Part shown: one piece after another, positions 1 through 64,000 of the stretch
How the letters are laid out: the number at the start of each line of letters is the position of its first letter
How positions within the stretch are numbered: the stretch's first letter is position 1
Virus record (IMG/VR): IMGVR_UViG_3300015263_000719
Location: 15,834 to 79,833 of that record
Reading direction: 5' to 3' (one strand)
Source of the DNA: a virus
DNA: 64,000 nucleotides
Notes under the pieces: generated by a model
What the model was told of the DNA's origin: nothing
Seen by the model: the letters and a program-made list of their open reading frames with translations, nothing else
Database searches by the model: none
Made by a program: the position numbers and the translations under genes

Positions 1-2
1 AT

Positions 3-3000
3 AACAGTACTTAGATACATTGGAGGAAGAATAGCATATACCTGCTTACCTTCAGCATTTCTGAATACTGATTCACCAATAGATTCATCAAATAAAGCAT
101 TTGCTTTTGCAACTTTTGAGAAAGTACCCATACCTTTTTTATTCAATCTAAGTGAATAAATTCCTGAAGGATTCTCACTAGTAATAGGATACTCCCTATT
201 CCATTTTCTCAATAGAGTAAACAGAACTTCATTAGGAGTTGCTTCAATATGTAAAGGTGTAACATTACCATAGACTGAATAGAATTGACTATATTCATTA
301 TATAAGTCTGGATTAGCCTCTTCATATTGCATCCATCTGTCCTTATGGAAATTAAGTAATGACCATTTAATATAACCAACAGATATATCCATACCAAGTT
401 TTTTGAACTTAGCCTGTATATCTTTAGCATGACTATCAATAGATTTGTGATCAGTACCATTAAAGTCTTTACCCATTACTACAACTTTGTCATAATAATG
501 ATCTTGAATAGAATCAACTATCTTGTCAAATTCATTTTTATCAAGCTTTAAAGCTTCCATTTGTCCTTGCCAGGATTCAAGTTGTATTTTATCAGTACCT
601 GTTCTGTTTGAAGTAAATGTTCTTGTACTTACTTTATCTTTATTAGCTCCTTTATCAAACAGGATTGTCATAAAGTCAAGCATATCTTTATTAAAAGATG
701 CTATGAATAAGTTAAATGTAGATGATTCTCGAAGAATCTTTATATCTTGTTCTGATAACTTTGGTTGAGAAAATAATTCTTCAACTTCAGATACTTCAAG
801 TCCAGCCTGATTAGCAATATCATTGATAAATTTATTATAGAATGCTCTGGTGTTAGGATTATTATTTGAGAATACTCTGAATTTATTGAACATATTTTCA
901 ATATCAGTATTCATCATAGCTCTGAGAAGACCATTGTAAATCATACCACCATTAACAGTAACCTCAAACTTAGGATCTTTCATTTCTGAAGGATCAAGTC
1001 CAAATCCAAATTCATCTATACTATTTGTAGTAGTATAGATATATTCTCTCATAACCTTTGACAGACTTTGTACACCACCAACTTCATATAGAGCCTGGTT
1101 GAATCTTGCAAAGTCATTCTCACCATTGTATTCAGCTTCCTGTTCAAGTTGATCTAACTCATGAGATTCAGCTAATCCTTGAATATCTACAGATTTTGTT
1201 CTGGTCTGAACATCTTTAACAATTGTTTTTATGTTATCTTCATTCTCAAGTGCTCTATAGATTTTAACCATTCTGTTTATAATAGTCCATGGATTCTTTC
1301 CAGATTTTGCATACTTATCTAATTCAGCTTCCCATTTCTCAGGATTATATCTTTCCCTAAAAGCCTTTATTTCATTTCTTATTCTATAAGGAGCAGTAGG
1401 ATCATAGTTAGCTTGTGTAGCTGCAGCTCTTACTACTTCATTAAACACACCAAATATTATCCTATTCTCTTCTGGTTTAGACAGAATAGAAAATGTACCA
1501 TTATTAACAAGTCTTGTACCATCAACATCTTTAACTTTAATTGCCATAAATGCAGGAGGATAAGACCTGTATATAGGATTAGTATTAGGACTAGGTGTAT
1601 GTTTATAGTTACCATTGTATATATCACTAAAGGTAGCTTCAATATAATTCTTGTTTCCCACAAGCATATTGATCCACTTTTTAAGTGTATTGATTAATCT
1701 TTGTAACCAGCCAGTAACTTTTTTATCTCTGTTATAGGCATATTCCATAAAGTCATCAGCAAGCTTTTCTTCATAGTAAAGATCCCTTAACTGTTGCATA
1801 GTAAGAACTCTTCCATTGGAAATAGCCAAGTCCCTTAATCTGTTAAGATCTTCATTAGTAGGTTTAGCATACTTATTCTTAGCATGAGCAAGTAATGTTC
1901 TTACCTGATGATCTTTAAATATACTTCTGAACACAACATGAAATGCTTCATGGTATGCAACTTTGTTACCACCCAGCTTAGACAGATATACAACATTATC
2001 AAGGTATGCACCAAGTAATACATCACCTTCCATGACAGTAGCTATTAATCTTTCAATGTCTTCTACCTTTACCCAATTAGGTAATATACGACTAAGTATA
2101 GCTACCTTTTCACTAAATGCAGTCTGAGGATCTGTAAAGTTTTCATCTGCTCTTATTGTCTTAAATGGAATACCATCGTCAGGTTTTGCTTTACCATATT
2201 TTGCTTCCATGCTTTTGAGCAAAGGATCTTCTTCTAACTCAATAGTGGAAGTTGGTCCTTCAGGTTTAGTAGATCCAGTGAGATCTGATAAGGTAGCTAT
2301 AAGATTTAAGAACTCATTTCTATTATGTTGAAAAGCTACTTTAAGTAAAGTAGTACCTTGTCTTGACATTTCATCTTCAACAGTATCTATTAAATCCTGC
2401 ATGTTCTCATATGTACCTACAAGTAATGAAGCATCTTGTTCTAACTGATCATACTTCTCTTCAAGAGTTGCTCCGTTAGGAAAACCATTAGTAAACTTCT
2501 CTATTACTGCATCTAATCCACTAATAAGACTAAATGCAGATTCACCACTTGCAGTACCAGAAGATGCTGGATTAACTTCCTCTTCTTCTTTTTCTTCTAC
2601 TGTACCAAATACAGATGTAATATGACTCTTTAGTTTTCTAAGAGCATCAGCATATTTATTCTCTTTACTTTTACTTACTCTAGTACCTTCTTTAATCTGC
2701 TTGTCTATTCTGTTAGCCATGAATTCTGTAGCAGCAACAAGGTCTTCATACTTTTCAAGACTTTCTCTTAAATCATTTGGATCTGTTTCAGATAAGAATA
2801 AATGTAGATTAGCTAAGAAATTATTAGCATGGTTTAATTGAATGTTTACATCTTCATCATCAAGTGTTGATGTCTTTCCACCTTTCTCTTTAAGAACTTC
2901 TTTTCTTAACTTACTAGATCTGCTTTCAGTTTTAGTTGTCTCCTTTTTAGCAGCAGAAGTAACTGTTGGTGGTTTACCAATAGTAATAGTTTCATAGAAG

Positions 3001-3224
3001 TCTTTAAGACCATTTACTCTTACTTCAGCTTCAGTAGTAGGAACAGCATTCATTGTCATCTTACCTACATTCTCAGGAGCTTTATCCTGTACAGCTTTAA
3101 TGGCTGCAAATTGCATATCAGGGAAGTAATTGTCTCTAAGTTTCTTAATAGGTGTTTCTATTTTACCTTCCACTATTCTTATCACATGCTTTTCAAAGTC
3201 ATCAAAGTTTTTGATTTTACCATT
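3..3224 (-). CDS. Giant virion cargo/ejection protein, C-terminal part, with a zincin-like metalloprotease domain. Runs off the window end. Either continues ORF 3182-7336 in the -1 frame or is a separate gene starting at GTG 3185 or ATG 3116
   Basis: Missing from the ORF track, consistent with no stop before the window edge. Spot translations in this frame give NGKIKNFDDFEKHVIRIVEGK..., VAYHEAFHVVFRS (about 1925-1960), LYYEEKLADDF and FRNAEGKQVYAILPPMY. HExxH plus a downstream EExxA is the zincin signature seen in crAss-like giant virion proteins. Confidence 0.8.
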
Positions 3225-6200
3225 TTAGCACCTTCACCTTCAAACTTAGTAATTTTAAATCTTACACCAATATGTCCTCTGTTATCTCCAGCAATAAGTT
3301 TATCAGATTTTAGAGTTACAAATAAAGGTCTACCTTCATGGTCAAGAACTTCTACACCAGATTTAACAGCACCTGGAGTATCTTCAACTTCTTTTACCTG
3401 TTTCATTATTGAATCCCAGGTAGCTTCTCTATCAACCATATCTTCAAGATTAGGTTGACCAAGATCATATACCATAGGTTCCCTTTTGTATTTAGTCTCT
3501 TTACCAGGGAGTCTTCTTTGATGTGTTGCAATTACAGCATATTGTCCTGCTTTTGGAATATGAAATTTGTTCTTTGCTGAATTCCACTGCATAGACTTAT
3601 CTGTTTCAATCCACTTCTTTACAGCAGCAGCTTCAACAAGATCAAGTTGTCTCCATACTCCAGCTTCTCTGATCCACATATTATTTTTAGGAGTATGCAT
3701 TGCAGGATTAGTTAATGAATCTCTTTCTACAATGAATATACCTGTACCTACATCTGGTATAGAAAGCTCATATTCATCACCTTGGAAGAATTCATCAACT
3801 GCTGGTTTATTATCTAAAAGCTTTTTAAATCCAAATGTCATAACAACAGTTCCCATACTACCAACCATAACAGAATCACCATCCTTTGCAAGATTTTTAT
3901 CAAAGATTTCTTTCATCTTATTATATCTTGCTAAGAACCATGCTCCATCAGTAGTAGGTTTACCGTCATCTGACACAAATTTATTATTAAGTGCCTGTAA
4001 ATTAGCTATACCTTCTTTAGTTGTATGATCAAGATTTAATTCATTACCTTTGCTATCCAGGAATCTTCTTGGATCTGGCATGTATCCCAATCTGTACCAA
4101 GTATTACCTTTCTCATCTGTTCTTACAAACTGAGGAGGTACATTCATTTTCTTATCAGTCTTATACCATAGATGAACTGCTTTACCATCAAGCTTAACAT
4201 GTCCATTTACAGAAGATACTTTACTATTGTGGTCATTTATTTTACCATAACCATCTCCATCATAATCATCTACTGACAACATTGCATTATCTTTCATATC
4301 TCCATAGGATAAACTGGAAAGAAATGCTTTTAATTCAGCAGGTTGATTCTCTGTTTGAAGTCTGTTAAAGTATCTGTATTCATGAACAACTGTATCAAGT
4401 ACAGAAGCTTTAAGATTATCATCTTTCTTTTTCTTAGCTGCCTGAGAACTTTTAATATTATCTATTCTGAATTGTGCATCATCAGCAGCATCAGCATAAT
4501 TGTTTTGTTTTTCTCCTGTATATTTTTTAGCTTTATTTTCAAAAGCCTTTTTCCATGTATCAAGAATAGCAAGTTGTTCAGCTTCTGTCTTAGATGAATC
4601 ACCTATTTCAGCATTATACTGATCCCAATCTTTCTTAAACTCTTCATCTGTTACATTATCAAGTTTGGTTTTATTCTTAGCTATGTCTGCTGCTTTTTGT
4701 TTCTGAGTAACAGCTTCTGGTTTAACACCTCTTATAATAGCACCTTCTCTTCTTAATTCAGCAGAAGCATAAGCATAGTTTTTAATAAGCTTATCATTAA
4801 CATCTTTAAATGTTTTTTGTCCTTCAGGAGTAAACATCCAGTTATAGTTGTTTACCAGTTCAACTTTTTGTGCTCTTAAAGCAGCTAAATCACCTACAAG
4901 TCTAGCAACCTTCTGTGCATCAGAAGGATCAAGTGCTTCAACTAAACTCTTAATTTCTTTACCATATGCATCCATAGCCTCAGCTACATTATCAAAGTCT
5001 TCAATGTTTTTATTGAATTCCTTTTCAATGGTTTTTAATCTTTCAGCTTCTGCTTTAGCCTCAGTATTTCTTTTTTCTCTTAAAGCATCAAGTTTCTTCT
5101 GAGCAGTATTCCACTTTTCATAAGTAATTGATTTATCTTTTTTAGCCTGATCTATTTTCTTTTGATGAATATCTTCCATCTCAAGTCTTACTCTATTGAT
5201 TTCCCAACCAAGATTCTGCATTTCAACAGACTGTTCTGGAGTTGGTTTACCACCAGTTTGAGATCTAAGTTCATCTAATTTCTTTCTAAGTTTTGATAAC
5301 TTAGGATGTGTTTCTTTTTCTTCAGCAAGAGTACTTACAAGTGCATCATATTCTTCCTCTGCCTGATCAAGACTTTTTCTGGCTTTAGTGACTGATCCTT
5401 TTTGAGCTGCCATTTTGTGTTTATAATCCACAAAGGTTTTTAATTTGTTTGGATCAATACCTTGTGCAATAGAGGTTATTTCTGATGAAAGATTTTCTTC
5501 TCTAATACCAGAGTCTTTAATTCTATATATAAGGTGAGCAAGTGCTGTTTTAAAGTTTTGAGCATTATCATCTGAATAATCTTCAGATGGTTCAAATACT
5601 TCTGCATCAGACATAGCTGAATCTACAGCTTTTGCCTTTTCTTTAAATGATTGTATTACCTGACTTTTTCTTTTGGCAAGTTCTTCTTCAGTAGCATTTT
5701 GATAACCAAACTCTGCAGTAAACTCATCAATGCTCATATTTTCTACTTTTGATACATATGCATCAACAGTATCTCCCATCATACCAGCATCATATCTTGC
5801 AGCCAAGAATCCAAATGTTTTATCAGCTTCAGCATTTTTAGCTTCAAATAATCTACCTTCTTCTATTGCATCACCAATAGCTTCATTGCCTGTATACATT
5901 TGATTATTAGCTTTTATTTGCTCTCTGATATTATCATAGGTTCTTTTAGTATTTCTCCATGCAAGATGTTCCTGTTCTTTTTTTGCTCCTTTATATTCAA
6001 AGATAGCTTCAGCTATTCCTCCAGCCCATCCTTCTTTTTTCCATGGAGCTGCTCTAAATGTAGGCATACTCATAGCACCTACAAGCATTCCAATACCAAT
6101 TTCTTTTTGACCTTCTTTAGTACCATATGTTTCACCTAATGCCTGAGTGATTGCATCAATCATTCCAGCAGATGCTTTAGTACCATCAGAACTATAACTA

Positions 6201-7336
6201 TTTTGAAGATAATTAAGTGCAGTATTTGAGATTACTGATTGCCCACCTTCTTCAACTATACCTTCAGCAATTGGATTTTTTACTACTCTCCAACCAACAT
6301 CAACAATTCTATCAAGTTTATTGGCAGCTTTACTACCAGTTTTGTAAGCTGCTCCAAATTTACCTGTAAGTAAATCACCAGCTTCTTGTTTAATACCTTT
6401 AGTGAAACCAACTTTAGCTTGTGTTCTAAGACCTGGACCAAAGATAGATTTAAACTGTTCAGCATTAGACCAACCAACAAGAGCAAGATTAGCTGCAAAT
6501 ACAGCATTAGCTTGTTTGTTAATAAAGTCAGCAGCCATTCCAAGATCTTCTGCAGATGCATCAGGATGTTCAACTCTAAAAGCTTCCATAGCCTGATCTC
6601 TGAAATGTCTAGCTTCTACTCCAGATTCATAACCAGCTCCTGTAATAACTTGTCTTAATGTGTTAACAGCTCTTTCTCCTCTTTTCATTTTTTTAGCTTG
6701 ATTAACACCTTTCATTAATTGTTTTGCAGTGGCAAGCAACTTAGCTGTTTGTGCTGCTTGAATAGGTGAGGCTGCTCCAGCAGAAAGTCCTGTGGCAGCA
6801 GTAAGAATTAATTCAGACAAAATAGCACCAGCAGTAAAAGATAGTGCACCTGATACATCATTAAGCCAGAAATTAGCTGAACCTAGTGATTGAAAGAAAC
6901 TGGCATCTTGTTCTGCTTTTGTATAATAGTGAGCAAGATTATCATCCATTTTTTCATTCCAATCATCAAGATGTTCTTGAAAATCATTATCAAAGAAAGA
7001 ACCAAATTCACCAGTAGCAAAAGAGTCACCAAGTCCATATAATGAACCAATGGTTGCACCTGCTACAGCAGTAGCTGTTTTGCCTAAGAACTTAGCAACA
7101 CCTCTTCCAAGCTTTTCTTTGAAAGGTTGTCTCTGTGCTCTTTCTTCATCCATATCAAGAAAAGGCACTGCATTGACTCCATATCTTAAATATGTACTAA
7201 GAGGATCAATGCCTTCATATTCAGTTATTGATGTTTGTCTACCTGTTAACTCAGGTATTCCTGCACTAAGAGTACTTCTTCTTCCTACTCCTTCTACCAA
7301 TCCAGTTATAGGATTTATAGTATTTTTGTCTGCCAT
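3182..7336 (-). CDS. Large virion cargo/ejection protein (1384 aa as called), from the block that includes the virion RNA polymerase in crAss-like phages
   Basis: Gly/Ala-rich hydrophobic N-terminal helices and long coiled coils; lies downstream of the muzzle and cargo genes as in crAss-like phages. Confidence 0.7.
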   Translation of the reverse strand: MADKNTINPITGLVEGVGRRSTLSAGIPELTGRQTSITEYEGIDPLSTYLRYGVNAVPFLDMDEERAQRQPFKEKLGRGVAKFLGKTATAVAGATIGSLYGLGDSFATGEFGSFFDNDFQEHLDDWNEKMDDNLAHYYTKAEQDASFFQSLGSANFWLNDVSGALSFTAGAILSELILTAATGLSAGAASPIQAAQTAKLLATAKQLMKGVNQAKKMKRGERAVNTLRQVITGAGYESGVEARHFRDQAMEAFRVEHPDASAEDLGMAADFINKQANAVFAANLALVGWSNAEQFKSIFGPGLRTQAKVGFTKGIKQEAGDLLTGKFGAAYKTGSKAANKLDRIVDVGWRVVKNPIAEGIVEEGGQSVISNTALNYLQNSYSSDGTKASAGMIDAITQALGETYGTKEGQKEIGIGMLVGAMSMPTFRAAPWKKEGWAGGIAEAIFEYKGAKKEQEHLAWRNTKRTYDNIREQIKANNQMYTGNEAIGDAIEEGRLFEAKNAEADKTFGFLAARYDAGMMGDTVDAYVSKVENMSIDEFTAEFGYQNATEEELAKRKSQVIQSFKEKAKAVDSAMSDAEVFEPSEDYSDDNAQNFKTALAHLIYRIKDSGIREENLSSEITSIAQGIDPNKLKTFVDYKHKMAAQKGSVTKARKSLDQAEEEYDALVSTLAEEKETHPKLSKLRKKLDELRSQTGGKPTPEQSVEMQNLGWEINRVRLEMEDIHQKKIDQAKKDKSITYEKWNTAQKKLDALREKRNTEAKAEAERLKTIEKEFNKNIEDFDNVAEAMDAYGKEIKSLVEALDPSDAQKVARLVGDLAALRAQKVELVNNYNWMFTPEGQKTFKDVNDKLIKNYAYASAELRREGAIIRGVKPEAVTQKQKAADIAKNKTKLDNVTDEEFKKDWDQYNAEIGDSSKTEAEQLAILDTWKKAFENKAKKYTGEKQNNYADAADDAQFRIDNIKSSQAAKKKKDDNLKASVLDTVVHEYRYFNRLQTENQPAELKAFLSSLSYGDMKDNAMLSVDDYDGDGYGKINDHNSKVSSVNGHVKLDGKAVHLWYKTDKKMNVPPQFVRTDEKGNTWYRLGYMPDPRRFLDSKGNELNLDHTTKEGIANLQALNNKFVSDDGKPTTDGAWFLARYNKMKEIFDKNLAKDGDSVMVGSMGTVVMTFGFKKLLDNKPAVDEFFQGDEYELSIPDVGTGIFIVERDSLTNPAMHTPKNNMWIREAGVWRQLDLVEAAAVKKWIETDKSMQWNSAKNKFHIPKAGQYAVIATHQRRLPGKETKYKREPMVYDLGQPNLEDMVDREATWDSIMKQVKEVEDTPGAVKSGVEVLDHEGRPLFVTLKSDKLIAGDNRGHIGVRFKITKFEGEGAKMVKSKTLMTLKSM

Positions 7337-7347
7337 GTTTGTTTAAA

Positions 7348-9465
7348 TTATTTTTGTTCTATAATCTCAGTTCCATTTAACTGTTGTTTAGCTTCTTCTA
7401 TACTTGTAGCTAAACCACTACTAACTCTCTGTTGAGCTGCATATAAGTCTGCAAGATCGTTATAAAAATTGACAATTTCAAGTTTATGACCATTTATATA
7501 TCCAACTTTTTTTCCATTCTCTATTTTTACTTCAATATCATGTCCTTGAATTGCTCTTACTTTATGTTGTTGAGCACCATCAAAAGATACTGCATTTACT
7601 GCCATATCAGCAAGTACAGCAGGTGTTTGTAAAAATTCAGTTACAAAAGGATTATCTACACCACCTTCTTCAGCACTCATAGGTGAATAAAATTCAATAG
7701 GAACTTTTTCTATTCCTCCTTCTACTTTTCTTACAGCATGACCTTTAGCATGCCATAACCTTTTATTACTTTGAATAGTATTCTGAGTCATACCTACATT
7801 CTGTGGTTCTATCTCAAGATAGTAACCTGGCATAAATTGATCACCAGGCACACCATTAGGTTTACCTGGAGTAATATATGTCATACTTGATGCCTTAGTC
7901 ATCAATTGACCTGCTGTCTCTTCCTGAGCTACTTTAGCTCTTTTAGGAGCTATATCAAATCCAGGAAATGTATATATAGTGGTTGTACTTCTTACATGTT
8001 CACCACCTTTATTTTGTGACTCTAACCATTTATCAGCAGCTTTAGCTTGTTCTTCTTTGGCTGCATTAAGATCAGCATTAAGCCTATCCTGCATTATAAG
8101 CATGCCTTTACTTAATGTTTCATAATCAGTAGGAGTTATATTAGGATCATTTGACATATTTCTTAAACCTTCTTCAAGATCAGCTATTTGAGATTCTATA
8201 TTAGCTATATTGGCATTTTCTGCTACAGTATTTTGCAATGCAAGATCTAATCTACCTTGAGCTGATTCTGATGCAGCATAAGAATCCTGAATGTCACTTT
8301 TAGCCTGCTTTTCAAAAGTAGGATCAATTTTATTCTTTTCCAAATAGTCTGCCTTTGATGAATATAAAGGAAAACCAGTATCTTCATCAACAATCTTATT
8401 AACCCAATTTTCATTTAGAATATCATCTGGAGTAATATCTGCATGATATTGCTCAGGTATACTCATCATACCAAGGAATCTATCTCTGGTTGTCTCTCTA
8501 TTTACTTTTTGAGTATCCAGATAAGTAGTCATTTCTTCTACAGTATTCCCTGCAGGAAATTTTGTTTCTAATCCAATATTAGCAGTTCTTGTACCAGCAG
8601 TAGTAATCTTTTCAGTTTTTGCAGCAGCAGCTAAGGCAGCGTCATACTCCTTATCATTAAGATGTTGGAACTTTAACTTCTTATATCCTGCAGCAGATAC
8701 AGCAGTTTCAACTGCATCATGTAATATCTGATCAGCATTTTCACCATGAAGATCTGCTCTGTCTTTTAGATAAGCCTGAATCTGAGGATTATCTTTAGCT
8801 ACATTATAAAGATGTGTTCTTAATTCTGATTCTGATACAAACTCTTTAGTGTCATGTCTGTAATAGCCTTTTGGAGTTTTAACATAACCTTTGGATACAA
8901 GATCAGATTCCCACTTTTTACCAAAGTCAGTTAAGTAAGCTGGTATATCAACTACATCAGCAAGTTGTCTTCCTTCAAAAGTCCTGTAAGAACCTGGAGT
9001 ATTCTGATCAAGAGTTCCTTCCCACTTATCAATAAGCTCAATAGCTTTAGTTTTAGTAAGTGCATCTATCTTATCATTCTTTTGAATACCTTGTTTGTAA
9101 GCTTCAATTCTGGCAAGGTTATCTTCATAAGCTTTAGCTTCACCTCCAGGTTGAAAGTCTCTTCCAACTTGTCTTACCAGTTCAGATTGCATCATTTTAG
9201 CTCTGGCAATATCTCCTGTACTATACAAATTAGTAATCTGATCTATACCTTCCTGTCTTTTCTTCATATATTCAGATACATTACCTGTATCTGTTTTGTA
9301 ATGAGCAGGAACTTTATCAAAAATAAGTTCAGCAGTATCCTTTTCTAATTGTGTCTTAGCCAGTATCTCATCCCAAGCTTTAAAGTCTGGTATAAACTCC
9401 TGGGGAACATAATGCTGCATTCCCCAATCATATTGTACTGGTGTATCAAATCTATTTATTGGCAT
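7348..9465 (-). CDS. Putative virion cargo protein (705 aa)
   Basis: Long helical ORF coupled to the upstream gene; N-terminus MPINRFDTP...YVPQ...PDF; synteny. Confidence 0.55.
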   Translation of the reverse strand: MPINRFDTPVQYDWGMQHYVPQEFIPDFKAWDEILAKTQLEKDTAELIFDKVPAHYKTDTGNVSEYMKKRQEGIDQITNLYSTGDIARAKMMQSELVRQVGRDFQPGGEAKAYEDNLARIEAYKQGIQKNDKIDALTKTKAIELIDKWEGTLDQNTPGSYRTFEGRQLADVVDIPAYLTDFGKKWESDLVSKGYVKTPKGYYRHDTKEFVSESELRTHLYNVAKDNPQIQAYLKDRADLHGENADQILHDAVETAVSAAGYKKLKFQHLNDKEYDAALAAAAKTEKITTAGTRTANIGLETKFPAGNTVEEMTTYLDTQKVNRETTRDRFLGMMSIPEQYHADITPDDILNENWVNKIVDEDTGFPLYSSKADYLEKNKIDPTFEKQAKSDIQDSYAASESAQGRLDLALQNTVAENANIANIESQIADLEEGLRNMSNDPNITPTDYETLSKGMLIMQDRLNADLNAAKEEQAKAADKWLESQNKGGEHVRSTTTIYTFPGFDIAPKRAKVAQEETAGQLMTKASSMTYITPGKPNGVPGDQFMPGYYLEIEPQNVGMTQNTIQSNKRLWHAKGHAVRKVEGGIEKVPIEFYSPMSAEEGGVDNPFVTEFLQTPAVLADMAVNAVSFDGAQQHKVRAIQGHDIEVKIENGKKVGYINGHKLEIVNFYNDLADLYAAQQRVSSGLATSIEEAKQQLNGTEIIEQK

Positions 9466-11402
9466 TATGTTGTACTTTCTTTAGCTTGTCCAACAGCATT
9501 ATAAAACTTAATGTAATCATTTACATCAGTTGATCCAGATTTTAATCTATCAATAAGTTCTTTTGTTAATCCAAAGTTCTCATATTTAGAACCTAGAATA
9601 GCAAGACCTTCTGCAATTGTCATCTTAGCAAGCTCCTGGTTATTTTCAATCATATCTTTAACATACTGTTTCTTGTTAAATTCAGAACCAATCTGACTTA
9701 GATTACTATAGAAGTCTCTAACAAATAATCTTTGTCGAGCATCATTCATAGACTGTCTTGTTTGTTGTTCTAATTTAGCAACTTTATCAGATTCACCTGT
9801 TTGAAATTTAACATTAGCTTCTGCAGATCTTAATGCATTATTTGCTTCTTGTTCTTTCATCTTAATATCAGATGCTGTTCTTCCAAGTTCACCAATTGCT
9901 TTTGATGCAAGTACTTGAGATGTAGTAAAACTACCAGCATTGTTTCTTGCATTTTCAATTGCAGCATTAGTATAACCTCTTGCTTCATTAAGTGCAGAAG
10001 TATAGTTAACTCCAAGACTTTCCATAATTTGTTCAACTTCTGGAATATTCATATTCTGTTGTAACTTTTCTCTTTCAGCAGGTTTAACTGAATCTAAAAA
10101 GCTTTGTACTAATGCAGAACCTTTTAATCCAATAGCAACTTTATTAAGGTCAAAATCAGATTTACCACCTGTTGTTGATTCAGTAGGAGTACCAGTGAAT
10201 ACATTATCAGTAGTAAGTTTTGTATCATCAGTAGCATAATCATTTGGAGTTGCTGCTACTCTTGGTTTAACCTGTAAAGCATCAGGAACAGTTATACCTT
10301 GTCCATTACCTCCAAAAGGATCAAAACTTCCATTCCATGTTCCAGTAGTAGTTGGTTGTTGTTGAGATGTTGAATCATCATAAAGTTTAGGTCCTGAAAC
10401 TGGAGGAATATAACTATTATCAATAGGTTTTAATTCACTGGGAGCTTTTGTAGGATAATCACTCAATCCTAAATTCTTAAATCCTGTAAGAATAGGATCT
10501 TCACCAGGAGGATCACCTAAATAACCACCTGGAGCATATGATTTCTTTCTCATACCACCACCTGAACAATACTCAAGTAACTCACCACCATATTTGTGAA
10601 TAAGTGTTTCTCCAAGATTCTTAATTTGTTTAACTGCTTCATTTCTTTTAGCAAGTTGTTCCATCTCAAAGTTTTTACTTCTCTTATCTATATCATTAAG
10701 GTCAGAGAATTTGTATTTTTTATCTATCATTTTTGACTTATCTGAAAAGAGTATTCCATCTGTATCTTTTAATCTGTCAGAAAATATAAAGGGTTGATTA
10801 TTATTAATATCAAATCCTGTTTCACCTCCTTCAACTTCTGCATCTGGAGATGCTGCATTAACATTCATATTCTGATCAATTGGTATTCCACCATTCTCAT
10901 GACTTGGACCTTCAAATTCAGTTAGCTCACCACCAAAAGCTTTTTTATTATGAGCTATCTTTTTAAATGTTTTAGCAAGATTATATCTTTTAGAACCTGG
11001 AGGACATGAATCACTTCCAAATTTCTCACCTGTACATACACCTTCAGTACCTCTACGCTTTATAGATTCTGTTGCTTTTTGAATCCAACCACCTTTTGCC
11101 ATAAAAGGATTAGTATCATTCTTCATCATACCCATAGGATTCTCTTCCATATGAGCAGCAGATCTTCCTGTTTTAATAGCTTCCTGTACTCCTTGTACAC
11201 TTTGCTGTATAAGACCAATTAAGGCAGCATAACCACTTCCCTGTCCACCAAAACCATTTGCTAAAGTTTTAGCACTATCTACAGCTTTGTTTACATCACC
11301 ACCATCATTCATAGTACCAATCCACATTTTACCTTTTTTAGGATCATTCTTTTTAGCATACTCTAAAAGTTGTGCTAATGGTAATTTAATTTTTTTCTTC
11401 AT
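9465..11402 (-). CDS. Virion cargo protein (645 aa) with repeated xxxGG motifs
   Basis: GPSHENGGIP...AEVEGGET...IFSDRL motif typical of the crAss-like cargo protein that follows the muzzle gene; C-terminal coiled coil. Confidence 0.65.
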   Translation of the reverse strand: MKKKIKLPLAQLLEYAKKNDPKKGKMWIGTMNDGGDVNKAVDSAKTLANGFGGQGSGYAALIGLIQQSVQGVQEAIKTGRSAAHMEENPMGMMKNDTNPFMAKGGWIQKATESIKRRGTEGVCTGEKFGSDSCPPGSKRYNLAKTFKKIAHNKKAFGGELTEFEGPSHENGGIPIDQNMNVNAASPDAEVEGGETGFDINNNQPFIFSDRLKDTDGILFSDKSKMIDKKYKFSDLNDIDKRSKNFEMEQLAKRNEAVKQIKNLGETLIHKYGGELLEYCSGGGMRKKSYAPGGYLGDPPGEDPILTGFKNLGLSDYPTKAPSELKPIDNSYIPPVSGPKLYDDSTSQQQPTTTGTWNGSFDPFGGNGQGITVPDALQVKPRVAATPNDYATDDTKLTTDNVFTGTPTESTTGGKSDFDLNKVAIGLKGSALVQSFLDSVKPAEREKLQQNMNIPEVEQIMESLGVNYTSALNEARGYTNAAIENARNNAGSFTTSQVLASKAIGELGRTASDIKMKEQEANNALRSAEANVKFQTGESDKVAKLEQQTRQSMNDARQRLFVRDFYSNLSQIGSEFNKKQYVKDMIENNQELAKMTIAEGLAILGSKYENFGLTKELIDRLKSGSTDVNDYIKFYNAVGQAKESTT

Positions 11403-11423
11403 AGTTCCTCCATTTTTAAATAA

Positions 11424-14400
11424 TTAATGTTTTGATACAAATGTTCTACTATTAATGATGTCCAGAATAATCTTTATATCATCAGTATTCTCTTTTGTAA
11501 AATATAATCTGACAAGATGATATTTATCTTTCATATCAGCTAAATTGTATTCAGATTTATTATAGTCTATATTATCTGTAAATGTAACACAATCAATATA
11601 TCCTTGTCTTTCTGAATCTGACAGGTTAAACTGATCAGCCAATTCATCAAAGTTTGATGTAATAGAAGGTTGATCTATTGATAAATCTCTGATAGCTGAT
11701 ACTTTATAATCCTTTTCAGTAAGGATAACATCTTTTTCTGTATTGGACCAACCTATCCTGTTACCATGAGGGTTAACCTCTTTATCAAGATATATAAGCT
11801 TTTGATCACCTGTAGATTGATTGCTATTATAAATTAGCATTTTATCAAATGTTTTATTAGCAACATCAATCCATCTCTTATTATTTACATCCCAGACTTT
11901 TGATCTGGAATACCAATGAAGAGCATGCAGATCATCTGTAGGTAAATTATTGATTGTATAGTCAACTATAAAATCATATTTATCTCCATAGTAAGTTGTA
12001 AAGTTTCTATCTACATGTTTCCAAGCCTGATTATCAAAATTAAAGCTGAAGAAAGTATCTCCATTATTCATCATAACAGATGGTTGATAACTATGATAAC
12101 TAATCCAGGCTTGTACTAAATAACTATAACTTATTGTCCAGGATTCATTTGTAAAATACTTTGGATCACCAAGAGGTACAAAAGTTTCAAGACCTGTTTC
12201 AGATACATTTATCCATGTATTTCTTGCTGGAAGATAATAGAATCCAGCTCTGTTCATTCCATTAGTATTATATTCTCCATTGAACTTTTTTGGTAAGAAA
12301 TCAGTTTTATGAAGTATATATCTTTTATATCTTGGATCAAAAGTTGCATCTATACCTAATCCATTAATAGTAGTTGTACTATCTGGACAAGTATGTTCTA
12401 TTTTCCATTCATCAAGTAAACATAAAAGTTTACTTGGTAACTCTTCTTTGAACCAATTGACAAGACCTCTGTTAAGAGGTTGTAGACCATTGGCAGTATA
12501 ATTAAATACTTCACCACTTTGTTGATCAACATAAGTCCAACCATACTCTGAAAGTACAGCATTAAATCTTCCCTGATTACCACCATACCCCCAATCAACT
12601 TTAATATATTCCTGTTCTGGAATAGCTAAGAAATCACCAATACCTGTATAAACAGTATCTTCATCTGCCTGTAAGGTTCTTGCATTTGGAGTTATAAAGA
12701 ATGAGGAATTTTCAGTAACAACCAACATTCTGTTTCTGTCATATTTTACATTAGTTATTTCACCAGCATGTGTTCCTATTGTAATTCTATCTAAAGGTTT
12801 AAAAATTCTCATAGCATCAGCTAATTCTTCATCAAAAGCTTTTGCTGACCATATAGCTGTATTAGGTTCTCTATCATTACAATCATCACAATAATCATAA
12901 TTCTGACCAAGACTTATATAATTATTTTCACCAAATGCTTTTAAAAGATTATAATCTGGATTGTACCAATATAATTCTGGTAAGAGTATATCTCTTATCT
13001 TGTATCCTTTATCATTATTCTGACTATCTGAACAATCCTTATCATCATCTTCACATATAGTTACATATTTATTTTTGTAGTATCTCTCAAGATCAGCTAT
13101 GTAATCTGTTCCTGATCTGAAGTCACTAAACTTTTTAGTTAATTCTCCTTCTCCTGTATGTCTCAAATCAAAGTTAACTGTTGATTCAGAATAAACTGTA
13201 TCAAGCAATTCAGATATAAATAATACTGAACCATCTCCAAACAAAGGAGCATCAGATGCTTTAATGAATGGATCAATTGTACACTCTGCATATCTACCTT
13301 CAATGTTTTCAGCAATAACTGAAGCTGTTGTTACAGCAGTTATTCCAACTGCAGCAATGATTATTGCTGCTACTGCAATAGAACCACCATAAGTTACCAC
13401 TGCAAGAACTGCTGATATTACAATTCCTATTATTGCCCATATAGAATTTGTTTGAGAAGGATCAACATCTGATAACCATGATCTGATTAAATCAAGATAG
13501 TTAATAAATGTATCTCCACCAAATACTTCAAATGTTCCTGAACTGCCAAAGAAAGGACAGCTATGTGTTCTGTAATAAATTAAACTATCAAGATTACAAT
13601 ATACTTCAGCATCTCTTTTTAAATAGGTATATTGTAATTCAAATAAGTTTCTATCAGGAACTTCAGAAGTTTTTATATAATTTATCTTATTGTCCCATAA
13701 CAGATTTACTACTTCTTTATCACCAACTGTTTTTGATAGTGCAGATACAATTTTATTTTGTTCTATATCAATCTTATGAGGATTGATATCAATAATAGAA
13801 TCTCCTCTATATATTCTGTTTCCTATAAATAAATCATCTCCTCCATACTTTCTTGCAGCTTCATTATATATATTATCACTACTTGTTTGATGAGCAGTAT
13901 TAAATCCTACTTTATGATTTATATAAGCATAATCAGCATTTTGAATTCTACCATTTACTTTAATATCAGGTGAGATAAATTCATTATCCTGAGTTGCATT
14001 ATGATTCATAGATACTACAACTGATCTTTCATCAGTTGAACATGTAGAATGTAAAAATCCTGCAGCAAGTACTGTCTTTGTGAAATCATCTCTATTTACT
14101 CTAACAAAACTATGTCCTATAATATCAGGATGAGGATATGTTACATTGCTGAATAACACACCTAATGGTCTTATTGTATTGGTATCATAATCATAATGTG
14201 GAACTAAATTTCTATCTGGAAGTCTATGATGTCTAATAGGTGTATTGATTAGTTCATTACCACAAGAATCTACTCCCCAAATAGATTTACCTTCACAATC
14301 ATATATAGCAGGATAACAAGCATTAGCACATTCATGATAACCCATTGTACCTCTCATATCACCAGTTATCTGAGCAGTATTTTCATTCTGCCATGCTTCT

Positions 14401-16160
14401 TCTCCATAAAGAAGTTGATCAACATCAACAAGTCCTGATATAGGATTTGGTGTTTGATTACCAAGTCCTCCAAAATTAATTGGTATAACAAAAGAATCTC
14501 CATTTACATTATTAGCATTTGTATTGACAGTTAGGTTTCCTGTTGAGTAATCAATAGTTCCAGAAGGAAATATGAAAGTCATATAACCTCCTTCAGGTTC
14601 AAAAGAACCTGATGGTGTTTCATTAACTGTTCCATGGAAATCAAATTCAAAAGTTGGATTTTGTAATGATATAGGATCAAAATCATAAGTAATCTGAATT
14701 TCTATAGTACCATCAAGATTTACTACTTTTCTTATATTTGTAAACTGATATGCTATTTCTACTTCTTCTGTTCCTGTATATATTGGTTGAGCATCAAATT
14801 CAGTTTTACATTTACCAGGAATATGAAAGGCTGGTGAATCAAATCCTTGTTTAAAATGAAATATTAAACCATAGGCAATAATTTCATCACCCATTTCAGA
14901 CATTCTTTTAAATGTAGTAAGAGGATTTTTAGGATCACCAAGATTACCTGATTGAGCTGCTACTTCTTTCCATACAAATTCTGTATTGATTTGACTAACT
15001 GCTCTTTGAAAGTCTGACCAGTCTGTTATATCTTTGGTTAGATTATATCTAACAAGTCTTCCATCAACTATTTCCATAGCTCTTGAACTAACATATCTGT
15101 CCTTAATGGTAGTTAATTCTGATAATGAACCAAGAGTATCTCCATTTGCAAGATTATATCCTGTAAACAGATATTCAGTTGTATCAGAAGTAATTGGAAT
15201 AAGATCTCCTTTTTGAACTACTTCAGTAGTTACACCATCTCCTGTTCTTGCCACTACAGCATATACTCTTGCATATTTAAATCTGGTATCCAGATTTCCA
15301 ATATGTAAAAGAACTGATTTATTTGTAACCAGTTGACCACCTATCTGTGCAGTAAATTGGGTAGATAAATTATAACCACCATCCATTTCATGCCAGTTAC
15401 CACTATCTGTTTTTTCTCTATCAAAGTTTTCATTATAGATTGTTACTGATTGAGATATTGGACCAAACCCTATTGAGTTCAAATCATCATCAAGAACTTC
15501 AACTGCAAATTTCCATAGACCAAGTTCCATTTGACCACCTGAATTTCTATGCTCTGCATCCATAATACATGGTTGTAGATATTCAGGTTCAAGTTTCATT
15601 TCATTACAATCCCATAAATCATTTTCATTTGCTTCTTTTACTGTATAGTGAACAAGGTTTATTTTTCCAGTAATAGGATCAGCCAGTTCATAAGTTTGAG
15701 TAAATCTTTCCAGATCATCAATGTCAATAAATTTATCATAATTAAGTCCGTCATAAAAGTAAACAGTTCTTGCACATCCTCTTCTGTTTCTATACTTACC
15801 TTTAATCATGTTACACTCATCAAAATCAAGACACCTTGTATCTACAAGATGTTCATATTTACATCCTTTTGAAGCAACACCAATTCCTGATTTCCCTGTA
15901 GTTCTATTTACACTAAAGATAAGTATTTCATCATTACCCATATTAACACCTTTACTTACAGGAATATATCCTTCAGGTAAAGACCAACACTGTTCATTAC
16001 CTGGCTCATTTTGAATTGAACCAGCATCTCCATCAAACTCATCATAAATACCATTGAGAACAAAGTTCACAACTTCTTCACTTTGTTTAATAGGAGCAGT
16101 ATCTCTGTCTAAACCTTTTACCAAGGTGTTAACATTGTTTGTAATATTATCTCTAGTCAT
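11424..16160 (-). CDS. Tail stabilization / muzzle protein (P22 gp10-like, 1578 aa)
   Basis: Size and position after the tail ring gene; motifs GLDRD, SPAFHIPG, PIRHHRLPD, GGDTFI, WTISYS...WISYHSY. Confidence 0.85.
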   Translation of the reverse strand: MTRDNITNNVNTLVKGLDRDTAPIKQSEEVVNFVLNGIYDEFDGDAGSIQNEPGNEQCWSLPEGYIPVSKGVNMGNDEILIFSVNRTTGKSGIGVASKGCKYEHLVDTRCLDFDECNMIKGKYRNRRGCARTVYFYDGLNYDKFIDIDDLERFTQTYELADPITGKINLVHYTVKEANENDLWDCNEMKLEPEYLQPCIMDAEHRNSGGQMELGLWKFAVEVLDDDLNSIGFGPISQSVTIYNENFDREKTDSGNWHEMDGGYNLSTQFTAQIGGQLVTNKSVLLHIGNLDTRFKYARVYAVVARTGDGVTTEVVQKGDLIPITSDTTEYLFTGYNLANGDTLGSLSELTTIKDRYVSSRAMEIVDGRLVRYNLTKDITDWSDFQRAVSQINTEFVWKEVAAQSGNLGDPKNPLTTFKRMSEMGDEIIAYGLIFHFKQGFDSPAFHIPGKCKTEFDAQPIYTGTEEVEIAYQFTNIRKVVNLDGTIEIQITYDFDPISLQNPTFEFDFHGTVNETPSGSFEPEGGYMTFIFPSGTIDYSTGNLTVNTNANNVNGDSFVIPINFGGLGNQTPNPISGLVDVDQLLYGEEAWQNENTAQITGDMRGTMGYHECANACYPAIYDCEGKSIWGVDSCGNELINTPIRHHRLPDRNLVPHYDYDTNTIRPLGVLFSNVTYPHPDIIGHSFVRVNRDDFTKTVLAAGFLHSTCSTDERSVVVSMNHNATQDNEFISPDIKVNGRIQNADYAYINHKVGFNTAHQTSSDNIYNEAARKYGGDDLFIGNRIYRGDSIIDINPHKIDIEQNKIVSALSKTVGDKEVVNLLWDNKINYIKTSEVPDRNLFELQYTYLKRDAEVYCNLDSLIYYRTHSCPFFGSSGTFEVFGGDTFINYLDLIRSWLSDVDPSQTNSIWAIIGIVISAVLAVVTYGGSIAVAAIIIAAVGITAVTTASVIAENIEGRYAECTIDPFIKASDAPLFGDGSVLFISELLDTVYSESTVNFDLRHTGEGELTKKFSDFRSGTDYIADLERYYKNKYVTICEDDDKDCSDSQNNDKGYKIRDILLPELYWYNPDYNLLKAFGENNYISLGQNYDYCDDCNDREPNTAIWSAKAFDEELADAMRIFKPLDRITIGTHAGEITNVKYDRNRMLVVTENSSFFITPNARTLQADEDTVYTGIGDFLAIPEQEYIKVDWGYGGNQGRFNAVLSEYGWTYVDQQSGEVFNYTANGLQPLNRGLVNWFKEELPSKLLCLLDEWKIEHTCPDSTTTINGLGIDATFDPRYKRYILHKTDFLPKKFNGEYNTNGMNRAGFYYLPARNTWINVSETGLETFVPLGDPKYFTNESWTISYSYLVQAWISYHSYQPSVMMNNGDTFFSFNFDNQAWKHVDRNFTTYYGDKYDFIVDYTINNLPTDDLHALHWYSRSKVWDVNNKRWIDVANKTFDKMLIYNSNQSTGDQKLIYLDKEVNPHGNRIGWSNTEKDVILTEKDYKVSAIRDLSIDQPSITSNFDELADQFNLSDSERQGYIDCVTFTDNIDYNKSEYNLADMKDKYHLVRLYFTKENTDDIKIILDIINSRTFVSKH

Positions 16161-17146
16161 TAGTTATAATAATATTTTGTATTCTTGTCACCTATTTTAT
16201 AAGACCAGGTTGCTGGACTTTTTAATATTCTGGATTCATTATACATAATAGAGAAATGATTCTTCATATCAATTCCACTTAACTTCATAATTCCTTTTGC
16301 TTCAAGCATACTGTTTCTGGATAAAGAAATATTTTCTTTGAACATATTCATTGCAAGCTGAGGTTCAACAGTAGTTCTTCTTAACCAGTATTGAGCCATT
16401 CCAAAATGAGCCATGGCTAACCAAAGTTGTTCAGGATGAGAAGGAGCAAGAAAGTTATCACCATCATTTGCTTCCTTTACATATTCAATACAAACTGTTC
16501 CTGAAGATATTTCAGTAAGTAAACACAAATCCTGAGTAATACTAAATTCAGTATAATCATTTCTTGCATATTCCTGATGAATACTGTCATAGCATTTTCT
16601 GGTAAAATAATCTTTATGTGTTCTACCAATATATCTCATTGGTTTCCAGCAATTCTCCCAATAAGGTGTTTGTAAAAATAACTGGTAGTTTAAACTACAG
16701 CACGTATTAGCACTTGAACTAAATGATTTTTCAACTGTTGTAACTTTTGTAGCACCACCTGGAAGTGTTGTTTCTTCAGTAGTAGTTTCAGTAGTAGTTT
16801 CATTGCAGCTTGGACAATCAGTTTCATCATCATCTGCAAGAGCATCTTTATAATTATCATATTTAACACAAGAATTTAGTGAGGATAACTCTTCATCAGT
16901 AGGAGACTTGTATAAAATACTAATTCCTGTGATCTTTTTAAGACCAGCAGGAAGTTGTCCCTTGTGATTTACAATATCTATGAAAGCAAGGTCATGTATA
17001 AATCTGTCATGCATATTAACTGTTCTTAGTTTTTGTAATGCCCATGATTCCCATTGTTGCACATCATCCAATTCTCTTCTGTAAGTATTAGGAATGTAGT
17101 TCATTACATGCCTTAGAGGTTTATATTCTAGTGTTCCTATTTCCAT
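16160..17146 (-). CDS. Tail tubular / ring protein (P22 gp4-like)
   Basis: Synteny directly upstream of the muzzle gene; IVNHKGQLP and SGTVCIEY motifs. Confidence 0.7.
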   Translation of the reverse strand: MEIGTLEYKPLRHVMNYIPNTYRRELDDVQQWESWALQKLRTVNMHDRFIHDLAFIDIVNHKGQLPAGLKKITGISILYKSPTDEELSSLNSCVKYDNYKDALADDDETDCPSCNETTTETTTEETTLPGGATKVTTVEKSFSSSANTCCSLNYQLFLQTPYWENCWKPMRYIGRTHKDYFTRKCYDSIHQEYARNDYTEFSITQDLCLLTEISSGTVCIEYVKEANDGDNFLAPSHPEQLWLAMAHFGMAQYWLRRTTVEPQLAMNMFKENISLSRNSMLEAKGIMKLSGIDMKNHFSIMYNESRILKSPATWSYKIGDKNTKYYYN

Positions 17147-17664
17147 TAGTATTCTATTAATCTATTTATCATTGAAGCATCTTTCATTAAGTTCTTAGAA
17201 ATAAATTTCCAATTATGAGGTGTTAAATCAAATCTCCAATGCCATTTGTATGCAAACTGTTTTCTATCTCTAACCCATTTCAATAAAGGACAATATCCTC
17301 CTGTATGATAGTTATTATGATAGATATATTTTCTATCTTCTTTTTCTACTGTTTTATTGTATTCTCCATATTTTTGTTCAGTGGCGTATAAGTTTATTCT
17401 TCTTCCTTTAGGTTTCCACTTCTTTAAACATAGATCACCAAGAAAATTTGGTATAACAAAACATTTTCCAGATATCAAATATAACATTACATATTTAAAA
17501 TATACCATGATTACATTTTTCCATTCTTTATAAGAAAGAGTATAATCATGTTCAACTATTTCTTTCTTATTAAAATATGGTACTGGTATTGTTGTGCTAT
17601 TTACATCATACCACTTGTAATCATAATTCAAATATAAATCCTTTAATGTAATTCTTTTATTCAT
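17146..17664 (-). CDS. IHF/HU-like protein of the crAss tail block
   Basis: YKEWKNVI...LISGKCFVIPNFLGDLCLKK resembles the HU/IHF fold; conserved position between ring genes. Confidence 0.6.
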   Translation of the reverse strand: MNKRITLKDLYLNYDYKWYDVNSTTIPVPYFNKKEIVEHDYTLSYKEWKNVIMVYFKYVMLYLISGKCFVIPNFLGDLCLKKWKPKGRRINLYATEQKYGEYNKTVEKEDRKYIYHNNYHTGGYCPLLKWVRDRKQFAYKWHWRFDLTPHNWKFISKNLMKDASMINRLIEY

Positions 17665-17666
17665 TC

Positions 17667-18329
17667 TTATTGTCTCAAATCAGGATTGGAATTAGAAGTA
17701 ATGTCTACACCTAATTGTATTGATATACCTAGTTGCTGTGCAGCCATATTATATATATCATATACTTTTCCTCCTTCAAGATCAAAATCTAAATCTCTGA
17801 TATCCAAACATGGATTATCTTCTGAGCAATATTGTATACCTTCCCAATCAAGAAGATTATCCCAATAACCAGTAACCATTACTGCTGGATAAAGAAGATT
17901 GTTCCAAATAATTATTTTTTGATTTCTAATCATATATCCGTGTTTACCACCAAGTATATCATCAGTCTTCACATCTTTAATTTCCTCTTCATTCCTATTG
18001 GGAATAAGAACATCTCCTAATGTATGAATTTTAATATGATCTTTTGTTCTTGATGTTGCTACACCAGGAATAGCATATTTTGATTTCAATACTGTACATC
18101 CAACTGGAACACAATCACAATCATGTGACTTTGTTTTTTCTAACTCTATACAAAAAGTCCTATATTCAAAATCAGATACTTTATCATCTTTACTAAGTGT
18201 CTGATCTCTAAGTTTCATCTTAGCATTGTTAAGAGCTTTATATATATCTTTATCTGTGAATCTTGTACTATCAGTATGTTCACCAGTTACTGTTCTAAAC
18301 TCAGCTATATGATCTTTAATCTTTCCCAT
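17667..18329 (-). CDS. Tail ring / adaptor protein
   Basis: Synteny; FCIELEK...LKSKYAIP, YMIRNQKIII and C-terminal DITSNS pattern. Confidence 0.6.
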   Translation of the reverse strand: MGKIKDHIAEFRTVTGEHTDSTRFTDKDIYKALNNAKMKLRDQTLSKDDKVSDFEYRTFCIELEKTKSHDCDCVPVGCTVLKSKYAIPGVATSRTKDHIKIHTLGDVLIPNRNEEEIKDVKTDDILGGKHGYMIRNQKIIIWNNLLYPAVMVTGYWDNLLDWEGIQYCSEDNPCLDIRDLDFDLEGGKVYDIYNMAAQQLGISIQLGVDITSNSNPDLRQ

Positions 18330-18332
18330 TTA

Positions 18333-18518
18333 TTAATTTGTTTTTAATGTACCTAATACAAGATCTACTGCAAATCTTTCATTTGTTTCTACATCAACTC
18401 TATAAACAACATCTTCAATAGAATGTAATGTTAAACAAAAATCTCCTTTTCCTTTAGAGTAAAACATGAAAGGTTCTGCAACATGCATTCTATCACATAC
18501 AACTTTATACTGTGTCAT
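18333..18518 (-). CDS. Hypothetical protein (61 aa)
   Basis: ATGA overlap with the upstream nuclease gene; fills the gap in the operon. Confidence 0.6.
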   Translation of the reverse strand: MTQYKVVCDRMHVAEPFMFYSKGKGDFCLTLHSIEDVVYRVDVETNERFAVDLVLGTLKTN

Positions 18519-19402
18519 ACAAATAATTTTTCAGGTGATATCTCAGCAAGTTTTATTAATTCATATGTATCATTTTCATGATATATCCAAACTATATAAG
18601 AACTTCCAAACTCAAGATTTGTATTTTTCTCAAGTATGTACTTATACATAGATACCTGTAAACTATATTTATTAAACTCACAATCATCTAAATGATTAAA
18701 AGGAGGATAAAATTTAGAGAATCTATTTGTTCTGTTAATTTTTTTATCAGTCTTGTAATCATATAAATGAAGTAACTTAGTGTTTAGATCGTAAAATATA
18801 GCATCAACTTGTCCTGCATAACCTAACTCACTATCTCCTACAACAAACTCTAATCTAACTGGAATAAGATTAGGATGATCTTTCATAAATTGATCAGCCA
18901 TTCTATAACATTTAGTTACACTCTTTACAAAGTCATCCAAGTCAGATTGAGTCTTTATAAAAGATAAAGAAATATTTGGTTTCAATATCTTTGATCCCCA
19001 TTTGTTTTCAAGATAATAATGTGTTAATGTTCCTCTTGTCCTTCCTATAAGTCCCTCATGTTTCCATTGATTTCTTATAGAACTGGGTGAAGCAGTCAAG
19101 AATAGACTGCTATCACCACTGAGTTCTGTATATAAAAGGAAGGAATCATTAATCATTATGTGATTCTCAGGAACATTTTTGGACTTGTCACTTTTGACAG
19201 TATATCCATTTGCTTGTAAAGCCTTATAAACAGACCAATACTCTGCTTTAAATGGTTCCTGTAATTTCTTCAGTTTAGTAGTAACAGACTCTAATTGAGA
19301 ATCTGTATTAATGTCAATATACTTATGTCCTTGTTCAAAAAACAAAATATTGTTAAACTTATTAAGTTCAACCAATACTGTTTCTAAATACTTTTCCACC
19401 AA
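18515..19402 (-). CDS. PD-(D/E)XK exonuclease
   Basis: GTLTH, E(FVV), AGQVD, DYKT and YSLQVSMY motifs. Confidence 0.85.
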   Translation of the reverse strand: MVEKYLETVLVELNKFNNILFFEQGHKYIDINTDSQLESVTTKLKKLQEPFKAEYWSVYKALQANGYTVKSDKSKNVPENHIMINDSFLLYTELSGDSSLFLTASPSSIRNQWKHEGLIGRTRGTLTHYYLENKWGSKILKPNISLSFIKTQSDLDDFVKSVTKCYRMADQFMKDHPNLIPVRLEFVVGDSELGYAGQVDAIFYDLNTKLLHLYDYKTDKKINRTNRFSKFYPPFNHLDDCEFNKYSLQVSMYKYILEKNTNLEFGSSYIVWIYHENDTYELIKLAEISPEKLFV

Positions 19403-20201
19403 ATACTATTTTATTATTATTAAAGTCAATTTGTATAGCATGAGATTTACCATCTTCATCTAAATAAATAGCTCCAAATCCATTTCTCCATGCCTCCTTT
19501 TGTTGTTTACTCATATAATTAAATACTTTGGCTTCTTTATTTCCCATCCATCCAAGATTCAATACTCTACAATGTGAGTCAGCATAACTATTTTGTCTAT
19601 GTGTATGAACAAATACTGCATTTCTTTTAAGTTCAGTTAAGTGCTTATGAGCTGAATGTTTATTACACCAATGCCCATGTAATATTGTAGTATCTCCAAG
19701 TGTAGCTTCTGCATTTACAGAATCAGTTAATACAGTATAACCTCTTTCTTCAAGAAATAAAGCTTCAGCAGGAGACTTAACAACTTTCTTACCTAACTTA
19801 GCCATATCAACTTCTGCAAGTCTTTGGTCATACCATGCTTCATGATTACCATACAAATATAATTTTTCAATATCAGGATTGATTTGATCTAATCTATCTA
19901 ATATTGTATTACCTGCATCATACTCATCTTCAAGTAACAATCCAGGAATTGTAATCTTTCCTTTATTATGTCTTGATATGCTATGCATATCTAAAAAATC
20001 ACCAATAATAAAATGTCCTTTAAGTAAATCTTCTTTTGTTAAATATTCAAATAGTTGTAAAAAACAACTAAATAAATTAAGATTAATAAAAGGAGCATGC
20101 CAACAACCTGTAATTAAATAATATCCTGGTTCTTTATACTCAGGAGATTTATTATCCCAGCTTGTACTGGAATATTTTATTAGTTTATCTGTTCTTTTCA
20201 T
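19368..20201 (-). CDS. Calcineurin-like metallophosphoesterase
   Basis: GCWH (DxH variant), GDFLD, GNHE, HGH and HTH motifs. Confidence 0.85.
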   Translation of the reverse strand: MKRTDKLIKYSSTSWDNKSPEYKEPGYYLITGCWHAPFINLNLFSCFLQLFEYLTKEDLLKGHFIIGDFLDMHSISRHNKGKITIPGLLLEDEYDAGNTILDRLDQINPDIEKLYLYGNHEAWYDQRLAEVDMAKLGKKVVKSPAEALFLEERGYTVLTDSVNAEATLGDTTILHGHWCNKHSAHKHLTELKRNAVFVHTHRQNSYADSHCRVLNLGWMGNKEAKVFNYMSKQQKEAWRNGFGAIYLDEDGKSHAIQIDFNNNKIVFGGKVFRNSIG

Positions 20202-20254
20202 AAATATTTTTTTAATGATTCCTTATAATTTCCATTGAAGGAAATAATATTGTG

Positions 20255-20285
20255 TAAAGATAATATTAATTTTTAACAATGTCAA
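20255..20285 (-). promoter_or_regulatory. Bacteroidota sigma70-type promoter (variant -7 box) for the phosphoesterase cassette
   Basis: Minus strand TTG-N20-TATCTTTA, one mismatch to TAnnTTTG. Confidence 0.6.
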
Positions 20286-20306
20286 GTATTTTTTCCAAGT
20301 TTCCCT

Positions 20307-20340
20307 AAAAAGAAAAAGGAGAAGGCATTACACCTTCTCC
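20307..20340 (-). terminator. Intrinsic terminator
   Basis: GGAGAAGG/CCTTCTCC stem followed by a T-rich run on the minus strand, after the holin. Confidence 0.85.
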
Positions 20341-20381
20341 CTCAATCATGAAAACTAACCAACTAACTAAACAACTGGATT

Positions 20382-20603
20382 TTATTGTTCACTTGTTTTC
20401 TTTAATATTTTTTCACTACTGCGTGAAATTGCATAAACACCCATATAGCCTCCCATTATACTAAGTATAGTCATTACAGGAGTAGTTTCCACACAAGGAA
20501 ACTTTCCACTTATACATCCAATAAGTACCACTATCATTGTTAATCCAAACAACAAAGTATTAATAGGTCTATGGTAATTTTTAATAGCTTCTAAAATATT
20601 CAT
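20382..20603 (-). CDS. Putative holin
   Basis: 73 aa with two TM helices and GYMGVYAISRSSEK (RSxEK end typical of GTA/3TM-type holins). Confidence 0.65.
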   Translation of the reverse strand: MNILEAIKNYHRPINTLLFGLTMIVVLIGCISGKFPCVETTPVMTILSIMGGYMGVYAISRSSEKILKKTSEQ

Positions 20604-20905
20604 TATCGTAATTGTCTTATAAGTTCATCTAATTTTTTATCTATTTCCTTCATATCTCTTTTGATCTCAGGAAATGCTTCCATTCTGACTTTTATCTCTC
20701 TCACATCTGCCTTTAATAAACCAAGTTCATTTACAGCCTGATCATGCTGAGTAATCTTCTTTTCATTATTTAGTACTCTTGCTTGTAATGTAAAATACAA
20801 ACCAGCAACAGTAATAGAATAAATTATTAAAGAAGTTATTACAGCCCAAAAAGTTTTAATGTTAAGAGTAATAGTCTTTTCAGTAATCATATTATCGTTA
20901 GCCAT
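20603..20905 (-). CDS. Membrane protein with C-terminal coiled coil (holin/antiholin-like)
   Basis: Single N-terminal TM helix then heptad repeats; adjacent to the holin. Confidence 0.5.
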   Translation of the reverse strand: MANDNMITEKTITLNIKTFWAVITSLIIYSITVAGLYFTLQARVLNNEKKITQHDQAVNELGLLKADVREIKVRMEAFPEIKRDMKEIDKKLDELIRQLR

Positions 20906-20906
20906 T

Positions 20907-23699
20907 TTAAGATATTGTAATGTCAGCCTCTGCTGTACATGAATATTCTGAGCAATTTACATCCACTGAATATAAACCAAGAACTGCAGTAGTAATTACT
21001 TGAGTAGTTTCACCTGTACTCCATAAGTAACTGACAGTTCCTGAACATGTAGGGGTCAGTGTTGCTGTTAAAGTTCTTTCATCACATGTGACAGTAATTG
21101 GATTACCATCACCACCTGATATAGCCATTGTTACACCTGCAGTCAATATAATTGAATTATATTCAGATGATGCAGTATCAATAACTGATGTAGAAGGTAA
21201 AGCCAAACCTGTTATATCTCCACATAGTGTAGAATAAGTTTGTTTTAAAACTTCTGCTGCTAATGTAGATACTGCTTTTATAACAGTAGTAGCATTAGCT
21301 GGTGTTGATCCATCTATATCAAAATTGATATCTGAATCAGTAGATTTAATAGCTACCCAATCTCCTGTTGGAGAATGTTTAGCTCTAGTTTTGATTGTAA
21401 AGTATCCACCTGCAGTAACATTACATGTTACATTAATGTCTGTAATAGCTAAACTGATTTGATTAGCTACAGCATTTTTAATTACAATATCAAGTCTTGG
21501 TCCAAGTAAAGCATAATTGGAACCATCAAAGATTAAATCTCCACCTGATACTGTACCTGCAGGTCCAATCAAATTAGAACCAGTAGGACTAACATCAAGT
21601 ACATAAGCTGTTTCAATTGCACCATCCCAATGGTAAACCTTAACATCTTCAAGATAACCTCCTACTGTAATTAAATCTGTAAACACATCTACTTGTGAAG
21701 CTTGTGTATACATATAAGTTCCAGTATCTGTAATAACAGTATTGGAAATAACTGAAGGTGTTCCACAATCTTTTGTTACTTTGAATCTTACTTTCTCTGT
21801 TACATAAATATCATCTGCAGATATTGTTGCATTCCAGGCTGAGGTTGCTGTATCTGGATTCTCAATTGAATAATCATAATCACATGAGTTTGCAACTTCT
21901 GCAATAGTAACACCATTATTATTAATGGTAACTACTTGTGTTTGAGTTGAACAACCATCAGTTAAAGAATAAGTAAATTCATAAGAACCTGTATCTGTTG
22001 TACCATCTTCAAACTGTACTTCTGGTGTATCATCTACACCAACTGGATCATTAAGAGCATAAGCTCCTGACACAGTATCTACAGTAAAAGTTTGAGGAAA
22101 ACTAGGTGCTCCTGTAATAGTCCAGGTTCCACCTGTATCATAAGTTCCACCAAGTAAATCAAGTAAATTATATACAGTCTCGTTTGATAAACAAGTTTCA
22201 GTGGTAGTTGTAGTACCTACATAAGCACAATCAGATGTTACTGTTACTGTAACTGAACTGGAATATATTCCTGACCAGTTAGCAACTTTGTAATCATAAG
22301 TGCTTACACCTCTAAATCCAACAGCAGGAACAAATTGAATTGTACCTGCACCAGTATTTACATTTAATGATCCTTCCGCTACTGGAGGATATGAAGTTAT
22401 TACAATTGAACCTGGATTAATATTTCCTGTATCATTTGCAAGAACATCATAATCTGTTGGAGTACTTTCACAACCTTGACAATAAGCATCAGCATTAGCT
22501 GTAGGACCTGCTATACAATCAAAAATTATAACAACTTCTACAGTTCCTGTTTCATCTCCTTCATCAGTAGGAAGTTTCCATCTTACAGTTTCTGTACCTG
22601 ATGGAGCTCCTGTAAAAGTATATTCTATTTCATGATCAGCATTAAAATCAACCTGACCAAAAGCAGTTGTCATAGAAGCTGTTTCACCAATTCCTGATGC
22701 CACTTGAGCTCCTACAGCAATAAATTCAAATTCTTCCCAAATAGGGTTACAGTTACTTGTTACAACAATATCATCTAAATCAATTAGAGTAACAGTAAAA
22801 GGTGTACCTGTAGCTTGCTCATCACAAGTTAATCTTCTGGTATATCTAGGTGCTGTAATACATGAACCTGGAGAACCACAATTTACATAATCAACAGTAA
22901 ATGTTCCAGTAGAACTTGTATTACTATTTACATCTTCAACAGTCCATGTTGCAGTATATGTACCTGCTGGTCCTAAACTATTCTGAGAGTAAGTTATGCA
23001 TCCATTTTCATCAACTTCATGAAATTGAAAATAAGGACTTGCTCCTTTATCCCAACTAAAGTCTAATGTTGACCAATTAATTTCACCAATGCATGAATCT
23101 GCCTGAAGGCAAAATACATGTTGAGTGGAAATATCTTGTCTTACACAAATAACTTGTTGTTGATTTTGTGCAAGTGGGGTACAAAATTGAAAGGTATATT
23201 GAGTTGTTAACTGACATCCACTACCATTAGTAACAGTCACATATATAGGTGAACTGGTAACACTTGGTCTATCAGTTTTAATTTTTAGTTTTATTACGTC
23301 AGTTCCCTGACCTGATACTAAACTGAATACAGAAGTATCATATGTCCATTGGTAAGTTGCTCCACTGGTAACTCCAGTGTGCAATGCTGTAAGCTGTAAA
23401 TCTAATCCACTTAGCTGATCACTAAAACCAGTACTGGTGAGATCATCACATGGAGAACCAACAGCTATATCAAATGTAGCTTTACATCCTTTTGAGTCAA
23501 TGACATGTAAGGATATATCAGCTTGTTCTGCACATTCCTGACTATTAAAGGAAATAGTAGTTTGTATGATACCATTGTCAGATGTTCCTGATGGAGTAGA
23601 AAAACTTTCTACACAATTAGGATCATTGTTAATCCATTGGTAATCATAAGGAGCTGTACCTGATGATGCTACACTAACTATTTTAGTTACAGTTATCAT
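20907..23699 (-). CDS. Ig-like repeat tail fibre/adhesin (930 aa)
   Basis: GTAPYDYQW, ATYQWT, ANADAY..DVLANDTG..TYDYKV (Big_9/cadherin-like) and YLWSTGETTQ; Thr/Cys-rich. Confidence 0.7.
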   Translation of the reverse strand: MITVTKIVSVASSGTAPYDYQWINNDPNCVESFSTPSGTSDNGIIQTTISFNSQECAEQADISLHVIDSKGCKATFDIAVGSPCDDLTSTGFSDQLSGLDLQLTALHTGVTSGATYQWTYDTSVFSLVSGQGTDVIKLKIKTDRPSVTSSPIYVTVTNGSGCQLTTQYTFQFCTPLAQNQQQVICVRQDISTQHVFCLQADSCIGEINWSTLDFSWDKGASPYFQFHEVDENGCITYSQNSLGPAGTYTATWTVEDVNSNTSSTGTFTVDYVNCGSPGSCITAPRYTRRLTCDEQATGTPFTVTLIDLDDIVVTSNCNPIWEEFEFIAVGAQVASGIGETASMTTAFGQVDFNADHEIEYTFTGAPSGTETVRWKLPTDEGDETGTVEVVIIFDCIAGPTANADAYCQGCESTPTDYDVLANDTGNINPGSIVITSYPPVAEGSLNVNTGAGTIQFVPAVGFRGVSTYDYKVANWSGIYSSSVTVTVTSDCAYVGTTTTTETCLSNETVYNLLDLLGGTYDTGGTWTITGAPSFPQTFTVDTVSGAYALNDPVGVDDTPEVQFEDGTTDTGSYEFTYSLTDGCSTQTQVVTINNNGVTIAEVANSCDYDYSIENPDTATSAWNATISADDIYVTEKVRFKVTKDCGTPSVISNTVITDTGTYMYTQASQVDVFTDLITVGGYLEDVKVYHWDGAIETAYVLDVSPTGSNLIGPAGTVSGGDLIFDGSNYALLGPRLDIVIKNAVANQISLAITDINVTCNVTAGGYFTIKTRAKHSPTGDWVAIKSTDSDINFDIDGSTPANATTVIKAVSTLAAEVLKQTYSTLCGDITGLALPSTSVIDTASSEYNSIILTAGVTMAISGGDGNPITVTCDERTLTATLTPTCSGTVSYLWSTGETTQVITTAVLGLYSVDVNCSEYSCTAEADITIS

Positions 23700-24065
23700 T
23701 TATTGTAATATTTGTATTGTTGTTAAAATGCAGGATTCAGGATTGTTGTTAATGTCAACAACATTTAACTGACTGCAATCTTTACTTGTTGAACTTACAC
23801 ATGGACCAATTGCATCACAATCATAAATAGATCCTACTAAGTCAGCATAACATCTTTTAAATGCTGCATACAAAGCAGTAGTTATCTCACAATCTGAATT
23901 ATCTATCAGCCAGAGATAAGCACTAATTTCTTTTATTTTACTGGAAGGATCACCATTACATTCAATACCATATTTAGCATTGTTAACTTTCTCCTCCACT
24001 AATTTAGCTAAAGCACAAACAAAAGTTGGTTCTTTAGCTACATCCACATTCTGCAATTGAGCCAT
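23700..24065 (-). CDS. Cys-rich structural protein (tail hub-like)
   Basis: Coupled ORF within the tail block. Confidence 0.5.
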   Translation of the reverse strand: MAQLQNVDVAKEPTFVCALAKLVEEKVNNAKYGIECNGDPSSKIKEISAYLWLIDNSDCEITTALYAAFKRCYADLVGSIYDCDAIGPCVSSTSKDCSQLNVVDINNNPESCILTTIQILQ

Positions 24066-24936
24066 CTGTTATTAATTTTTGATTTAATTTTTCTACTAAC
24101 ATAGAAAGTAAACCACATGCAATTTCACAATCACAATCTACTGTTGTACACTCTACACTTTTAATTATTCCCTCATATAACATATGAGCATCATAATCTC
24201 CATCAGCAATTAGTCCAGGTATTTTACATTTAATAATAGGACTAACAAATGCACATGCTTGTTCTGTAATAATACTACCATCTTCATATTCAGCTTCTAT
24301 TGTCACACCATATATTCCATCTGATAATGTACCAGTCTGAGAATAAAAACATGGTTGAACACATAGTTCACCATCCACAATAAGACATGAATTAGATACA
24401 GAGGTATCTTCAATACAATCTGAAAAAGTAAGTTGTGTTGTATCAGTTCCAACGTTTTTAAAAGTAACTGTCTGAGGAACCAGACCAGGAACAAATCCAT
24501 CAAACTGTAAAAGTATGACTGAGTTTGTACCTATACCATCTGTAAAGGAAATAGTAAATGTACTATCTACATTATTATTTACAAGCCAGGTATTAACCAT
24601 GGCTTCCAGAGCACTCATAAAAGCTGACTTAACTCCTGCAACTAAGATTTGATACTCTGTTGGTGATACCACAAAATTCTTTTCTACACCATTTAAAGCA
24701 ACAGTAAACTCAGTTATATAATTATAGCTGAATCCTCCTAACTCTAAATCAGTTTGTAAATTATACCAACAAGCATCACTGGAGAATTGAGTTAATTCTC
24801 CAGTGTACTCACTTGTATTACAACAGTTTATAATGGATGTAATTGTTACTTTAGTTAAATCAGGATCAGTAAAACTGATTTGATCTGAACTTAAACAAAT
24901 TGCTTCATTATCATTTTTAACTGTTAATGTTAACAT
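24034..24936 (-). CDS. Tail hub / fibre-attachment protein
   Basis: LSDGIYGVTI motif followed by a Cys-rich helical C-terminus ending CGCS; synteny. Confidence 0.55.
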   Translation of the reverse strand: MLTLTVKNDNEAICLSSDQISFTDPDLTKVTITSIINCCNTSEYTGELTQFSSDACWYNLQTDLELGGFSYNYITEFTVALNGVEKNFVVSPTEYQILVAGVKSAFMSALEAMVNTWLVNNNVDSTFTISFTDGIGTNSVILLQFDGFVPGLVPQTVTFKNVGTDTTQLTFSDCIEDTSVSNSCLIVDGELCVQPCFYSQTGTLSDGIYGVTIEAEYEDGSIITEQACAFVSPIIKCKIPGLIADGDYDAHMLYEGIIKSVECTTVDCDCEIACGLLSMLVEKLNQKLITDGSIAECGCS

Positions 24937-24938
24937 TA

Positions 24939-25178
24939 TTATTCTTCTATTTGTTCAGATTGTTTAACCAATCTGAGATTTTGTTTATCAAACGCCCATG
25001 TAGATTTGTCTTCAATCTCCTTAGCATCAAGGAAAATATCAACAGTTTGAATCAATTGACGTTCATAATTTTGCTGAGACAAAGCAGCTTGTTGAATTAT
25101 ACCAAGAAGTTTATTTTTAAAATTTTCTGGAAATTCTATTACTGCTGGTTCTTTAGTTGTCTTTTTTCTAGTAGCCAT
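24939..25178 (-). CDS. Hypothetical protein (79 aa)
   Basis: Tightly packed ORF in the operon. Confidence 0.6.
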   Translation of the reverse strand: MATRKKTTKEPAVIEFPENFKNKLLGIIQQAALSQQNYERQLIQTVDIFLDAKEIEDKSTWAFDKQNLRLVKQSEQIEE

Positions 25179-25180
25179 AA

Positions 25181-25645
25181 TTAAAATAATTTTCGTTTAA
25201 TAGTAAGATTAATTCCTACTTGTTTGTTATATTGTTCAATATTATTAGTCCATTTCCAATCCATACCTAAAGTTATTAACCAGTTATTAAATCCATAATC
25301 AAATTCAATACTATTAAAAATATCTCTTGTAGAATTATAACCAAAATAACCATAGAACCAAAAAGGAACTATATACACACTAAATCCATCTTGTTTAACT
25401 AATCTGAATTTATTTTTAAAAAAGAAAGTATAATCAGAATTAGTCCCTGATATATCAGTAACTATTCCTATACCCCCCTCTCCTTTAATTACACCATCTA
25501 CATCTACTGTACCATAAACTCTTGCTTCATAACTATTTCCAAAAGTATGTTGAAGTGCTAATTCTACATTAGTACTTACTTCACATTGAGAATATGTTGT
25601 GAAGGAAAGTAATGATAATAATAGTGTTAGTATAAAGTGTTTCAT
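25181..25645 (-). CDS. Secreted, probable small outer-membrane beta-barrel protein
   Basis: Sec signal MKHFILTLLLSLLSFTTYS-Q; amphipathic aromatic beta strands; C-terminal Phe (VGINLTIKRKLF). Confidence 0.55.
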   Translation of the reverse strand: MKHFILTLLLSLLSFTTYSQCEVSTNVELALQHTFGNSYEARVYGTVDVDGVIKGEGGIGIVTDISGTNSDYTFFFKNKFRLVKQDGFSVYIVPFWFYGYFGYNSTRDIFNSIEFDYGFNNWLITLGMDWKWTNNIEQYNKQVGINLTIKRKLF

Positions 25646-25953
25646 TATAATACATGTTTACCTTCTACTCCTCTCAAAACTCTATCTTTAGTTCTGGATT
25701 CAAGAAGTCTTTGTGCTCTTGTAAGGAATTTAATACTTTGTTTATTTTCCTTACAAGGAAACTTTTTGTTTAAGCCTGTTAATCTATCTATTAACATTGC
25801 AAGAACTTCCTCATTAGTAGTTCCATCATTGACTGTCTTAGAGTCACCATCGTTGTTTACTTTTACTTTTTCTATAAATTGAATAACCTGAACTGTATCA
25901 GGATTTTCAAAATTAGATAGTTCGTATTTGTGATTTTCAGTTAAAACTTTCAT
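25645..25953 (-). CDS. tad1: Tad1-family anti-defence sponge protein (Thoeris anti-defence 1-like)
   Basis: IQF...NDGTTNEEVLAMLIDRL...FPCKEN...L..A...L..RT.DR..RGVEG.H matches the recalled Tad1 pattern NGV.NE.L......RL.....F.C.EN......LEEA...L..RT..R..RGVEG. Confidence 0.8.
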   Translation of the reverse strand: MKVLTENHKYELSNFENPDTVQVIQFIEKVKVNNDGDSKTVNDGTTNEEVLAMLIDRLTGLNKKFPCKENKQSIKFLTRAQRLLESRTKDRVLRGVEGKHVL

Positions 25954-25958
25954 AATTG

Positions 25959-25990
25959 CAAAGTTACATAAAGTTTCTTACAATGTCAAA
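25959..25990 (-). promoter_or_regulatory. Bacteroidota sigma70-type promoter for the tad1-like gene
   Basis: Minus strand TTTG-N20-TAACTTTG; the -7 box ends 5 nt before the ATG, implying a near-leaderless mRNA. Confidence 0.85.
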
Positions 25991-25991
25991 T

Positions 25992-26351
25992 TTAGTTTCC
26001 TCTTTCAGCAATTATCTCTTGTGCATCTACTATTACATCTGCTGCATCAGCAGGTTCTAAGTTCCAAGGTTCTACTTGAAGTGCAGCTTCAATAGTAGCT
26101 GTGTCTACTCCACTATCTATTTCTGCAATTGCATATTGTACTGCATCAGCATTAGGTGGCTGTAGTGATTTCATCTGAGCTATCTCAGATTGTAGCTGTC
26201 CCTTATTTGAATTAAGGTTTGCTATTTCATTGTCTATAGCTGTTACAGCATTCTCTAATCTCTTTACATTCTCCAATACATCAGGAGTTTCAAAGTCAGA
26301 TAAGAATTCATTTACTGTTCCAGGTCTTCTTCTTATATTATTACGTGCCAT
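25992..26351 (-). CDS. Coiled-coil protein, possible fibre chaperone
   Basis: Heptad repeats; follows the tail fibre gene. Confidence 0.45.
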   Translation of the reverse strand: MARNNIRRRPGTVNEFLSDFETPDVLENVKRLENAVTAIDNEIANLNSNKGQLQSEIAQMKSLQPPNADAVQYAIAEIDSGVDTATIEAALQVEPWNLEPADAADVIVDAQEIIAERGN

Positions 26352-26363
26352 TTTTTTATTGTT

Positions 26364-29300
26364 TTAATTTCCAACTATCCACCAAGCTGTACCATCGCAA
26401 ACAATGGTTACTACATCATATTGAGTAGTCATGGTGTGACTTGTTGATGTACCCTCTAGGTTTTCTGTACCATTTGGATTAATGATTACATTACCTGTGG
26501 TTCCTAATTTTTTTATTTTATATTCTCTTCTAGCTACTTTTGCCGCAACAGGCAGGTTAATTGTAACCGCTGCACCTGCTGTATCATCATCTACTAGTAT
26601 TACATAATCATGTGCTGCTGTATAAGTGGTGGATGTTACAGTAGTAACAGGTTTATGTATTGCTCCAGTTTCTATATCTAATGCTCTAAAGTCATCAGCA
26701 GCAGTTATTACTGGCTGTATATATACTGCTCTAGTAATACCATTCGCCCCACCTGTTTGATTTATCTGTGGTCTAATGTATAGAGAAAAATACCTAGCTG
26801 TTCCAGAGGTAGGATTAAAACTTCTAACTTGATATATATCTCTTGCTTCTCCACTAGTAGGTGTTAATACAGCACCAGTAAATCCAAAGTGAGCATTAGT
26901 TCCTGTATCATTATCATAGTTGCTAAAAAATCCTAATCCTCTTCCTGCACTACTTCCAGATGATATAGCTGTACCTGAAAAATTCCAGATCACAGGAGCA
27001 TCATTACCTATAGTATTATCACCAAACCTAAGAGCATTATTAACTTGTAATTCTACATTAGTAGTAGCTCCACCAGAAGGTCCATTAATATATACAGCTC
27101 CTGTAGTATAATCTATTCTTACTCCTTCATTAGCTCCACCATTAAGTGAAGTTAATATTAAGTCATTACTAGTTCCTTCTAGTCTTATTCTTTGTCTATT
27201 AGCACTATTGGTAAAGTAGATATCAGAATGATTAGCTGCTCCACCAGAGTCCATATAGAATATAATATTGGAACCATTACCATCTACGTGTAGCTTACCT
27301 GATGGAGATGTAGTGCCTATACCTACATTGTAATTATAATCTAATGTCATAACTCTAGTCCAAGTAAGGTCAGATCCATAAGCTCCTAAGTGTAACTTAC
27401 CATATCCTAAACCACCATGTTCTTGTCCTTGAATAAATCCAGTGTTATTTCCATCTATTGTAAAGGCAATTGCTGCTGTACCAAATGTCGCAGCCACATT
27501 CTCATTATTTATAAGAACCATCTGGCTACTATTTGCTCCAGTTCCAGCACCTGCATCATCAGATATATGAAGATTAGTAGTAGGTGTAATTCCTATTCCT
27601 ACATTGCCATTATCAAATACTACATCCCCTTCATCAGAGTATATAGAATAATAAGTTCCAGTCACAGCAGTAAGAGTAGGGTTAAGATAAAGACCTATTA
27701 TATCTCCAGTAGCTGTGCCAGCTTGATTAACAGTAGGTCTTATGGATGCATAGTGAAAATTATGTGTGCTTGAAGCAGCAGTAATATCTCCACTTAAATC
27801 AAACAATTGAGATGTACCAGCAAATGTGTTAGTTCCATCTCTCTTAATGTTGAATCCCCCAGCATACCAAATATTAGATATTGAAAATCTTTGACTAATT
27901 CCTCTACCTGTACCTGTATGATGTGTATCTATAGCACCACTATGCCCAAAAAAGTAAGCCCCATTAAAGTTTAAATTACCATCATATGATATATTTATAT
28001 GATTATAAGTATTTCCGCTATCTGTAATAACTAATGGACTGCCATATGTGTCAGCGATAATCTTAACACCACCACCACTAGTTGTATAAGTAAATTGAGG
28101 CTCCTGAACTAAAGCTCCACCATTAGGAACTATTATCTGATCATCTACCCATGTAACTCCACCAGTAGATAATTCAGTCCACAAATCAGCAGCAGTACGT
28201 TCTCTAAAGATACCAGAGGCATCAAATACTGGATAGTAAGCACTAGTTCCAGAATTGAAAGTTCCTATACCATATACTCCATATTCTATTAAACCATTAT
28301 CATAGTTCTTGAACATTGATGTACCAGAACTATTTCTAGATTCTATTGCTACTGTAGCAGATGTAGTACCAGGTCCAAATACAGATAATCTTCTATTAGT
28401 TAAACCATTATTACCAAATCCAAACTCATGAGAGGTAGTTATATTCATTCCAGCAGTACTGGAAGAAGGATTATTAAAGTATCCTAATCTGAATATATCA
28501 GATAAAGAGTTATCTATACCAGCTATCCATGTACCAACTGTATTAACAGTCCATGCTGTATAAGCATCTCCTCCACCATTAGCTACATTAATTGATTGGA
28601 AAGCATTACCTGTTCCTATGTTCTGTAGATTATCTACGAGATTTCCAGATACTGTCCATGATCCAGTCATCTGATAAGCATTACCAGTAACAGTACCTGA
28701 TGACCAGTAAGCAGTATCATTAGCTGTTGTTATGCCTGTAACTCCTACTCCAACAGTTCCAGATGTACCAGATACTTCTAATTTATAATTAGGACTATTA
28801 GTTCCTATTCCTACATTACCGTCAGGTAGTATCCTAACTCTTTCTAAAGCTGTACCAGCACTACTTACAGTACTAAGCTGTAGACCCCCACCAGATACTC
28901 CATCTGTATATCCTCTAATTCTAGCGGTAGCAACTCCAGCGCTACTAAAAAGAAGTAATGACCCAGTGTTAGCAGCAGATGATGTATTATTCAACTTGAA
29001 CATTCCATTAGAGCTAAAGGAAGTACCAGTATCAGTCCTTTCAAGAGTGAGTAAATGAGTAGGACTACTAGTTCCTACCCCTACCTCTCCAGTAGAAAGA
29101 ACGGTGACTCTATCTAGTGAGTTAGTTCCTATATGTACATCTGATCCATCTCCTCTAAAATAACTATTAGTAGCAGCAGCTCCAGTACCAATCCAAAGAC
29201 CAGCAGTAGTGCCACTCCTATAATTAAGTTCTACTCTATTAAATGCAGTAGCTCTTTTAAGTCCTAATTCAAATTCATTCCTAAGGGTTAACTGTCTACC

Positions 29301-30419
29301 TCCTAAGTAATCTATTTGTAAAGAATTAGTTCCTGAAGAGTCTATATGTAGATCAGATGTAGGTAATGCAGTTCCTATCCCTAAGTTCCCACCTGTAAAG
29401 TAAGAGTCTCCATCAGCATTAAGGAATACTTGAGTAGCTCCTGCACTATCTTCAAGTGTGAGATCATGTGCAGTAAGTATAGCATTTTGTGTACCTGATG
29501 TAGTATCAGCTACATAAAGACTAGCATCATTACCTGTTGAGTAAAAGTAAAATAATGATGCTGAGTTATAGAAATAACTATTTCCACCATTCAACCAGAA
29601 GTTAGAATCTCCAATACTACTGGTCATGTATATATTAGCTGAACCAGTACTACTCTCAAGATTAATAGCTGCATTAGTATCAAGTACATCTAATGTAAAA
29701 CTAGGTACTACATTGATACCAAATCTACCATTAGCTCCATCAAATCTAAAGAAGTCTGAGACTCCATAATTAAATTCAAACCAATCTGTCAAAGTTGCTG
29801 TGGTAGTTGTAAGAACTGTTCCATTCCCATTATAAATACCACCAGCCCCAGGTGTAGCACCTAAGTAGGCTATGTTCCAGACACATATATCTCCGTTGGA
29901 ATGTAGTGTATTGGAAGAAGCAACTGTAACAGGTATTGTCCACCAAGTACCATTATCAGTACCTGGACCTGTTACATTAAAAATTACAGACTCTGATGCA
30001 TCATCAGCAGACTGTATATATATTTTATCAGTTGTGGCAATTGCTCCAAGGAGAGGATTCATATCCAATCCTGCATTATTAGTTTCACTTACATATATAT
30101 TAGTAACAGATGCAAGTGTAGAGTTGTCATATCTGAAGAATCCTATACCAGGATCAGCAGCAACAGTAGATGTACTAAAAGTATATCCTAATACTCCTCC
30201 TGTACCTCCACCACAAGGCACAGGTAAACCATTTACTGATTCATAACAATTACCAGTATCAGAAGCAATATATATGTGCTCATCATTAAGGCTGTCAAAC
30301 AGAAGTATTTGAGCTTCTGTGAAATCAGTATTACGTAATGGATGATAACCTCGATAAGTACCATGAAAATGAAACCAATCATGAGCATCATCCCTAAAGT
30401 TTCCATTACTTCCTGCCAT
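26364..30419 (-). CDS. Long tail fibre protein (1351 aa)
   Basis: Multiple GNVGIGTxxP repeats; G/T/S/N-rich; C-terminal TINLP..A..R.Y.IKK...CDGTAWWI domain. Confidence 0.85.
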   Translation of the reverse strand: MAGSNGNFRDDAHDWFHFHGTYRGYHPLRNTDFTEAQILLFDSLNDEHIYIASDTGNCYESVNGLPVPCGGGTGGVLGYTFSTSTVAADPGIGFFRYDNSTLASVTNIYVSETNNAGLDMNPLLGAIATTDKIYIQSADDASESVIFNVTGPGTDNGTWWTIPVTVASSNTLHSNGDICVWNIAYLGATPGAGGIYNGNGTVLTTTTATLTDWFEFNYGVSDFFRFDGANGRFGINVVPSFTLDVLDTNAAINLESSTGSANIYMTSSIGDSNFWLNGGNSYFYNSASLFYFYSTGNDASLYVADTTSGTQNAILTAHDLTLEDSAGATQVFLNADGDSYFTGGNLGIGTALPTSDLHIDSSGTNSLQIDYLGGRQLTLRNEFELGLKRATAFNRVELNYRSGTTAGLWIGTGAAATNSYFRGDGSDVHIGTNSLDRVTVLSTGEVGVGTSSPTHLLTLERTDTGTSFSSNGMFKLNNTSSAANTGSLLLFSSAGVATARIRGYTDGVSGGGLQLSTVSSAGTALERVRILPDGNVGIGTNSPNYKLEVSGTSGTVGVGVTGITTANDTAYWSSGTVTGNAYQMTGSWTVSGNLVDNLQNIGTGNAFQSINVANGGGDAYTAWTVNTVGTWIAGIDNSLSDIFRLGYFNNPSSSTAGMNITTSHEFGFGNNGLTNRRLSVFGPGTTSATVAIESRNSSGTSMFKNYDNGLIEYGVYGIGTFNSGTSAYYPVFDASGIFRERTAADLWTELSTGGVTWVDDQIIVPNGGALVQEPQFTYTTSGGGVKIIADTYGSPLVITDSGNTYNHINISYDGNLNFNGAYFFGHSGAIDTHHTGTGRGISQRFSISNIWYAGGFNIKRDGTNTFAGTSQLFDLSGDITAASSTHNFHYASIRPTVNQAGTATGDIIGLYLNPTLTAVTGTYYSIYSDEGDVVFDNGNVGIGITPTTNLHISDDAGAGTGANSSQMVLINNENVAATFGTAAIAFTIDGNNTGFIQGQEHGGLGYGKLHLGAYGSDLTWTRVMTLDYNYNVGIGTTSPSGKLHVDGNGSNIIFYMDSGGAANHSDIYFTNSANRQRIRLEGTSNDLILTSLNGGANEGVRIDYTTGAVYINGPSGGATTNVELQVNNALRFGDNTIGNDAPVIWNFSGTAISSGSSAGRGLGFFSNYDNDTGTNAHFGFTGAVLTPTSGEARDIYQVRSFNPTSGTARYFSLYIRPQINQTGGANGITRAVYIQPVITAADDFRALDIETGAIHKPVTTVTSTTYTAAHDYVILVDDDTAGAAVTINLPVAAKVARREYKIKKLGTTGNVIINPNGTENLEGTSTSHTMTTQYDVVTIVCDGTAWWIVGN

Positions 30420-30420
30420 A

Positions 30421-33400
30421 TTAACTTCCTGCTATTAGTCTCCATCTTGAACTTATTGCATCATATCTTAGTATTACTGCACCACCTTCATTAACTCTAT
30501 AATCAACCATTCCTGGTAGAATAAATCTATTTGCAGGAGAGGAAGATGCACTTTCATACTCCAGATTAAATGCTACAGTACCTATATTCCAAATCTCTAC
30601 AATGAATCCATCTTGTGCATGAGATGCCAACATTCCTGTTAAGTAGTGGAATCCTGTAGAGTTATATCTTATTATTCTTGTTTTATCCAGATCACCTGGA
30701 TTGTAGTTGTGATGATCTACATTTCTTGCAGTACCATCTGTTTTGATACCAGTATCTGACCATGCTGAACTGGAGCTAGTCTCCACATCATTCATGGAAA
30801 GTTGATTAGTATTTCCTGAACCATCAGTTACAGTAAGGGTAAGTTGATTAACTAAACCACCACCTTCAAGATGTACATCTGAATAACCTGAACCAACAGT
30901 AGTTGTTGTCAGATTTATCTCTGGACCATCTATTAAGATGTCTCCATCATAACCTGAATTTTCAGAGTGAATACCAATGTATCCATTATTAGGTGAAGCA
31001 CCTGTATCAAATATCTTAATGTATTCATTATCAGCAGTAGCAACTCTTCTGTAAAGACCTACACCATCTGAATCAGCTTCTAAATGATTAGAAGTAGTAG
31101 AATCTACTGAAGATGACCATGCTCCTATTTGAGCAGTTTGTCCTGTACCAACTTTAACAGCTAAGTATTGACTACCTTGTAAGCTATAAGTAATCCATCT
31201 GTTTGCAGTCTCATCCCATTTAGTATAAAGATTACTTGAAGTCAAGCCATCAATAGTTAAACCATATATGTCAAGGTCAACATTTCTATTTGCAGATAGT
31301 ACACCACTATCATCATAAATGTTAGTGTCAGCACCTGCTACACCAGAACCATCAATAGTTATAGTATCACCTGTTATACTTGTGGTTATACCACCTGTAC
31401 CAGTTATAGTAAGAGTATCTACAGGAGAACTTGCAAGGGTGCTACCAGAATCAGAAGTAATAGTTTCCCAAAGATTCTGTGAGGAAGCTCCTGGTTGCCA
31501 TTCACCATATCCATCAGCAACATCAACTAATGTAAATACATACCCTGCAGCTACAGTAGCATCAGATATTCCTTTAGTATTAAGTCTGATTTCAGAAACA
31601 GTACCTGAATTAACAACTGATATTCTACCTGTATTACCAGATGACTCAGTTATCATTTCTACAGATGTACCATTATTCAACTCAACTCTAGTATCATATG
31701 CTGTTACTAAATTCTCTATTCTCAAGAAAGCAGAACCAGCAAAGAAACTCAAGTCATGGTTATATAATGTATCATGTGTCTTACTTATTTGCATCAAACT
31801 ATCAGTATGATTAATAAAGGTAGTTTGAGTACCTGCTGAATTAGATGCAGTCCTTGTATAAATATTATCATTAAAGATTTCACTCATACTATCACCACCT
31901 GAAACTGTTACATCTCTTAATAATTCATCATAATCCCATTGCTGAGTAGAGCTTGTAGCTCCTTGAACAAAGTTAAAGATAAGAGTTTCAGCAGCAGTAC
32001 CAGATAAAGTTCTTGTTTCAGTAGCTGTAATTGAACCATCAGTGTCATATATAGTTGTATCAGAACCACCTGCTCCTATGTAATCTATAGTTAAAGTATC
32101 TCCTACAATTGTAGTGGATATATCAGTACCACCTAATATTTCAAGTGCATCAGTTGGTGTACTTGCTACTGTTGAGCCTGTATCTGCTACAATAGTATAC
32201 CAGATATTCTGTAATGAACCAGCAGCATATGGTACTTCTATTACATTACCAGTAGCATCTACTAATAAATAGTAAGCAGGAGTACCAGTAAATGTACCAA
32301 CACCATAACTATTAAGCTGTAAAGCTCCAGCAGTAGTCATCTCTAACCTTGCACCACTGGTCATACTGAAGTTATTAATCAGTTTAAATGTATCAGAATC
32401 ACTATTATCAATCCCTAAACTCCAGTTAGTTGAACCATTAATAGAGAAATACATAAAAGGATCACCTCCACCATCTTCTGTTTGAAGTGTTAATCTAAAA
32501 TGAGCTGATGTACCAGGATCAGCATTTCTAAGAAGCCATCCTGTAAAACCATTATTATCATATCTTGAGTATAAATATTGAGAAGGTACAGCATCATCAA
32601 AGTTAATAAACTGTGTACCAGTCCATCTCCACCATAATGAATCTGTAAGTGTAGCTACTACTGAAGTTGGAACAGTACCTGAACCAACATATATACCAGT
32701 ATCAACTCCACCACCTCCAGGAATAGGTTCTTCTATAACATTACCTGATGCATCAACAGCCAAGTAATAAGTTGCAGTTCCTGTAAAAGATCCAAGACCA
32801 TAATCATTCCACTGCCATTGACCACCATCAAAGACTGCTTTAGTAGCACCATCATAAATCCACTCAAAACCATTAAATGCATTACTATATTGGAATACAC
32901 CTAAATCACTACCAGATTCATTTTGAAAAGCTATAAAGTTAGTACCTGTATCACCTGATACCATAACTATTCCAGCATCATCACCAGTAGTATTACTATG
33001 TTGAACCATTAACTGACCACCACCATAATAAAAAGTAGGAGTAGCACCTGATTCATAAACTCTTAAAATAGCTTGTGTTGTACCTGCAACAGTATCACCA
33101 ACAGTAACACTATGTCCAGATACATCAATATGCATTATATTTTCAGTAGGACTCTCAAAGAAAAGATCAAAAGTATTCATATAGATATAACTATTTCTAG
33201 TCATATCTGCAGCTCCTGTACCTGATGCAGTGTTACCAAGCTGAATATCATTGGCAACTTTTTGTAAAGCATTAGATGCAGTAGTAACTGCACCAGCTCC
33301 AGTATTAGTAATAGTAATAGTATCACCTACAATAGCTGTAGCAATACCTGCACCACCTACTATATTGAATACATCAGCAGTAGTATTTGCTGTTGTAGAA

Positions 33401-34434
33401 CCTGCATCTCCTGTAAATGTAGCCCAAAGATTTGGTGTTACAGAGAGAACATTGGAATAATCTATTTTCTTGAGAGAATTATCAGTAGCATCCCACAATA
33501 ATAAGTAGTCTCCTGTAACTGGTGTTACAGCAGTCTTATTGGATATGATAGATTCATGTGCAATAAGAGCTGAAGGACTAGTGCTTTCTACTTCTCCTGT
33601 ATGTAATTGGTTAGGATCATCATTTGTAATTGTTATAGTATTAGGTGTAATTGTAGTAGTTATACTTGTTCCACCAACTATATTAAGGAAATCTGTAGTA
33701 GATGCTGCAGCATATGAACCAACATCACCTATAACATTAGTATAGACATTTTGATCAGGATCTCCTGCAATAGTAGTAATGTCTACTTCAAGCAAAGTAC
33801 CATCAGTAGCAAATATTGGTGCATATGTAGATTGAACCTTTCCAAGATTCACATCTGTTTTAACACCTGTACCATAATCATCCCATTGCATGTTACCATG
33901 ACCTATGTTATAATTATTAGAAGCATTGATTTCAAAACCTGTTGAAAAAGAATCATTATAATCTCCTAAAAATACTTGTTGACTAGGTACATCTATACCT
34001 ACTCCTATACCATTAGTAACATTATCAAAGTCACCAAGATGTACTTCTCCTCCACCTACATTGGATTCAAGATATATTTGTGTACTGGAACTTCCTACTT
34101 TCCACCATGCATTAAGATCATCTTCAGTATTAAACCAAAGAAACTTTCCATCATGAGTAACAGTTCTATTTGTTTGAATAGAATCATCATCAGTATAGAT
34201 ATTCTTTGTAACATAAGGTGTAGTATCCCATACAATTACATTATTATTTAATGCCCAGCTAAACCATTGTCCTAGTTCTATTGAATAATTAGGAACAGTA
34301 GGTGTAGGTTGAACAAGTCCCATATGACTTGTCTTCCTAACAGTTCTTTCAGACCTGAAAATATTATCAGGAATGAATAATTTATCAGGAAACCTATCTG
34401 GTGCATTTCTATTAGGTCTAAATATTCCAGCCAT
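30421..34434 (-). CDS. Long fibre protein (1337 aa)
   Basis: Four Q/P-N-(L/I/V)(W/Y)..I..D.GS..A....D.L.I.GG..I.T.I..DT.TI repeats; C-terminal LRYDAISSRWR domain; N-terminus shared with the 221 and 279 aa ORFs. Confidence 0.8.
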   Translation of the reverse strand: MAGIFRPNRNAPDRFPDKLFIPDNIFRSERTVRKTSHMGLVQPTPTVPNYSIELGQWFSWALNNNVIVWDTTPYVTKNIYTDDDSIQTNRTVTHDGKFLWFNTEDDLNAWWKVGSSSTQIYLESNVGGGEVHLGDFDNVTNGIGVGIDVPSQQVFLGDYNDSFSTGFEINASNNYNIGHGNMQWDDYGTGVKTDVNLGKVQSTYAPIFATDGTLLEVDITTIAGDPDQNVYTNVIGDVGSYAAASTTDFLNIVGGTSITTTITPNTITITNDDPNQLHTGEVESTSPSALIAHESIISNKTAVTPVTGDYLLLWDATDNSLKKIDYSNVLSVTPNLWATFTGDAGSTTANTTADVFNIVGGAGIATAIVGDTITITNTGAGAVTTASNALQKVANDIQLGNTASGTGAADMTRNSYIYMNTFDLFFESPTENIMHIDVSGHSVTVGDTVAGTTQAILRVYESGATPTFYYGGGQLMVQHSNTTGDDAGIVMVSGDTGTNFIAFQNESGSDLGVFQYSNAFNGFEWIYDGATKAVFDGGQWQWNDYGLGSFTGTATYYLAVDASGNVIEEPIPGGGGVDTGIYVGSGTVPTSVVATLTDSLWWRWTGTQFINFDDAVPSQYLYSRYDNNGFTGWLLRNADPGTSAHFRLTLQTEDGGGDPFMYFSINGSTNWSLGIDNSDSDTFKLINNFSMTSGARLEMTTAGALQLNSYGVGTFTGTPAYYLLVDATGNVIEVPYAAGSLQNIWYTIVADTGSTVASTPTDALEILGGTDISTTIVGDTLTIDYIGAGGSDTTIYDTDGSITATETRTLSGTAAETLIFNFVQGATSSTQQWDYDELLRDVTVSGGDSMSEIFNDNIYTRTASNSAGTQTTFINHTDSLMQISKTHDTLYNHDLSFFAGSAFLRIENLVTAYDTRVELNNGTSVEMITESSGNTGRISVVNSGTVSEIRLNTKGISDATVAAGYVFTLVDVADGYGEWQPGASSQNLWETITSDSGSTLASSPVDTLTITGTGGITTSITGDTITIDGSGVAGADTNIYDDSGVLSANRNVDLDIYGLTIDGLTSSNLYTKWDETANRWITYSLQGSQYLAVKVGTGQTAQIGAWSSSVDSTTSNHLEADSDGVGLYRRVATADNEYIKIFDTGASPNNGYIGIHSENSGYDGDILIDGPEINLTTTTVGSGYSDVHLEGGGLVNQLTLTVTDGSGNTNQLSMNDVETSSSSAWSDTGIKTDGTARNVDHHNYNPGDLDKTRIIRYNSTGFHYLTGMLASHAQDGFIVEIWNIGTVAFNLEYESASSSPANRFILPGMVDYRVNEGGAVILRYDAISSRWRLIAGS

Positions 34435-34444
34435 TATTATATTT

Positions 34445-35986
34445 TTATGTCATTCTTGTGTGTAAAGTTTGCTCTGTAAGATTATAATAAACCTGTCCTA
34501 CATTACAACTACCTGTTGCTGCTGCAGTATCATCCACATATACTCCTTGATACATCTCATGATTTTCATACAACCATATAACTGATTGTACTTTATCAAA
34601 AGAAAAGTAATGTATTGTTTGTGGTCCATTAGAACTACCACCTGTAACATCATCAAAGGATGTAAGTCCAACCATCATAGTTGGGCTACTGTTACTATCT
34701 AATACAAATGAGAAGTTACCTTCTACATCATAAATATTACCTGGTCCTTCTGGAGATTCCTGATAAATATAAGTAACAGCTTTAGGTCTGATAGAATCCT
34801 GACCATTAGCTAACCATGCATCTATATCAAAACATGTAATTCTCATCTGTCCTTCATCTCCAGTCTGTCTCATGTGATAAGCTATCAATGCATATCTCTT
34901 ACCATTTTGATATACTATATCCCAATAAGGCAGACATGATTTAGTAGCTGATTCTTCTCCAAGACTAACTCCTACACCTTCTAGTTTTAAGAAACCAGAT
35001 TGGTAGTTACCATCTTGAATGTCTTGAAAAGTCAATGTTTCATTCTCACCTGCCCATGTTAAACCATAATCATGACTTACCATAATAAAAGGATAATGTT
35101 CTGAATCATCATTATAGTCAGAAAATCTGCTTATAATAATCCATGTACCATTACCTAAATCTTTCATCATGTGTTCACCAAAGTTCCATCCCTTATCTGT
35201 ATTGTCAAGAGCTGTACTTCTAATAGACCAAGTAAGACCATCATCAAATGATTGTGCTATCCTACAGTATCTACTGGCTTGAATATCTCTATATGTGATA
35301 CATATTTCTCCTTGTGGTCCAACTACAAGTTCATCATAATAGACATAACCTATAGAATTAGGAGCCCAACCTTCAGCAGCTTGAGTCCATGTAGTACCAT
35401 TATCATCTGAATAATATGTTCTATTCTCTGTGTATGTATTACCACTATTAAAGAATCTTACAAACATAAGTATTCTTCCAGTAGGTGTCTGACATACTGC
35501 TGGAGCATCAAAGCCACCATTACCATCATCCTGTAGTATAATATCTGCATCAGACAAAGTATCTTTACTAGCCCATGTAGCACCACCATCTGTAGAAATA
35601 GCTTGATATATACTTGAATCAGAAAAATCAGAGTGGTTAGTAGCACCTCTAAAGTAAGCATGTAATTCACCATTGTTGGAGTTCTTGAACATGCTAGGCA
35701 TGTTAAAATAGTCCTTACTATCTGTATCTTCAGCAAAGGAATATCTTTGAATAGTTCCTGTACCTAGTGTTTTGTCTAAAAAAGTTGTTTCCTCATCATA
35801 ATATGTTCCAACCTGCACTAGAGTTTTAGTAGTTTCATTGTAGTAATAATCACCTGGTTGAACACCATTGTTAATAGCTTCTTCTTCAGATGAATAATAA
35901 CCAACACTTAAACCATTGCCTTGTTTTAGTAGTAAGAAATGTAACCATTCAAGCTCTGTATATTGTTTACCTCTGTATAACCTCAT
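34445..35986 (-). CDS. Sialidase-like (BNR/Asp-box beta-propeller) spike or depolymerase
   Basis: Four Asp boxes: STDGGATW, SDDNGTTW, SFDDGLTW, SHDYGLTW. Confidence 0.8.
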   Translation of the reverse strand: MRLYRGKQYTELEWLHFLLLKQGNGLSVGYYSSEEEAINNGVQPGDYYYNETTKTLVQVGTYYDEETTFLDKTLGTGTIQRYSFAEDTDSKDYFNMPSMFKNSNNGELHAYFRGATNHSDFSDSSIYQAISTDGGATWASKDTLSDADIILQDDGNGGFDAPAVCQTPTGRILMFVRFFNSGNTYTENRTYYSDDNGTTWTQAAEGWAPNSIGYVYYDELVVGPQGEICITYRDIQASRYCRIAQSFDDGLTWSIRSTALDNTDKGWNFGEHMMKDLGNGTWIIISRFSDYNDDSEHYPFIMVSHDYGLTWAGENETLTFQDIQDGNYQSGFLKLEGVGVSLGEESATKSCLPYWDIVYQNGKRYALIAYHMRQTGDEGQMRITCFDIDAWLANGQDSIRPKAVTYIYQESPEGPGNIYDVEGNFSFVLDSNSSPTMMVGLTSFDDVTGGSSNGPQTIHYFSFDKVQSVIWLYENHEMYQGVYVDDTAAATGSCNVGQVYYNLTEQTLHTRMT

Positions 35987-36095
35987 TATAAGTGTATTAA
36001 TAATATTATTATGATAACCAATAAGAGTGCTGCTATCACAGATAACAACACAATTATTGGTATTATGTTTATTATTGGAGCATTATTATTTACTC

Positions 36096-36761
36096 CTAGC
36101 TCATCCGTGTGTGTATACCACCTGTAGTAGTATTAAAATAGTGTTCTCCTACTATAACTCCACCAGCAGATGCAGCAGCATCATTGGCATAAGAAGCAGT
36201 AGAATCAGCTACAAGGTCAAAACCATTGAATTGAAATGCTGCTGAAACTGAATCATCAATTTCAAACACATTTGAATTTCCTGAAGCTGTAATATCACCC
36301 ATTCTAATAGCTACACCATCATAAGCATCTAAATCTACAGCAGAACCATTAAATCTTAAATATCCAATAGCACCATCATTATTCTTACCCAAGACAACTA
36401 AGCTTGAAGCAGAATTGATAAGTAAACCACCTGAAGTATTTCCAAAGTCTGTAATAGAAAATGAAGTACCAGCACCAATAGTATGTGCTCTACTTTCAGT
36501 AGTAGTAAAATTAGTATTTGCAAAATTAGTATCAGCACCTGTAATGCTAATCCAACCTTGATTAATAGCGTAAGTTATCCACTCTCCTAATTCTATACCA
36601 TAACCCTTTACACCACCAGTAACAGAAGATTGTGTAGCATTATTCCCAAGCTGAGAACCCAGTACATTTCTTTTGTTTGGTAATCTTTCGGGGAGGTCTA
36701 ACCAGACTTTATCTGGATACCTAGCAAATTTACTTTTGAAATTGCCTCGAAATAATCCCAT
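36096..36761 (-). CDS. Short fibre protein (head-fibre-like)
   Basis: Shared N-terminal RYP...YGIELGEW...GWI domain; C-terminal YANDAAA..GG...G..Y.N...IHTRMS. Confidence 0.6.
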   Translation of the reverse strand: MGLFRGNFKSKFARYPDKVWLDLPERLPNKRNVLGSQLGNNATQSSVTGGVKGYGIELGEWITYAINQGWISITGADTNFANTNFTTTESRAHTIGAGTSFSITDFGNTSGGLLINSASSLVVLGKNNDGAIGYLRFNGSAVDLDAYDGVAIRMGDITASGNSNVFEIDDSVSAAFQFNGFDLVADSTASYANDAAASAGGVIVGEHYFNTTTGGIHTRMS

Positions 36762-36791
36762 TTTATTTTATTTTTATTTTATATTAACTTA

Positions 36792-37631
36792 TTAATGTAA
36801 AGCAGTCCATGTACCATTTACATATCCCCAGAATCCAATCTGAGTAATAGCTCCTGAAGTAGATGTTGCATATACTATCATACCGTTACTTGGAGTAAGT
36901 GCTACTACTTGAGCTCCTGTCATTCTAGGCATAATTACTCCACCTGTTGTAGAAGAAAAAGTAAAGTCTCCTGTTTGATCATTTATAGTTAAGAAGGTTG
37001 TATTTCCATTATCATCATAATCTCCTAATGCTATCATAGCATTTACAGTAGTTCCAGCATTATAATGTCCTTGTATCTTTACAGCAGTAGTAGATAATGG
37101 ATCATTAGTAATTAAAATATGTCCTCCATTATAGTCTTCAGAACTAACAGTATATCCCATTGTGAGATTACCAGTAGCAGCTCTCATAGTTAGATTAGAT
37201 CCAGTACCTACTTGAAAGAAAGGTCTATCAATAGTACCCCATTCAGTAGAACTAATTCTAACATAGCCAGAAGTAGCATTTCTACCTAGTCTAAGCTGAA
37301 ATTGATTTTCATCAGCATCACCATCATATATATTAAAATCGAAAGTCTCTGTAGTTTCAGATAAACCTATAGTGTGACTTCTACTAGTAGATGAAGTTAA
37401 GTTTGTATTAAAAGCATTAGTGTTTGTATCACCATTAGCTATCCAACCTTGTGCAATAGCATGACTAACCCAGTCAGCTAAATCAACACCATATGTTCCT
37501 TTAGCTGGATTATGTCTAGGAGTAGATTGAGAAATACTAGCCATATTATTAGCCTTTGCAGACTTTCTAATATTAGCTCTATCTTTTATATTATTAACCA
37601 CTAAATTCCGTGGATATCTTTCATTAGCCAT
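36792..37631 (-). CDS. Short fibre protein (head-fibre-like)
   Basis: Shared N-terminal domain; C-terminal GGVIMPRMT...P.NGMIVY...GFWGYVNGTW, typical of Bacteroidota fibre repeats. Confidence 0.65.
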   Translation of the reverse strand: MANERYPRNLVVNNIKDRANIRKSAKANNMASISQSTPRHNPAKGTYGVDLADWVSHAIAQGWIANGDTNTNAFNTNLTSSTSRSHTIGLSETTETFDFNIYDGDADENQFQLRLGRNATSGYVRISSTEWGTIDRPFFQVGTGSNLTMRAATGNLTMGYTVSSEDYNGGHILITNDPLSTTAVKIQGHYNAGTTVNAMIALGDYDDNGNTTFLTINDQTGDFTFSSTTGGVIMPRMTGAQVVALTPSNGMIVYATSTSGAITQIGFWGYVNGTWTALH

Positions 37632-37643
37632 ATTCTATGTATT

Positions 37644-37674
37644 AAAAAAAAGGAGATTCGATTGAATCTCCTTT
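37644..37674 (-). terminator. Intrinsic terminator after the auxiliary capsid gene
   Basis: GGAGATTC/GAATCTCC stem followed by T8 on the minus strand. Confidence 0.85.
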
Positions 37675-37686
37675 ATAAGTTAATTA

Positions 37687-39381
37687 TTACCCAAAGTAGA
37701 CTCCTGTTCCCAAGTCCATTCCTGAAGGATCTGATGATCCATCTGGAGCAGCTAATCCTGGTAAGTTAGGATCTAAATTAAGAGTAAATGCTTTACCATA
37801 TTCCCTGGCTGAATCTAACCAATATCCTAAGATACCATTGAGGTCAGTAACTGTTGTAGGTTGATCGTTTACACAATTGTAAACAGTAACTACATTACCA
37901 GATACAGAAGCAACTGTGCCAGCAATAGTAGCTTCAACAGTTGTTGCAAAATCTGCAGCAGTTCCATCATAACCTACATTAGCACCAGCTACACCATCAA
38001 CTGCAGAATCATTCTCAAATACTATACTACCAAGAGTAATAGTATCTCCATCATTAGGTGCAAGAGTAACTACATCATAGCTACCAGCAACACCAGCTTC
38101 AACACAAGTACAAGTAGTACTCATGAGAACAATAACTCTTTTTTGAGTTTGTTGATCTGTAGTAAGTGAAGGATCAGTATCCCAAAAATCAATTATAAAA
38201 GCAGAATAATCCAATGTTTCATCAATTCCATTAGGAATATCAATTACATTGTCTTTATGCCCTGTTAATTGAAGATTGTATTGACCTCCAAATGCTCTGG
38301 AATCATATCTAATCCTCCATTGACGACCAGATGTTCCACCATCATAAGCATTGGAAATTTTCAAACTTGAGAATAATGGATCAATTCTTAAACCATCTGC
38401 AAGCTCAACATCAACTCTTACCTTAGTAGAATAAATGTCATCATAAGCTTCACCGATATCCTGATCTAGTCCCATAACTACAAAGCTGTCAATTGCAGGA
38501 GTACCAGCAGTACCAGCAGTTCCAATATTAACCAACTCAATTGTAGAAGCAGCAGTAAATGGAGTTGAGCTATTAGTCAACCAATCATTTACAGTTTCTA
38601 CAAAAGCAGCATCTGCAATATAGTTATTAGTAATAGTAGTACCATTACGACTTGTTACTATTACAGGAATGACATCACCACATGCAATTGTACCCAAGGC
38701 AGTACCAACACCACCTGATACATCAATACCAAATGCAATTACTGGTTTGTTACCTTTAGAAGTATACTTTGGTGAAGTACTTACAGCTTGAGATTGCAAG
38801 TTAACCTTATGAATAAGATTAGCAAGCAAATGTGCCTGAGTATCAACGATAGCAGCTAAAGCTGAATATTCAGGTGACTGATAAGTAACTGGCAAAGTAT
38901 CTACATTATTACCGTAGTCTCTGTCATTTCTAACAGATCTCATTTCAATATACATTTTGTATTGTGTCAAATCAGCAGGAACTGCTGCATCGAAATTCCA
39001 AAATGCTTGAGAGCCATAAGTAGGAGTTGTGCTCAATCTTGCAGAAAAAGATCTAATCTTATTTCTGTGAAGAATAGCTGACTCATTATGACCTCTACGG
39101 ATATCCCAACCTCTAACTGAAGAAGTGTTAGCTGAATAAACAGTTCCACCCACCAATTTGATAGAATCCACATCTAAAGCAGATGTAGAAGCTGGCATGA
39201 AATCTCCGAAATTAAGACCTGGTAAATTCACATTATGAGTAGCTACAAGTACTCCTAACTGTCCATTAGTAATATTAACGGAGTTAGTAGTAGTTGAAAG
39301 CTGACCTGCAGCCTGTAAATTTTGATCTCCAGTTGGAACAAAAATTTGTTCCAAATGTGGCATATTATTTCTTTTAGCCAT
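37687..39381 (-). CDS. Auxiliary capsid (decoration) protein
   Basis: Third gene after the MCP, as in crAss-like phages; followed by a terminator. Confidence 0.65.
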   Translation of the reverse strand: MAKRNNMPHLEQIFVPTGDQNLQAAGQLSTTTNSVNITNGQLGVLVATHNVNLPGLNFGDFMPASTSALDVDSIKLVGGTVYSANTSSVRGWDIRRGHNESAILHRNKIRSFSARLSTTPTYGSQAFWNFDAAVPADLTQYKMYIEMRSVRNDRDYGNNVDTLPVTYQSPEYSALAAIVDTQAHLLANLIHKVNLQSQAVSTSPKYTSKGNKPVIAFGIDVSGGVGTALGTIACGDVIPVIVTSRNGTTITNNYIADAAFVETVNDWLTNSSTPFTAASTIELVNIGTAGTAGTPAIDSFVVMGLDQDIGEAYDDIYSTKVRVDVELADGLRIDPLFSSLKISNAYDGGTSGRQWRIRYDSRAFGGQYNLQLTGHKDNVIDIPNGIDETLDYSAFIIDFWDTDPSLTTDQQTQKRVIVLMSTTCTCVEAGVAGSYDVVTLAPNDGDTITLGSIVFENDSAVDGVAGANVGYDGTAADFATTVEATIAGTVASVSGNVVTVYNCVNDQPTTVTDLNGILGYWLDSAREYGKAFTLNLDPNLPGLAAPDGSSDPSGMDLGTGVYFG

Positions 39382-39406
39382 TTTGTTTAAAATTTTAAAA
39401 AATTAT

Positions 39407-40162
39407 TTAATGTCCTATCTCAGTAATTCTTGTTTTCCTGAGATTAAATCCGTCAACATCTACAATAATTCTAGTAGCTTCCTGAACTGCTATATCTAAT
39501 ACCAGATCATGATACTGACTAGGTAAGTCACAGTTGACTTGTGGCTTAATTCCTGGAGAAGGATTTGCTAAAGTTGGAACATCTGTATAAGTACCTAAAG
39601 CAACCTCTGCAGGTTCTTTCAAGTATTCAATATAAAGTCCATCAATTTCAAACTCTCCATTAGTGTATACATATAAACTATATTCAGTATTTGGATCAGA
39701 ACTTCCTTTAATTTGACCTATAGCTCTCTGCCATAATTTAGAAGGAGCTTTGTCAACATCTTCAAGTGTTCTGTATAAATTCTGAGTTCTGTCAATGTTC
39801 ACTGTAAAAAAATCATCACAATCAGTTATCTTTACTTTAGCTGTAATAAAGTGAGCATAAGGTTTAGATAAACCTGAAAGATCAAATTCATAGTATTTCA
39901 AAGTTGAATTAAAATTAGTAGGAGCAAGAAGAGGTTCATTAGAAACTACAAGAGTTGCTAACATATCTGTTCTTTGTTGAGTTACTTCAAAGCCTAATTT
40001 ATAGCCTTTTCTATTCTCACCAGACCAGAATATTTCCTCATATTCTCTTATTCCTCTATTGATGAATAAATCTATTTCAGCAGCCGAAAATGTTTTTTTA
40101 TGATTTGAGTTAACCTTATTATATAATATTGGAAACTCTACATGCATTTTCTCTATTACCAT
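39407..40162 (-). CDS. Head-tail ring/adaptor protein
   Basis: EIDLFINR, GFEVTQQRTDMLATLV, YLKEP and CDLP..YH..V.DIAV motifs; synteny. Confidence 0.75.
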   Translation of the reverse strand: MVIEKMHVEFPILYNKVNSNHKKTFSAAEIDLFINRGIREYEEIFWSGENRKGYKLGFEVTQQRTDMLATLVVSNEPLLAPTNFNSTLKYYEFDLSGLSKPYAHFITAKVKITDCDDFFTVNIDRTQNLYRTLEDVDKAPSKLWQRAIGQIKGSSDPNTEYSLYVYTNGEFEIDGLYIEYLKEPAEVALGTYTDVPTLANPSPGIKPQVNCDLPSQYHDLVLDIAVQEATRIIVDVDGFNLRKTRITEIGH

Positions 40163-41274
40163 TATTCTTCAGTTTTAATTCCTTTAGTTTTTAATTCCTG
40201 TAATAAGTCATTATAGTGATTCTCTACTATATCTTCTTCACCATATTTAATGAATTCATCATAGAAAAGTTTAAACACTTTTTTCTCATTACTTCCAAGA
40301 TCAAATAAATTACTTACATCTTTCTTTGAATGCCAAATGTAGTGACCTGAATTAACAGACATTACATGTGAATTTAAAGCTTGTTGAATAAGATATTTAA
40401 TCCATAATTTTTCAAGACCTTCCTTACCTTGTTGAATCAACGCATAAAGTTCATTGAACTTATCAATGTTCTTTAATTGAGTCTTAGTGTTGGAAGCAAT
40501 AAAGGAGTTTAATGCTCCTTTCAAGGTATGTTCATTAACAATACCTTTTACTTGACCTAGTACAACAGCAACCTGATATCTCACAAAGAAAGTAAAATTC
40601 CTTCTTAAAAGAGTTAAATCAGTAATTGCGTCATTAATAATATCTTGTTTGTTGTTTCTTTCAATTACTGCTTCATCTTCAGTTGCAATAAAAAAGTCAT
40701 GTTTTGACGGATTAATTGCATCTTTGTCTTTAGCAATCTTTTTAGAAACTTTAGCCAGCTCCATGATTAAAGCAGATCTTAGAGTTGTATCATCCAACCT
40801 GTTTGATCTATCATAGAATACTGCCTGAAATGTCTCAAGATAATTTGCTTTATCACTATCTTTTCTTTGTCTTAAAGAAAAGTGTAGATTTTTCTGATCA
40901 GTTAAGAATCCTTCTGGTTTATTAAATCGTACTTCTAATTCTAATTGTTTGGTGATTTCTGGATATGTAACAAGTTTTTCAACTTGATTCATCCAGTTAG
41001 CTCCTACAAAATAATGTTCTGGAAGACCCTCATTTACATTTTTCGGATCTTTGTTATACCAGGGATTGTCAACCATTCTTCCTAATCCTGTTACAATAGC
41101 TGTTCCATCTGAAGTTGCAGGAAAATTATAAATCTTACCTACATCTTTTGCAAAACTTCTATTGGCATTTATTAATTCTCCCGTTGGAGAAACATAGTGA
41201 TAATTTGATCTACCTTGTACAGAAGTTCTCTGTACTGGTTTGATAAACATTGTTGTCACTGTACGCTTTTTCAT
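40162..41274 (-). CDS. Conserved structural protein after the MCP (portal-vertex auxiliary-like)
   Basis: Synteny with the crAss capsid module. Confidence 0.6.
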   Translation of the reverse strand: MKKRTVTTMFIKPVQRTSVQGRSNYHYVSPTGELINANRSFAKDVGKIYNFPATSDGTAIVTGLGRMVDNPWYNKDPKNVNEGLPEHYFVGANWMNQVEKLVTYPEITKQLELEVRFNKPEGFLTDQKNLHFSLRQRKDSDKANYLETFQAVFYDRSNRLDDTTLRSALIMELAKVSKKIAKDKDAINPSKHDFFIATEDEAVIERNNKQDIINDAITDLTLLRRNFTFFVRYQVAVVLGQVKGIVNEHTLKGALNSFIASNTKTQLKNIDKFNELYALIQQGKEGLEKLWIKYLIQQALNSHVMSVNSGHYIWHSKKDVSNLFDLGSNEKKVFKLFYDEFIKYGEEDIVENHYNDLLQELKTKGIKTEE

Positions 41275-41310
41275 AGCTTTTAACTTTTTTCGTTAGTTAT
41301 AATATGACAT

Positions 41311-41344
41311 AAAATAGGAAGTCTGTATAAAACAGACCTCCTAT
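41311..41344 (-). terminator. Probable terminator/attenuator after the MCP
   Basis: ATAGGAGGTCTGT/ACAGACTTCCTAT hairpin followed by a short T run on the minus strand. Confidence 0.65.
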
Positions 41345-41358
41345 AAAATAGCAAATTG

Positions 41359-42957
41359 TTACATATAAGGATTGTATTCAATTCTTCCTACTCTACTAAT
41401 ATCCCAAATTGCAAGTGATCCAGCACAGACACGGTATACACCACATCTTGAATTGTTGGAATATGCATTTGATCCATCAGTAATTGCACCTGATCTAATA
41501 TCATATCTGTTACAAACAGAGAAATATTCTTCAACTCCATCTTGCATCACCATAGTGATATTCTCATCTCTAGCACCTTCAGCTTTATAGTCTGTAGCAC
41601 CTAAATCAAAGATATCCATTGCAAATGATTCAAGAGGTTTGTTGGTTCCAGGAGCTTTTATTCTAAATACACTATCATCATCCTTAATAGGATCATAGTT
41701 GATAGATACGGTTACACCATTATAGAACTTGATTTCAGTGAACTGAGCACCAAAAGAAAGTTCATTGTCATGATAACCATCTGGATTTTGTCTTTGCTTA
41801 ACAAAGAAATTAGCATCTGGGTAATTAAATGCTGAAGCTTCTTCAGCAATCAATCTTGACAAGAATTCAATTCCACCTTCTCCAGAGTAGATTTTAATCT
41901 TTCTATCAGCGAAAGATTTTCTACGGAAGAAAATAGTAGTTAAGAACTCTGACAAGTCAGATAAAGTAAGTGAACCATTGTGTTCCCAGAAGTGTCCATC
42001 TCTTGCGAGTTGTCTCCAACCTGGAGCCACTTTGATAGGTCTTGTAGTATCTCTGTCAGTAGTCTTTTGCAGTCTACCAAATTCCATCATAAATTCCCTA
42101 TCAGCTTCACATCTTTCATTCAATCTAGCTTCAGCCTTTGTAATAAAGACACCTTTTTCAATTAATTCATTTGAACCAGACTGCTTCAATTTTGCCTGAT
42201 AAATATAACCTGATGCAAAAGCATCTGAATACATTTTACCACCAAAAGAGTATTTCTCAGTATTTGCCATGCCTTTCTTAGCAGCAGCAAGTTCCATTCT
42301 TACAAACTTATCAGTAAATTCGATTTTGTTTGCAAATTGACCAGTCCATGAACGTAGTTTCTGGAATTGACCATAGGAATCTGGAGAAAACTTTTGGTTG
42401 TCTTCATCGGCAACCATTGAAGTAGCTCTAGTAAGAATTCTATCAGGTGAAATAAGTTCAATTGGCATCCAATCATTAGGATCACCAGATTGAAGCTCTA
42501 CTTCATAAGCCCATGAATCAGCATTAAGCATTTCAGGATAACCTATGATTCTCAACATTGGTGCATCAGGATCTTCTGTCAAAAGTACAGAAGGCTCATG
42601 CTCAAAGTTTTTATCAATAGCTATCTTAAATGGTTGACCATCTTTTCCTGGTTGGCTTGTAGGATCAACTAAAAGTTCAGTAATCCTGAACTCTACTTTA
42701 GCATCACCTGCAACTGACCATTCATAATCATCTACTCCACCAGGAAGTACATGATAATTACCAGAAGCAATTGTCATCCAATTGAATTTCTTATTAACTA
42801 ATTCACTCTTTAAACTAGAACTGAATAGTTGTGCTGTCTTTACACCAAAATTATAAGGCTTATAATCACGGAACATTGAAGCATGACTAACTGAGTCATG
42901 AAATGAACCACCAAAGTTCTTATATTCTGATAACTTAATAGCAGTATTTCTATTCAT
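41359..42957 (-). CDS. Major capsid protein (HK97 fold, crAss-like)
   Basis: 532 aa; DDYEW, E.DRE..M.FG and YSGEGG...L motifs; position portal-scaffold-MCP. Confidence 0.85.
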   Translation of the reverse strand: MNRNTAIKLSEYKNFGGSFHDSVSHASMFRDYKPYNFGVKTAQLFSSSLKSELVNKKFNWMTIASGNYHVLPGGVDDYEWSVAGDAKVEFRITELLVDPTSQPGKDGQPFKIAIDKNFEHEPSVLLTEDPDAPMLRIIGYPEMLNADSWAYEVELQSGDPNDWMPIELISPDRILTRATSMVADEDNQKFSPDSYGQFQKLRSWTGQFANKIEFTDKFVRMELAAAKKGMANTEKYSFGGKMYSDAFASGYIYQAKLKQSGSNELIEKGVFITKAEARLNERCEADREFMMEFGRLQKTTDRDTTRPIKVAPGWRQLARDGHFWEHNGSLTLSDLSEFLTTIFFRRKSFADRKIKIYSGEGGIEFLSRLIAEEASAFNYPDANFFVKQRQNPDGYHDNELSFGAQFTEIKFYNGVTVSINYDPIKDDDSVFRIKAPGTNKPLESFAMDIFDLGATDYKAEGARDENITMVMQDGVEEYFSVCNRYDIRSGAITDGSNAYSNNSRCGVYRVCAGSLAIWDISRVGRIEYNPYM

Positions 42958-42981
42958 TGTTTTAAAAAATTTTTAAGTATA

Positions 42982-44094
42982 TTAAACATCACCAAACTCA
43001 AAATTTGAAGTATCGAGTTTTTTAGGTTGAACAACTTCCTTCCCACCTGTTCCAGGTGATTCTTTGAAATTACGTTCAATTCTATTTTTAATTTCCTGTG
43101 TTTTAGGTGAAGCTCCATGTTTAGCATAAGCCTCTAAATCAAACACTCCTTTCTTAGCATCAAAGTAAGTAAAAAAATCAGCAAGCTGCACAATAGCAGC
43201 AGGGTGTTTCATCACCTCTCTTGATTTTACTGGAATATTTCCTTGCATCAGTTCTTGTTGAACTGCAGTTTGTCTAACTGGTTTCCAGCCTGTCTTACTT
43301 ATTTCTTCTTTAATTTTAGATTGGAATTCTCTTTTAGCTTGTTCTCTGGCAGCAACTTCAGCTTCTGTTTCAGTAACTGTAGTTTTAGCTTTTGTATTAA
43401 AAGAGTCTTTTTTTGATTCGAGTTTTTTCTTAGCTGTATTTTCAAGCTCACCCTTATCTTCCAATGAATCTACAAATGTTTGAGCAACCTCATTATCATA
43501 ACCTTCATTCAAATATTCCTTAACAAGGAAATCTCTTTGTTTGGTTACATCTGAGATATCAATACTTTCATAATCCACTGGACTATTTTCTTTTACAAAT
43601 TGATTCAACACACTCCAGGAAACATCATTACCTTTTTGCTTTTCAGCAAGACCATATCTAAAAAGATATTGTAAAGGTTCTGGCATTTCATCATAGACAC
43701 TCTTTAAAATCTCTGAAGGCAATGTCTCAAATATTTGATCAATTTCTTCATAAGTTCCTTTAAAGTCTTTTCTTTCCTGAGTGTAACCATGATCAACTAA
43801 AGTCTTATATATTCCATAAGCTTTAGGATCAGCACCTTCTGGTATGGTTTCCTCAGTTTCATCACCTGATGTATCTACTGTATCTTCTTTAACATCTTCT
43901 TTATCAGTATCAACAACAGGACTAGTGTCATCAATAATAGCATCATCTTTCTCTGTAGTGTTTGTTACAGGTTCTTTTACCTGTGTTGGCTCCTCATTAA
44001 CATTATCTGGTTCTATAATTGCATCTTCTAAAAAGAAACCAAATTCAGGAGCAACATTTGTTTCTGTTGAAGTTTTTCCTTCTTCTGTACTCAT
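42982..44094 (-). CDS. Acidic scaffold-like protein between portal and MCP
   Basis: D/E/T-rich N-terminus, helical C-terminus; synteny. Confidence 0.65.
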   Translation of the reverse strand: MSTEEGKTSTETNVAPEFGFFLEDAIIEPDNVNEEPTQVKEPVTNTTEKDDAIIDDTSPVVDTDKEDVKEDTVDTSGDETEETIPEGADPKAYGIYKTLVDHGYTQERKDFKGTYEEIDQIFETLPSEILKSVYDEMPEPLQYLFRYGLAEKQKGNDVSWSVLNQFVKENSPVDYESIDISDVTKQRDFLVKEYLNEGYDNEVAQTFVDSLEDKGELENTAKKKLESKKDSFNTKAKTTVTETEAEVAAREQAKREFQSKIKEEISKTGWKPVRQTAVQQELMQGNIPVKSREVMKHPAAIVQLADFFTYFDAKKGVFDLEAYAKHGASPKTQEIKNRIERNFKESPGTGGKEVVQPKKLDTSNFEFGDV

Positions 44095-44127
44095 TTTTCT
44101 TATGATTTTGAAACGTTAGTGTAGTTA

Positions 44128-44158
44128 CAAAACTACTATTATTTAATAATATATACAA
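44128..44158 (-). promoter_or_regulatory. Bacteroidota sigma70-type promoter for the scaffold/MCP operon
   Basis: Minus strand TTG-N20-TAGTTTTG. Confidence 0.8.
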
Positions 44159-44212
44159 GCCTATGTCAAGGCTTTAAGCTGATTATTATACAATTATCAA
44201 TATTATATAAAA

Positions 44213-46888
44213 TTAGCTTTTATTACTTGAAGACTTCTTTTCTTTACTTTCAGTCTTCTTAGCTGCAATTTCCTTGGATTTGTTTTCAGCATCCATTTTA
44301 TCCTTTACAGCTTTGTTACCAATTTCCTGTTCTTTAAGATCTAATTCTCTATCTTTCTGAACACCTGTTCTCACATCCATAGCCATATCATGTGCTATCT
44401 TAGCAGCTTCAAGTGGATCAGGAATTCCATCCTGATCTTGATTAAGATCAGCCTGCATCTTATAAACATCAATTGCAGCTCTTTGCAACATATAATCACC
44501 TTTGATATGTTCCTTCTCAATTTCATGAGCTTGTTCATCTTCTCTGGCTTCAATCTGCATTTGTTGCAATTCTTTCTGTTGTTGTGATCTCATCTGTTCT
44601 AACTGCTGTTCTCTTTCAGATTGTTTATTCCTTTCAATCTGAATCATCTTATGAATCTCTTCTGGAGATTCACCATTAGCAATAGCTTTAAGCATACTGG
44701 ATACAGCTTCCATACCTTCACCAGCATTCTGACTAAATGCATGTACCATTTGTGTCATAGATTCTCTATAGAATTGATCTTGTCCTGAATTAGTTAAATA
44801 TAAACCAATGTCATTATGATCCAGAATTTCAGGTGTAATTTTCAATAACTCCTCTGTTCCATTAGGAGTAACATATTGTATGAAATGTTCCTTCTTTTGA
44901 GGATTCATTTCAAATATTTGTTTACAATACATTCTGAATAAAATCAACCACTCATTCAATGCTTTCTTCCATACTTGAGAATGCATATAAAAATAAGGTT
45001 CTGTAATATGATGTGACTGAGTAATAGCCTGTTGATTATCTGTAACATTGGAATTAGAGCTAAACATAGCTTCTCTTTGTGGACTAATTCCCATAGCCAT
45101 TCCTATTTCAACATCCAGATAATCTAATAATTGCATCAAGTTAATAAGCTCTGCAGCATTACCTGTCATAGAAGATCTGCTTCCTGGACTTCTGGTAGAA
45201 GGAGGTAATCCATCTGCTGATTGTGAACCTGAATAATAATTCTTACCAAGTTTTTTTACAAACAGATTCCAAACAGCAACTTTATCTCTTCCTGGAATAG
45301 GAACTCCATTCTCATCCATTGACAGATAATCAGGTATCTGATCAACATCTACATCCATAACATAACCTTGATACTTAGCAAGTTCTCTATTCAAAATAAG
45401 CTTTACATAAAAAGCTTCCATTTGAACTGGAGTAGCTCTTTGAACAAGACTAATAGATTCAGAGTTTAAATTAGTAAATAATCTACCTTTATAACTTAAT
45501 GTGAATGATCCATAAGGATCATCAATATTAATTGGTTGATTAGGTACTTCTCTCATTTTAGTAAATGTATTTTCTCCAAGTCTGACAACTTCATATCTTC
45601 TTGGTATCCATAACTTTTCTGCAGAATAAGCAACACCAAATTCATCAGTCCATTCCCATTTAACAGATTTATCACCAAATTTATTAACAAATTTAATTTT
45701 AACTGCATCTTCAGGAATTTCAAACTTATTACTAACTATCTCAGTTATTTCTTTATTATACTCATCAGTATAACTTAAAAATATAAGTTCTCTGAATGCT
45801 TTAAATTCAATATGAGTTTCCCATAATAATCTTTCTGAATTAAATCTTCTATTAGTTCCTGAACCCATAGATTGTCCAACTGTCTTATCATGCTGGTCCA
45901 TAGAACTTCTCAACATACTTTCAGTAGTATCATTAAATACTTTCTTAGCATTGCCAGAAAGAACATCATGTCTTTTATCCATGGAAAGATTTGAACTTGG
46001 AGTGTATATTCCAAGTCTTTCAAAATCTTCATCTTTCAGATCATTGATATATTTATTATAAGCATCAGCAAGAGTAATAGCATTTTTATACCAGAAATAA
46101 TCTCCTTTCTCAACATCAATAACATTAGGTGATTTGTGAAAACCACAATGTAATGGATTAAGAACTTTAACTATAGGTTTACCATATTCCCAACCTACCC
46201 AGATAAATACTCTATCTGCAGTAATACCATGTCTTAAAGACAATTGTTGCTGAGTTAGTATATCCTGATCATAATGACAGAACTTTAAAGCTTTGCTATT
46301 AAAGATTTCCCATTCTGTAAGAAAAGATTTAGTAGCAAGATCTTCTGGTTCAAGTTGAGTTCTCATCTCTTCCATTGCCTTTTCAATATCCTGATTGGAC
46401 ATTTCACCTTGCTGCTGCATTTTAACTTTTTCAATCATCAATTGAACTTTTTCTTCAATTGACATTCTTATTGCTTCTTTTTGAGCTTCTGATTTTTCTT
46501 TTACTTCCTTATCAGATAGAAGTGTAATTTTTAAATTATCTTTTCGTTTTAATAGTTCACCTACTAAAACATTAACTTTATTATGTATCCTACTATAAGG
46601 TAAAATTTCTTCCTCATAACCTTCAGGTAATAAATCATTTTCTCCAAGAGGATTAATGAATCTTTCCAGTTCTTGTTTAAAACCTTCAATATTATTATTT
46701 ACCAGATCATAACTTAATTTCATCTTTGGATAGTCACTTACAACAGTAGTGTCATAAGGAACTAAATAGTTGATATAATCTTTAAACCATTGACCATCCT
46801 CTTTATATTTTTGTGATTCAGGTATCTTCAACTTAAAAATAGGTTCATCAAGTCTTGAAGTAGGTTTTTTACTTTTTACTGCTTCCAT
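44213..46888 (-). CDS. Portal protein
   Basis: 891 aa; NKVNVLVGELLKR, SLVQRA.P.Q and MGISPQRE motifs; C-terminal coiled coil with DLNQDQDGIPD; follows TerL. Confidence 0.9.
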   Translation of the reverse strand: MEAVKSKKPTSRLDEPIFKLKIPESQKYKEDGQWFKDYINYLVPYDTTVVSDYPKMKLSYDLVNNNIEGFKQELERFINPLGENDLLPEGYEEEILPYSRIHNKVNVLVGELLKRKDNLKITLLSDKEVKEKSEAQKEAIRMSIEEKVQLMIEKVKMQQQGEMSNQDIEKAMEEMRTQLEPEDLATKSFLTEWEIFNSKALKFCHYDQDILTQQQLSLRHGITADRVFIWVGWEYGKPIVKVLNPLHCGFHKSPNVIDVEKGDYFWYKNAITLADAYNKYINDLKDEDFERLGIYTPSSNLSMDKRHDVLSGNAKKVFNDTTESMLRSSMDQHDKTVGQSMGSGTNRRFNSERLLWETHIEFKAFRELIFLSYTDEYNKEITEIVSNKFEIPEDAVKIKFVNKFGDKSVKWEWTDEFGVAYSAEKLWIPRRYEVVRLGENTFTKMREVPNQPINIDDPYGSFTLSYKGRLFTNLNSESISLVQRATPVQMEAFYVKLILNRELAKYQGYVMDVDVDQIPDYLSMDENGVPIPGRDKVAVWNLFVKKLGKNYYSGSQSADGLPPSTRSPGSRSSMTGNAAELINLMQLLDYLDVEIGMAMGISPQREAMFSSNSNVTDNQQAITQSHHITEPYFYMHSQVWKKALNEWLILFRMYCKQIFEMNPQKKEHFIQYVTPNGTEELLKITPEILDHNDIGLYLTNSGQDQFYRESMTQMVHAFSQNAGEGMEAVSSMLKAIANGESPEEIHKMIQIERNKQSEREQQLEQMRSQQQKELQQMQIEAREDEQAHEIEKEHIKGDYMLQRAAIDVYKMQADLNQDQDGIPDPLEAAKIAHDMAMDVRTGVQKDRELDLKEQEIGNKAVKDKMDAENKSKEIAAKKTESKEKKSSSNKS

Positions 46889-49212
46889 TATTGTAATAAA
46901 TGTTTGTGTACTTTAGGTAGCATTTTTGGATTTACTGACAAAAAGCTTAAAGGATTTTTATTGTTTCCTTTTCTTCTCACTTCCTGTATCATTTTGTGTT
47001 CCTCCTCTCTTATATACAGTGGAAATCCCAGCATACTATCAACTGCATCGAAGTTTCCTTCTTTCAAATCAAATGCTGCAATTTGCCTCAGTGAAAAAAT
47101 ACATGGAAGAGTTTCAATAACTAACTTTCCATTTAATGATTCAATAGGTTTTAATAGAAAATCTGCAAAATCATCAAGCATTGAAATTTTTGCAATCTGA
47201 TTACCTACTATATATCCATATTGTGTAACTGTTCTGCCATAAATAGAATCTCCTTTTTCAAATTGTGGTCTGATACATAAAAGATCCTGTTTTTTCTTTT
47301 TATGAAAATAGCCTCTGCAATACTCTCCTCTATTAGCCTCATACCATAAATGTCTTTTTGGATTTCCATAAAATGCCATAAGCTTTTCAAGATTGGAATA
47401 AAATTCCCTTTTACCATTTTTAGCTTTACCTACATAAGTAGCAACTAAAGGTGAACCTGCAAGATACTTATCCCAATACTTAGGATTCATCCATACATGT
47501 ACTGAACCAAGAGAACCTCCTTTATCCCATTCATCTGAAACATAAGGATCATGTGTAAACACAAACATATCATTAGGTACTTCTCCTGCAACCTCAATGG
47601 GAGGTGTAAACATTAATATAGCTCCTTCAAGACTTTGCCTCATTGAATTTGTTTCAAGAGGAAATTCATAAAAAGGTTCTGCATTATGATCTACACTATA
47701 ATCTATATTATCCCTTTTTGAAGTATCCCAATGTAACTTTATTGGTGTACCTATCTTCTGATATAAATTATCTTTAGCTAATTCCTTTATTCTTTCTTCA
47801 GCTTCTTTAGCTGGAAGAATATGTCCTCTGTTTGTTTGCCACATATCAGATGGAATCATTGGATGATTCATCTTTTCAGCTCTCAATATAGAGGGATCAT
47901 CAGATTCAGCAGCCTTAGATCTCTCAATCATATAATACTCCTTAGCTTCTTCTATGAGAGTATTTCCATTCTTGTCTTTAAATTTTCTATTTGTAATATA
48001 TGCAGGTAAGAAAAAACCAATTGGTTCATTAGAACCTTCCCAATAATCAGGGAATTCTAAACAATCATAATCTCTTGGATGGGTGAAAACCTGTCTTGCT
48101 GGAATTACTGTTTCCATATTACCAGATGTACCAAGGAATATCTGAGTACCAAATTGTTGTCCACCTCTTTGAACTGTTGCTCTATTTGAACCATAAGCTT
48201 CAATAAGCAATTCAGTTAAACCAATCTCCTCATAATATACGTCCATATAAGAACCACCTGCTCCAGCTTCAGCACCATCTCTCTTTTGTGTAGAATAGTT
48301 AACATGAATAATAGCAGATTTACTACCATGTCCTCCTGTCCATCTACCATTCATTTTCATCTCATACTCATGTCTCCATGGATTCTCCTTATTATTTGCT
48401 TTAAGGTTTCCTTTCATATCTTTATAGAAAGGACTGGGTTGATAATCAGGATCTCCAACTTGTCCCCAAGCTCCCAGTTTAGGATCTTTAGCAAGTTCAT
48501 CCATAGATACTTCAGTAAAACCAACAAACTGAGATGACTTATCTGTTCTTCCAGAACCTACAAGCACTTTAGCTGTTGGTGGATTTGTCCTTGCTTTCTC
48601 AGTATAATACTTAATACCATCAAAACACATTCTATATTGAGCACCAGCTATAGAATAATAATAAGTCTTTCCTCCACCTCTGGAACCCATCTCAATAATA
48701 TTCAGCGTTCTATTCTGATATAGAGGAGCACCAAGATCTTTCTCATGTAACATTCTGATATTTTCTCTCGGAGGTATAAATTCCTTAAACTTACCATTAG
48801 ACATAAATAAGTTAGGATTACTGGTAACACTTGAATTAGAGTAGTTTTTCTTTATCTTTTTAATTATATGATTACTGGTATATTTATCATCATTGTTCCA
48901 ACCAGAAAAACCTTCTGCTTCTAAAAAATTATATGATCTTTCCCATTCCAAATCAGAAACAAGAGGTCTTCCCAGTTCTCTTGTATTATCATCCATGGTA
49001 AGTTCTATTGTACCAAAATTACCATAGAAAAATAATCTTCCTGGCATATATCTGAGCTTACCAAAGTCCTCACCCCAAAACCCTTCAATAGCCATTTTCT
49101 TGAGTTTTTGCCAGTAAGGAGTATGTCTTGGATCATCAGGATGAAGTATTCTTACTCCATCCTTTAACATAAATCTACTTAGATCTTCAATTCTAATCCA
49201 CTGTTCACGCAT
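46888..49212 (-). CDS. terL: Terminase large subunit
   Basis: Walker A GSRGGGKT, Walker B YYEEIG, GTSG motif, RNase H-like THDPY, YEANRG and NFDAVD. Confidence 0.92.
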   Translation of the reverse strand: MREQWIRIEDLSRFMLKDGVRILHPDDPRHTPYWQKLKKMAIEGFWGEDFGKLRYMPGRLFFYGNFGTIELTMDDNTRELGRPLVSDLEWERSYNFLEAEGFSGWNNDDKYTSNHIIKKIKKNYSNSSVTSNPNLFMSNGKFKEFIPPRENIRMLHEKDLGAPLYQNRTLNIIEMGSRGGGKTYYYSIAGAQYRMCFDGIKYYTEKARTNPPTAKVLVGSGRTDKSSQFVGFTEVSMDELAKDPKLGAWGQVGDPDYQPSPFYKDMKGNLKANNKENPWRHEYEMKMNGRWTGGHGSKSAIIHVNYSTQKRDGAEAGAGGSYMDVYYEEIGLTELLIEAYGSNRATVQRGGQQFGTQIFLGTSGNMETVIPARQVFTHPRDYDCLEFPDYWEGSNEPIGFFLPAYITNRKFKDKNGNTLIEEAKEYYMIERSKAAESDDPSILRAEKMNHPMIPSDMWQTNRGHILPAKEAEERIKELAKDNLYQKIGTPIKLHWDTSKRDNIDYSVDHNAEPFYEFPLETNSMRQSLEGAILMFTPPIEVAGEVPNDMFVFTHDPYVSDEWDKGGSLGSVHVWMNPKYWDKYLAGSPLVATYVGKAKNGKREFYSNLEKLMAFYGNPKRHLWYEANRGEYCRGYFHKKKKQDLLCIRPQFEKGDSIYGRTVTQYGYIVGNQIAKISMLDDFADFLLKPIESLNGKLVIETLPCIFSLRQIAAFDLKEGNFDAVDSMLGFPLYIREEEHKMIQEVRRKGNNKNPLSFLSVNPKMLPKVHKHLLQ

Positions 49213-49441
49213 TTCTTATACTTTCTGTTAACCAATATTTTAAATCCTGTAATCTTGAAAATGTTCCATCACCAAATTCACCTGAAGTTTGATAGAAGTC
49301 TTCTTTCCAGTTATAATTGCAATATACATTTAATTGTCTATGCATATAAATCTCAACCTGTCCTGTTTCTTTTATGAACTTGAAACCAGCTTTAGACATA
49401 TCTTCTATATGTTGTTCTTTTCCTGTTTTACTCATATCCAT
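49205..49441 (-). CDS. Hypothetical protein (78 aa)
   Basis: Overlapping start/stop coupling. Confidence 0.55.
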   Translation of the reverse strand: MDMSKTGKEQHIEDMSKAGFKFIKETGQVEIYMHRQLNVYCNYNWKEDFYQTSGEFGDGTFSRLQDLKYWLTESIRNA

Positions 49442-49986
49442 TATATCTCTCCTTTTTCTGACTTGGATCTTTGTCTACCACCTTTAATAGTAGCTCCAAG
49501 TTTAGTTTCCATATATCTTTCAAGAATCTGATCATATTCATCCATAATCTTAGCTGTCTTTGCATGCATGTCATCAAGCTTTTTACTGTTCTCCAGAGTA
49601 TATTCAGTTCCTGATAAAAAATTAGCTCTATCTCTTAAATGCATCTTCTTATTATACAAATCTCTTTGTACTGAATCAAGTGCAATATAAGGGAAGTCTT
49701 TTCCACACTTATTATATAACTCATTTTCAATATCAAGTTCTGGAAAAAAACCTGTTTCAATTATCATTTTTTCTACTCCTTCTTTTCCAAACTTAAAATA
49801 CTTATTCTCATCTTCATCAGGATGAGAAAAATATCCAATAGTCCACATATACTTACTTGAAGTCATTCCTCCTTTATCAGAATTATACATCTCATTAAAA
49901 GGTGGAATATATATCATATGAGGATTCTGTTCCCAAAAGTTTATTTCAGGATCATAAGATATATTAAATGTTGTAAATTTACTCAT
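49441..49986 (-). CDS. Conserved protein upstream of terL (possible small terminase-like)
   Basis: Helical, basic C-terminus KGGRQRSKSEKG; position. Confidence 0.45.
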   Translation of the reverse strand: MSKFTTFNISYDPEINFWEQNPHMIYIPPFNEMYNSDKGGMTSSKYMWTIGYFSHPDEDENKYFKFGKEGVEKMIIETGFFPELDIENELYNKCGKDFPYIALDSVQRDLYNKKMHLRDRANFLSGTEYTLENSKKLDDMHAKTAKIMDEYDQILERYMETKLGATIKGGRQRSKSEKGEI

Positions 49987-50335
49987 CGTCCTTTAATTTA
50001 ACATTTGCTGAAACACTCAGTTCAACTGTTTCTATTTCTCCTGGATTCTCAGGATTAGATAAAAGTACAGTAGCTTTTTGATGACTGATTGTTTCTCTTT
50101 TACCTTTTTCTAACATATAATTATTAATCAATTTAGTCTTTGCATTCCAACTTAAAGTTATTTTATTATCTTTTGTAGTTGCACTTGTACAACCACAACT
50201 TGTACTTACTTTTGCAATTTTCCAATCTCCATAATATTCAAAAGTATATGAAATAGTACAAGGTAATTCTGTTATTCCTGGTAAGTACATTTCTCTTACA
50301 GACCAGTCATCCTTTTTAATCTGCGTATTTTCCAT
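49979..50335 (-). CDS. DUF1573-like Ig-fold protein
   Basis: IAKVSTSCGCT motif with an all-beta pattern. Confidence 0.6.
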   Translation of the reverse strand: MENTQIKKDDWSVREMYLPGITELPCTISYTFEYYGDWKIAKVSTSCGCTSATTKDNKITLSWNAKTKLINNYMLEKGKRETISHQKATVLLSNPENPGEIETVELSVSANVKLKDDE

Positions 50336-50595
50336 TCTACAATTATTTTTATTCGTTTAGTTAAAGGTTTCATAGGTTTGTAACAACCTAATTTACATCC
50401 TTTATTTGCCATAAATACTTCGGGAGTTTTACATCCACATGATTTACAGGAACCAAGCATTAAACATTCTTCTCCTTGTTCTAATCTTTCCTTAAACTTT
50501 CTTTTAAGATAAGGTGAAAGAAACGAATCATTCATATTTAATAAAAAATATCTCCCGTAACCATCTATAAAATTCTTTATATCATCAATTGTCAT
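50296..50595 (-). CDS. Small Cys-rich (Zn-binding) protein
   Basis: C...GSCKSCGC.......KGC..GCY. Confidence 0.6.
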   Translation of the reverse strand: MTIDDIKNFIDGYGRYFLLNMNDSFLSPYLKRKFKERLEQGEECLMLGSCKSCGCKTPEVFMANKGCKLGCYKPMKPLTKRIKIIVEWKIRRLKRMTGL

Positions 50596-50710
50596 GTCTT
50601 TCTTTATATACCTTTATCAATAACTCAAGAGCTTTCTCTAAATCTTTATTACTTTGTTCTCTCAAGTCTTGTTGTAAATAATGAATTGCATAATTTAAAT
50701 ATAACTTCAT
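50585..50710 (-). CDS. Small hypothetical protein (41 aa), not in the ORF track
   Basis: MKLYLNYAIHYLQQDLREQSNKDLEKALELLIKVYKERHDN; ATGA overlap with the upstream stop; fills the gap. Confidence 0.55.
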   Translation of the reverse strand: MKLYLNYAIHYLQQDLREQSNKDLEKALELLIKVYKERHDN

Positions 50711-51123
50711 CTTACTAATATTAATATACCTAGTCCAACAGCAATAAGTGTCATTCCACCACCACCAAATATAGCCAGGTTATTTTTACGTTTCAGTTTT
50801 TTCTCAAGTTTCATATTATCATCCAGTACATCTATATACTGACCATATAACAATCCATATTGCTCAGTCTTTAACTCAAACTTTCTATCACATATCTTTA
50901 TTCTCTCATCCATCTTGAGTATCAGAACCTCGTAATTTCCTATTTCTCTACGAAGAATAGAATCAGTTTCCAATATCACTGCAACATCTTCCTGAGCTTG
51001 CTTCATCATATCAGCAAGTATTCTCAACTTTATCTCGCATGTATCTGCAGGGGGGATTTGTAAACTTTGCCCATATCCTGCTACAGATAGTAACAGGAAT
51101 AGGGCTACCAGTATTCTTTTCAT
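50707..51123 (-). CDS. Spanin-like envelope protein
   Basis: Signal peptide, coiled coil and C-terminal TM helix. Confidence 0.45.
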   Translation of the reverse strand: MKRILVALFLLLSVAGYGQSLQIPPADTCEIKLRILADMMKQAQEDVAVILETDSILRREIGNYEVLILKMDERIKICDRKFELKTEQYGLLYGQYIDVLDDNMKLEKKLKRKNNLAIFGGGGMTLIAVGLGILILVR

Positions 51124-51404
51124 TATGTGCTTTTTATTTTGTCAGGATAATTAGTGGTCAATGCATTAATAGTATTGGCTACTGCCTTTACTTTAAAAAT
51201 TCTATGTGGTGGGAATACTTCAAGTATTCCATCATTCCTAGAACTTCTATAACCATTCATAACTATTTGTTGACAATGTTCTCTAGCTTTCATGTTTAAT
51301 TGCTCAATTGTGTCAGCATTAATAGTATAAGCGAGGATGGTTCCACCATTCCCATCTATATAAATATTAATCTCTACACTTAGTTGTTTATTTTCCTCAT
51401 TCAT
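51123..51404 (-). CDS. Hypothetical protein (93 aa)
   Basis: Coupled ORF in the operon. Confidence 0.55.
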   Translation of the reverse strand: MNEENKQLSVEINIYIDGNGGTILAYTINADTIEQLNMKAREHCQQIVMNGYRSSRNDGILEVFPPHRIFKVKAVANTINALTTNYPDKIKST

Positions 51405-51418
51405 GATTTGTGTCTTTA

Positions 51419-52126
51419 TTACAAATTTGCTTTTAAAAATGCTTCTACATCAAAGTCTCTGAACTCTATCAGACTAACTCTTGCAGAATCTCTTTTAGCT
51501 TCCTCAAGTATCAAACTATCAGAAGTAATAACTTGCTTCAACTTAGCAATAGTTGAATCTACCTCAACTTGCTGTTTAGTCAATAAATTAATCTCAGCTT
51601 GTAATTCAGCCTTCTTAATTTCTACAGATGTAAGTGGAGTTACTGTCTTCTTAGGATTCACATTATTATTCAGGAATAAAGCTGATAAAGTAATAGCACC
51701 TACCAATACAGCAGTCCATAGTATTCTTGTTACAATAGGTTTAGTAATATCCAGTATCCAATGATACACAATATGAAATCCTATAATTGAAATAACTATC
51801 ATTAACATAGCTATAAACAATACACCTATCCATGTAGGATACATAGTAAGAGCTGCAATAACAGCCATATACCAACCTACTCTTCTTATACTATTAAATA
51901 AGTGCCATGCGTCCTGTATAAAAACAAAGAGGTTTCTTTCTAACCAACCTCTAAATCCAGTGTGATCATATTTTCTTTCAGAACTCAAATCAGGTTGTCC
52001 CCAGAATCCATCTTTTCTAAACTTAGAGAAAATAGATCTTGACCAGTGACTTGATAACTTATCAGAAACACCCTTACCTATAAAGGCAAGAGTGATTCCA
52101 ATAATGATAAATATCATTCCAGTCAT
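51419..52126 (-). CDS. Multi-pass membrane protein with C-terminal coiled coil (spanin-like tail)
   Basis: Four hydrophobic segments, DAWHLF motif, periplasmic heptads. Confidence 0.55.
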   Translation of the reverse strand: MTGMIFIIIGITLAFIGKGVSDKLSSHWSRSIFSKFRKDGFWGQPDLSSERKYDHTGFRGWLERNLFVFIQDAWHLFNSIRRVGWYMAVIAALTMYPTWIGVLFIAMLMIVISIIGFHIVYHWILDITKPIVTRILWTAVLVGAITLSALFLNNNVNPKKTVTPLTSVEIKKAELQAEINLLTKQQVEVDSTIAKLKQVITSDSLILEEAKRDSARVSLIEFRDFDVEAFLKANL

Positions 52127-52398
52127 TAAAATATCTTTTGTAAGAATCTAATCAACAGATAAATACCTGGAATTACAACTGCACCTGTAATAACACCTAC
52201 CCATGTGCCTTGTACTCCAAGAGCCTGAACACCAAAAGCAAGCCCTACGGCTACACCAAAGATGATTCCAAACATTGCTACAATAATCAACACTCTTTCA
52301 AAGTTATTAGCTCCTGTCCACCAGACAGCCAGTTGATCTAAAAATTTTAAATTCTTACCTTTTTCGAGTTCAGCAACTCGTTGTTCTAATTTACTCAT
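52126..52398 (-). CDS. Two-TM membrane protein
   Basis: Hydrophobic hairpin. Confidence 0.6.
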   Translation of the reverse strand: MSKLEQRVAELEKGKNLKFLDQLAVWWTGANNFERVLIIVAMFGIIFGVAVGLAFGVQALGVQGTWVGVITGAVVIPGIYLLIRFLQKIF

Positions 52399-52427
52399 TG
52401 TTTATTTATTTTATTATCGTTTACTTA

Positions 52428-53105
52428 TTACTCTAAAATCATAACTATGTCTCTTGGTTCGACAAGAAAATATCCATAGTGTTGATCTTTAATATTCTGA
52501 GGAAGTTCTTCCATTTGATAGGAAGGATGTGTATAACCTGCAGGTACATGAAATATCATTTCTTTACCATCTTTTCTTGGTATGATAACATTACCTATCA
52601 ACTGTACTACTTTACCTACCTGAATAGGTTGTGTTTCTGATTCACCAAATCTTGTAGGTATAGCTATCACTTTTGCCTTTGTAGAAAAAGCCCAAGGACT
52701 TCTAACTGTTTCAACAAAACCCTGTCCTGATTGAGTCGGGACCTTCACCTTAATTTCATCTGGTGGAATTATAAGACCTGACTCTGTTCTTTGTACTTCT
52801 TTACAAAAGCATCTTACCAATACCTTCTGAGTAGGAATCAGATCAGCATATAAAGGATCAATATCATCATTCATCAACTTATCATTATACTCATTAATAT
52901 CTTTTTCCTGTTTTAAATCATCCTCTGAATTTAACAACTGCACTTGTCTTACACCTGGGGAAAGTTGAGGAGTAACCTTTTTACCATCCTCTATTCCTGT
53001 ATAACCAATAAGAGCATTATGACCTCCTTTTCTATTCTGACTAGCTCTTTCTTTAACTATATCTTCCATAGAAGTCTTCTTATTTGGTTTATCTTTCTTT
53101 TCCAT
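52428..53105 (-). CDS. GroES-like co-chaperonin
   Basis: LIPTQKVLVR...RTESGLIIP...AKVIAI...IQVGKVV...YFLVEPRDIVMIL matches the GroES pattern, with insertions. Confidence 0.7.
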   Translation of the reverse strand: MEKKDKPNKKTSMEDIVKERASQNRKGGHNALIGYTGIEDGKKVTPQLSPGVRQVQLLNSEDDLKQEKDINEYNDKLMNDDIDPLYADLIPTQKVLVRCFCKEVQRTESGLIIPPDEIKVKVPTQSGQGFVETVRSPWAFSTKAKVIAIPTRFGESETQPIQVGKVVQLIGNVIIPRKDGKEMIFHVPAGYTHPSYQMEELPQNIKDQHYGYFLVEPRDIVMILE

Positions 53106-53385
53106 ATCTTTTTATCATTTCATTTAAAAAATTAACCTTATCTGTAACATTACTATCTTCATTAGTCTCAATATGCTTTTTATATTTTTTAAGATTAAAG
53201 ATGTTCATATAAAAACTTCCCCAACCATTAATTAATATACCTGCCTTTGCTTCTAATGGATGTGTGAGATAATACCTTATACTATCCCAAAAATTCTTAA
53301 TAATATAATCTACCTGCTTTTTAGAAAGTCCAGTTTCTTCAGCAACCATATAATTAATATCATTTTGATTAGTCAATATATCCAT
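53089..53385 (-). CDS. HU/IHF-family DNA-binding protein
   Basis: VAEETGLSKKQVDYIIKNFWDSI...ILINGWGSF; start moved to the ATG at 53385. Confidence 0.75.
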   Translation of the reverse strand: MDILTNQNDINYMVAEETGLSKKQVDYIIKNFWDSIRYYLTHPLEAKAGILINGWGSFYMNIFNLKKYKKHIETNEDSNVTDKVNFLNEMIKRYGKER

Positions 53386-53575
53386 ATATCTTGTAACCTT
53401 TGTAATCAATAGAAACATTTACTTTATCAGGATTCAGTTTTAATTCTAAAGCAAGTTCCATAAAATCTTCCATCCTTACACTTATACATCTATCATCTTC
53501 AATATCACTTATTACAAAACCATCTTCCTGGTACTTATGTAAATTTTCTAACAATTCATCTAATTTATCTTTCAT
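53369..53575 (-). CDS. Hypothetical protein (68 aa)
   Basis: Coupled ORF. Confidence 0.55.
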   Translation of the reverse strand: MKDKLDELLENLHKYQEDGFVISDIEDDRCISVRMEDFMELALELKLNPDKVNVSIDYKGYKIYGYID

Positions 53576-53990
53576 ACTTAATATTCATTGGAAAAACAAA
53601 ATTAATTTCAATAGGCATCTTCTTCTGAATACAGTTCTTTACATATCTCTGAAAATCACCAATACTCTTAACTGGAATTGTACGATCATTATCTTCATCA
53701 AAATATATATACCTCTTTAACATCAATTGTGTTTTTACTTTAGACAGATCAGGAGCTTTCATTCTTAAAGCTGTTCTTAATTCTTTTCCTGCATTCTGTG
53801 TAAATTGACATTCATTGTAATTTTGAGTTAATACATAACTCATCACTTTTATCTCTCTGTCAGTAAGAGCAAAATTATTTCTTATATTCAATAACTTTAA
53901 ATAATACTGCCAAAAGTCACGTTCTTTAACATCTAATGGATTTTCTGCAGCATCTCCTCCTCTTCCTGTTAGTAGGTTTAATTTTACCAT
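53565..53990 (-). CDS. Winged-HTH DNA-binding protein
   Basis: LTDREIKVMSYV...ELRTALRM....LSKVKTQLMLKRYI; start moved to the ATG at 53990 because a promoter occupies 53996-54026. Confidence 0.6.
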   Translation of the reverse strand: MVKLNLLTGRGGDAAENPLDVKERDFWQYYLKLLNIRNNFALTDREIKVMSYVLTQNYNECQFTQNAGKELRTALRMKAPDLSKVKTQLMLKRYIYFDEDNDRTIPVKSIGDFQRYVKNCIQKKMPIEINFVFPMNIKYER

Positions 53991-53995
53991 TTGTA

Positions 53996-54026
53996 CAAAA
54001 ATATAATTAATTTTAATTAAATACAA
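53996..54026 (-). promoter_or_regulatory. Bacteroidota sigma70-type promoter
   Basis: Minus strand TTG-N20-TATTTTTG, 5 nt before the ATG. Confidence 0.75.
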
Positions 54027-54059
54027 GTATTCTTTCCATTAAAGGAAACTTTTCTATCA

Positions 54060-54317
54060 TTATAAAAATACATCAAAATCATTTTTTATCTTATCAAGCT
54101 CATTTGTACTCGTATCTCTAAATACTTTAAATAACTTACCATCATGCTCATACTGTATAGTATCAATATCTATAGCACGACCTAAACCACTGACAACTAA
54201 TTCATCAAATTGATGAGAGCTAACAGTAATTCCTATATAAACATTAAAGGGAAACTTAAAAGTATCAAGTTCCTTACTAAATCTTATTATCTCATGTTTT
54301 TTTCTAATGTCTTTCAT
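54060..54317 (-). CDS. Hypothetical protein (85 aa)
   Basis: Coupled ORF. Confidence 0.55.
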   Translation of the reverse strand: MKDIRKKHEIIRFSKELDTFKFPFNVYIGITVSSHQFDELVVSGLGRAIDIDTIQYEHDGKLFKVFRDTSTNELDKIKNDFDVFL

Positions 54318-54735
54318 CTAACTCTAATATTTTCATCATTAACTTATCAGCTAATTCTATATAACCTTCTTTATCAGCATCTATCATCCAAGAACACCAG
54401 TCAATAACAGGATCACCAAACTCATGAAAGAAAGATAAAGTACCTTTAACCTCTTCTCGTAGATCCAATTCTTTTTCTCTCATTCTTTTTTTCTTCTCCA
54501 ACTGAGCAATTCTTTCAACACTCAACTTTGGAACTCCAAGCTCATCATGATGATAACCTACTTGTTGCTGGCTAATAACAGTCATGGTTGATTTTCTCCT
54601 GCTATTGTAATATAATTCTCCAATAGCTAACTCTCTCAAAGCCTCTCCATCAGATTTAAATACAGGAAGTTCTTTCATACTTCCTTCTGGTGTGATAGAC
54701 AATAAATAACTTGTATTACCTTTATACTTTCCCAT
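54304..54735 (-). CDS. Hypothetical protein (143 aa)
   Basis: First gene after the leftward promoter. Confidence 0.65.
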   Translation of the reverse strand: MGKYKGNTSYLLSITPEGSMKELPVFKSDGEALRELAIGELYYNSRRKSTMTVISQQQVGYHHDELGVPKLSVERIAQLEKKKRMREKELDLREEVKGTLSFFHEFGDPVIDWCSWMIDADKEGYIELADKLMMKILELDERH

Positions 54736-54756
54736 ATCATTTGCTATTTAATAACA

Positions 54757-54787
54757 CAAAGATACATATTTCTTTTTTAAGAAACAA
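54757..54787 (-). promoter_or_regulatory. Leftward Bacteroidota-type promoter of the divergent pair
   Basis: Minus strand TTG-N20-TATCTTTG. Confidence 0.8.
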
Positions 54788-54826
54788 GGAAAGAAAAAAA
54801 ATAATTTCATTAAAAGGAAAAAAAAC

Positions 54827-54857
54827 TTGACTTTCTGATAAAAAACCTTTAACTTTG
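54827..54857 (+). promoter_or_regulatory. Rightward Bacteroidota-type promoter of the divergent pair
   Basis: TTG-N20-TAACTTTG. Confidence 0.8.
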
Positions 54858-55089
54858 AAATCAAGCTTTGACTCCAAAGCTAAAGATCTAAAAGATCTTT
54901 TGAAATGGGGTAAGTCTAACCAATGATTTGGGAAGAACTTTTGTTAAGAACAACTTATTGATAATCATTCATTTGCAAAAAGCAGCTAGTAATCTGACAG
55001 ACCTATAAAGCCCAAAGTATATTAATAGAACTTTAATTGAGCTGTTTCAGAAATTACTAGTTGCTTTTCTTTTAAACTAACTAAATTAT

Positions 55090-55380
55090 ATGAAGAAAAA
55101 AGAAAAACTAATTAATTTACCAGATGATTTTACTGGTGAGTGGACTTTATCAGATTTGGAAACATTTCTTAAAAGTGAACACTTAATAGGTAAGACCACT
55201 ACTCTTGCTATGACAGCAGAGCAAATTGAAAGATTAAACGTTGTAATGGATACAGTAAGACAAATGTATGGACAGATTAAAGATCCTTATGAAATAAGTT
55301 TTCCTTTTACTGAGTTTTCCTTTATAAAGTTTGAATTTCCTCTAAATACAAAACTAATAATTATTTTAAAACAAATATAA
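55090..55380 (+). CDS. Hypothetical protein (96 aa)
   Basis: First ORF after the rightward promoter; A-rich leader. Confidence 0.6.
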   Translation: MKKKEKLINLPDDFTGEWTLSDLETFLKSEHLIGKTTTLAMTAEQIERLNVVMDTVRQMYGQIKDPYEISFPFTEFSFIKFEFPLNTKLIIILKQI

Positions 55381-55817
55381 TGACACTGGAACAAGCTAAA
55401 GAACAACTAATGACCTGGAGAAAAGAAGGATTTGCTCGTCATTTACTAGCATTAAATCTTTGGAATGGACAAACATTCCTTCTGACAGGAGCAGAAAGAA
55501 TTGACAATAAAGACCTATGGACTGCTGTTGAACCTGATGGAAGCCTAAGCCTTCATCAAATCAGTCCTACTAAACCAGATTGGCTACCTTTGCATGAATT
55601 CCTTGATAAAGAAGAATACCTTCAAATAATGAAAGGTTTTGCTATGCAACCAATGCAGGTAGAAGTCAAAGATGGTTATGAGGCAAAAATAGAATCAAAC
55701 AAACTTATGATCAAAAAGATTGAGTGTCCTGGTTTTATGCCAAACAGCCAATCTGATAGTACAAGTGCAACAATATGTTTATTATGTGGAAAAGAAAAAT
55801 GGCAACATGAAAGATAA
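55380..55817 (+). CDS. Hypothetical protein with a C-terminal Cys/His motif
   Basis: CPGF...ICLLCG.EKWQH. Confidence 0.6.
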   Translation: MTLEQAKEQLMTWRKEGFARHLLALNLWNGQTFLLTGAERIDNKDLWTAVEPDGSLSLHQISPTKPDWLPLHEFLDKEEYLQIMKGFAMQPMQVEVKDGYEAKIESNKLMIKKIECPGFMPNSQSDSTSATICLLCGKEKWQHER

Positions 55818-56130
55818 AGAACCCATATCAGTAATTATAGCACCATACATCTGGTGCAGAATTGACAAGAAAGAAGATGAAGAAGCAAACCTAGTAACTA
55901 TAACAGAAGCTATGGATGTAGATAATCATGAAGTACAAATCAAAATAACTGAAATAGTATATGATACTAAACCTGAACCAGGACTACCAGATATAGTTGG
56001 TCCATCTATTAGTACAGACACATTCAGATTATTTAACAGAATGATAGTAAGAGATGATATAGTAGCTTTGGGAAAAGTAATAGGTCACAAATACAGAGTA
56101 ATTGAAAAAGTAAACTTAGAAAATTTATGA
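55807..56130 (+). CDS. Hypothetical protein
   Basis: Start moved to the ATG at 55807 (MKDKEP), overlapping the upstream stop. Confidence 0.55.
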   Translation: MKDKEPISVIIAPYIWCRIDKKEDEEANLVTITEAMDVDNHEVQIKITEIVYDTKPEPGLPDIVGPSISTDTFRLFNRMIVRDDIVALGKVIGHKYRVIEKVNLENL

Positions 56131-56423
56131 GTTATATGCCTGCAGGATGGGATAGAAAGATAAGATTCAGTATGGAAAACTATGATGAAGGTGAAGATAT
56201 ATTATTAAGACCTTCATACAATAGAATTGAGGAATATCAAAAAATTATTCTGGATACCTTTAAAAATGAATATAAAAAAGGACAGAAGATTGATCCAGTA
56301 GAACTAGCTTATAGTATAGCTCACTTTATTGATACAGAGTTGAGAGTTCTTGAAGCAAAGAATGGATTGGAAGCTGGTGATAGTATAATTGAAAGACATT
56401 ACAAAATATCAGAAGAATATTAA
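56127..56423 (+). CDS. Hypothetical protein (98 aa)
   Basis: ATGA coupling. Confidence 0.6.
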   Translation: MSYMPAGWDRKIRFSMENYDEGEDILLRPSYNRIEEYQKIILDTFKNEYKKGQKIDPVELAYSIAHFIDTELRVLEAKNGLEAGDSIIERHYKISEEY

Positions 56424-56434
56424 ATAGGAAAGAT

Positions 56435-56590
56435 ATGACAAACAAAGATAAAAGAGAATTAATATCTGAAGTTATTTTTTCTATATGTATGATCATTCCA
56501 ACCATAGCAGTTATGACCTTTTTAGGTATAATATGGTTATTTGATTACTGTATAACTAAAATAGCTGATTGGGTATTACCAATAAAATAA
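56435..56590 (+). CDS. Small membrane protein (51 aa), not in the ORF track
   Basis: MTNKDKRELISEVIFSICMIIPTIAVMTFLGIIWLFDYCITKIADWVLPIK; precedes a terminator. Confidence 0.55.
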   Translation: MTNKDKRELISEVIFSICMIIPTIAVMTFLGIIWLFDYCITKIADWVLPIK

Positions 56591-56619
56591 GAAAGATTTA
56601 TTATAATTAGTATAATATC

Positions 56620-56647
56620 AGCCTGCTAGTAATAGTGGGCTTTTTTT
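56620..56647 (+). terminator. Intrinsic terminator
   Basis: AGCCTGCTA-GTAA-TAGTGGGCT followed by a T run. Confidence 0.85.
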
Positions 56648-56652
56648 ATGTA

Positions 56653-56774
56653 CCCCTATGACTTATATGAGTATATAAAAGTCCCCCCCCCTATAGTAAT
56701 TTTGGTGAGTCAATTGTAAATGTGGGGGTATCCAATAAAACATCCCCCCCTCCATTTTTTAGGGGGAATACCCC
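56653..56774. other. G/C homopolymer island in non-coding DNA
   Basis: C4, C9, G5, C7, G5 and C4 tracts within 122 bp of an AT-rich genome. Confidence 0.8.
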
Positions 56775-56803
56775 GTATTACTTAATTTAAAAAATAAAAG
56801 ATC

Positions 56804-57202
56804 ATGGCAGTAATTGACATTCCTGTTTTTGAAAGAACAGAAATAGATGCAAGTCCATTATTGGACTTATTGGATGCTTATGGCATCGTGAGATTTACAA
56901 TCAATGAAACTGGTAAACAGTTTTCACTGTATGACAAAGATAACAAGAGAAGAGTTATCAATGTTTCACAAGGTGTACAGAAGCGTCTTACTCGTAAGGA
57001 AAGAAAGGAAAGGGCTGGTGAAATGGAAGTATCAGCAAATCATACCTTTGACAAGGCAAATGATACTGAAGGACAGTTTCCTTACAGTGGACCAATTGCA
57101 TATTATGCATTTCTACGTCAAGATGAGGAAGACATTTCATTGGATGAAATCAAGAATGGTGTTCCTTTTGAGGAAAACACAGGTAAAACTGTTGAGAAGT
57201 AA
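56804..57202 (+). CDS. Hypothetical early protein (132 aa)
   Basis: A-rich leader; first ORF after the G/C island. Confidence 0.7.
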   Translation: MAVIDIPVFERTEIDASPLLDLLDAYGIVRFTINETGKQFSLYDKDNKRRVINVSQGVQKRLTRKERKERAGEMEVSANHTFDKANDTEGQFPYSGPIAYYAFLRQDEEDISLDEIKNGVPFEENTGKTVEK

Positions 57203-57447
57203 GATATAATTGGGTGAGAAATCACCCAATTTATCAGCTCTAAAACCAGTAGTAAAACTAGTTTCTAGAGCTGTAAGATCTTTTTCATGAGGGATGATTA
57301 GATTGATGGTGTTTTTGTTCATAACTATTTGATTATTAGTTAAATATGTTGTGGGCATACACCATCATCTATCTTTTCAACCATAATCACCAAGTAATAC
57401 AAACAATCAAATATACTTATTATCTATTAACCATAAAATTCAAACTC

Positions 57448-57819
57448 ATGCTTAACTTACAACCTAAATATTTGTACAACATTGTTACAGCTATTAATTA
57501 TAAAACAAGATGGATGGTTGAAACATCAACTGCTTACAATTTCATTCACATTAAAGAAGTAGTAGCAATGCAAACTTGTACAGGAAAATTAATTAATGTA
57601 AGAACAGGAGATCTTATTTCATCTTGTGAACATGAATATTATCTAAGTAATAATGATATTAGAACAGCTCTAAAAGATAAAACACTCATAAGATCTATTG
57701 ATTCATGTTTCAGAGATAGAAATATGGGATTACTACTTGTTGAATTCATGAATGGTACAAAGCTAATTGCTTCAGATATTCAGGATTTAAAACGATTAAT
57801 TAATTTACCTACAAAATAA
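57448..57819 (+). CDS. Hypothetical protein
   Basis: Start moved to the ATG at 57448 (MLNLQP); the upstream part of the called ORF lies in hairpins. Confidence 0.55.
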   Translation: MLNLQPKYLYNIVTAINYKTRWMVETSTAYNFIHIKEVVAMQTCTGKLINVRTGDLISSCEHEYYLSNNDIRTALKDKTLIRSIDSCFRDRNMGLLLVEFMNGTKLIASDIQDLKRLINLPTK

Positions 57820-57914
57820 TTAAAGAAATAAAGAGCTGATATTTTCGTTCCACTGTTTAGGCATGTGGGAGGAGTCTAAATCAGCTCTTTTATTAATTAT
57901 AAACATCAAAAATC

Positions 57915-58076
57915 ATGGAAAAAAAGATTATATTAATTGCTTATAACAATACAAAAAAAGTTGCTGAGTTGACTTTAATTGCAACATTTGAGTCAATTGA
58001 AGATTTAAAGGAGTATTCAGCATATAAAGGTTTTTATAAAACCTACTCTGAGATTGAAGAGGAAGTAATTGAATAA
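57915..58076 (+). CDS. Small hypothetical protein (53 aa), not in the ORF track
   Basis: MEKKIILIAYNNTKKVAELTLIATFESIEDLKEYSAYKGFYKTYSEIEEEVIE, with an AAACATC leader like its neighbours. Confidence 0.6.
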   Translation: MEKKIILIAYNNTKKVAELTLIATFESIEDLKEYSAYKGFYKTYSEIEEEVIE

Positions 58077-58099
58077 AACATTTTATCTATTAATCATAA

Positions 58100-58500
58100 A
58101 AACATCATTTAATTATGAAAATACTAGTTATTACACTTCCATCACAAGACAATCAACCTGCTGATATATCTTGTACTAAAGAGGAAGCATACATTGAGCA
58201 GGTACAGCTTTGGAAAGCCAGAGCAAAAGAGTTGGAAGAACAGCTCGAAACTACTACAGAAAGATATAGACATAATATTGATCAGGTTAAACAAGAGAAT
58301 AAAGTTTTAAAAAGTGCTTTTTCTACTCAAAAAATTATTGTTGATAGATTGAGTAAATTGGTTGAAGATAAGAATACTGAGATTAAAGTGCTTAATAAAA
58401 CTCTTGAAAGATTGGAAAAAGAATGTAACAGATTATTTAATCAATGGAAAACAGGGTATTAATTTTATATTCATCTATAAACATCATTTAATTATGAAAA
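58100..58500 (+). repeat. 22-bp direct repeat spanning two start codons
   Basis: AAACATCATTTAATTATGAAAA at 58100-58121 and 58479-58500. Confidence 0.85.
58115..58462 (+). CDS. Coiled-coil protein (115 aa)
   Basis: Heptad repeats. Confidence 0.65.
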   Translation: MKILVITLPSQDNQPADISCTKEEAYIEQVQLWKARAKELEEQLETTTERYRHNIDQVKQENKVLKSAFSTQKIIVDRLSKLVEDKNTEIKVLNKTLERLEKECNRLFNQWKTGY

Positions 58501-58880
58501 AGTATTTAATTATTTCTATTTGTGCACTTATTAGCCTTTCTTCATGCACAAGCAAATCAGTTCAGAAGAAAGAGCAATTGAATAAGCAATCACAGACTGT
58601 TACAGTATGTGATGAAGTTGCTGTATTAAAAGCTGAACTTGCTGAATTGCAAACACAGTATGATAATCTTATCGAAAGAACATCTATGGATAATAATATC
58701 ATTGATGTTACATATGGTGATTATGAGGATATCTTTGTAAACTATGAGTTTACAGGGGGCTTTTTTCTCCCAAAAGAAGAAGAGACAAGGATAATGAAGG
58801 AACTTAAAGCAATTCATGCATTTGTTGCTGAATTGCAAAGTGATTTTCTTTATGATGGAACAAAAGAGAGTGGCTATTAA
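58494..58880 (+). CDS. Lipoprotein
   Basis: Start moved to the ATG at 58494: MKKYLIISICALISLSS-C lipobox. Confidence 0.7.
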   Translation: MKKYLIISICALISLSSCTSKSVQKKEQLNKQSQTVTVCDEVAVLKAELAELQTQYDNLIERTSMDNNIIDVTYGDYEDIFVNYEFTGGFFLPKEEETRIMKELKAIHAFVAELQSDFLYDGTKESGY

Positions 58881-58895
58881 GCCACTCTTTCTTTT
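58867..58895 (+). terminator. Intrinsic terminator overlapping the lipoprotein stop codon
   Basis: AGAGTGGCT-ATTA-AGCCACTCT-TTCTTTT. Confidence 0.75.
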
Positions 58896-58931
58896 ATTTA
58901 ATTTAATTTAATTGTTAAAAACTATAAAATC

Positions 58932-59342
58932 ATGACAGAATCACAATTCTTACAAGATATGTTAAATTATTATTGTGCTGATCCATTAGCACGTAGATGT
59001 GTTAGTATAAGCGGTGGATGTAAATATTCACCTGTTAGTATAAATAAACTAACATCGGAAGGTTGTGCAATTGGTAGACACTTGTCACCTGATGTACAGA
59101 TAAAGTTTGATAACCAAATTTGTGCAGGTATTGAAGATATTTTAGATAAGAAATATCTTAAAGAGTTAATGCCAAAATGGATGCAAAATATGAATGAAGA
59201 TTTCTTATCAGATTCTCAGGCATTACATGATATGAATATCTTTTGGGATGATAAAGGATTGAGCAATGAAGGAATAAGTAGAGTTGAGGAAATAATAAAG
59301 AAATTTGATCTGAAAGATATTAAAATACCTTCACCTAATTAA
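58932..59342 (+). CDS. Conserved phage hypothetical protein (C.Y...GCAIG...Q.LHD)
   Basis: Cys/His motif pattern. Confidence 0.65.
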   Translation: MTESQFLQDMLNYYCADPLARRCVSISGGCKYSPVSINKLTSEGCAIGRHLSPDVQIKFDNQICAGIEDILDKKYLKELMPKWMQNMNEDFLSDSQALHDMNIFWDDKGLSNEGISRVEEIIKKFDLKDIKIPSPN

Positions 59343-59490
59343 ATCTAATTTATTATGCAATTATTTAGTCTTATTCTAGTAATTATTGCTGTTATCATTT
59401 CCATTGCTTTCAATGTATATGATGACAATAAGACAAAATAAGAAGCATTAACTATGAACAATTTACTTTAATCTAAAAATACAACGCTTT

Positions 59491-59715
59491 ATGAAAAATA
59501 ATCTTAGTAAAGAGGATATTATTGTGGCACAAAACACAATCCTTAAACAGTACATTAATGGTACTCTTACTATTAAAACCGAAAGAGATGGATGGTGCTT
59601 GGTTGAGAATCTCTCAACTAAACAACTAATGTCTGAATTAGCCAGGATTCAGAATGATGATCCATATTTCTGGCTGCTTAGAAAATTGTTAACCAAAAAA
59701 TTAAATAAAGTATGA
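59491..59715 (+). CDS. Hypothetical protein (74 aa)
   Basis: Coupled to the next ORF. Confidence 0.55.
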   Translation: MKNNLSKEDIIVAQNTILKQYINGTLTIKTERDGWCLVENLSTKQLMSELARIQNDDPYFWLLRKLLTKKLNKV

Positions 59716-60197
59716 TGAAATCAGCATTTATTTTAACGGCATTTATTTCTCTGTTTACAATCAGCTATATGTATTACAAACATCTTGAAAGAACAGAACC
59801 AGAAACTATTGAATCATCTACTCCTGAATGGGTAGATGAACAGATGGATACCTGGAACAACATGTATTATGTCACTATTGACTGGAAGGATGACAATCAC
59901 ATCAAAATTAATGATAGTATTATCATTAGTATTGATGATTTTGAGGTCATTGAAACCTGGTTTGAAATTATGGAACCAACAGCTCCATTTACAATTACTG
60001 TTGAAATTGAAGGAGAATATTCTTTTACTTATGGTATTAAAGTTCAGGGTGGTGATATCCTCAAGTTAACCTCATGGTATATTGATGATAATCTCTATTC
60101 AAAAGAACAAGGGTATGACTTCTATACAGCTATTGGACATAAAACCTGGGAGTATCTACATCTAAAGAAAGCTTTAAATGTAGTTGCAAGAGAATAA
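59712..60197 (+). CDS. Membrane-anchored acidic protein
   Basis: N-terminal TM helix. Confidence 0.6.
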   Translation: MMKSAFILTAFISLFTISYMYYKHLERTEPETIESSTPEWVDEQMDTWNNMYYVTIDWKDDNHIKINDSIIISIDDFEVIETWFEIMEPTAPFTITVEIEGEYSFTYGIKVQGGDILKLTSWYIDDNLYSKEQGYDFYTAIGHKTWEYLHLKKALNVVARE

Positions 60198-60310
60198 AGT
60201 TTATATGGTTAAATGGTGCAAGGCAGATTGAGTAGAACTCTCCGTTTTACTCTTTCTGCCATTTTTAATTTGATTTAATTAATTAATAAATAAATAAAAA
60301 CGCTTAAATT

Positions 60311-60922
60311 ATGAAATTAATTGCATATGATATGCTAGATGAGATTCCTTATCCAGTAACACAAAGTATTGCATATGAACCAACAAGAAGCATTATTAAT
60401 CATTTTAATGATGCTATACTGACAATATTTGAAGAGAGTGATAAAGAAAATCTGTATATTTACTGTACAGGTAGTTCTGGTTCATTCTTATCAGCTATTT
60501 TATCTGTTGCTTTTTATCAAAGATTTGATAATAAAGGAAAAGATTATAAAATAACTATTAATCACATAAAGAAGGATGGTGAAAAAGCTCATAAAACAAG
60601 TTTAAATGTTACTACTTATGAGGCTGCAGAAGCATTTAATGTTATTGTGGATGATTTTATAGCTTCAGGTAGGACTATAGAGAATATCATGAATGGTATT
60701 GACAGGCACTTTACATCATCATCATCAGGTCCTATGATAGATTTACTTGCTATTACTGGTTTTGTCAGTTATGGTAGTATAGATATATTTAATGATAGAA
60801 TCTATTCTTGTTTAGCAAGAAATTATGGAGGAATTTCCAATGACTGTGAATTAATAGAATATGACGTCTGGCAAAAAAGAAAAGGGCTTTGTCCCTCAAA
60901 AAGAAAAATGCAAGTACTGTGA
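60311..60922 (+). CDS. Type I phosphoribosyltransferase-family protein
   Basis: PRPP-binding loop VIVDDFIASGRTI; TGSSG motif. Confidence 0.8.
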   Translation: MKLIAYDMLDEIPYPVTQSIAYEPTRSIINHFNDAILTIFEESDKENLYIYCTGSSGSFLSAILSVAFYQRFDNKGKDYKITINHIKKDGEKAHKTSLNVTTYEAAEAFNVIVDDFIASGRTIENIMNGIDRHFTSSSSGPMIDLLAITGFVSYGSIDIFNDRIYSCLARNYGGISNDCELIEYDVWQKRKGLCPSKRKMQVL

Positions 60923-61037
60923 GCAAGATAGACATTATCCTTGTAGATGCTTAGAGCATTTACAGGGATGTGTCTATGCTACAGAATCTGTAAAGAAGTC
61001 TATTAATAGACGATTTAATTTTACAAAGTTTCTTTAA
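60861..61037 (+). CDS. Possible small Cys-rich protein (58 aa), not in the ORF track
   Basis: MTSGKKEKGFVPQKEKCKYCEQDRHYPCRCLEHLQGCVY...; overlaps the PRTase end by 62 nt and contains a long hairpin. Confidence 0.3.
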   Translation: MTSGKKEKGFVPQKEKCKYCEQDRHYPCRCLEHLQGCVYATESVKKSINRRFNFTKFL

Positions 61038-61049
61038 TAGTATTAAAAC

Positions 61050-61080
61050 TTGATAGTTTATGAAAAATTACTTAACTTTG
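61050..61080 (+). promoter_or_regulatory. Bacteroidota-type promoter driving the ncRNA locus
   Basis: TTG-N20-TAACTTTG, followed by about 1 kb with no ORF of 60 aa or more. Confidence 0.8.
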
Positions 61081-61113
61081 TACTTCAAAACCCCAACTAA
61101 TTTAAACAAAAAC

Positions 61114-61282
61114 GTTGAATTAAATGATCAGATGGATGAAAGGTGCAGTAGGAACCACCATGTTGTATCTCCACAAGATACTCAGCCCTTCAGTTCATGA
61201 CAAAAGATTAATACTTATTATGTGGATAATAATATTAATCAAATGGTGTAAGTAATCCATATAATAAGCTGTTTAATTCAAT
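61114..61282 (+). ncRNA. Structured RNA domain A (multi-branch)
   Basis: Closing helix GTTGAATTAAAT/GTTTAATTCAAT. Internal stems: ATGGATGAAAGG/CCCTTCAGTTCAT, GTATCT/AGATAC, GATTAATACTTATTAT/ATAATAATATTAATC. Confidence 0.6.
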
Positions 61283-61290
61283 AAAGAAAT

Positions 61291-61587
61291 CATGTTAAAC
61301 TGGGAAACTCCAGTAAAGAAGAGTGATAGTATCAGTTTAAAGCTGTTGTTTTGGCAGGTACTTTTTAATCGCATAATTAGATGAGTAAATATTTCTACTG
61401 GGAGGTGGGATATTATACATTGTAATGATTTTTAAATACACTCGGTTTTAAGTTGAAAGTCTGTTTGTTGTGAGATAGAGTCTTGTTTGATTCTTCGCAC
61501 GGTCAGCAGGAGTTTTGTTGATTATCTGGCAAAAGAGTCAGGTATCAGCATATTATCACTTAGGTCTTTATTTTCACAGTTTACATG
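61291..61587 (+). ncRNA. Structured RNA domain B (about 300 nt, ornate multi-branch)
   Basis: Nested long-range helices CATGTTAAACTG/CAGTTTACATG, TAAAGA/TCTTTA and AGTGATAGTAT/ATATTATCACT enclose at least five hairpins rich in G-U pairs; ends 3 nt before a tRNA-like 5' end. Confidence 0.65.
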
Positions 61588-61590
61588 GTC

Positions 61591-61844
61591 GCTAGGATAG
61601 CTCAATTGGTAGAGCACCTGGTCTGCTTTTTTCATCAGAAATGTAAGTTAATTATTTATTGTTGTGAGAACATCTGAATCCATAAGGGGTTGTGGGCAAT
61701 GTTCACAAATAGATAAAGATTAACTTAGTTTTTGGTGTTAGATAAGTTCAAGCTGAACATACTATGTGAAAACTAGTATTGGGAAGCTAGATTCTTATCG
61801 TTGGTTAGACCAGGAGGTTGCAGGTTCAAGTCTTGCTCCTAGCA
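61591..61844 (+). tRNA. tRNA-like gene 1, with a 188-nt structured insert replacing the anticodon loop; identity undetermined
   Basis: Acceptor GCTAGGA/TCCTAGC + A73; D arm GCTC-AATTGGTA-GAGC; stem CCTGG/CCAGG; variable loop AGGTT; T arm GCAGG-TTCAAGT-CTTGC; no encoded CCA. Confidence 0.8.
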
Positions 61845-61949
61845 CTTATTTTAAAAATACTCCTCACACTTATTAATATATCTTGGTTAATTGGACATTG
61901 GCTGTTCCAAAAACCGTTTTAAGTAGATTAGATTAATTTGAGAGAGGAA

Positions 61950-62085
61950 GAGGTGATAGCATTATGGTTCAATGCATTCTTTTGATTGAAGTGGTGTTAG
62001 TTTTCATATACCTTTTAATAGCGATTCTCTATTCTTATGACTTCATGATAGAGAAAGATTTGCAGGTTCAAATCCTGCCACCTCA
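61950..62085 (+). tRNA. tRNA-like gene 2, with a 69-nt branched insert in the anticodon arm; identity uncertain (TT-GAT follows the stem)
   Basis: Acceptor GAGGTG/CACCTC (6 bp); D arm GCAT-TATGGTTCA-ATGC; stem TTCTT/GAGAA; T arm GCAGG-TTCAAAT-CCTGC; followed by a T run. Confidence 0.7.
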
Positions 62086-62109
62086 TTTTTTTCATTAAAT
62101 AAAAATTCC

Positions 62110-62721
62110 ATGAGACAAATTATAATAATGATTTGTGTACTATTTATATTAATGTTTACAAGCATTAGAGATACTGCACATGTCACTTACACATACACAG
62201 CACCAGTTGTTGAGTATTGTGAAAACAAGTGGTCAAAGCTGGACACTTTGACTGCAATTCCTATTAATGACACTGAAGATTTTATTGAGTATTATGATGT
62301 AATATTCAGATATGTTGCTGAAAAGACAGGACTATCTGAAGCATTTATATATGCTTATTTTGTTATTGAAACAGCAGACAGACATGGTAAAAGAGCCAAT
62401 TCTGAGTTGTGGAGATATCACAATAATCCAGGTGGTATTAAATGGAAATCATTTTTATCAGATAAGATTGTTAAATATGAAGATGATTGCTTTGATGAGA
62501 ATGGTAATGAAATAGACTGTAAATTTGCATCATTTAATACTATAAAAGAAGGTATAGATGCATGGTTACTGGTCTTTAATGCAAATAGATATGATAGATG
62601 TAAAAACTTGCCTCTCAAGGAAACATGTAAGTGTTTCCGTGATAGGAAATATCATTCATCACCTAGATATTTGCATCGGTATTTACTTGCTGAAGAGTAT
62701 AACTCTTTGGTAATTAGATAA
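62110..62721 (+). CDS. GH73 glucosaminidase/muramidase with an N-terminal signal anchor (candidate endolysin)
   Basis: A...IET...HNNPGGIK...FASF.TIKEGI...RY pattern; hydrophobic N-terminus. Confidence 0.75.
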   Translation: MRQIIIMICVLFILMFTSIRDTAHVTYTYTAPVVEYCENKWSKLDTLTAIPINDTEDFIEYYDVIFRYVAEKTGLSEAFIYAYFVIETADRHGKRANSELWRYHNNPGGIKWKSFLSDKIVKYEDDCFDENGNEIDCKFASFNTIKEGIDAWLLVFNANRYDRCKNLPLKETCKCFRDRKYHSSPRYLHRYLLAEEYNSLVIR

Positions 62722-62738
62722 TTACTAAATTTCCACAT

Positions 62739-63002
62739 ATGGAAACAAATATAATCTCCCATAGACCAAAAGTGGCTATGAGAGACAGAGTTATTTGTAA
62801 AATTGAAAACATAGATGAGATTACAAGTCAGGCTAATTATAATGGTAATGTAATACCGTTATTTACTACATTTGGTGGAGCAAGACTGTATCCAGAAGGA
62901 CATAGAGATTATAAAGATGATCTTGAAGATGTTTATCTGGAATATATTGTTGTATCATTTCCTGATACACCAATTTGGAAGACAATTAGATTGTCACTTT
63001 AA
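62739..63002 (+). CDS. Hypothetical protein (87 aa)
   Basis: ORF in the operon. Confidence 0.55.
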   Translation: METNIISHRPKVAMRDRVICKIENIDEITSQANYNGNVIPLFTTFGGARLYPEGHRDYKDDLEDVYLEYIVVSFPDTPIWKTIRLSL

Positions 63003-63031
63003 TAATTTTTTAAAACTTAATATATTATTAT

Positions 63032-63301
63032 ATGTTGGTTTTTCATGATACAGATGGTCATATTCTTATTACAGTAGAACAGCAAAATTTAGATAAATGT
63101 GTAGCTGTTATGGAAAAGTATGATCAAGGTACATTAAAATGGAATGGTAAACTGATTGGTAACATGACAGTTAGCCATATATATAATTGTAAAAATTATA
63201 TCAGAACACGTTGGAAAACTACATCCTTATCACAAGTTTGGCTTGATATCTTTGATGCAGAGATAAAAGCTAGAATGAGAAAGATTGTAAAGAGAAGATA
63301 A
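63032..63301 (+). CDS. Hypothetical phage protein (W...I..M...HI.NC motif)
   Basis: ORF in the operon. Confidence 0.6.
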   Translation: MLVFHDTDGHILITVEQQNLDKCVAVMEKYDQGTLKWNGKLIGNMTVSHIYNCKNYIRTRWKTTSLSQVWLDIFDAEIKARMRKIVKRR

Positions 63302-63324
63302 GGCGTTTTTATACATATATTGTC

Positions 63325-63352
63325 TAAGGGAGTTACTACGGTAACTCCTTTA
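63325..63352 (+). terminator. Stable cUACGg-capped hairpin directly 5' of tRNA-like gene 3 (terminator or processing signal)
   Basis: TAAGGGAGTTAC-TACG-GTAACTCCTTTA. Confidence 0.55.
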
Positions 63353-63366
63353 ATTGGTCTCATAGC

Positions 63367-63762
63367 TCAACTGGATAGAGCATGGGTTTTCTTGAGAATC
63401 AACTGATTATGGTGTTCAAGACGGTGACAATTAGAGCATAATAATATGCATTTATCAAGCTCTTGTTGTATTTTGGCTTTACTTTTGAGTCTAAGCTTAG
63501 ACCACTCAGCATCTTTTTCTTCTGGATTAAGATGATGAAAGTCAAATATACAATAGTTATCATTAGTACCTTCAAGGTTACAGCGATCACATTTGTTACC
63601 TAAATAAATAATAGCATCTATTTTACGTTGAATCCAACGTTTTATACATCTATTATTAAAACATTGTTTACAGTAGCTCATCACTCCTTGTGAATGAGTG
63701 GATGATTTATAGAAATCATCAGTGCTTTTAGTGATTTTGCAATCTATACATTTCTTTTCCAT
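63367..63762 (-). CDS. HNH homing endonuclease with Zn-finger motifs, inside the tRNA gene on the opposite strand
   Basis: CIDC..CKQC, CDRC, FDFHHLNP and KCILLCSNCHRLEH; the stop codon falls in the tRNA D arm. Confidence 0.88.
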   Translation of the reverse strand: MEKKCIDCKITKSTDDFYKSSTHSQGVMSYCKQCFNNRCIKRWIQRKIDAIIYLGNKCDRCNLEGTNDNYCIFDFHHLNPEEKDAEWSKLRLKSKAKIQQELDKCILLCSNCHRLEHHNQLILKKTHALSS

Positions 63763-63766
63763 CTTG

Positions 63767-63797
63767 TAAAGATAAGAAGAATTGTTTAGAAATCCTA
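63767..63797 (-). promoter_or_regulatory. Probable promoter for the HNH gene, inside the tRNA insert
   Basis: Minus strand TAG-N20-TATCTTTA, the same -7 variant as at 20255, 4 nt before the ATG. Confidence 0.5.
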
Positions 63798-64000
63798 ATT
63801 CTAATCACACTATTTTCAAGAAACCCAAGGTTGTAGGTTCGAGTCCTACTGGGATCACAAGAGTCACTTGAGATTAACTAGTATAGTGACAGTCCTTGGA
63901 AGAGTTAAGCTTCATGAAGGAACCTGTAGACCTAGGCTGGTCTACCAGACTGAGTAGGAAAAAATTAGATCCGAGAGGGCAGACACTAAATAGCTGTGAA

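What the first reader, a model, noticed from the sequence alone, without database searches (positions are those of the whole stretch)
61050..63857. Set of three tRNA-shaped RNAs carrying large cargo in place of the anticodon loop (possible natural tRNA-scaffold RNA system)
Seen: three genes (61591-61844, 61950-62085, 63356-63857) have recognisable acceptor, D and T arms. In each, the anticodon stem continues as an extended helix that closes a 188-, 69- or about 435-nt insert. None encodes CCA, and no uninterrupted tRNA was seen in the window. No group I core or bulge-helix-bulge motif is recognisable. For genes 1 and 2, no excision restores a canonical U33/R37 7-nt loop. Established: RNase P, 3'-processing nucleases and the CCA-adding enzyme recognise the acceptor/T-arm elbow rather than the anticodon; engineered tRNA scaffolds exploit this to stabilise RNA placed in the anticodon arm. 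Intron-like inserts have been reported in tRNA genes of some large phages. Inference: this phage either uses tRNA shells to mature and protect cargo RNAs (for example decoys against anticodon nucleases, or protein-binding RNAs), or uses an unknown protein-dependent tRNA splicing route.
Basis: partly seen in the sequence, partly recalled or inferred. Interest (0 to 1): 0.92.

Follow-up and report, generated by a model that had tools for sequence, protein, structure and literature searches.

The report
Phage tRNA genes split by insertions
All three tRNA genes found in this marine-sediment crAss-like phage are split in the anticodon loop by ribozyme-free inserts, and one insert is a selfish DNA-cutting enzyme gene that targets phage arginine-tRNA genes, so this looks like mobile-element damage rather than a purpose-built RNA-carrier system.

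Summary
There are three tRNA-shaped genes, at 61591-61844, 61950-62085 and 63356-63857. Each has an intact acceptor, D and T domain and a 179-188, 62-69 or 428-435 nt insert in the anticodon arm. None encodes CCA, and the 79.8-kb record has no uninterrupted tRNA. ARAGORN with introns allowed finds all three, and finds none in 2 Mb of shuffled genome.

The "cargo system" reading is not supported. Gene 3 is the clade's conserved tRNA-Arg(UCU), split at 36/37 by an intact antisense HNH homing endonuclease gene. In 28 of 80 other viral loci, homologues of this HNH lie within 150 nt of a tRNA-Arg(UCU) gene. Some flank a group I intron-bearing copy. Others sit beside the remnant of a broken copy and carry a replacement tRNA-Arg. 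Four crAss-like relatives have the intact tRNA-Arg without this HNH family.

Gene 1 carries a strongly structured, strand-specific insert. It gives a canonical loop (CU GUU AG) only if the anticodon stem has 6 bp. Gene 2 cannot be restored and has a 6-bp acceptor stem.

No ribozyme family, splicing endonuclease or RNA ligase was detected. Whether the inserts are removed remains untested.

This scan has reported HNH-split tRNA-Arg genes and tRNA-in-tRNA inserts before, on other DNA. Lak megaphage "enigmatic tRNA introns" are the published precedent.

The parts
61591..61844 (+). Gene 1: tRNA-shaped gene. Acceptor 61591-61597 / 61837-61843, D arm 61600-61615, anticodon stem 61617-61621 / 61810-61814, T arm 61820-61836, discriminator A at 61844, no CCA.
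   Evidence: ARAGORN -i calls it tRNA-Asn(gtt) with a 179-nt intron. The MFE fold gives the cloverleaf shell, z -5.97. Rfam tRNA matches only in part, 17 bits.
61625..61803 (+). Insert 1: 179 nt in the 6-bp-stem reading, or 188 nt (61622-61809) between the strands of the 5-bp stem. It forms a three-way junction. One arm is a rod of about 43 bp (61633-61737). The other is a second arm (61741-61799).
   Evidence: MFE -51.4 kcal/mol with z -6.0 on the + strand, against -30.7 with z -3.8 on the - strand. Helix list and mean pair probability 0.91. No Rfam family. No copy elsewhere in the genome or in 12 relatives. No trace of HEG coding sequence.
61950..62085 (+). Gene 2: tRNA-shaped gene with a 6-bp acceptor stem (one nt missing opposite A7). 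D, T and anticodon stems are intact. It is followed directly by a T-run, and there is no CCA.
   Evidence: Rfam RF00005 scores 32.1 bits against a cut-off of 29, with a 65-nt insertion and one deleted acceptor position. ARAGORN -i also calls it.
61982..62050 (+). Insert 2: 69 nt between the anticodon-stem strands, or 62 nt if a 7-nt loop is left. It has a symmetric UGAU/UGAU internal loop, a 6-bp helix and two small hairpins.
   Evidence: Every possible 7-nt loop has U at position 37. The insert alone is not more stable than shuffles, z -0.1. End pairing is marginal, p about 0.06.
63356..63392 (+). Gene 3, 5' exon of tRNA-Arg(UCU), running through anticodon position U36.
   Evidence: A 28-nt exact match, running through the anticodon, to uninterrupted tRNA-Arg(TCT) genes in 7 other viral contigs. 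The shell best matches Arg(tct) among 313 phage tRNAs. The exons share 52-58 of 74 nt with tRNA-Arg(UCU) of crAss-like relatives that carry the canonical D arm (G001, G008, G010, G013), and 38 of 74 with the variant copy of G018.
63393..63820 (+). Insert 3: 428 nt, between U36 and A37. Its removal gives the loop UU UCU AA.
   Evidence: Loop enumeration. No Rfam hit. About 370 nt are antisense HNH coding sequence.
63367..63762 (-). HNH homing endonuclease gene, 131 aa, antisense to the tRNA. Its last 9 codons and its stop codon are the antisense of the tRNA's anticodon-stem and D-arm sequence.
   Evidence: phrog_2255, E 3e-27. 165 homologues were found, and all invariant Cys, His and Asn columns are kept. 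This is the only copy of the family in the record.
63389..63399 (+). 5' arm of the helix that closes insert 3. It pairs with 63812-63822. Together with the anticodon stem it gives about 16 bp with one bulge.
   Evidence: Duplex energy -12.0 kcal/mol, against a shuffle mean of -3.2; 0 of 2000 shuffles reach it. The MFE fold shows the same helix.
63812..63822 (+). 3' arm of the helix that closes insert 3.
63821..63857 (+). Gene 3, 3' exon of tRNA-Arg(UCU), from A37 to discriminator A. No CCA.
61085..61590 (+). Context: an ORF-free, strand-specific structured RNA that ends 0-3 nt before gene 1. A Bacteroidota-type -7 motif, TAACTTTG, lies at 61073-61080.
   Evidence: Over 61085-61590, z is -3.9 on the + strand against +0.5 on the - strand. 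Over 61291-61587, z is -4.6 against -1.2, with 24 G-U among 114 pairs. Motif position. No Rfam family.

Best explanation
These are three resident tRNA genes of a crAss-like phage, each split in the anticodon loop by a ribozyme-free insertion. They are not a dedicated tRNA-scaffold system.

Gene 3 is the clade's tRNA-Arg(UCU), occupied at position 36/37 by an antisense HNH homing endonuclease gene. Members of this HNH family live beside or inside phage tRNA-Arg(UCU) genes.

Inferred mechanism, at the DNA level: during co-infection the enzyme cuts an intact tRNA-Arg allele that lacks the endonuclease gene. The break is repaired from the copy that carries the gene, so the gene spreads. The insertion also destroys the target site in its own genome.

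In other phages the same family comes with a rescue. This is either a variant replacement tRNA-Arg, or a group I intron in the neighbouring tRNA-Arg. No rescue is visible here, but the contig ends 143 nt after gene 3.

Genes 1 and 2 carry non-coding inserts of the same general kind as the 'enigmatic' tRNA introns of Lak megaphages. I read them as mobile or recombination-derived insertions in a tRNA cluster exposed to endonuclease activity.

At the RNA level the acceptor/T/D domains are intact, so RNase P, 3' trimming and CCA addition can be expected. That is an inference. Without removal of the insert these RNAs cannot decode. I consider loss or crippling of tRNA function more likely than splicing.
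For: - HNH identity and integrity: phrog_2255 at 3e-27. All invariant catalytic and zinc-binding columns are present.
- Family-wide link to tRNA-Arg(UCU): 28 of 80 homologous viral loci have a tRNA-Arg(tct) within 150 nt, in all orientations. 49 of 80 lie among tRNA genes. C-terminal tails such as GFEP, GIEP and RDSNP are antisense T-arm translations.
- In L039 the adjacent tRNA-Arg(UCU) holds a true group I intron at 33/34, at 75.6 bits. L049 holds a 206-nt homologue of it at the same site, which Rfam did not list. L039 also shows that Rfam would have detected a group I core here.
- In G018 (also held as locus L050), L028 and L042 the HNH stop codon lies in the antisense D-loop of a 17-22-nt remnant of a canonical tRNA-Arg. 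G018 and L028 also carry a complete tRNA-Arg(tct) just upstream of the HNH. In G018 that copy has a rewritten D arm.
- Relatives G001, G008, G010 and G013 have an intact tRNA-Arg(UCU) and no HNH of this family. These are empty alleles.
- Removing 428 nt restores a canonical Arg(UCU) loop.
- No group I, self-cleaving ribozyme or other family was found in any insert.
- No RtcB, Rnl1, Rnl2, EndA or RNase III in the record.
- The genome carries another homing endonuclease, a GIY-YIG. TerL relatives are full of intein-sized insertions.
- Related phages show similar wreckage or nesting in tRNA clusters. G010 has a tRNA inside a tRNA. G004 has two tRNA shells with 40-60-nt inserts, 1 kb from the homologue of ORF 62110.
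- Published precedents: SegB recognises tRNA T-arm sequence and drives inheritance and rearrangement of tRNA clusters (PMC2330249, PMC13096335). Lak phage tRNA introns are present or absent between near-identical genomes (PMC6784885).
Against: - All three shells are pristine apart from one missing acceptor nucleotide in gene 2. That fits either very recent insertion or continued selection.
- All three tRNA genes of the record are interrupted and none is whole. This is odd if they are simply dead.
- tRNA-Arg(UCU) is the tRNA found most often in the crAss-like records examined (5 of 12), so losing it should cost something.
- The ends of insert 3 pair far better than chance, which resembles the exon-aligning helices of spliced pre-tRNAs.
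- Insert 1 is a strongly structured, strand-specific RNA, it is not repeated elsewhere, and it has no trace of a nuclease gene. Its origin as a mobile element is assumed, not shown.
- No cleavage, homing or RNA data exist for this phage.
Confidence: 0.55

Rival explanations
1. The inserts are true introns removed by a protein-dependent, ribozyme-free route. An endonuclease (host or phage) would cut at the insert-closing helix, and an RNA ligase would join the halves. The products would be working tRNA-Arg(UCU), a tRNA-Asn(GUU)-like molecule with a 6-bp anticodon stem, and a third tRNA.
For: Precise removal restores a canonical loop in gene 3, and in gene 1 if a 6-bp stem is allowed. The shells are intact. 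The ends of insert 3 form a helix of about 16 bp with the anticodon stem, p<0.0005. No other tRNA is present in 79.8 kb. tRNA-Arg(UCU) is conserved in relatives. The control searches found RtcB and RNase III in Bacteroides thetaiotaomicron, a plausible host phylum. Lak phage introns have stayed unexplained since 2019 (PMC6784885).
Against: No bulge-helix-bulge motif is present. No EndA, RtcB, Rnl1 or Rnl2 was found in the record. Gene 2 cannot give an R37 loop by any excision. The offset between the two splice sites within the helix differs in direction between genes 1 and 3, so one ruler-type or RNase III-type rule does not fit both (sequence analysis). Homing endonucleases of this family elsewhere leave plainly dead tRNA remnants.
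Confidence: 0.2
2. The tRNA shells would be natural scaffolds that get cargo RNAs processed by RNase P, 3' nucleases and the CCA enzyme, and then stabilised. The cargo would act as decoys, protein binders or antisense RNA. A related variant is that the shells serve as RNase P/Z punctuation that releases the 500-nt structured RNA upstream.
For: Insert 1 is an ornate + strand structure, with z -6.0 and mean pair probability 0.91. A strand-specific structured RNA ends right at the 5' end of gene 1. No anticodon can be restored in gene 2. The gene 3 transcript would carry a full antisense copy of the HNH mRNA and could restrain it (inference). T4 makes RNAs of unknown role from its tRNA cluster (PMC3014915). 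From my own knowledge, bacterial YrlA RNAs contain a tRNA-like module.
Against: The largest 'cargo' is simply the antisense of a selfish gene. Insert 2 has no significant structure. The inserts match no family and are not repeated or found in relatives. There is no YrlA hit and no Ro60/TROVE gene. Gene 3 restores a perfect tRNA-Arg(UCU), which a scaffold would not need. No conservation or covariation data support it. The one variant seen (run X5) has only 3 changes.
Confidence: 0.12
3. Assembly or recombination artefact. On this view the halves belong to different tRNA genes, or a chimeric contig joined them.
For: The region lies at the very end of the contig. tRNA clusters are repeat-rich and prone to misassembly.
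Against: The 5' and 3' halves of each gene are mutually complementary in both the acceptor and the anticodon stems. Independent runs from other studies hold identical or near-identical pieces spanning gene 1 from 61583 to 61845. These include both junctions in run X5 (61602-61845) and the 5' junction in run X2 (table 8). The protein database lists the same HNH and ORF 62110 on a 111-kb contig.
Confidence: 0.03

Closest known systems
Free-standing homing endonucleases in phage tRNA clusters, chiefly T4/T6 SegB (GIY-YIG; PMC2330249, PMC13096335). From my own knowledge, also the HNH enzymes of the phage T5 tRNA region.
   Same: A small nuclease gene sits within a phage tRNA cluster. The family-wide link to tRNA genes implies that the target is tRNA gene sequence. 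It would spread by break repair in co-infection. Rearranged or partial tRNA copies lie around it.
   Different: The enzyme is of the HNH class, not GIY-YIG. It sits inside the anticodon loop of its presumed target gene, antisense, rather than between genes. Cleavage has not been shown.
'Enigmatic' tRNA introns of Lak megaphages (Devoto et al. 2019, PMC6784885)
   Same: Phages of Bacteroidota-type hosts with tRNA genes interrupted in the anticodon loop by inserts that match no Rfam intron family. A relative of this phage (G010) has the same tRNA-inside-a-tRNA layout as Lak tRNA-Thr.
   Different: Here the inserts are not tRNA-shaped, and one is a nuclease gene. The phage is a crAss-like virus of about 100 kb from marine sediment. 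Every tRNA gene seen is interrupted.
Group I introns in bacterial and phage tRNA anticodon loops, with or without homing endonuclease genes (review PMC3984707). Examples found here: L039 and L049.
   Same: The position is in the anticodon loop. The 5' exon ends in U and the insert ends in G, in gene 3 and in the 6-bp reading of gene 1. There is an association with an HNH gene of the same family.
   Different: There is no catalytic core, whereas L039 scores 75.6 bits on Rfam RF00028. Insert 2 is far too short. Insert 3 is filled by an antisense ORF.
HNH plus replacement-tRNA-Arg cassettes that split a resident tRNA-Arg. These were seen here in G018 and L028 and were noted earlier by this scan on other phages. 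I did not find them in the papers I searched.
   Same: The same HNH family is involved. The resident tRNA-Arg is broken, and the HNH stop codon lies in the antisense D-loop of the tRNA's 5' part.
   Different: The window's cassette carries no replacement tRNA. The break is at 36/37 rather than in the D loop, and both halves are kept complete.
Engineered tRNA scaffolds and natural tRNA-like modules (YrlA Y RNAs; MALAT1-mascRNA). This comparison rests on my own knowledge.
   Same: An intact acceptor/T/D domain is attached to a foreign RNA placed in or instead of the anticodon arm.
   Different: No YrlA match and no Ro60 gene were found. YrlA is circularly permuted relative to these genes. No evidence shows that the inserts are the selected part.

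Membership tests
Group I intron (Rfam RF00028) | Conserved catalytic core (P3-P9) detectable by the covariance model | tested here: not met
   No RF00028 match at E<=10 in 60500-64000 or in 61040-61860. The positive control, the L039 tRNA-Arg intron, scores 75.6 bits.
Group I intron (Rfam RF00028) | 5' exon ends in U and intron ends in G | tested here: inconclusive
   Met for gene 3 (U36|...G|A37) and for gene 1 in the 6-bp-stem reading (U33|...G|G34). Gene 2 has no defined boundaries.
Archaeal/eukaryal protein-spliced tRNA intron | Bulge-helix-bulge motif at the exon-intron junctions | tested here: not met
   The junction helices are continuous with single-nt bulges (genes 1 and 3), or have a symmetric 4x4 loop (gene 2).
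Archaeal/eukaryal protein-spliced tRNA intron | Splicing endonuclease (EndA, PF01974) and a ligase (RtcB, Rnl) available | tested here: not met
   None was found in the 79.8-kb record, which is 72% complete. The host is unknown, so host enzymes could not be tested.
Free-standing homing endonuclease with intronless homing (SegB-like behaviour) | Intact nuclease gene next to or in its target locus, recurrently across genomes | tested here: met
   Catalytic columns are intact. 28 of 80 loci have tRNA-Arg(tct) within 150 nt.
Free-standing homing endonuclease with intronless homing (SegB-like behaviour) | Related genomes carry the uninterrupted, nuclease-free allele | tested here: met
   G001, G008, G010 and G013 have an intact tRNA-Arg(UCU) and no member of the HNH family.
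Free-standing homing endonuclease with intronless homing (SegB-like behaviour) | Site-specific cleavage of the empty allele and biased inheritance in crosses | not testable with these tools
   This needs purified enzyme and phage crosses.
HNH + replacement tRNA-Arg cassette | A complete substitute tRNA-Arg travels with the nuclease | tested here: not met
   Only 58 nt separate the HNH start from the 3' exon. No other tRNA-Arg is present in the record. The contig ends 143 nt downstream, so a copy beyond the end cannot be excluded.
tRNA-shaped mobile intron (tRNA inside a tRNA; Lak type) | The insert itself folds as a tRNA (acceptor plus T arm), so that RNase P/Z could release it | tested here: not met
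   No tRNA-model match lies wholly inside an insert and aligns a complete tRNA there. The 17-18-bit partial matches for genes 1 and 3 are anchored on the shell's D or T arm, with insert bases filling the rest. Insert folds are a rod plus hairpin, small hairpins, or antisense ORF. The layout does occur in relative G010, where the inner tRNA scores 57.6 bits.
Canonical tRNA (Rfam RF00005) | Full cloverleaf scoring above the gathering cut-off, with a 7-nt U33/R37 loop | tested here: inconclusive
   Gene 2 passes at 32.1 bits, but every loop it can form has U37. Genes 1 and 3 match only in part as they stand. After notional excision, gene 3 is canonical, and gene 1 is canonical only with a 6-bp stem.
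tmRNA / YrlA-type tRNA-like RNAs | Match to the family model; partner protein (SmpB-type tag logic, or Ro60) present | tested here: not met
   ARAGORN finds no tmRNA. No Rfam tmRNA or YrlA match. No TROVE domain in the record.

The most novel reading that the evidence does not exclude
Bacterial viruses may carry tRNA introns that are removed without a ribozyme. Host or phage proteins would recognise the intact tRNA body and the insert-closing helix, cut out the insert and religate the halves. A homing endonuclease could then live inside a tRNA gene at no cost. In addition, the 179-nt structured insert of gene 1 might be released as a stable RNA with a function of its own.
Probability: 0.17. 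Interest if true: 0.9.

Novelty: new variant of a known kind. Interest (0 to 1): 0.55.

Why it matters
In bacteria and their viruses, the only tRNA introns with a known removal mechanism are self-splicing ribozymes. Inserts like these have no ribozyme and have stayed unexplained since they were noticed in Lak megaphages.

This locus ties one such insert to a homing endonuclease family that follows tRNA-Arg(UCU) genes through many phages. That gives a concrete, testable origin. The enzyme, its target alleles and the split gene are all available as sequence.

If the split genes prove to be spliced, that would reveal a new RNA-processing route in bacteria. If they are dead, the locus shows how far selfish nucleases can erode a phage's tRNA set.

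Tried and rejected
- BLASTN of 61040-64000 against 50,697 phage records found no match.
- Single-protein pattern scans of IMG/VR with ORF 62110 and with TerL found nothing. An alignment-based TerL scan was needed instead.
- BLAST of the region against 18 related records gave only short tRNA-like matches and the HNH gene.
- Two metagenome pattern scans for gene 1 found nothing. One used the shell with a 170-200 nt gap, the other the T arm plus acceptor.
I therefore could not read the 111-kb contig that carries this locus beyond the window's end.
- No RNA holder is listed for this sequence.
- Laying contigs of four runs showed 'joints' that skip the inserts. All of them carry 10-20 foreign letters between the two sides, so they are other organisms' tRNAs matching the shell. 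They are not spliced or empty alleles.
- I considered RNase III-type excision. The gene 3 splice sites are offset like a 2-nt 3' overhang in one pairing register. In the other register they are not, and the offset in gene 1 runs the opposite way. I dropped it as a common rule.
- I rejected an archaeal host with BHB splicing. The phage has crAss-type TerL, portal and MCP, and the ORF next to the tRNA-like genes matches a peptidoglycan-hydrolase family just below Pfam's cut-off. No BHB motif is present.
- Decayed nuclease genes in inserts 1 and 2, the upstream RNA or the 143-nt tail: tblastn with 120 family members and the GIY-YIG protein gave nothing better than E 0.08.
- Inserts as multi-copy MITE-like elements: no second copy in the genome or in 12 relatives.
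- The sigma-70 promoter and terminator scan was uninformative. The strict Bacteroidota two-box promoter pattern has no hit in the region.
- The isotype of gene 1 could not be fixed. ARAGORN says Asn(GUU). The shell is most like a C33-bearing tRNA-Pro(UGG) of a 455-kb phage.

Full report
**Setting**

The window is the last 64 kb of a 79.8-kb IMG/VR virus record, estimated 72% complete. It encodes crAss-type TerL, portal and major head proteins. The best DNA holder is a marine sediment metagenome. The finding lies at the extreme right end, and the contig stops 143 nt after gene 3.

**Observation**

Default ARAGORN reports no tRNA in the window. With anticodon-loop introns allowed it reports exactly three genes, at 61591-61845, 61948-62087 and 63356-63858. 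The same settings give no call in 2.0 Mb of block-shuffled genome.

Rfam's tRNA model passes its cut-off on gene 2 across a 65-nt insertion (32.1 bits). It sees only parts of genes 1 and 3. MFE folds of genes 1 and 3 give the cloverleaf shell with the insert closed by the anticodon stem.

The distances between the two strands of the anticodon stem are 188, 69 and 435 nt. No gene is followed by CCA. No group I, tmRNA, self-cleaving ribozyme or other Rfam family matches at E<=10. The description is therefore accurate.

There are two refinements.
- Gene 1 does give a canonical loop, CU GUU AG, if the U-A pair below the stem is counted as a sixth pair and 61625-61803 is removed. Gene 2 gives U37 in every case and lacks one acceptor nucleotide.
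- Pairing between the two ends of the insert exceeds chance only for gene 3 (0 of 2000 shuffles). For gene 2 the fraction is 0.057, and for gene 1 it is 0.90.

**Gene 3**

Removing 63393-63820 gives the loop UU UCU AA. Three results identify the gene as tRNA-Arg(UCU):
- The 5' exon is identical over 28 nt, through the anticodon, to uninterrupted tRNA-Arg(TCT) genes in seven other viral contigs.
- The shell matches Arg(tct) best among 313 phage tRNAs.
- The exons share 52-58 of 74 nt with the intact tRNA-Arg(UCU) of crAss-like relatives G001, G008, G010 and G013.

The insert is filled by a 131-aa ORF on the opposite strand (63367-63762). This ORF is an HNH endonuclease (phrog_2255, 3e-27). It keeps every invariant Cys, His and Asn column of its family. 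Its last nine codons and its stop codon are the antisense of the tRNA's anticodon stem and D arm. Only 58 nt of the insert are non-coding, so there is no room for a ribozyme.

**The HNH family**

A protein search returned 165 homologues, mostly about 120 aa, from metagenomes. Many end in GFEP, GIEP or RDSNP, which are translations of the antisense tRNA T arm.

Of the 80 best viral loci, 49 contain tRNA genes within 2.5 kb. In 28 of the 80 a tRNA-Arg(tct) lies within 150 nt of the HNH gene, in convergent, co-directional or divergent orientation. Two special arrangements occur.
- In L039 the adjacent tRNA-Arg(UCU) carries a real group I intron at 33/34, scoring 75.6 bits. L049 carries a 206-nt homologue of it at the same site, which Rfam did not list.
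- In G018 (a crAss-like relative, TerL 45% identical; also held as locus L050), L028 and L042, the HNH stop codon lies in the antisense D-loop of a 17-22-nt remnant of a canonical tRNA-Arg. G018 and L028 also carry a complete tRNA-Arg(tct) just upstream of the HNH. In G018 that copy has a rewritten D arm.

Relatives G001, G008, G010 and G013 have the intact tRNA-Arg and no member of the family.

This pattern fits a homing endonuclease whose target is the phage tRNA-Arg(UCU) gene. T4 SegB, which recognises tRNA T-arm sequence, behaves the same way (PMC2330249, PMC13096335).

Earlier agents of this scan reported the nuclease-plus-replacement-tRNA design on other phages. I reached the same reading independently on G018. 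The window differs in three ways: only the nuclease is inserted, the break is at 36/37, and both halves are complete.

**Genes 1 and 2**

Insert 1 is a well-defined three-way junction. It has a rod of about 43 bp and a second arm. MFE is -51.4 kcal/mol with z -6.0 on the + strand, against z -3.8 on the other strand. Mean pair probability is 0.91. It has no Rfam match, no second copy in the genome or in 12 relatives, and no trace of nuclease coding sequence.

A sediment run from another study holds a variant of gene 1 with three changes, all in the insert. One change turns an A-U pair into G-U. That is too few to test covariation.

Insert 2 is not more stable than shuffled sequence (z -0.1).

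The isotype of gene 1 is unsettled. ARAGORN calls Asn(GUU). The shell is closest to a C33-bearing tRNA-Pro of a 455-kb phage. Gene 2 resembles no isoacceptor well.

**Clade context**

Among 12 related records read in full, G010 has a tRNA nested in the anticodon loop of another tRNA. The inner tRNA scores 57.6 bits. This is the layout reported for Lak phage tRNA-Thr (PMC6784885).

G004 has two tRNA shells (33.9 and 49.5 bits) with 40-60-nt inserts, one of which contains a T-arm-like hairpin. They lie 1 kb from the only detectable homologue of ORF 62110.

The genome has a second homing endonuclease, a GIY-YIG. Many TerL relatives carry intein-sized insertions. Interrupted tRNA genes are thus a recurring feature of this lineage.

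**Splicing machinery**

No RtcB, Rnl1, Rnl2, EndA, RNase III or Ro60/TROVE domain was found in the record. The control searches show RtcB, RNase III and TROVE in Bacteroides thetaiotaomicron, so a host contribution cannot be excluded. No RNA run holds the sequence.

**Interpretation**

The best-supported reading is that these are resident tRNA genes split by ribozyme-free insertions, in a tRNA cluster exposed to homing-endonuclease activity.

For gene 3 the origin is well supported. It rests on the intact nuclease, the family-wide link to tRNA-Arg(UCU), the empty alleles in relatives, and the remnant-plus-rescue versions elsewhere. For genes 1 and 2 the mobile origin is inferred by analogy.

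What the RNAs do now is open. I put about 0.55 on selfish insertion with tRNA function lost or crippled. I put 0.2 on true protein-dependent splicing. The tRNA-scaffold or punctuation ideas get about 0.12, with gene 1 and the upstream 500-nt structured RNA as their best support. An artefact gets 0.03.

Several features keep the alternatives alive: the pristine shells, the absence of any whole tRNA, the significant helix closing insert 3, and the ornate insert 1.

**Novelty**

Free-standing homing endonucleases in tRNA clusters are published, and so are unexplained phage tRNA introns. A nuclease gene sitting antisense inside the anticodon loop of its own target tRNA, with no ribozyme and no rescue copy, is a new variant. 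So is a phage whose three tRNA genes are all interrupted. I did not find either in the papers I searched. The scan has reported close cousins before, on other DNA.

Noticed in passing
window 61085-61590 (+): An ORF-free, strand-specific structured RNA ends at the 5' end of gene 1. Over 61291-61587, z is -4.6 on the + strand against -1.2 on the - strand, with 24 G-U among 114 pairs. It has no Rfam family. A Bacteroidota-type -7 motif, TAACTTTG, lies at 61073-61080. RNase P cleavage at gene 1 would define its 3' end.
   Followed up: partly
L039:2851-3134 (-) and L049:2879-3159 (-): tRNA-Arg(UCU) genes with a 206-209-nt intron at 33/34. The L039 intron scores 75.6 bits on Rfam RF00028, and L049 carries a homologous sequence. 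Each is convergent with an HNH gene of the same family. The layout looks like collaborative homing of an intron and a free-standing nuclease.
   Followed up: partly
G018:C1:35100-35700 (loci L050, L178, L252); also L028 and L042: The HNH stop codon lies in the antisense D-loop of a 17-22-nt remnant of a canonical tRNA-Arg. In G018 and L028 a complete tRNA-Arg(UCU) lies just upstream of the HNH, and in G018 it has a strongly altered D arm. In G018 a 13-nt 3' remnant (T-stem strand plus acceptor strand) lies about 85 nt further on. This fits a nuclease that carries a cut-resistant replacement tRNA.
   Followed up: partly
G010:C1:47056-47207 (-) (locus L201:7056-7207): A complete tRNA (57.6 bits) is nested in the anticodon loop of an otherwise intact outer tRNA shell. 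It sits within a tRNA array of a complete 108-kb crAss-like genome with terminal repeats.
   Followed up: partly
G004:C1:41807-42129 (+) (locus L248:1807-2127): Two adjacent tRNA shells pass the Rfam cut-off (33.9 and 49.5 bits) with 40-60-nt insertions in the anticodon arm. One insert contains a T-arm-like hairpin and a GNRA hairpin. They lie 1 kb downstream of the homologue of window ORF 62110-62721.
   Followed up: partly
G000:C1:1771-2001 (+), outside the window: A GIY-YIG homing endonuclease domain (29.8 bits) lies in a 219-aa open frame. It is a second selfish nuclease in the same genome.
   Followed up: no
window 46888-49212 (-) and its relatives P0122-P0271: Many TerL homologues of this clade are 1100-1500 aa and match the 774-aa query in 2-3 stretches. 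This indicates one or two intein-sized insertions. The window's own TerL is uninterrupted.
   Followed up: no
L009:1646-1725 (+), a 455-kb viral contig: An uninterrupted tRNA shares 26 nt of D arm and anticodon stem with gene 1. Its anticodon loop reads UC UGG AG, with C rather than U at position 33.
   Followed up: no
window 61964-62098 (+): A 44-aa, very hydrophobic ORF starts in the D loop of gene 2 and runs through the insert into the T-run. It is probably a by-product of T-rich sequence.
   Followed up: no
window 60311-60922 (+): A 203-aa protein with weak phosphoribosyltransferase-like matches (PRTase-CE at 6.6e-4, Pribosyltran at 3e-3, both below cut-off) lies just upstream of the non-coding block.
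   Followed up: no

What the first reader, a model, noticed from the sequence alone, without database searches (positions are those of the whole stretch)
61622..61809. Cargo of tRNA-like gene 1: a rod of about 110 nt plus a second stem-loop on a three-way junction
Seen: a long rod CATCAGAAA..TAAGTTAAT..TATTTATT..GTGAGAACAT..CCATAA / TTGTGG..ATGTTCACAAATAGATA..ATTAACTTA..TTTTTGGTG. A second arm follows: ATAAG..AGCT..ATACTA-TGTGAAAAC-TAGTAT..AGCT..CTTAT. Position 33 would be C or G for any splice choice, so a decoding tRNA is unlikely. Inference: the insert itself is the functional part, such as a dsRNA-like decoy or protein-binding aptamer.
Basis: partly seen in the sequence, partly recalled or inferred. 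Interest (0 to 1): 0.7.

Follow-up and report, generated by a model that had tools for sequence, protein, structure and literature searches.

The report
Phage tRNA-shaped gene with rod insert
A marine crAss-like phage has a gene with a normal tRNA body whose anticodon loop is replaced by a 180-base folded RNA, a long rod plus a hairpin; it most likely no longer reads codons, but with no relatives and no RNA data its job is unknown.

Summary
Window 61591-61844 (+) has acceptor, D and T arms. Its anticodon stem runs on as an 11-bp helix into a three-way junction. That junction carries a 43-bp rod (61633-61737) and a 21-bp GAAA-capped hairpin (61741-61799). The fold beats all 200 shuffles (z -4.3 for the insert, -6.4 for the gene). 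It is strand-specific: -64 kcal/mol on + against -43 on -.

ARAGORN finds a shifted reading, tRNA-Asn(GUU), with a 179-nt insert after U33. That product would be odd: a 6-bp stem, a C32:G38 pair, and A73 with G1:C72 where all tRNA-Asn seen here have G73 with U1:A72.

Nothing matches group I, BHB, Y RNA or tmRNA. The 80 kb held encode no ligase, Ro60, RNase III or splicing endonuclease. I found no homologue, so covariation could not be tested.

Best reading (about 0.42): a non-decoding tRNA-scaffolded structured RNA. Main rival (about 0.28): an unconventional, protein-cut intron. The neighbouring tRNA-Arg(UCU) is cleanly split by an HNH element.

Earlier notes of this scan describe similar tRNA-with-insert genes in other phages. 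They served only as leads.

The parts
61591..61616 (+). 5' part of the tRNA body: acceptor 5' strand (61591-61597), U8 A9, D arm (61600-61615, loop AAUUGGUA with G18 G19), A26
   Evidence: Sequence. ARAGORN intron mode at default threshold. Partial Rfam tRNA match of 20.5 bits to model positions 1-54. The D arm is identical to that of bacterial tRNA-Trp/Lys/Thr genes.
61617..61627 (+). 5' strand of the closing helix: anticodon stem CCUGG, then UCUGCU. It pairs with 61803-61814.
   Evidence: MFE and pair list; mean pair probability 0.90.
61633..61737 (+). Rod: 43-bp imperfect hairpin with 7 G-U pairs and a GGGG loop at 61686-61689
   Evidence: mean pair probability 0.87.
61741..61799 (+). Second arm: 21-bp hairpin capped by a GAAA tetraloop (61768-61771)
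   Evidence: mean pair probability 0.95.
61803..61814 (+). 3' strand of the closing helix (GG-U-UAGACCAGG, U61805 bulged)
61815..61844 (+). 3' part of the tRNA body: variable loop AGGUU, T arm GCAGG-UUCAAGU-CUUGC (61820-61836), acceptor 3' strand (61837-61843), discriminator A61844. No CCA is encoded.
   Evidence: Sequence; ARAGORN.
61625..61803 (+). The 179-nt 'intron' as ARAGORN delimits it: after U33, starting with G and ending with G
60923..61590 (+). ORF-free, strongly folded 668-nt leader ending directly at the tRNA-like 5' end. Probably the same transcript (inferred).
   Evidence: Fold z -6.28. No ORF over 58 aa. No Rfam family.
61950..62085 (+). tRNA-like gene 2 with a 62-69-nt insert at the same topological site (context)
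   Evidence: Rfam tRNA 32.1 bits; ARAGORN; folds.
63356..63858 (+). Gene 3: tRNA-Arg(UCU) split between U36 and A37 by a 428-nt insert (63393-63820) that holds an antisense HNH ORF, 63367-63762 on the - strand (context)

Best explanation
Gene 1 most likely makes a stable, non-decoding, tRNA-shaped RNA of about 255 nt.

Shown by sequence and folding: the acceptor, D and T arms are intact, so the tRNA elbow can form. The anticodon arm has become a continuous 9-11-bp helix. It ends in a three-way junction that carries a 43-bp rod and a 21-bp GAAA-capped hairpin. No single-stranded anticodon loop is left.

Inferred: it is transcribed with the 668-nt structured leader and with tRNA-like gene 2 as an early non-coding transcript. 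The tRNA-like body lets host RNase P, 3' trimming enzymes and the CCA-adding enzyme define and protect its ends. The insert is the working part. It would act by binding or titrating a host or phage protein that recognises tRNA bodies or long RNA helices, for example a tRNA-targeting defence nuclease. The partner is unknown.
For: 1. The fold is real, strand-specific and far from chance.
2. The stretch that should be the anticodon stem-loop is seven perfect Watson-Crick pairs (CCUGGUC/GACCAGG), followed by U-A and G-U. Compared with bacterial tRNA-Trp genes that share this D arm and T arm (GAGC-A-CCGGU-CUCCAAA-ACCGG), gene 1 has one extra U:A pair in the stem and G in place of A38. Both changes lengthen the helix.
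3. No splice gives a normal tRNA. The 5-bp register gives C33 or G33. The 6-bp register gives C32:G38 and an acceptor of the wrong type for Asn. Comparison set: U33 in 152 of 153, C32:G38 in 2 of 153, purine 37 in 153 of 153, G73 and U1:A72 in 3 of 3 tRNA-Asn.
4. Gene 2, 100 nt downstream, has an insert at the same site. It cannot yield a purine at position 37 under any splice and has only a 6-bp acceptor stem.
5. No group I, group II, small-ribozyme or BHB signature was found (Rfam at E<=10). The 80 kb held show no RtcB, Rnl-type ligase, RNase III or splicing-endonuclease gene.
6. Precedent for stable tRNA-linked RNAs of unknown role in phages: T4 RNAC and RNAD (PMC3014915), and tRNA-mimicking YrlA RNAs of bacteria and phages (PMC4201824).
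Against: - No homologue was found, so there is no covariation, and no expression data.
- ARAGORN does find a U33-GUU-A37 loop. Asn codons are heavily used (AAU 53 per 1000), so a phage tRNA-Asn would make sense.
- Gene 3 in the same cluster is a canonical tRNA-Arg(UCU) that is cleanly interrupted. All three tRNA-like genes of the contig are interrupted and none is intact. One shared splicing route would explain that more economically.
- 6-bp anticodon stems work in tRNA-Sec and tRNA-Pyl (own knowledge).
- The contig is only about 72% complete, so a ligase or nuclease gene may lie in the missing part.
Confidence: 0.42

Rival explanations
1. Unconventional, non-ribozyme tRNA intron. The insert is cut out by a host or phage endonuclease that recognises the extended anticodon helix and junction. 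The halves are then rejoined by an RNA ligase to give a working tRNA, read by ARAGORN as Asn(GUU). The rod and hairpin serve as the recognition or folding signal, or the excised piece has a role of its own.
For: - ARAGORN's default threshold finds exactly three tRNAs in the contig, all interrupted in the anticodon loop and none intact.
- Removing 61625-61803 gives a 7-nt loop CU-GUU-AG with U33 and A37.
- AAU/AAC and AGA are heavily used codons.
- Gene 3 becomes a canonical tRNA-Arg(UCU) on excision, and relatives keep that isoacceptor intact. Its two junctions lie 2 bp apart in a 16-bp helix, leaving a 2-nt 3' overhang as RNase III products do.
- Unclassified, 'enigmatic' tRNA introns are reported in Lak megaphages of Bacteroidota (PMC6784885).
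- Bacteroides thetaiotaomicron, a member of the likely host phylum, has RtcB and RNase III (controls).
Against: - The product would have a 6-bp stem, C32:G38 and a non-Asn acceptor.
- With the geometry seen in gene 3 (2-nt 3' overhang), no pair of cuts in gene 1 gives a 7-nt loop. ARAGORN's junctions give the opposite, 5'-overhang stagger (my count on the pair list).
- There is no 3-nt bulge-helix-bulge motif.
- Gene 2 cannot be rescued by any splice.
- No such pathway is known in bacteria.
- No ligase or nuclease gene was found in the 80 kb held.
Confidence: 0.28
2. Decaying pseudo-tRNA. A former phage tRNA gene was hit by an insertion, as gene 3 was by the HNH element, and is no longer used. 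The fold is a leftover property of the inserted DNA.
For: - The HNH family of gene 3 is linked to tRNA clusters elsewhere: L221 holds it free between two tRNA-Ala copies.
- Relatives have only intact tRNAs.
- The early-gene block is hypervariable, with no protein homologues in three relatives.
- Gene 2 looks degraded.
Against: - There are 7 G-U pairs and no A.C mismatch in the rod, and a 21 kcal/mol strand difference. A decaying DNA palindrome should show both kinds equally, which gives p about 0.008.
- The insert occurs only once in the genome and has no target-site duplication.
- The tRNA elbow elements are all intact.
- The sequence is identical in contigs of other runs, though these may be the same strain.
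Confidence: 0.13
3. Self-splicing intron: a very reduced group I-like or an unknown ribozyme.
For: In ARAGORN's reading the 5' exon ends in U and the insert ends in G. Gene 3 does the same (U36 | ... G | A37), which is the group I rule and the site used by known tRNA-Arg/Ile group I introns (PMC3984707).
Against: - No Rfam group I hit even at E<=10 on a 1-kb search.
- The rod and hairpin take 164 of 179 nt, which leaves no room for a P3-P9 core.
- I found no internal guide complementary to GGUCU with a U.G at the splice site (read from the sequence).
- In gene 3 about 370 of 428 nt are antisense coding sequence.
Confidence: 0.05
4. Y-RNA-type RNA: a tRNA-like module plus a helix that docks Ro60 (Rsr), wired in normal tRNA order.
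For: - The general shape fits: a tRNA-like body plus a long stem.
- GGUCUG/UUAGACC in the closing helix loosely resembles the vertebrate Ro site GGUCCGA/UUGACC (own knowledge).
- A member of the likely host phylum, B. thetaiotaomicron, has a TROVE protein (control).
Against: - No YrlA or Y_RNA Rfam match to gene 1 at E<=10.
- The bacterial motif GNCGAAN0-1G (PMC4201824) is absent. Gene 1 contains no CGAA, and the only window match to GNCGAANG is at 26741.
- No TROVE gene in the 80 kb held.
Confidence: 0.04

Closest known systems
'Enigmatic' tRNA introns of Lak megaphages (Devoto et al. 2019, PMC6784885)
   Same: Phages of Bacteroidota. Inserts in the anticodon region of tRNA genes that bacterial tRNA finders miss. 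No Rfam class for the inserts.
   Different: The Lak inserts were defined by alignment of tRNA alleles with and without the insert, and some look tRNA-shaped. Here no allele without the insert is known, the insert is a rod plus a hairpin, and the exon junction does not give a normal tRNA.
Group I introns in bacterial and phage tRNA anticodon loops (review PMC3984707)
   Same: The site (anticodon loop), U before and G at the end of the insert in one reading, and a homing-endonuclease gene in the neighbouring gene 3.
   Different: No group I core by Rfam. Only 179 nt, almost all taken up by two hairpins. The two ends of the insert pair with each other and extend the anticodon stem, in place of a P1/P10 arrangement.
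YrlA / bacterial and phage Y RNAs (Chen et al. 2014, PMC4201824; Rfam RF02553)
   Same: A non-coding RNA that joins a tRNA-like module to a long helix. Found in phages. Recognised by tRNA-processing enzymes.
   Different: YrlA is circularly permuted relative to a tRNA and carries the GNCGAA motif for Rsr. Gene 1 is in normal tRNA order, lacks the motif, gives no Rfam hit, and no Ro60 gene was seen.
Phage T4 RNAC and RNAD (species 1 and 2 RNAs) in the tRNA cluster (PMC3014915; details from own knowledge)
   Same: Small stable phage RNAs encoded among tRNA genes, processed with them, role unknown.
   Different: There is no sequence relation that I could test. The T4 RNAs are about 120-140 nt and do not have a complete cloverleaf with a 180-nt insert.
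Engineered 'tRNA scaffold' for recombinant RNA (Ponchon and Dardel 2007; own knowledge)
   Same: The same design: the anticodon stem of a tRNA is extended and closes a foreign structured RNA, while the tRNA body gives folding, processing and nuclease resistance.
   Different: That is a laboratory construct. A natural counterpart with a rod cargo is not described in the papers I could search.
RNase III-excised intervening sequences of bacterial 23S rRNA (own knowledge)
   Same: An optional insert that forms a long helix extending a native stem.
   Different: The rRNA pieces are not rejoined. A tRNA cut in its anticodon loop would need ligation. The junction geometry of gene 1 does not fit RNase III products.

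Membership tests
Decoding tRNA interrupted by an intron (any mechanism) | Cloverleaf body with an elbow (G18 G19, T-loop UUCRANU) | tested here: met
   Sequence; ARAGORN default threshold; D and T arms identical to bacterial tRNA-Trp/Lys/Thr genes.
Decoding tRNA interrupted by an intron (any mechanism) | Excision restores a 5-bp stem with a 7-nt loop, U33, purine 37 and no Watson-Crick C:G at 32:38 | tested here: not met
   The 5-bp register gives C33 or G33 for all splice choices. The 6-bp register gives U33 and A37 but C32:G38. Background: U33 in 152 of 153, C32:G38 in 2 of 153.
Decoding tRNA interrupted by an intron (any mechanism) | The acceptor end fits the isotype of the restored anticodon (bacterial tRNA-Asn: G73, usually U1:A72) | tested here: not met
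   Gene 1 has G1:C72 and A73. That G73 is an AsnRS identity element is own knowledge. The sample is small.
Decoding tRNA interrupted by an intron (any mechanism) | The spliced RNA exists | not testable with these tools
   No RNA run was listed for this phage; only DNA contigs were laid.
Group I intron | Conserved catalytic core (P3-P9, G-binding site) detectable by Rfam RF00028 | tested here: not met
   No hit at E<=10.
Group I intron | 5' exon ends in U and the intron ends in G | tested here: met
   U61624 | G61625 ... G61803 | G61804 in ARAGORN's reading. The junction can slide by one base.
Archaeal/eukaryal protein-spliced intron | Bulge-helix-bulge motif at the junctions, and a splicing endonuclease | tested here: not met
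   The closing helix has a single 1-nt bulge. No PF01974 match in the contig.
RNase III-type hairpin intron (proposed in earlier notes of this scan, not an established family) | Two cuts across a helix, 2 bp apart with 3' overhangs, that leave a 7-nt anticodon loop | tested here: not met
   My enumeration on the pair list finds no such cut pair giving 7 nt in gene 1. The geometry is met in gene 3.
Y RNA / YrlA | Rfam RF02553/RF00019 match, GNCGAAN0-1G motif, and an associated Ro60 (TROVE) gene | tested here: not met
   No Rfam hit on gene 1. Motif absent (sequence). No PF05731 match in the 80 kb held. The genome is incomplete.
tmRNA | tRNA-Ala-like acceptor (G3:U70), a tag reading frame, detection by ARAGORN | tested here: not met
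   ARAGORN found no tmRNA. Gene 1 has U3:A70 and a complete D arm.
Lak-type 'enigmatic' phage tRNA intron | The same tRNA occurs with and without the insert in related genomes | tested here: inconclusive
   No relative carries this tRNA at all.
MITE / palindromic mobile DNA | Several copies, a target-site duplication, a DNA-symmetric palindrome | tested here: not met
   Single copy in the contig. No duplication at the ends. 7 G-U against 0 A.C in the rod, and a 21 kcal/mol strand bias.

The most novel reading that the evidence does not exclude
All three inserts of this cluster (the rod-plus-hairpin in gene 1, the small branched insert in gene 2, the HNH-bearing insert in gene 3) are removed at the RNA level by a protein-based cut-and-rejoin pathway of the phage or its Bacteroidota host. 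That would be a tRNA splicing system in bacteria that depends on neither group I ribozymes nor the archaeal BHB endonuclease. The extended anticodon helix would be the common recognition element.
Probability: 0.15. Interest if true: 0.85.

Novelty: new variant of a known kind. Interest (0 to 1): 0.45.

Why it matters
If gene 1 is a stable tRNA-scaffolded RNA, it would be a natural version of a design that RNA engineers use: a tRNA body that carries and protects a foreign fold. It would point to a phage RNA that works by occupying a host protein, perhaps one of the tRNA-targeting defence nucleases that phage tRNAs are known to counter (PMC10264068, PMC11555353).

If it is spliced, it would add to the unexplained phage tRNA introns first noted in Lak phages. 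It would also imply a bacterial tRNA cut-and-ligate route that has not been described.

Either way, standard tRNA finders miss all three tRNA-type genes of this phage, so tRNA counts for such phages are too low.

The value is limited by two gaps: no relatives and no RNA data.

Tried and rejected
Searches for homologues of the insert or of the tRNA, all empty:
- blastn (distant mode) of 61400-62200 against 50,697 GenBank phages.
- IMG/VR exact scan with the 5' exon 18-mer. It found only an unrelated tRNA in a 455-kb phage and a chance hit.
- IMG/VR scan with a 20-mer of the hairpin apex.
- Metagenome scan with a 24-mer of the T arm plus acceptor.
- Covariance model R1 (198 positions, 75 pairs) over 1.38 Mb. 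This covered 80 loci of TerL relatives, three whole relatives, L002 and the window. It matched only itself.
- Look-alike search in this scan's notes.

Other steps that led nowhere:
- Single-protein search for related loci with three neighbouring or marker genes found nothing.
- The neighbouring gene's only protein match was itself.
I could therefore not read the 111-kb version of this genome or the closest relatives (TerL 68-72%, Logan contigs).
- Metagenome records could not be searched by handle.
- No RNA holder was listed for this phage. Laid contigs of runs X2-X4 only showed the same sequence at low depth, and joints that come from other organisms' tRNAs.
- A sigma-70 promoter scan and a Bacteroidota-type promoter pattern were not above chance.

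Readings considered and dropped:
- tmRNA.
- Ochre suppressor UUA, because TAA ends 47 of 60 ORFs.
- tRNA-Ser(GCU), because there is no long variable arm.
- GOLLD, ROOL or other large Rfam RNAs for the 1.2-kb non-coding block.
- Small self-cleaving ribozymes (no Rfam hit).
- Antisense target within the phage: no complementarity beyond 13 nt, apart from one 18-nt same-strand match with a mismatch at E 0.04.
- A small ORF in the insert.

Full report
**What the DNA is.** The window is bases 15834-79833 of a 79.8-kb IMG/VR virus contig estimated at 72% complete. The major head protein, portal and large terminase match phage families. The head protein is about 23% identical to those of crAss-like phages of Bacteroidota. 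The standard code gives long ORFs. A run from marine sediment holds 98% of the sampled words. Three other runs hold low-depth pieces that are mostly letter-identical.

**The observation.**
- Positions 61591-61844 on the + strand have a 7-bp acceptor stem, a D arm with G18 G19, a 5-nt variable loop, a T arm with loop UUCAAGU, and discriminator A.
- Between the two strands of the anticodon stem lie 188 nt.
- Folding extends the anticodon stem to 11 bp (61617-61627 / 61803-61814, U61805 bulged) and ends it in a three-way junction.
- The junction carries a 43-bp rod (61633-61737, GGGG loop) and a 21-bp hairpin (61741-61799, GAAA loop).
- The insert folds at -51.4 kcal/mol against -35.6 +/- 3.7 for shuffles (z -4.3). 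The whole gene gives z -6.4. No shuffle of 200 does as well.
- It ranks 18th of 1992 windows of the contig's + strand despite its low G+C.
- The + strand folds 21 kcal/mol better than the - strand. The rod has 7 G-U pairs and no A.C mismatch. A DNA palindrome that decays by mutation should show both kinds equally.

**Can it be a decoding tRNA?**
- Standard ARAGORN finds no tRNA in the window. Rfam finds only gene 2.
- In intron mode at its default threshold, ARAGORN finds exactly three tRNA genes in the contig. All are interrupted in the anticodon loop and none is intact.
- For gene 1 it shifts the anticodon stem by one pair and reads loop CU-GUU-AG after removal of 61625-61803.
- The shifted product is unusual. 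Its stem is effectively 6 bp, and C32 can pair with G38, which gives seven perfect pairs around a 5-nt loop.
- The three tRNA-Asn in that set have U1:A72 and G73. Gene 1 has G1:C72 and A73.
- Other readings fail as well:
  - UUA would suppress TAA, which ends 47 of 60 ORFs.
  - GCU would need the long arm of tRNA-Ser.
- The body is of a generic Trp/Lys/Thr type. A scan of bacterial genomes for its D arm and T arm returned mostly tRNA-Trp with the anticodon arm CCGGU-CUCCAAA-ACCGG. Relative to these, gene 1 has one extra U:A pair and G at position 38. Both changes lengthen the helix.
- In favour of a tRNA: Asn codons are very common in this phage (AAU 53 per 1000).

**Known classes tested.**
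- Rfam at E<=10 gives no group I or II intron, small ribozyme, Y RNA, tRNA-like RNA or large ornate RNA on 60850-62300 or 63200-64000.
- The rod and hairpin use 164 of 179 nt, so a group I core has no room. The U | ... G | junction rule is met in ARAGORN's reading.
- There is no bulge-helix-bulge motif.
- The bacterial Ro60 motif GNCGAA (PMC4201824) is absent.
- Six-frame searches of the contig find no TROVE, RtcB, RNA ligase (two families), splicing endonuclease or RNase III. Pfam and PHROG scans of 41 small ORFs show only dUTPase, homing endonucleases, a DNA-binding protein and similar.
- About 31 kb of the genome was not available to me.

**The neighbours.**
- *Gene 3 (63356-63858).* It becomes a canonical tRNA-Arg(UCU) when 63393-63820 is removed.
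  - AGA is 86% of the phage's Arg codons.
  - Two relatives carry the same isoacceptor uninterrupted.
  - Its insert holds an antisense HNH gene. A homologue of that gene lies free between two tRNA-Ala genes in a 320-kb phage.
  - Its junctions lie in a 16-bp helix, 2 bp apart, and would leave a 2-nt 3' overhang. This is the geometry of RNase III products.
  - I tested the same geometry on gene 1: no pair of such cuts leaves a 7-nt loop. ARAGORN's junctions have the opposite stagger.
- *Gene 2 (61950-62085).* It has an insert at the same site, a 6-bp acceptor stem, and a pyrimidine at position 37 under any splice.
- *Upstream leader (60923-61590).* These 668 nt have no ORF and fold with z -6.3.

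**Relatives.**
- The TerL family has many members at 43-72% identity.
- I fetched 80 IMG/VR loci, three whole relatives and 31 metagenome loci.
- They hold only ordinary tRNAs (Arg, Leu, Met, Gln, Lys).
- None matches the covariance model of the insert.
- The proteins of the early block 55090-63301 have no homologues in the three whole relatives.

**Verdict.**
- The structure is real.
- The most likely reading (about 0.42) is a non-decoding, tRNA-scaffolded structured RNA. The tRNA body would give processing and stability, and the insert would do the work, probably by binding a protein.
- The main rival (about 0.28) is an unconventional protein-cut intron. The cleanly split tRNA-Arg next door and the fact that all three tRNA-type genes are interrupted keep it alive.
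- A decaying pseudo-tRNA (0.13), a ribozyme (0.05) and a Y-RNA-type RNA (0.04) are less likely.
- Similar tRNA-with-insert genes in other phages are recorded in earlier notes of this scan. I used them only as leads for the RNase III and Y RNA tests, both of which gene 1 failed.

Noticed in passing
window 63356-63858: tRNA-Arg(UCU) split between U36 and A37 by 428 nt that hold an antisense HNH ORF. The two junctions lie in a 16-bp helix (63383-63399 / 63812-63827, U63390 bulged), staggered by 2 bp with a 2-nt 3' overhang, as in RNase III products. AGA is 86% of Arg codons, and relatives keep this tRNA intact.
   Followed up: partly
window 61950-62085: tRNA-like gene 2. The 'TGAT duplication' can be read as a symmetric UGAU/UGAU internal loop (tandem G.A) that continues the anticodon helix into UGAAGU/ACUUCA and a small three-way junction. 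The cloverleaf fold (-32.6 kcal/mol) is less stable than an alternative two-hairpin fold (-36.9). The acceptor stem has only 6 bp.
   Followed up: partly
window 60923-61590: A 668-nt ORF-free leader directly upstream of gene 1 folds far better than shuffles (z -6.3). It has no Rfam family. With genes 1 and 2 it forms a 1.2-kb non-coding, highly structured block.
   Followed up: partly
L221:1423-1917: In a 320-kb IMG/VR phage, a 38%-identical homologue of the gene 3 HNH protein lies free between two tRNA-Ala(UGC) genes inside a tRNA cluster. This suggests an endonuclease family that targets tRNA genes.
   Followed up: no
L002:1649-1722: A 455-kb phage has an uninterrupted tRNA that shares 18 nt with gene 1's 5' half. 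Its anticodon loop is UCUGGAG, so it has C33. It was the only non-U33 among 153 tRNAs compared.
   Followed up: no
proteins P0004, P0013, P0015, P0020, P0022 and others: Many terminase relatives of this phage clade are 1100-1190 aa long and carry homing-endonuclease (intein-type) domains (PF14528, PF05203, PF05204). The window's own TerL has none.
   Followed up: no
window about 57050-57400: The most stable 188-nt fold of the contig's + strand (-67 kcal/mol) lies here, in the early-gene block near a short antisense ORF.
   Followed up: no
L057:2781-2889; L070:780-926 / L072:781-927: ARAGORN in intron mode also calls interrupted tRNA-like genes (27-nt and 65-nt inserts) in distant crAss-like relatives (TerL about 27% identical). 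They are not homologous to gene 1.
   Followed up: no
window 58000-64000: Low-depth contigs of three runs from other studies (one labelled gut metagenome) carry pieces of this phage, most of them letter-identical, including the insert (61583-61814 in X4). The phage is therefore not confined to the sediment sample.
   Followed up: partly

Follow-up and report, generated by a model that had tools for sequence, protein, structure and literature searches.

The window analysed here, a 64-kb stretch of DNA, is the last part of a 79.8-kb IMG/VR contig which is ~72% complete and has a G+C content of 32.5%. The terminase, portal and capsid proteins of the phage were found to be crAss-like. The terminase has its best match in Cellulophaga phage phi14:2 (31% identity), with Bacteroides crAss-like phages next, and the TerL relatives of the phage infect Bacteroidota hosts (Cellulophaga, Bacteroides). 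The nearest phages, as judged from the capsid protein, share only 47–59% identity with it. Among public runs, the best DNA match came from a marine sediment metagenome, possibly the sample from which the contig derives. Of the Arg codons of the phage, 87% are AGA, as expected from its predicted dominance, and 4% are CGN genome-wide.

Searches with ARAGORN and Rfam identified no uninterrupted tRNA on the whole contig. Three tRNA-like genes are present, and all three carry inserts. Two of them are located at 61591–61845 (with a 179-nt insert) and 61948–62087 (with an insert of ~62 nt), and neither would yield a fully canonical tRNA under any choice of splice sites. The third is a tRNA-Arg(UCU) gene which is split in its anticodon loop by an HNH endonuclease gene, and past which the contig ends after 143 nt. 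An intact tRNA-Arg copy or more tRNAs may lie beyond this end.

The 5′ half of the split gene (63356..63392, plus strand) covers tRNA positions 1–36, comprising the acceptor 5′ strand, the D arm with A20, the anticodon stem 5′ strand and U32–U36. The 3′ half (63821..63857, plus strand) covers positions 37–73, with the CCA not encoded. Both halves were assigned from the sequence and from ARAGORN runs on the split and joined forms, together with a 20-mer identical in 42 intact genes for the 5′ half and a profile match at the T arm for the 3′ half. When 63393–63820 (428 nt) is removed, ARAGORN predicts tRNA-Arg(tct) from the joined halves, with pairing in the acceptor stem at 7/7 (two G-U), the D stem at 4/4, the anticodon stem at 5/5 and the T stem at 5/5. 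The anticodon loop of the joined product is the canonical 7-nt UUUCUAA; its D loop contains A20, and its variable region has 5 nt. It is identical to uninterrupted tRNA-Arg(UCU) genes at 64 of 74 positions, and most of the differences affect both sides of a stem pair with pairing kept. The original prediction that removal of these 428 nt gives a canonical tRNA-Arg(UCU) is thus borne out by the stems, by ARAGORN and by intact alleles. The reading which ARAGORN returned for the gene in its split form, Lys(CTT) with a 426-nt intron, was rejected, as the stem register and homology favour Arg(UCU).

The position of the junction could be determined from alleles which lack the insert. The 20-mer GGATAGAGCATGGGTTTTCT, which forms the end of the 5′ half, runs on into an intact tRNA-Arg(UCU) anticodon loop in 42 contigs, and in 23 of these the continuation is exactly |AAACCCA, as in the 3′ half in the window; the junction is therefore exactly U36|A37. 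These empty-site alleles read ...GGGTTTTCT|AAACCCA..., and the limits of the insert were set by comparison with them. The letters at the junctions are ...UUUCU|UGAG...UCAAG|AAACCC, in agreement with the predicted U36| and G|A37. An HNH gene was detected in none of the 42 intact alleles with the 20-mer. One intact allele lacking the HNH gene reads GGGTTTTCTAAACCC, and an intact allele is also written as ...GGATAGAGCATGGGTTTTCTAAACCCAAGG.... The search for insert-less alleles which had been proposed was thus successful for tRNA-Arg(UCU) genes at large, but not for the close relatives of the phage, in which no such allele was found. A 29-mer from the 3′ half was absent from viral contigs, and a protein encoded nearby has no relatives among them. 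Near-identical copies of parts of the locus were identified in three other metagenomes (besides cross-mapping tRNAs of other organisms), with no diverged copies usable for covariation analysis among them.

The insert (63393..63820, 428 nt) is an HNH cassette consisting of an ORF and a 58-nt upstream region. The HNH homing-endonuclease gene lies on the minus strand at 63367..63762 and encodes 131 aa. It was recognized in the ORF list and through a match to the HNH endonuclease family phrog_2255 (E 3e-27, residues 1–127, approximately the whole length), and 165 homologues were found. Each of the 24 residues which are invariant in the family alignment A1 (27 homologues) is kept, and the catalytic motif with its zinc-binding cysteines is intact (FDFHH...NCHRLEHH). 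As had been noted for this insert, 370 of the 428 nt are antisense HNH coding sequence, leaving 58 nt outside the ORF (63763–63820), and the gene ends within the tRNA itself: it extends into the tRNA 5′ half with its last nine codons and its stop codon, the TGA at 63367–63369, which is U12 C13 A14 of the D arm.

The upstream region of the HNH gene (63763..63820, minus strand) was examined by a promoter scan and in alignment A3. The promoter-like element expected there is present as a weak sigma-70-like match, TTGAAA-16-TAGGAT at 63819..63792 (9/12). The region also contains a short GATTAGAATT...ATTCT motif, common to the upstream regions of free-standing relatives, with an upstream spacing of 50 nt compared with 46 nt in those relatives and only 10 invariant alignment columns. 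Just inside the 3′ junction is TTTTC (63813..63817, plus strand), a direct repeat of U31–C35 (63387–63391), which may represent microhomology or a mutated remnant of an old anticodon loop. In free-standing relatives the HNH start is separated by an equal distance from a dead remnant beginning TTTTCTAAG.... Four of the six Arg codons of the HNH gene are CGN, compared with 4% genome-wide, which marks the gene as foreign, although its G+C content (31.8%) matches that of the phage.

No ribozyme could be identified. The covariance-model search for a group I intron which had been suggested was run, and Rfam returned no group I (RF00028), group II or small ribozyme in 62800–64000 at E ≤ 10, nor anything relevant at the same threshold over 61500–61900, 61800–62200 and 60900–61650. 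As a positive control, the group I intron of a tRNA-Arg(UCU) gene in a related locus, L085, scored 75.6 bits against RF00028. The core motifs GCAGAGACT, GGTGAAGAGACAGTCCAGACC and GTGAAAAC..GGTATG of related introns were all absent from the insert when it was aligned with them, and an nhmmer profile of the 3′ parts of these introns had its sole match in the T arm, within the 3′ exon. A group I ribozyme needs ~200 nt of non-ORF sequence, with the ORF placed in a peripheral loop; related introns possess ~200–245 nt of such sequence and the insert has 58 nt. The absence of an evident ribozyme core, noted originally by inspection, is thereby confirmed with family-specific as well as general models. 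The boundary letters of a group I intron are present, with U ending the 5′ exon and G ending the insert, a combination with an estimated chance of ~6% in this composition, so that it carries little weight. The proposed likeness to group I junctions is weak; the real group I introns identified in tRNA-Arg(UCU) genes in this analysis are located at 33/34 and 34/35 and not at 36/37.

The HNH family to which the gene belongs occurs next to tRNA genes in dozens of phages and is closely associated with tRNA-Arg(UCU). A tRNA-Arg(tct) gene lies within 400 nt of the HNH gene in 27 of the 80 best viral loci and in 15 of the 22 closest, and the association was also seen in many bacterial loci. For the closest protein homologues (P0002 and others) the context was deduced from the C-terminal tails only. 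Several homologues end in GFEPS, GIEPT or RRDSNP, antisense translations of a T arm, and in homologues with the tail FPDQP these residues correspond to the ribozyme motif GGCTGATCAGGAAA translated in antisense.

In one group of loci (L063–L069, 49–55% identity) the HNH gene is convergent with an intact tRNA-Arg(tct), its stop lying a few nt from the tRNA 3′ end. At least two of these loci, L068 and L069, also have the dead 3′ part of an older tRNA-Arg, starting from the anticodon loop (TT(T)TCTAAG...), ~50–57 nt past the HNH start. In another group the tRNA-Arg gene carries an intron. The tRNA-Arg(tct) genes next to the HNH gene in L085 and L121 contain a genuine 209-nt group I intron after U33, and L108 has a near-identical insert of 206 nt at the same site as L085, which is absent among the listed Rfam matches. 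In four bacterial MAGs (L184, Bacteroidetes; L186, Chitinophagaceae; L187, Saprospiraceae; L188, Saprospirales) the HNH gene is itself antisense within tRNA-Arg(UCU), in inserts of 553–597 nt after U34; at 57–60% identity, these HNH proteins are the closest to that in the window among relatives with a readable context. Their inserts were missed by Rfam, but can be assigned as group I introns since they align with the core of the validated L085 intron (ATGGTAAT, GCAGAGACT, GCACCTAA, GGTGAAGAGACAGTCCAGACCACAAA, GTGAAAAC..TAGTTGGTATG|). The antisense ORF of the MAG introns is situated between the GGAAA..CCTTC and ATGGTAAT elements, a position read as a probable P5 loop. A related phage, L060, has the same intron in tRNA-Arg(UCU) with an unrelated HNH.

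The insert in the window differs from these. Elsewhere in the 160 loci HNH-bearing tRNA inserts are all at least 511 nt, and only in the window does an HNH insert occur with neither a ribozyme nor a replacement tRNA. No second tRNA in or adjoining the insert, and likewise no nested one, was found by ARAGORN or Rfam in 63300–64000. The insertion at 36/37 is 2 nt downstream of the family intron site at 34/35. Together with its relatives, the window shows three states of a single endonuclease family at the same target, namely within a group I intron, beside an intact copy, and bare inside the gene.

The explanation which we consider the most probable, with modest confidence, is that an HNH homing-endonuclease cassette lies 2 nt from the intron site of its family and has left a broken accessory tRNA gene. 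The anatomy of the locus and the link of the family to tRNA-Arg(UCU) are established, as is the fact that the nuclease gene is intact and that the insert comes with neither a ribozyme nor a spare tRNA; what we infer is where the enzyme cuts, that it homes, and that the tRNA has lost its function. The enzyme would be a tRNA-Arg(UCU) specialist which cuts intact alleles near the anticodon in co-infecting genomes, and repair would copy the cassette into the cut allele, with the tRNA halves acting as homology arms (intronless homing into the target itself). The split target would shield the carrier from its own enzyme, and the cassette would become fixed at or near the cut; a site only 2 nt from 34/35 fits a cassette inserted where the enzyme itself cuts, or close by. 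With neither a ribozyme nor a replacement copy, the transcript would be unable to mature to a tRNA, and loss of the accessory gene may be tolerated because the host supplies tRNA-Arg(UCU). As the HNH genes of the relatives are always accompanied by a ribozyme or an intact tRNA-Arg copy, plain disruption is the simpler reading where both are absent. An origin of the split gene from an intact-tRNA cassette by simple homologous recombination was also considered and rejected, since recombination between the repeated 3′ halves would delete the HNH gene and not the new 3′ half.

Several observations count against a broken gene. The halves are flawless, which would be unexpected in an old pseudogene, but which can also be explained by a recent event or by selection on the flanks as homology arms. 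Given that AGA represents such a large share of the Arg codons, the loss of tRNA-Arg(UCU) should be costly to the phage. The incompleteness of the contig and the proximity of its end set a limit on this reading, and the extension of the anticodon stem by nine pairs and the stronger folding of the tRNA-sense strand, both described below, also weigh against it, as do the inserts in the two other tRNA-like genes of the contig.

As had been proposed, the ends of the insert pair nearly perfectly. Minimum-free-energy folds contain a closing helix of 16 bp, with one bulged U34 and one G-U, formed by a 5′ arm at 63383..63399 (plus strand; anticodon stem 5′ strand, loop and insert nt 1–7) and a 3′ arm at 63812..63827 (plus strand; last 9 nt of the insert, A37, A38 and anticodon stem 3′ strand). 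The anticodon stem is thereby extended by U32-A38, U33-A37, the bulged U34 and nine pairs from C35-G63820 to U63399-A63812. The helix is only moderately beyond chance, with a p of ~0.03 for the energy of the insert-end duplex and an estimate of ~1e-3 for nine contiguous in-register pairs. If it forms, the two junctions would be offset by 2 bp, and cuts at both would leave 3′ overhangs like those produced by RNase III; in the tRNA-Asn-like gene the junctions are offset in the other direction.

The insert also folds more strongly in the tRNA sense than in the HNH mRNA sense (z −4.25 vs −2.54). The antisense strands of ten homologous HNH genes gave z-scores from +0.15 to −3.26, making that of the window the most structured of the 11 in a comparison based on 30 shuffles per sequence and 10 controls. 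Similar strand differences were observed in the ORF-free stretch of ~500 nt before the two other tRNA-like genes (61085–61590; plus strand z −3.8 vs +0.5) and in insert 1 of the three tRNA-like genes (z −5.3 vs −3.6, plus vs minus strand). In blastn comparisons the 179-nt and 62-nt inserts had no homology to any of the fetched sequences, and insert 1 compared with the group I introns of tRNA-Asn and tRNA-Arg genes gave exon matches and one short P9-like stretch only. Relatives of the phage possess normal tRNA clusters, alongside tRNA-like genes in which the anticodon region is deleted or expanded. The interrupted tRNA-like genes and the plus-strand structure provide hints of a function of the locus at the RNA level.

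Such a function could take the form of a ribozyme-free rescue or use of the split tRNA, either through excision by a double-strand RNase and a ligase or as a stable unspliced tRNA-shaped RNA which carries antisense sequence. Taken as a whole this appears unlikely. In its unspliced form the anticodon arm would carry the antisense of the HNH mRNA and restrain the nuclease, or serve some other purpose, and the split gene would be one of three cargo-bearing tRNA-like RNAs at the locus. The plus-strand-specific folding of 61085–61590, insert 1 and insert 3 (−4.25 vs −2.5), the rank of the window among the 11 HNH antisense strands, the two other noncanonical tRNA-like genes and the altered anticodon regions in relatives are all consistent with this form. 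Against it, covariation is lacking because the available copies are near-identical, the z comparison rests on few shuffles and controls, and antisense RNA is made wherever a gene lies in reverse orientation within an operon, with no need of a scaffold. Nothing was found in support of the scaffold or antisense role suggested in the original prediction, and we consider this form to have a small probability.

Excision and rejoining by proteins is regarded as improbable. In this case the closing helix would bring both junctions within reach of an endonuclease of the host, and the halves would then be rejoined by an RNA ligase, restoring a working tRNA-Arg(UCU). A 16-bp helix does close the insert, the 2-bp stagger would give 2-nt 3′ overhangs with the geometry of an RNase III product, and the perfect halves, the prevalence of AGA, the inserts in all of the tRNA-like genes of the contig and the presence of RtcB in a control Bacteroides genome also speak for it. 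However, the helix is rich in A-U pairs, spans less than two turns and has only weak significance, and the tRNA-Asn-like junctions are staggered oppositely. RtcB (PF01139) and Rnl2-type ligase (PF09414) were unmatched in the contig and four relatives, in a search which covered these two families. RNase III products (5′-P, 3′-OH) are not substrates of RtcB, which counts further against this pathway, and the relatives of the HNH gene depend on a ribozyme or a spare tRNA instead. To our knowledge, no protein-splicing pathway of this kind exists in bacteria. Of the proposed mobile HNH element which homes into the tRNA anticodon and is removed without a ribozyme, the first part, a mobile element directed at the anticodon region, is supported by the occurrence of the family at tRNA-Arg(UCU) genes and the existence of empty sites. 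For its removal by a non-ribozyme mechanism no support was found.

It is very improbable that the insert hides a self-splicing ribozyme, with a core that coincides in part with the antisense ORF. The terminal U and G, the well-folded plus strand and the presence of the closest relatives of the ORF inside group I introns of the same tRNA would agree with it, but Rfam ribozymes were unmatched at E ≤ 10, the strongly conserved core motifs are all missing, and the related introns occupy a different insertion site. The ORF, which is homologous to its family over its whole length, leaves only 58 nt of the insert free. An assembly artefact is barely credible: the locus was read from a single metagenomic contig which ends shortly downstream, but a contig from an unrelated run matches 63249–63402 without difference, 5′ junction included, and the exact protein with its junction-spanning tail occurs on two contigs, one of them 111 kb in length.

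The preferred reading, a homing-endonuclease cassette within a broken accessory tRNA gene, can be compared with several known systems. The HNH enzymes F-Tfl of phage T5 are free-standing homing endonucleases of phage tRNA clusters. SegB of phage T4 is likewise a free-standing homing endonuclease in a phage tRNA gene cluster, where it promotes intronless homing (PMC2330249; reviewed in PMC3984707). As in SegB-type systems, the nuclease in the window has its own upstream region and lies in a phage tRNA cluster, and would be expected to spread by cutting and repair. SegB-type genes are positioned between tRNA genes which remain whole, whereas the window HNH gene splits the anticodon loop of its target. 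The cassettes in L068 and L069 are the nearest free-standing counterparts, with the same HNH family (49–55% identity) and the same order of HNH start, an upstream region of ~50–58 nt with a shared motif, and a tRNA-Arg 3′ part from the anticodon loop. In those cassettes a complete tRNA-Arg abuts the HNH stop, while in the window only positions 1–36 do so and no working copy is present.

Group I introns with endonucleases are known in the anticodon loops of bacterial tRNA genes, including tRNA-Leu(UAA) and tRNA-fMet with I-SspI (PMC3984707). Like the group I introns of tRNA-Arg(UCU) (L085, L184–L188, L060), the insert is found in the same loop of the same gene, follows a U and ends in G. It differs from them in the lack of a ribozyme core, in its position (36/37 vs 33/34 and 34/35) and in its length (428 vs 553–597 nt).

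In phage Aeh1 the insertion of the homing-endonuclease gene mobE splits nrdA without an intron. Related arrangements are the 'fractured genes' with split inteins (PMC2677866). The window resembles both in having a nuclease gene within its target gene and no surrounding intron. The protein pieces of those genes reassemble or are joined by inteins, whereas the two tRNA halves have no evident means of rejoining.

The paired ends of the insert, which extend the anticodon stem with no ribozyme present, are reminiscent of archaeal bulge-helix-bulge tRNA introns (PMC4090602). Those introns are defined by two 3-nt bulges 4 bp apart, unlike the continuous helix with a single 1-nt bulge (U34) seen here, and the host of the phage is bacterial, as indicated by the Bacteroidota phages among its TerL relatives and the Bacteroidota MAGs which hold its closest HNH relatives. 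With respect to sequences excised by RNase III, in which a stem of approximately two turns is cut with a 2-nt stagger, the stagger of the predicted helix would fit, but the helix is only 16 bp, and we know of no ligation step for RNase III-excised intervening sequences. If the tRNA were nevertheless rescued at the RNA level, tRNA would be spliced here in a way for which no bacterial example is known.

The 'endonuclease-gene invasion' model for the origin of mobile introns assumes an intermediate in which a bare nuclease gene occupies its target (PMC3984707). The bare state in the window corresponds to this intermediate, which is rarely seen because the gene that it enters is destroyed. In a phage tRNA gene, which is accessory, an intermediate of this kind is able to persist. 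With an intron-borne state, a state beside an intact copy and a bare state of one endonuclease family at one target, tRNA-Arg(UCU), these loci provide a natural system for the cut site of the enzyme and for how introns and nuclease genes join or part.

Distant relatives of the HNH protein encoded in the window (35–49% identity) were found in the sense orientation within 554–710-nt inserts in other tRNA genes. These inserts interrupt tRNA-Asn(GUU) in eight of the loci retrieved around HNH homologues (L231, L232, L241, L245, L249, L259, L260, and L263), tRNA-Thr(UGU) in three (L238, L248, and L258) and tRNA-Gln(CUG) in one (L262), with hosts including bacteria of the candidate phyla radiation and Nitrospira, among others. 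Additional members of the family adjoin tRNA-Phe(GAA) genes which themselves bear inserts of 202–295 nt. The codon usage of the window HNH gene (63367–63762) was also examined. The tRNA that it splits is a reader of AGA, which accounts for 87% of arginine codons in the long ORFs of the phage (CGN, 4%), yet the arginines of the HNH gene itself are mostly encoded by CGT or CGC (4/6).

A family of group I introns was identified in tRNA-Arg(UCU) genes of Bacteroidota MAGs (L184:2298–2968, L186:309–952, L187:1533–2196, and L188:2298–2955, all on the minus strand) and of a related crAss-like phage (L060:9806–10617), with the insertion point after U34. The core elements GGAAA..CCTTC and ATGGTAAT bracket an antisense HNH gene, which is unrelated in the phage copy. 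The Rfam group I model either missed these introns or scored them at 17.5 bits at best.

Aberrant tRNA-like genes are also present in L060 (G003) and in a second related phage, L059 (G002), examples being G002:65587–65643 and L060:3699–3767. One of the set lacks the anticodon arm entirely, another, resembling tRNA-Arg(UCU), has an anticodon loop of 4 nt (CCUGA-UUCU-UCAGG), and in others the anticodon region is enlarged by 26–69 nt. Such genes could be the scars of nucleases targeting tRNA genes, or alleles resistant to them. A tRNA-Arg(UCU) gene in L144 (minus strand, from position 1368), a locus on a metagenome contig of 268 kb, shows complete identity to the empty-site allele, that is, the uninterrupted gene without the HNH insert, as far as the T-loop GGTTCGA, beyond which the sequences part; this looks like another insertion or truncation, in the T loop.

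Within the window, a tRNA-like gene at 61948–62087 (Rfam tRNA, 32 bits) has an anticodon loop enlarged by ~62–65 nt, in which a symmetric UGAU/UGAU internal loop joins the anticodon stem to a 6-bp helix. Whichever splice sites are chosen, position 37 would not be a purine, and one nucleotide is missing from the acceptor stem. It is overlapped by a hydrophobic ORF of 44 codons (61964–62098), just past the end of which a glucosaminidase-like gene begins (62110–62721).

Another tRNA-like gene, of the tRNA-Asn(GUU) type (61591–61845), is immediately preceded by an ORF-free stretch of ~500 nt (61085–61590) with plus-strand-specific folding (z-score against shuffled sequence −3.84 vs. +0.54; 34 G-U pairs) and no match in an Rfam search at E ≤ 10. 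The tRNA-Asn-like gene carries a 179-nt insert after U33, and its anticodon stem would be 6 bp if spliced. The insert is predicted to form a rod of ~110 nt and a GAAA-loop hairpin (z −5.3 on the plus strand vs. −3.6 on the minus), with seven G-U pairs and no A-C mismatches. A similarity to the tRNA-Arg group I introns, covering their 3′ end and the start of the 3′ exon that follows, is seen in the stretch GTGAAAACTAGTATTGGGAAG|CTAGA. The insert may be an intron relic.
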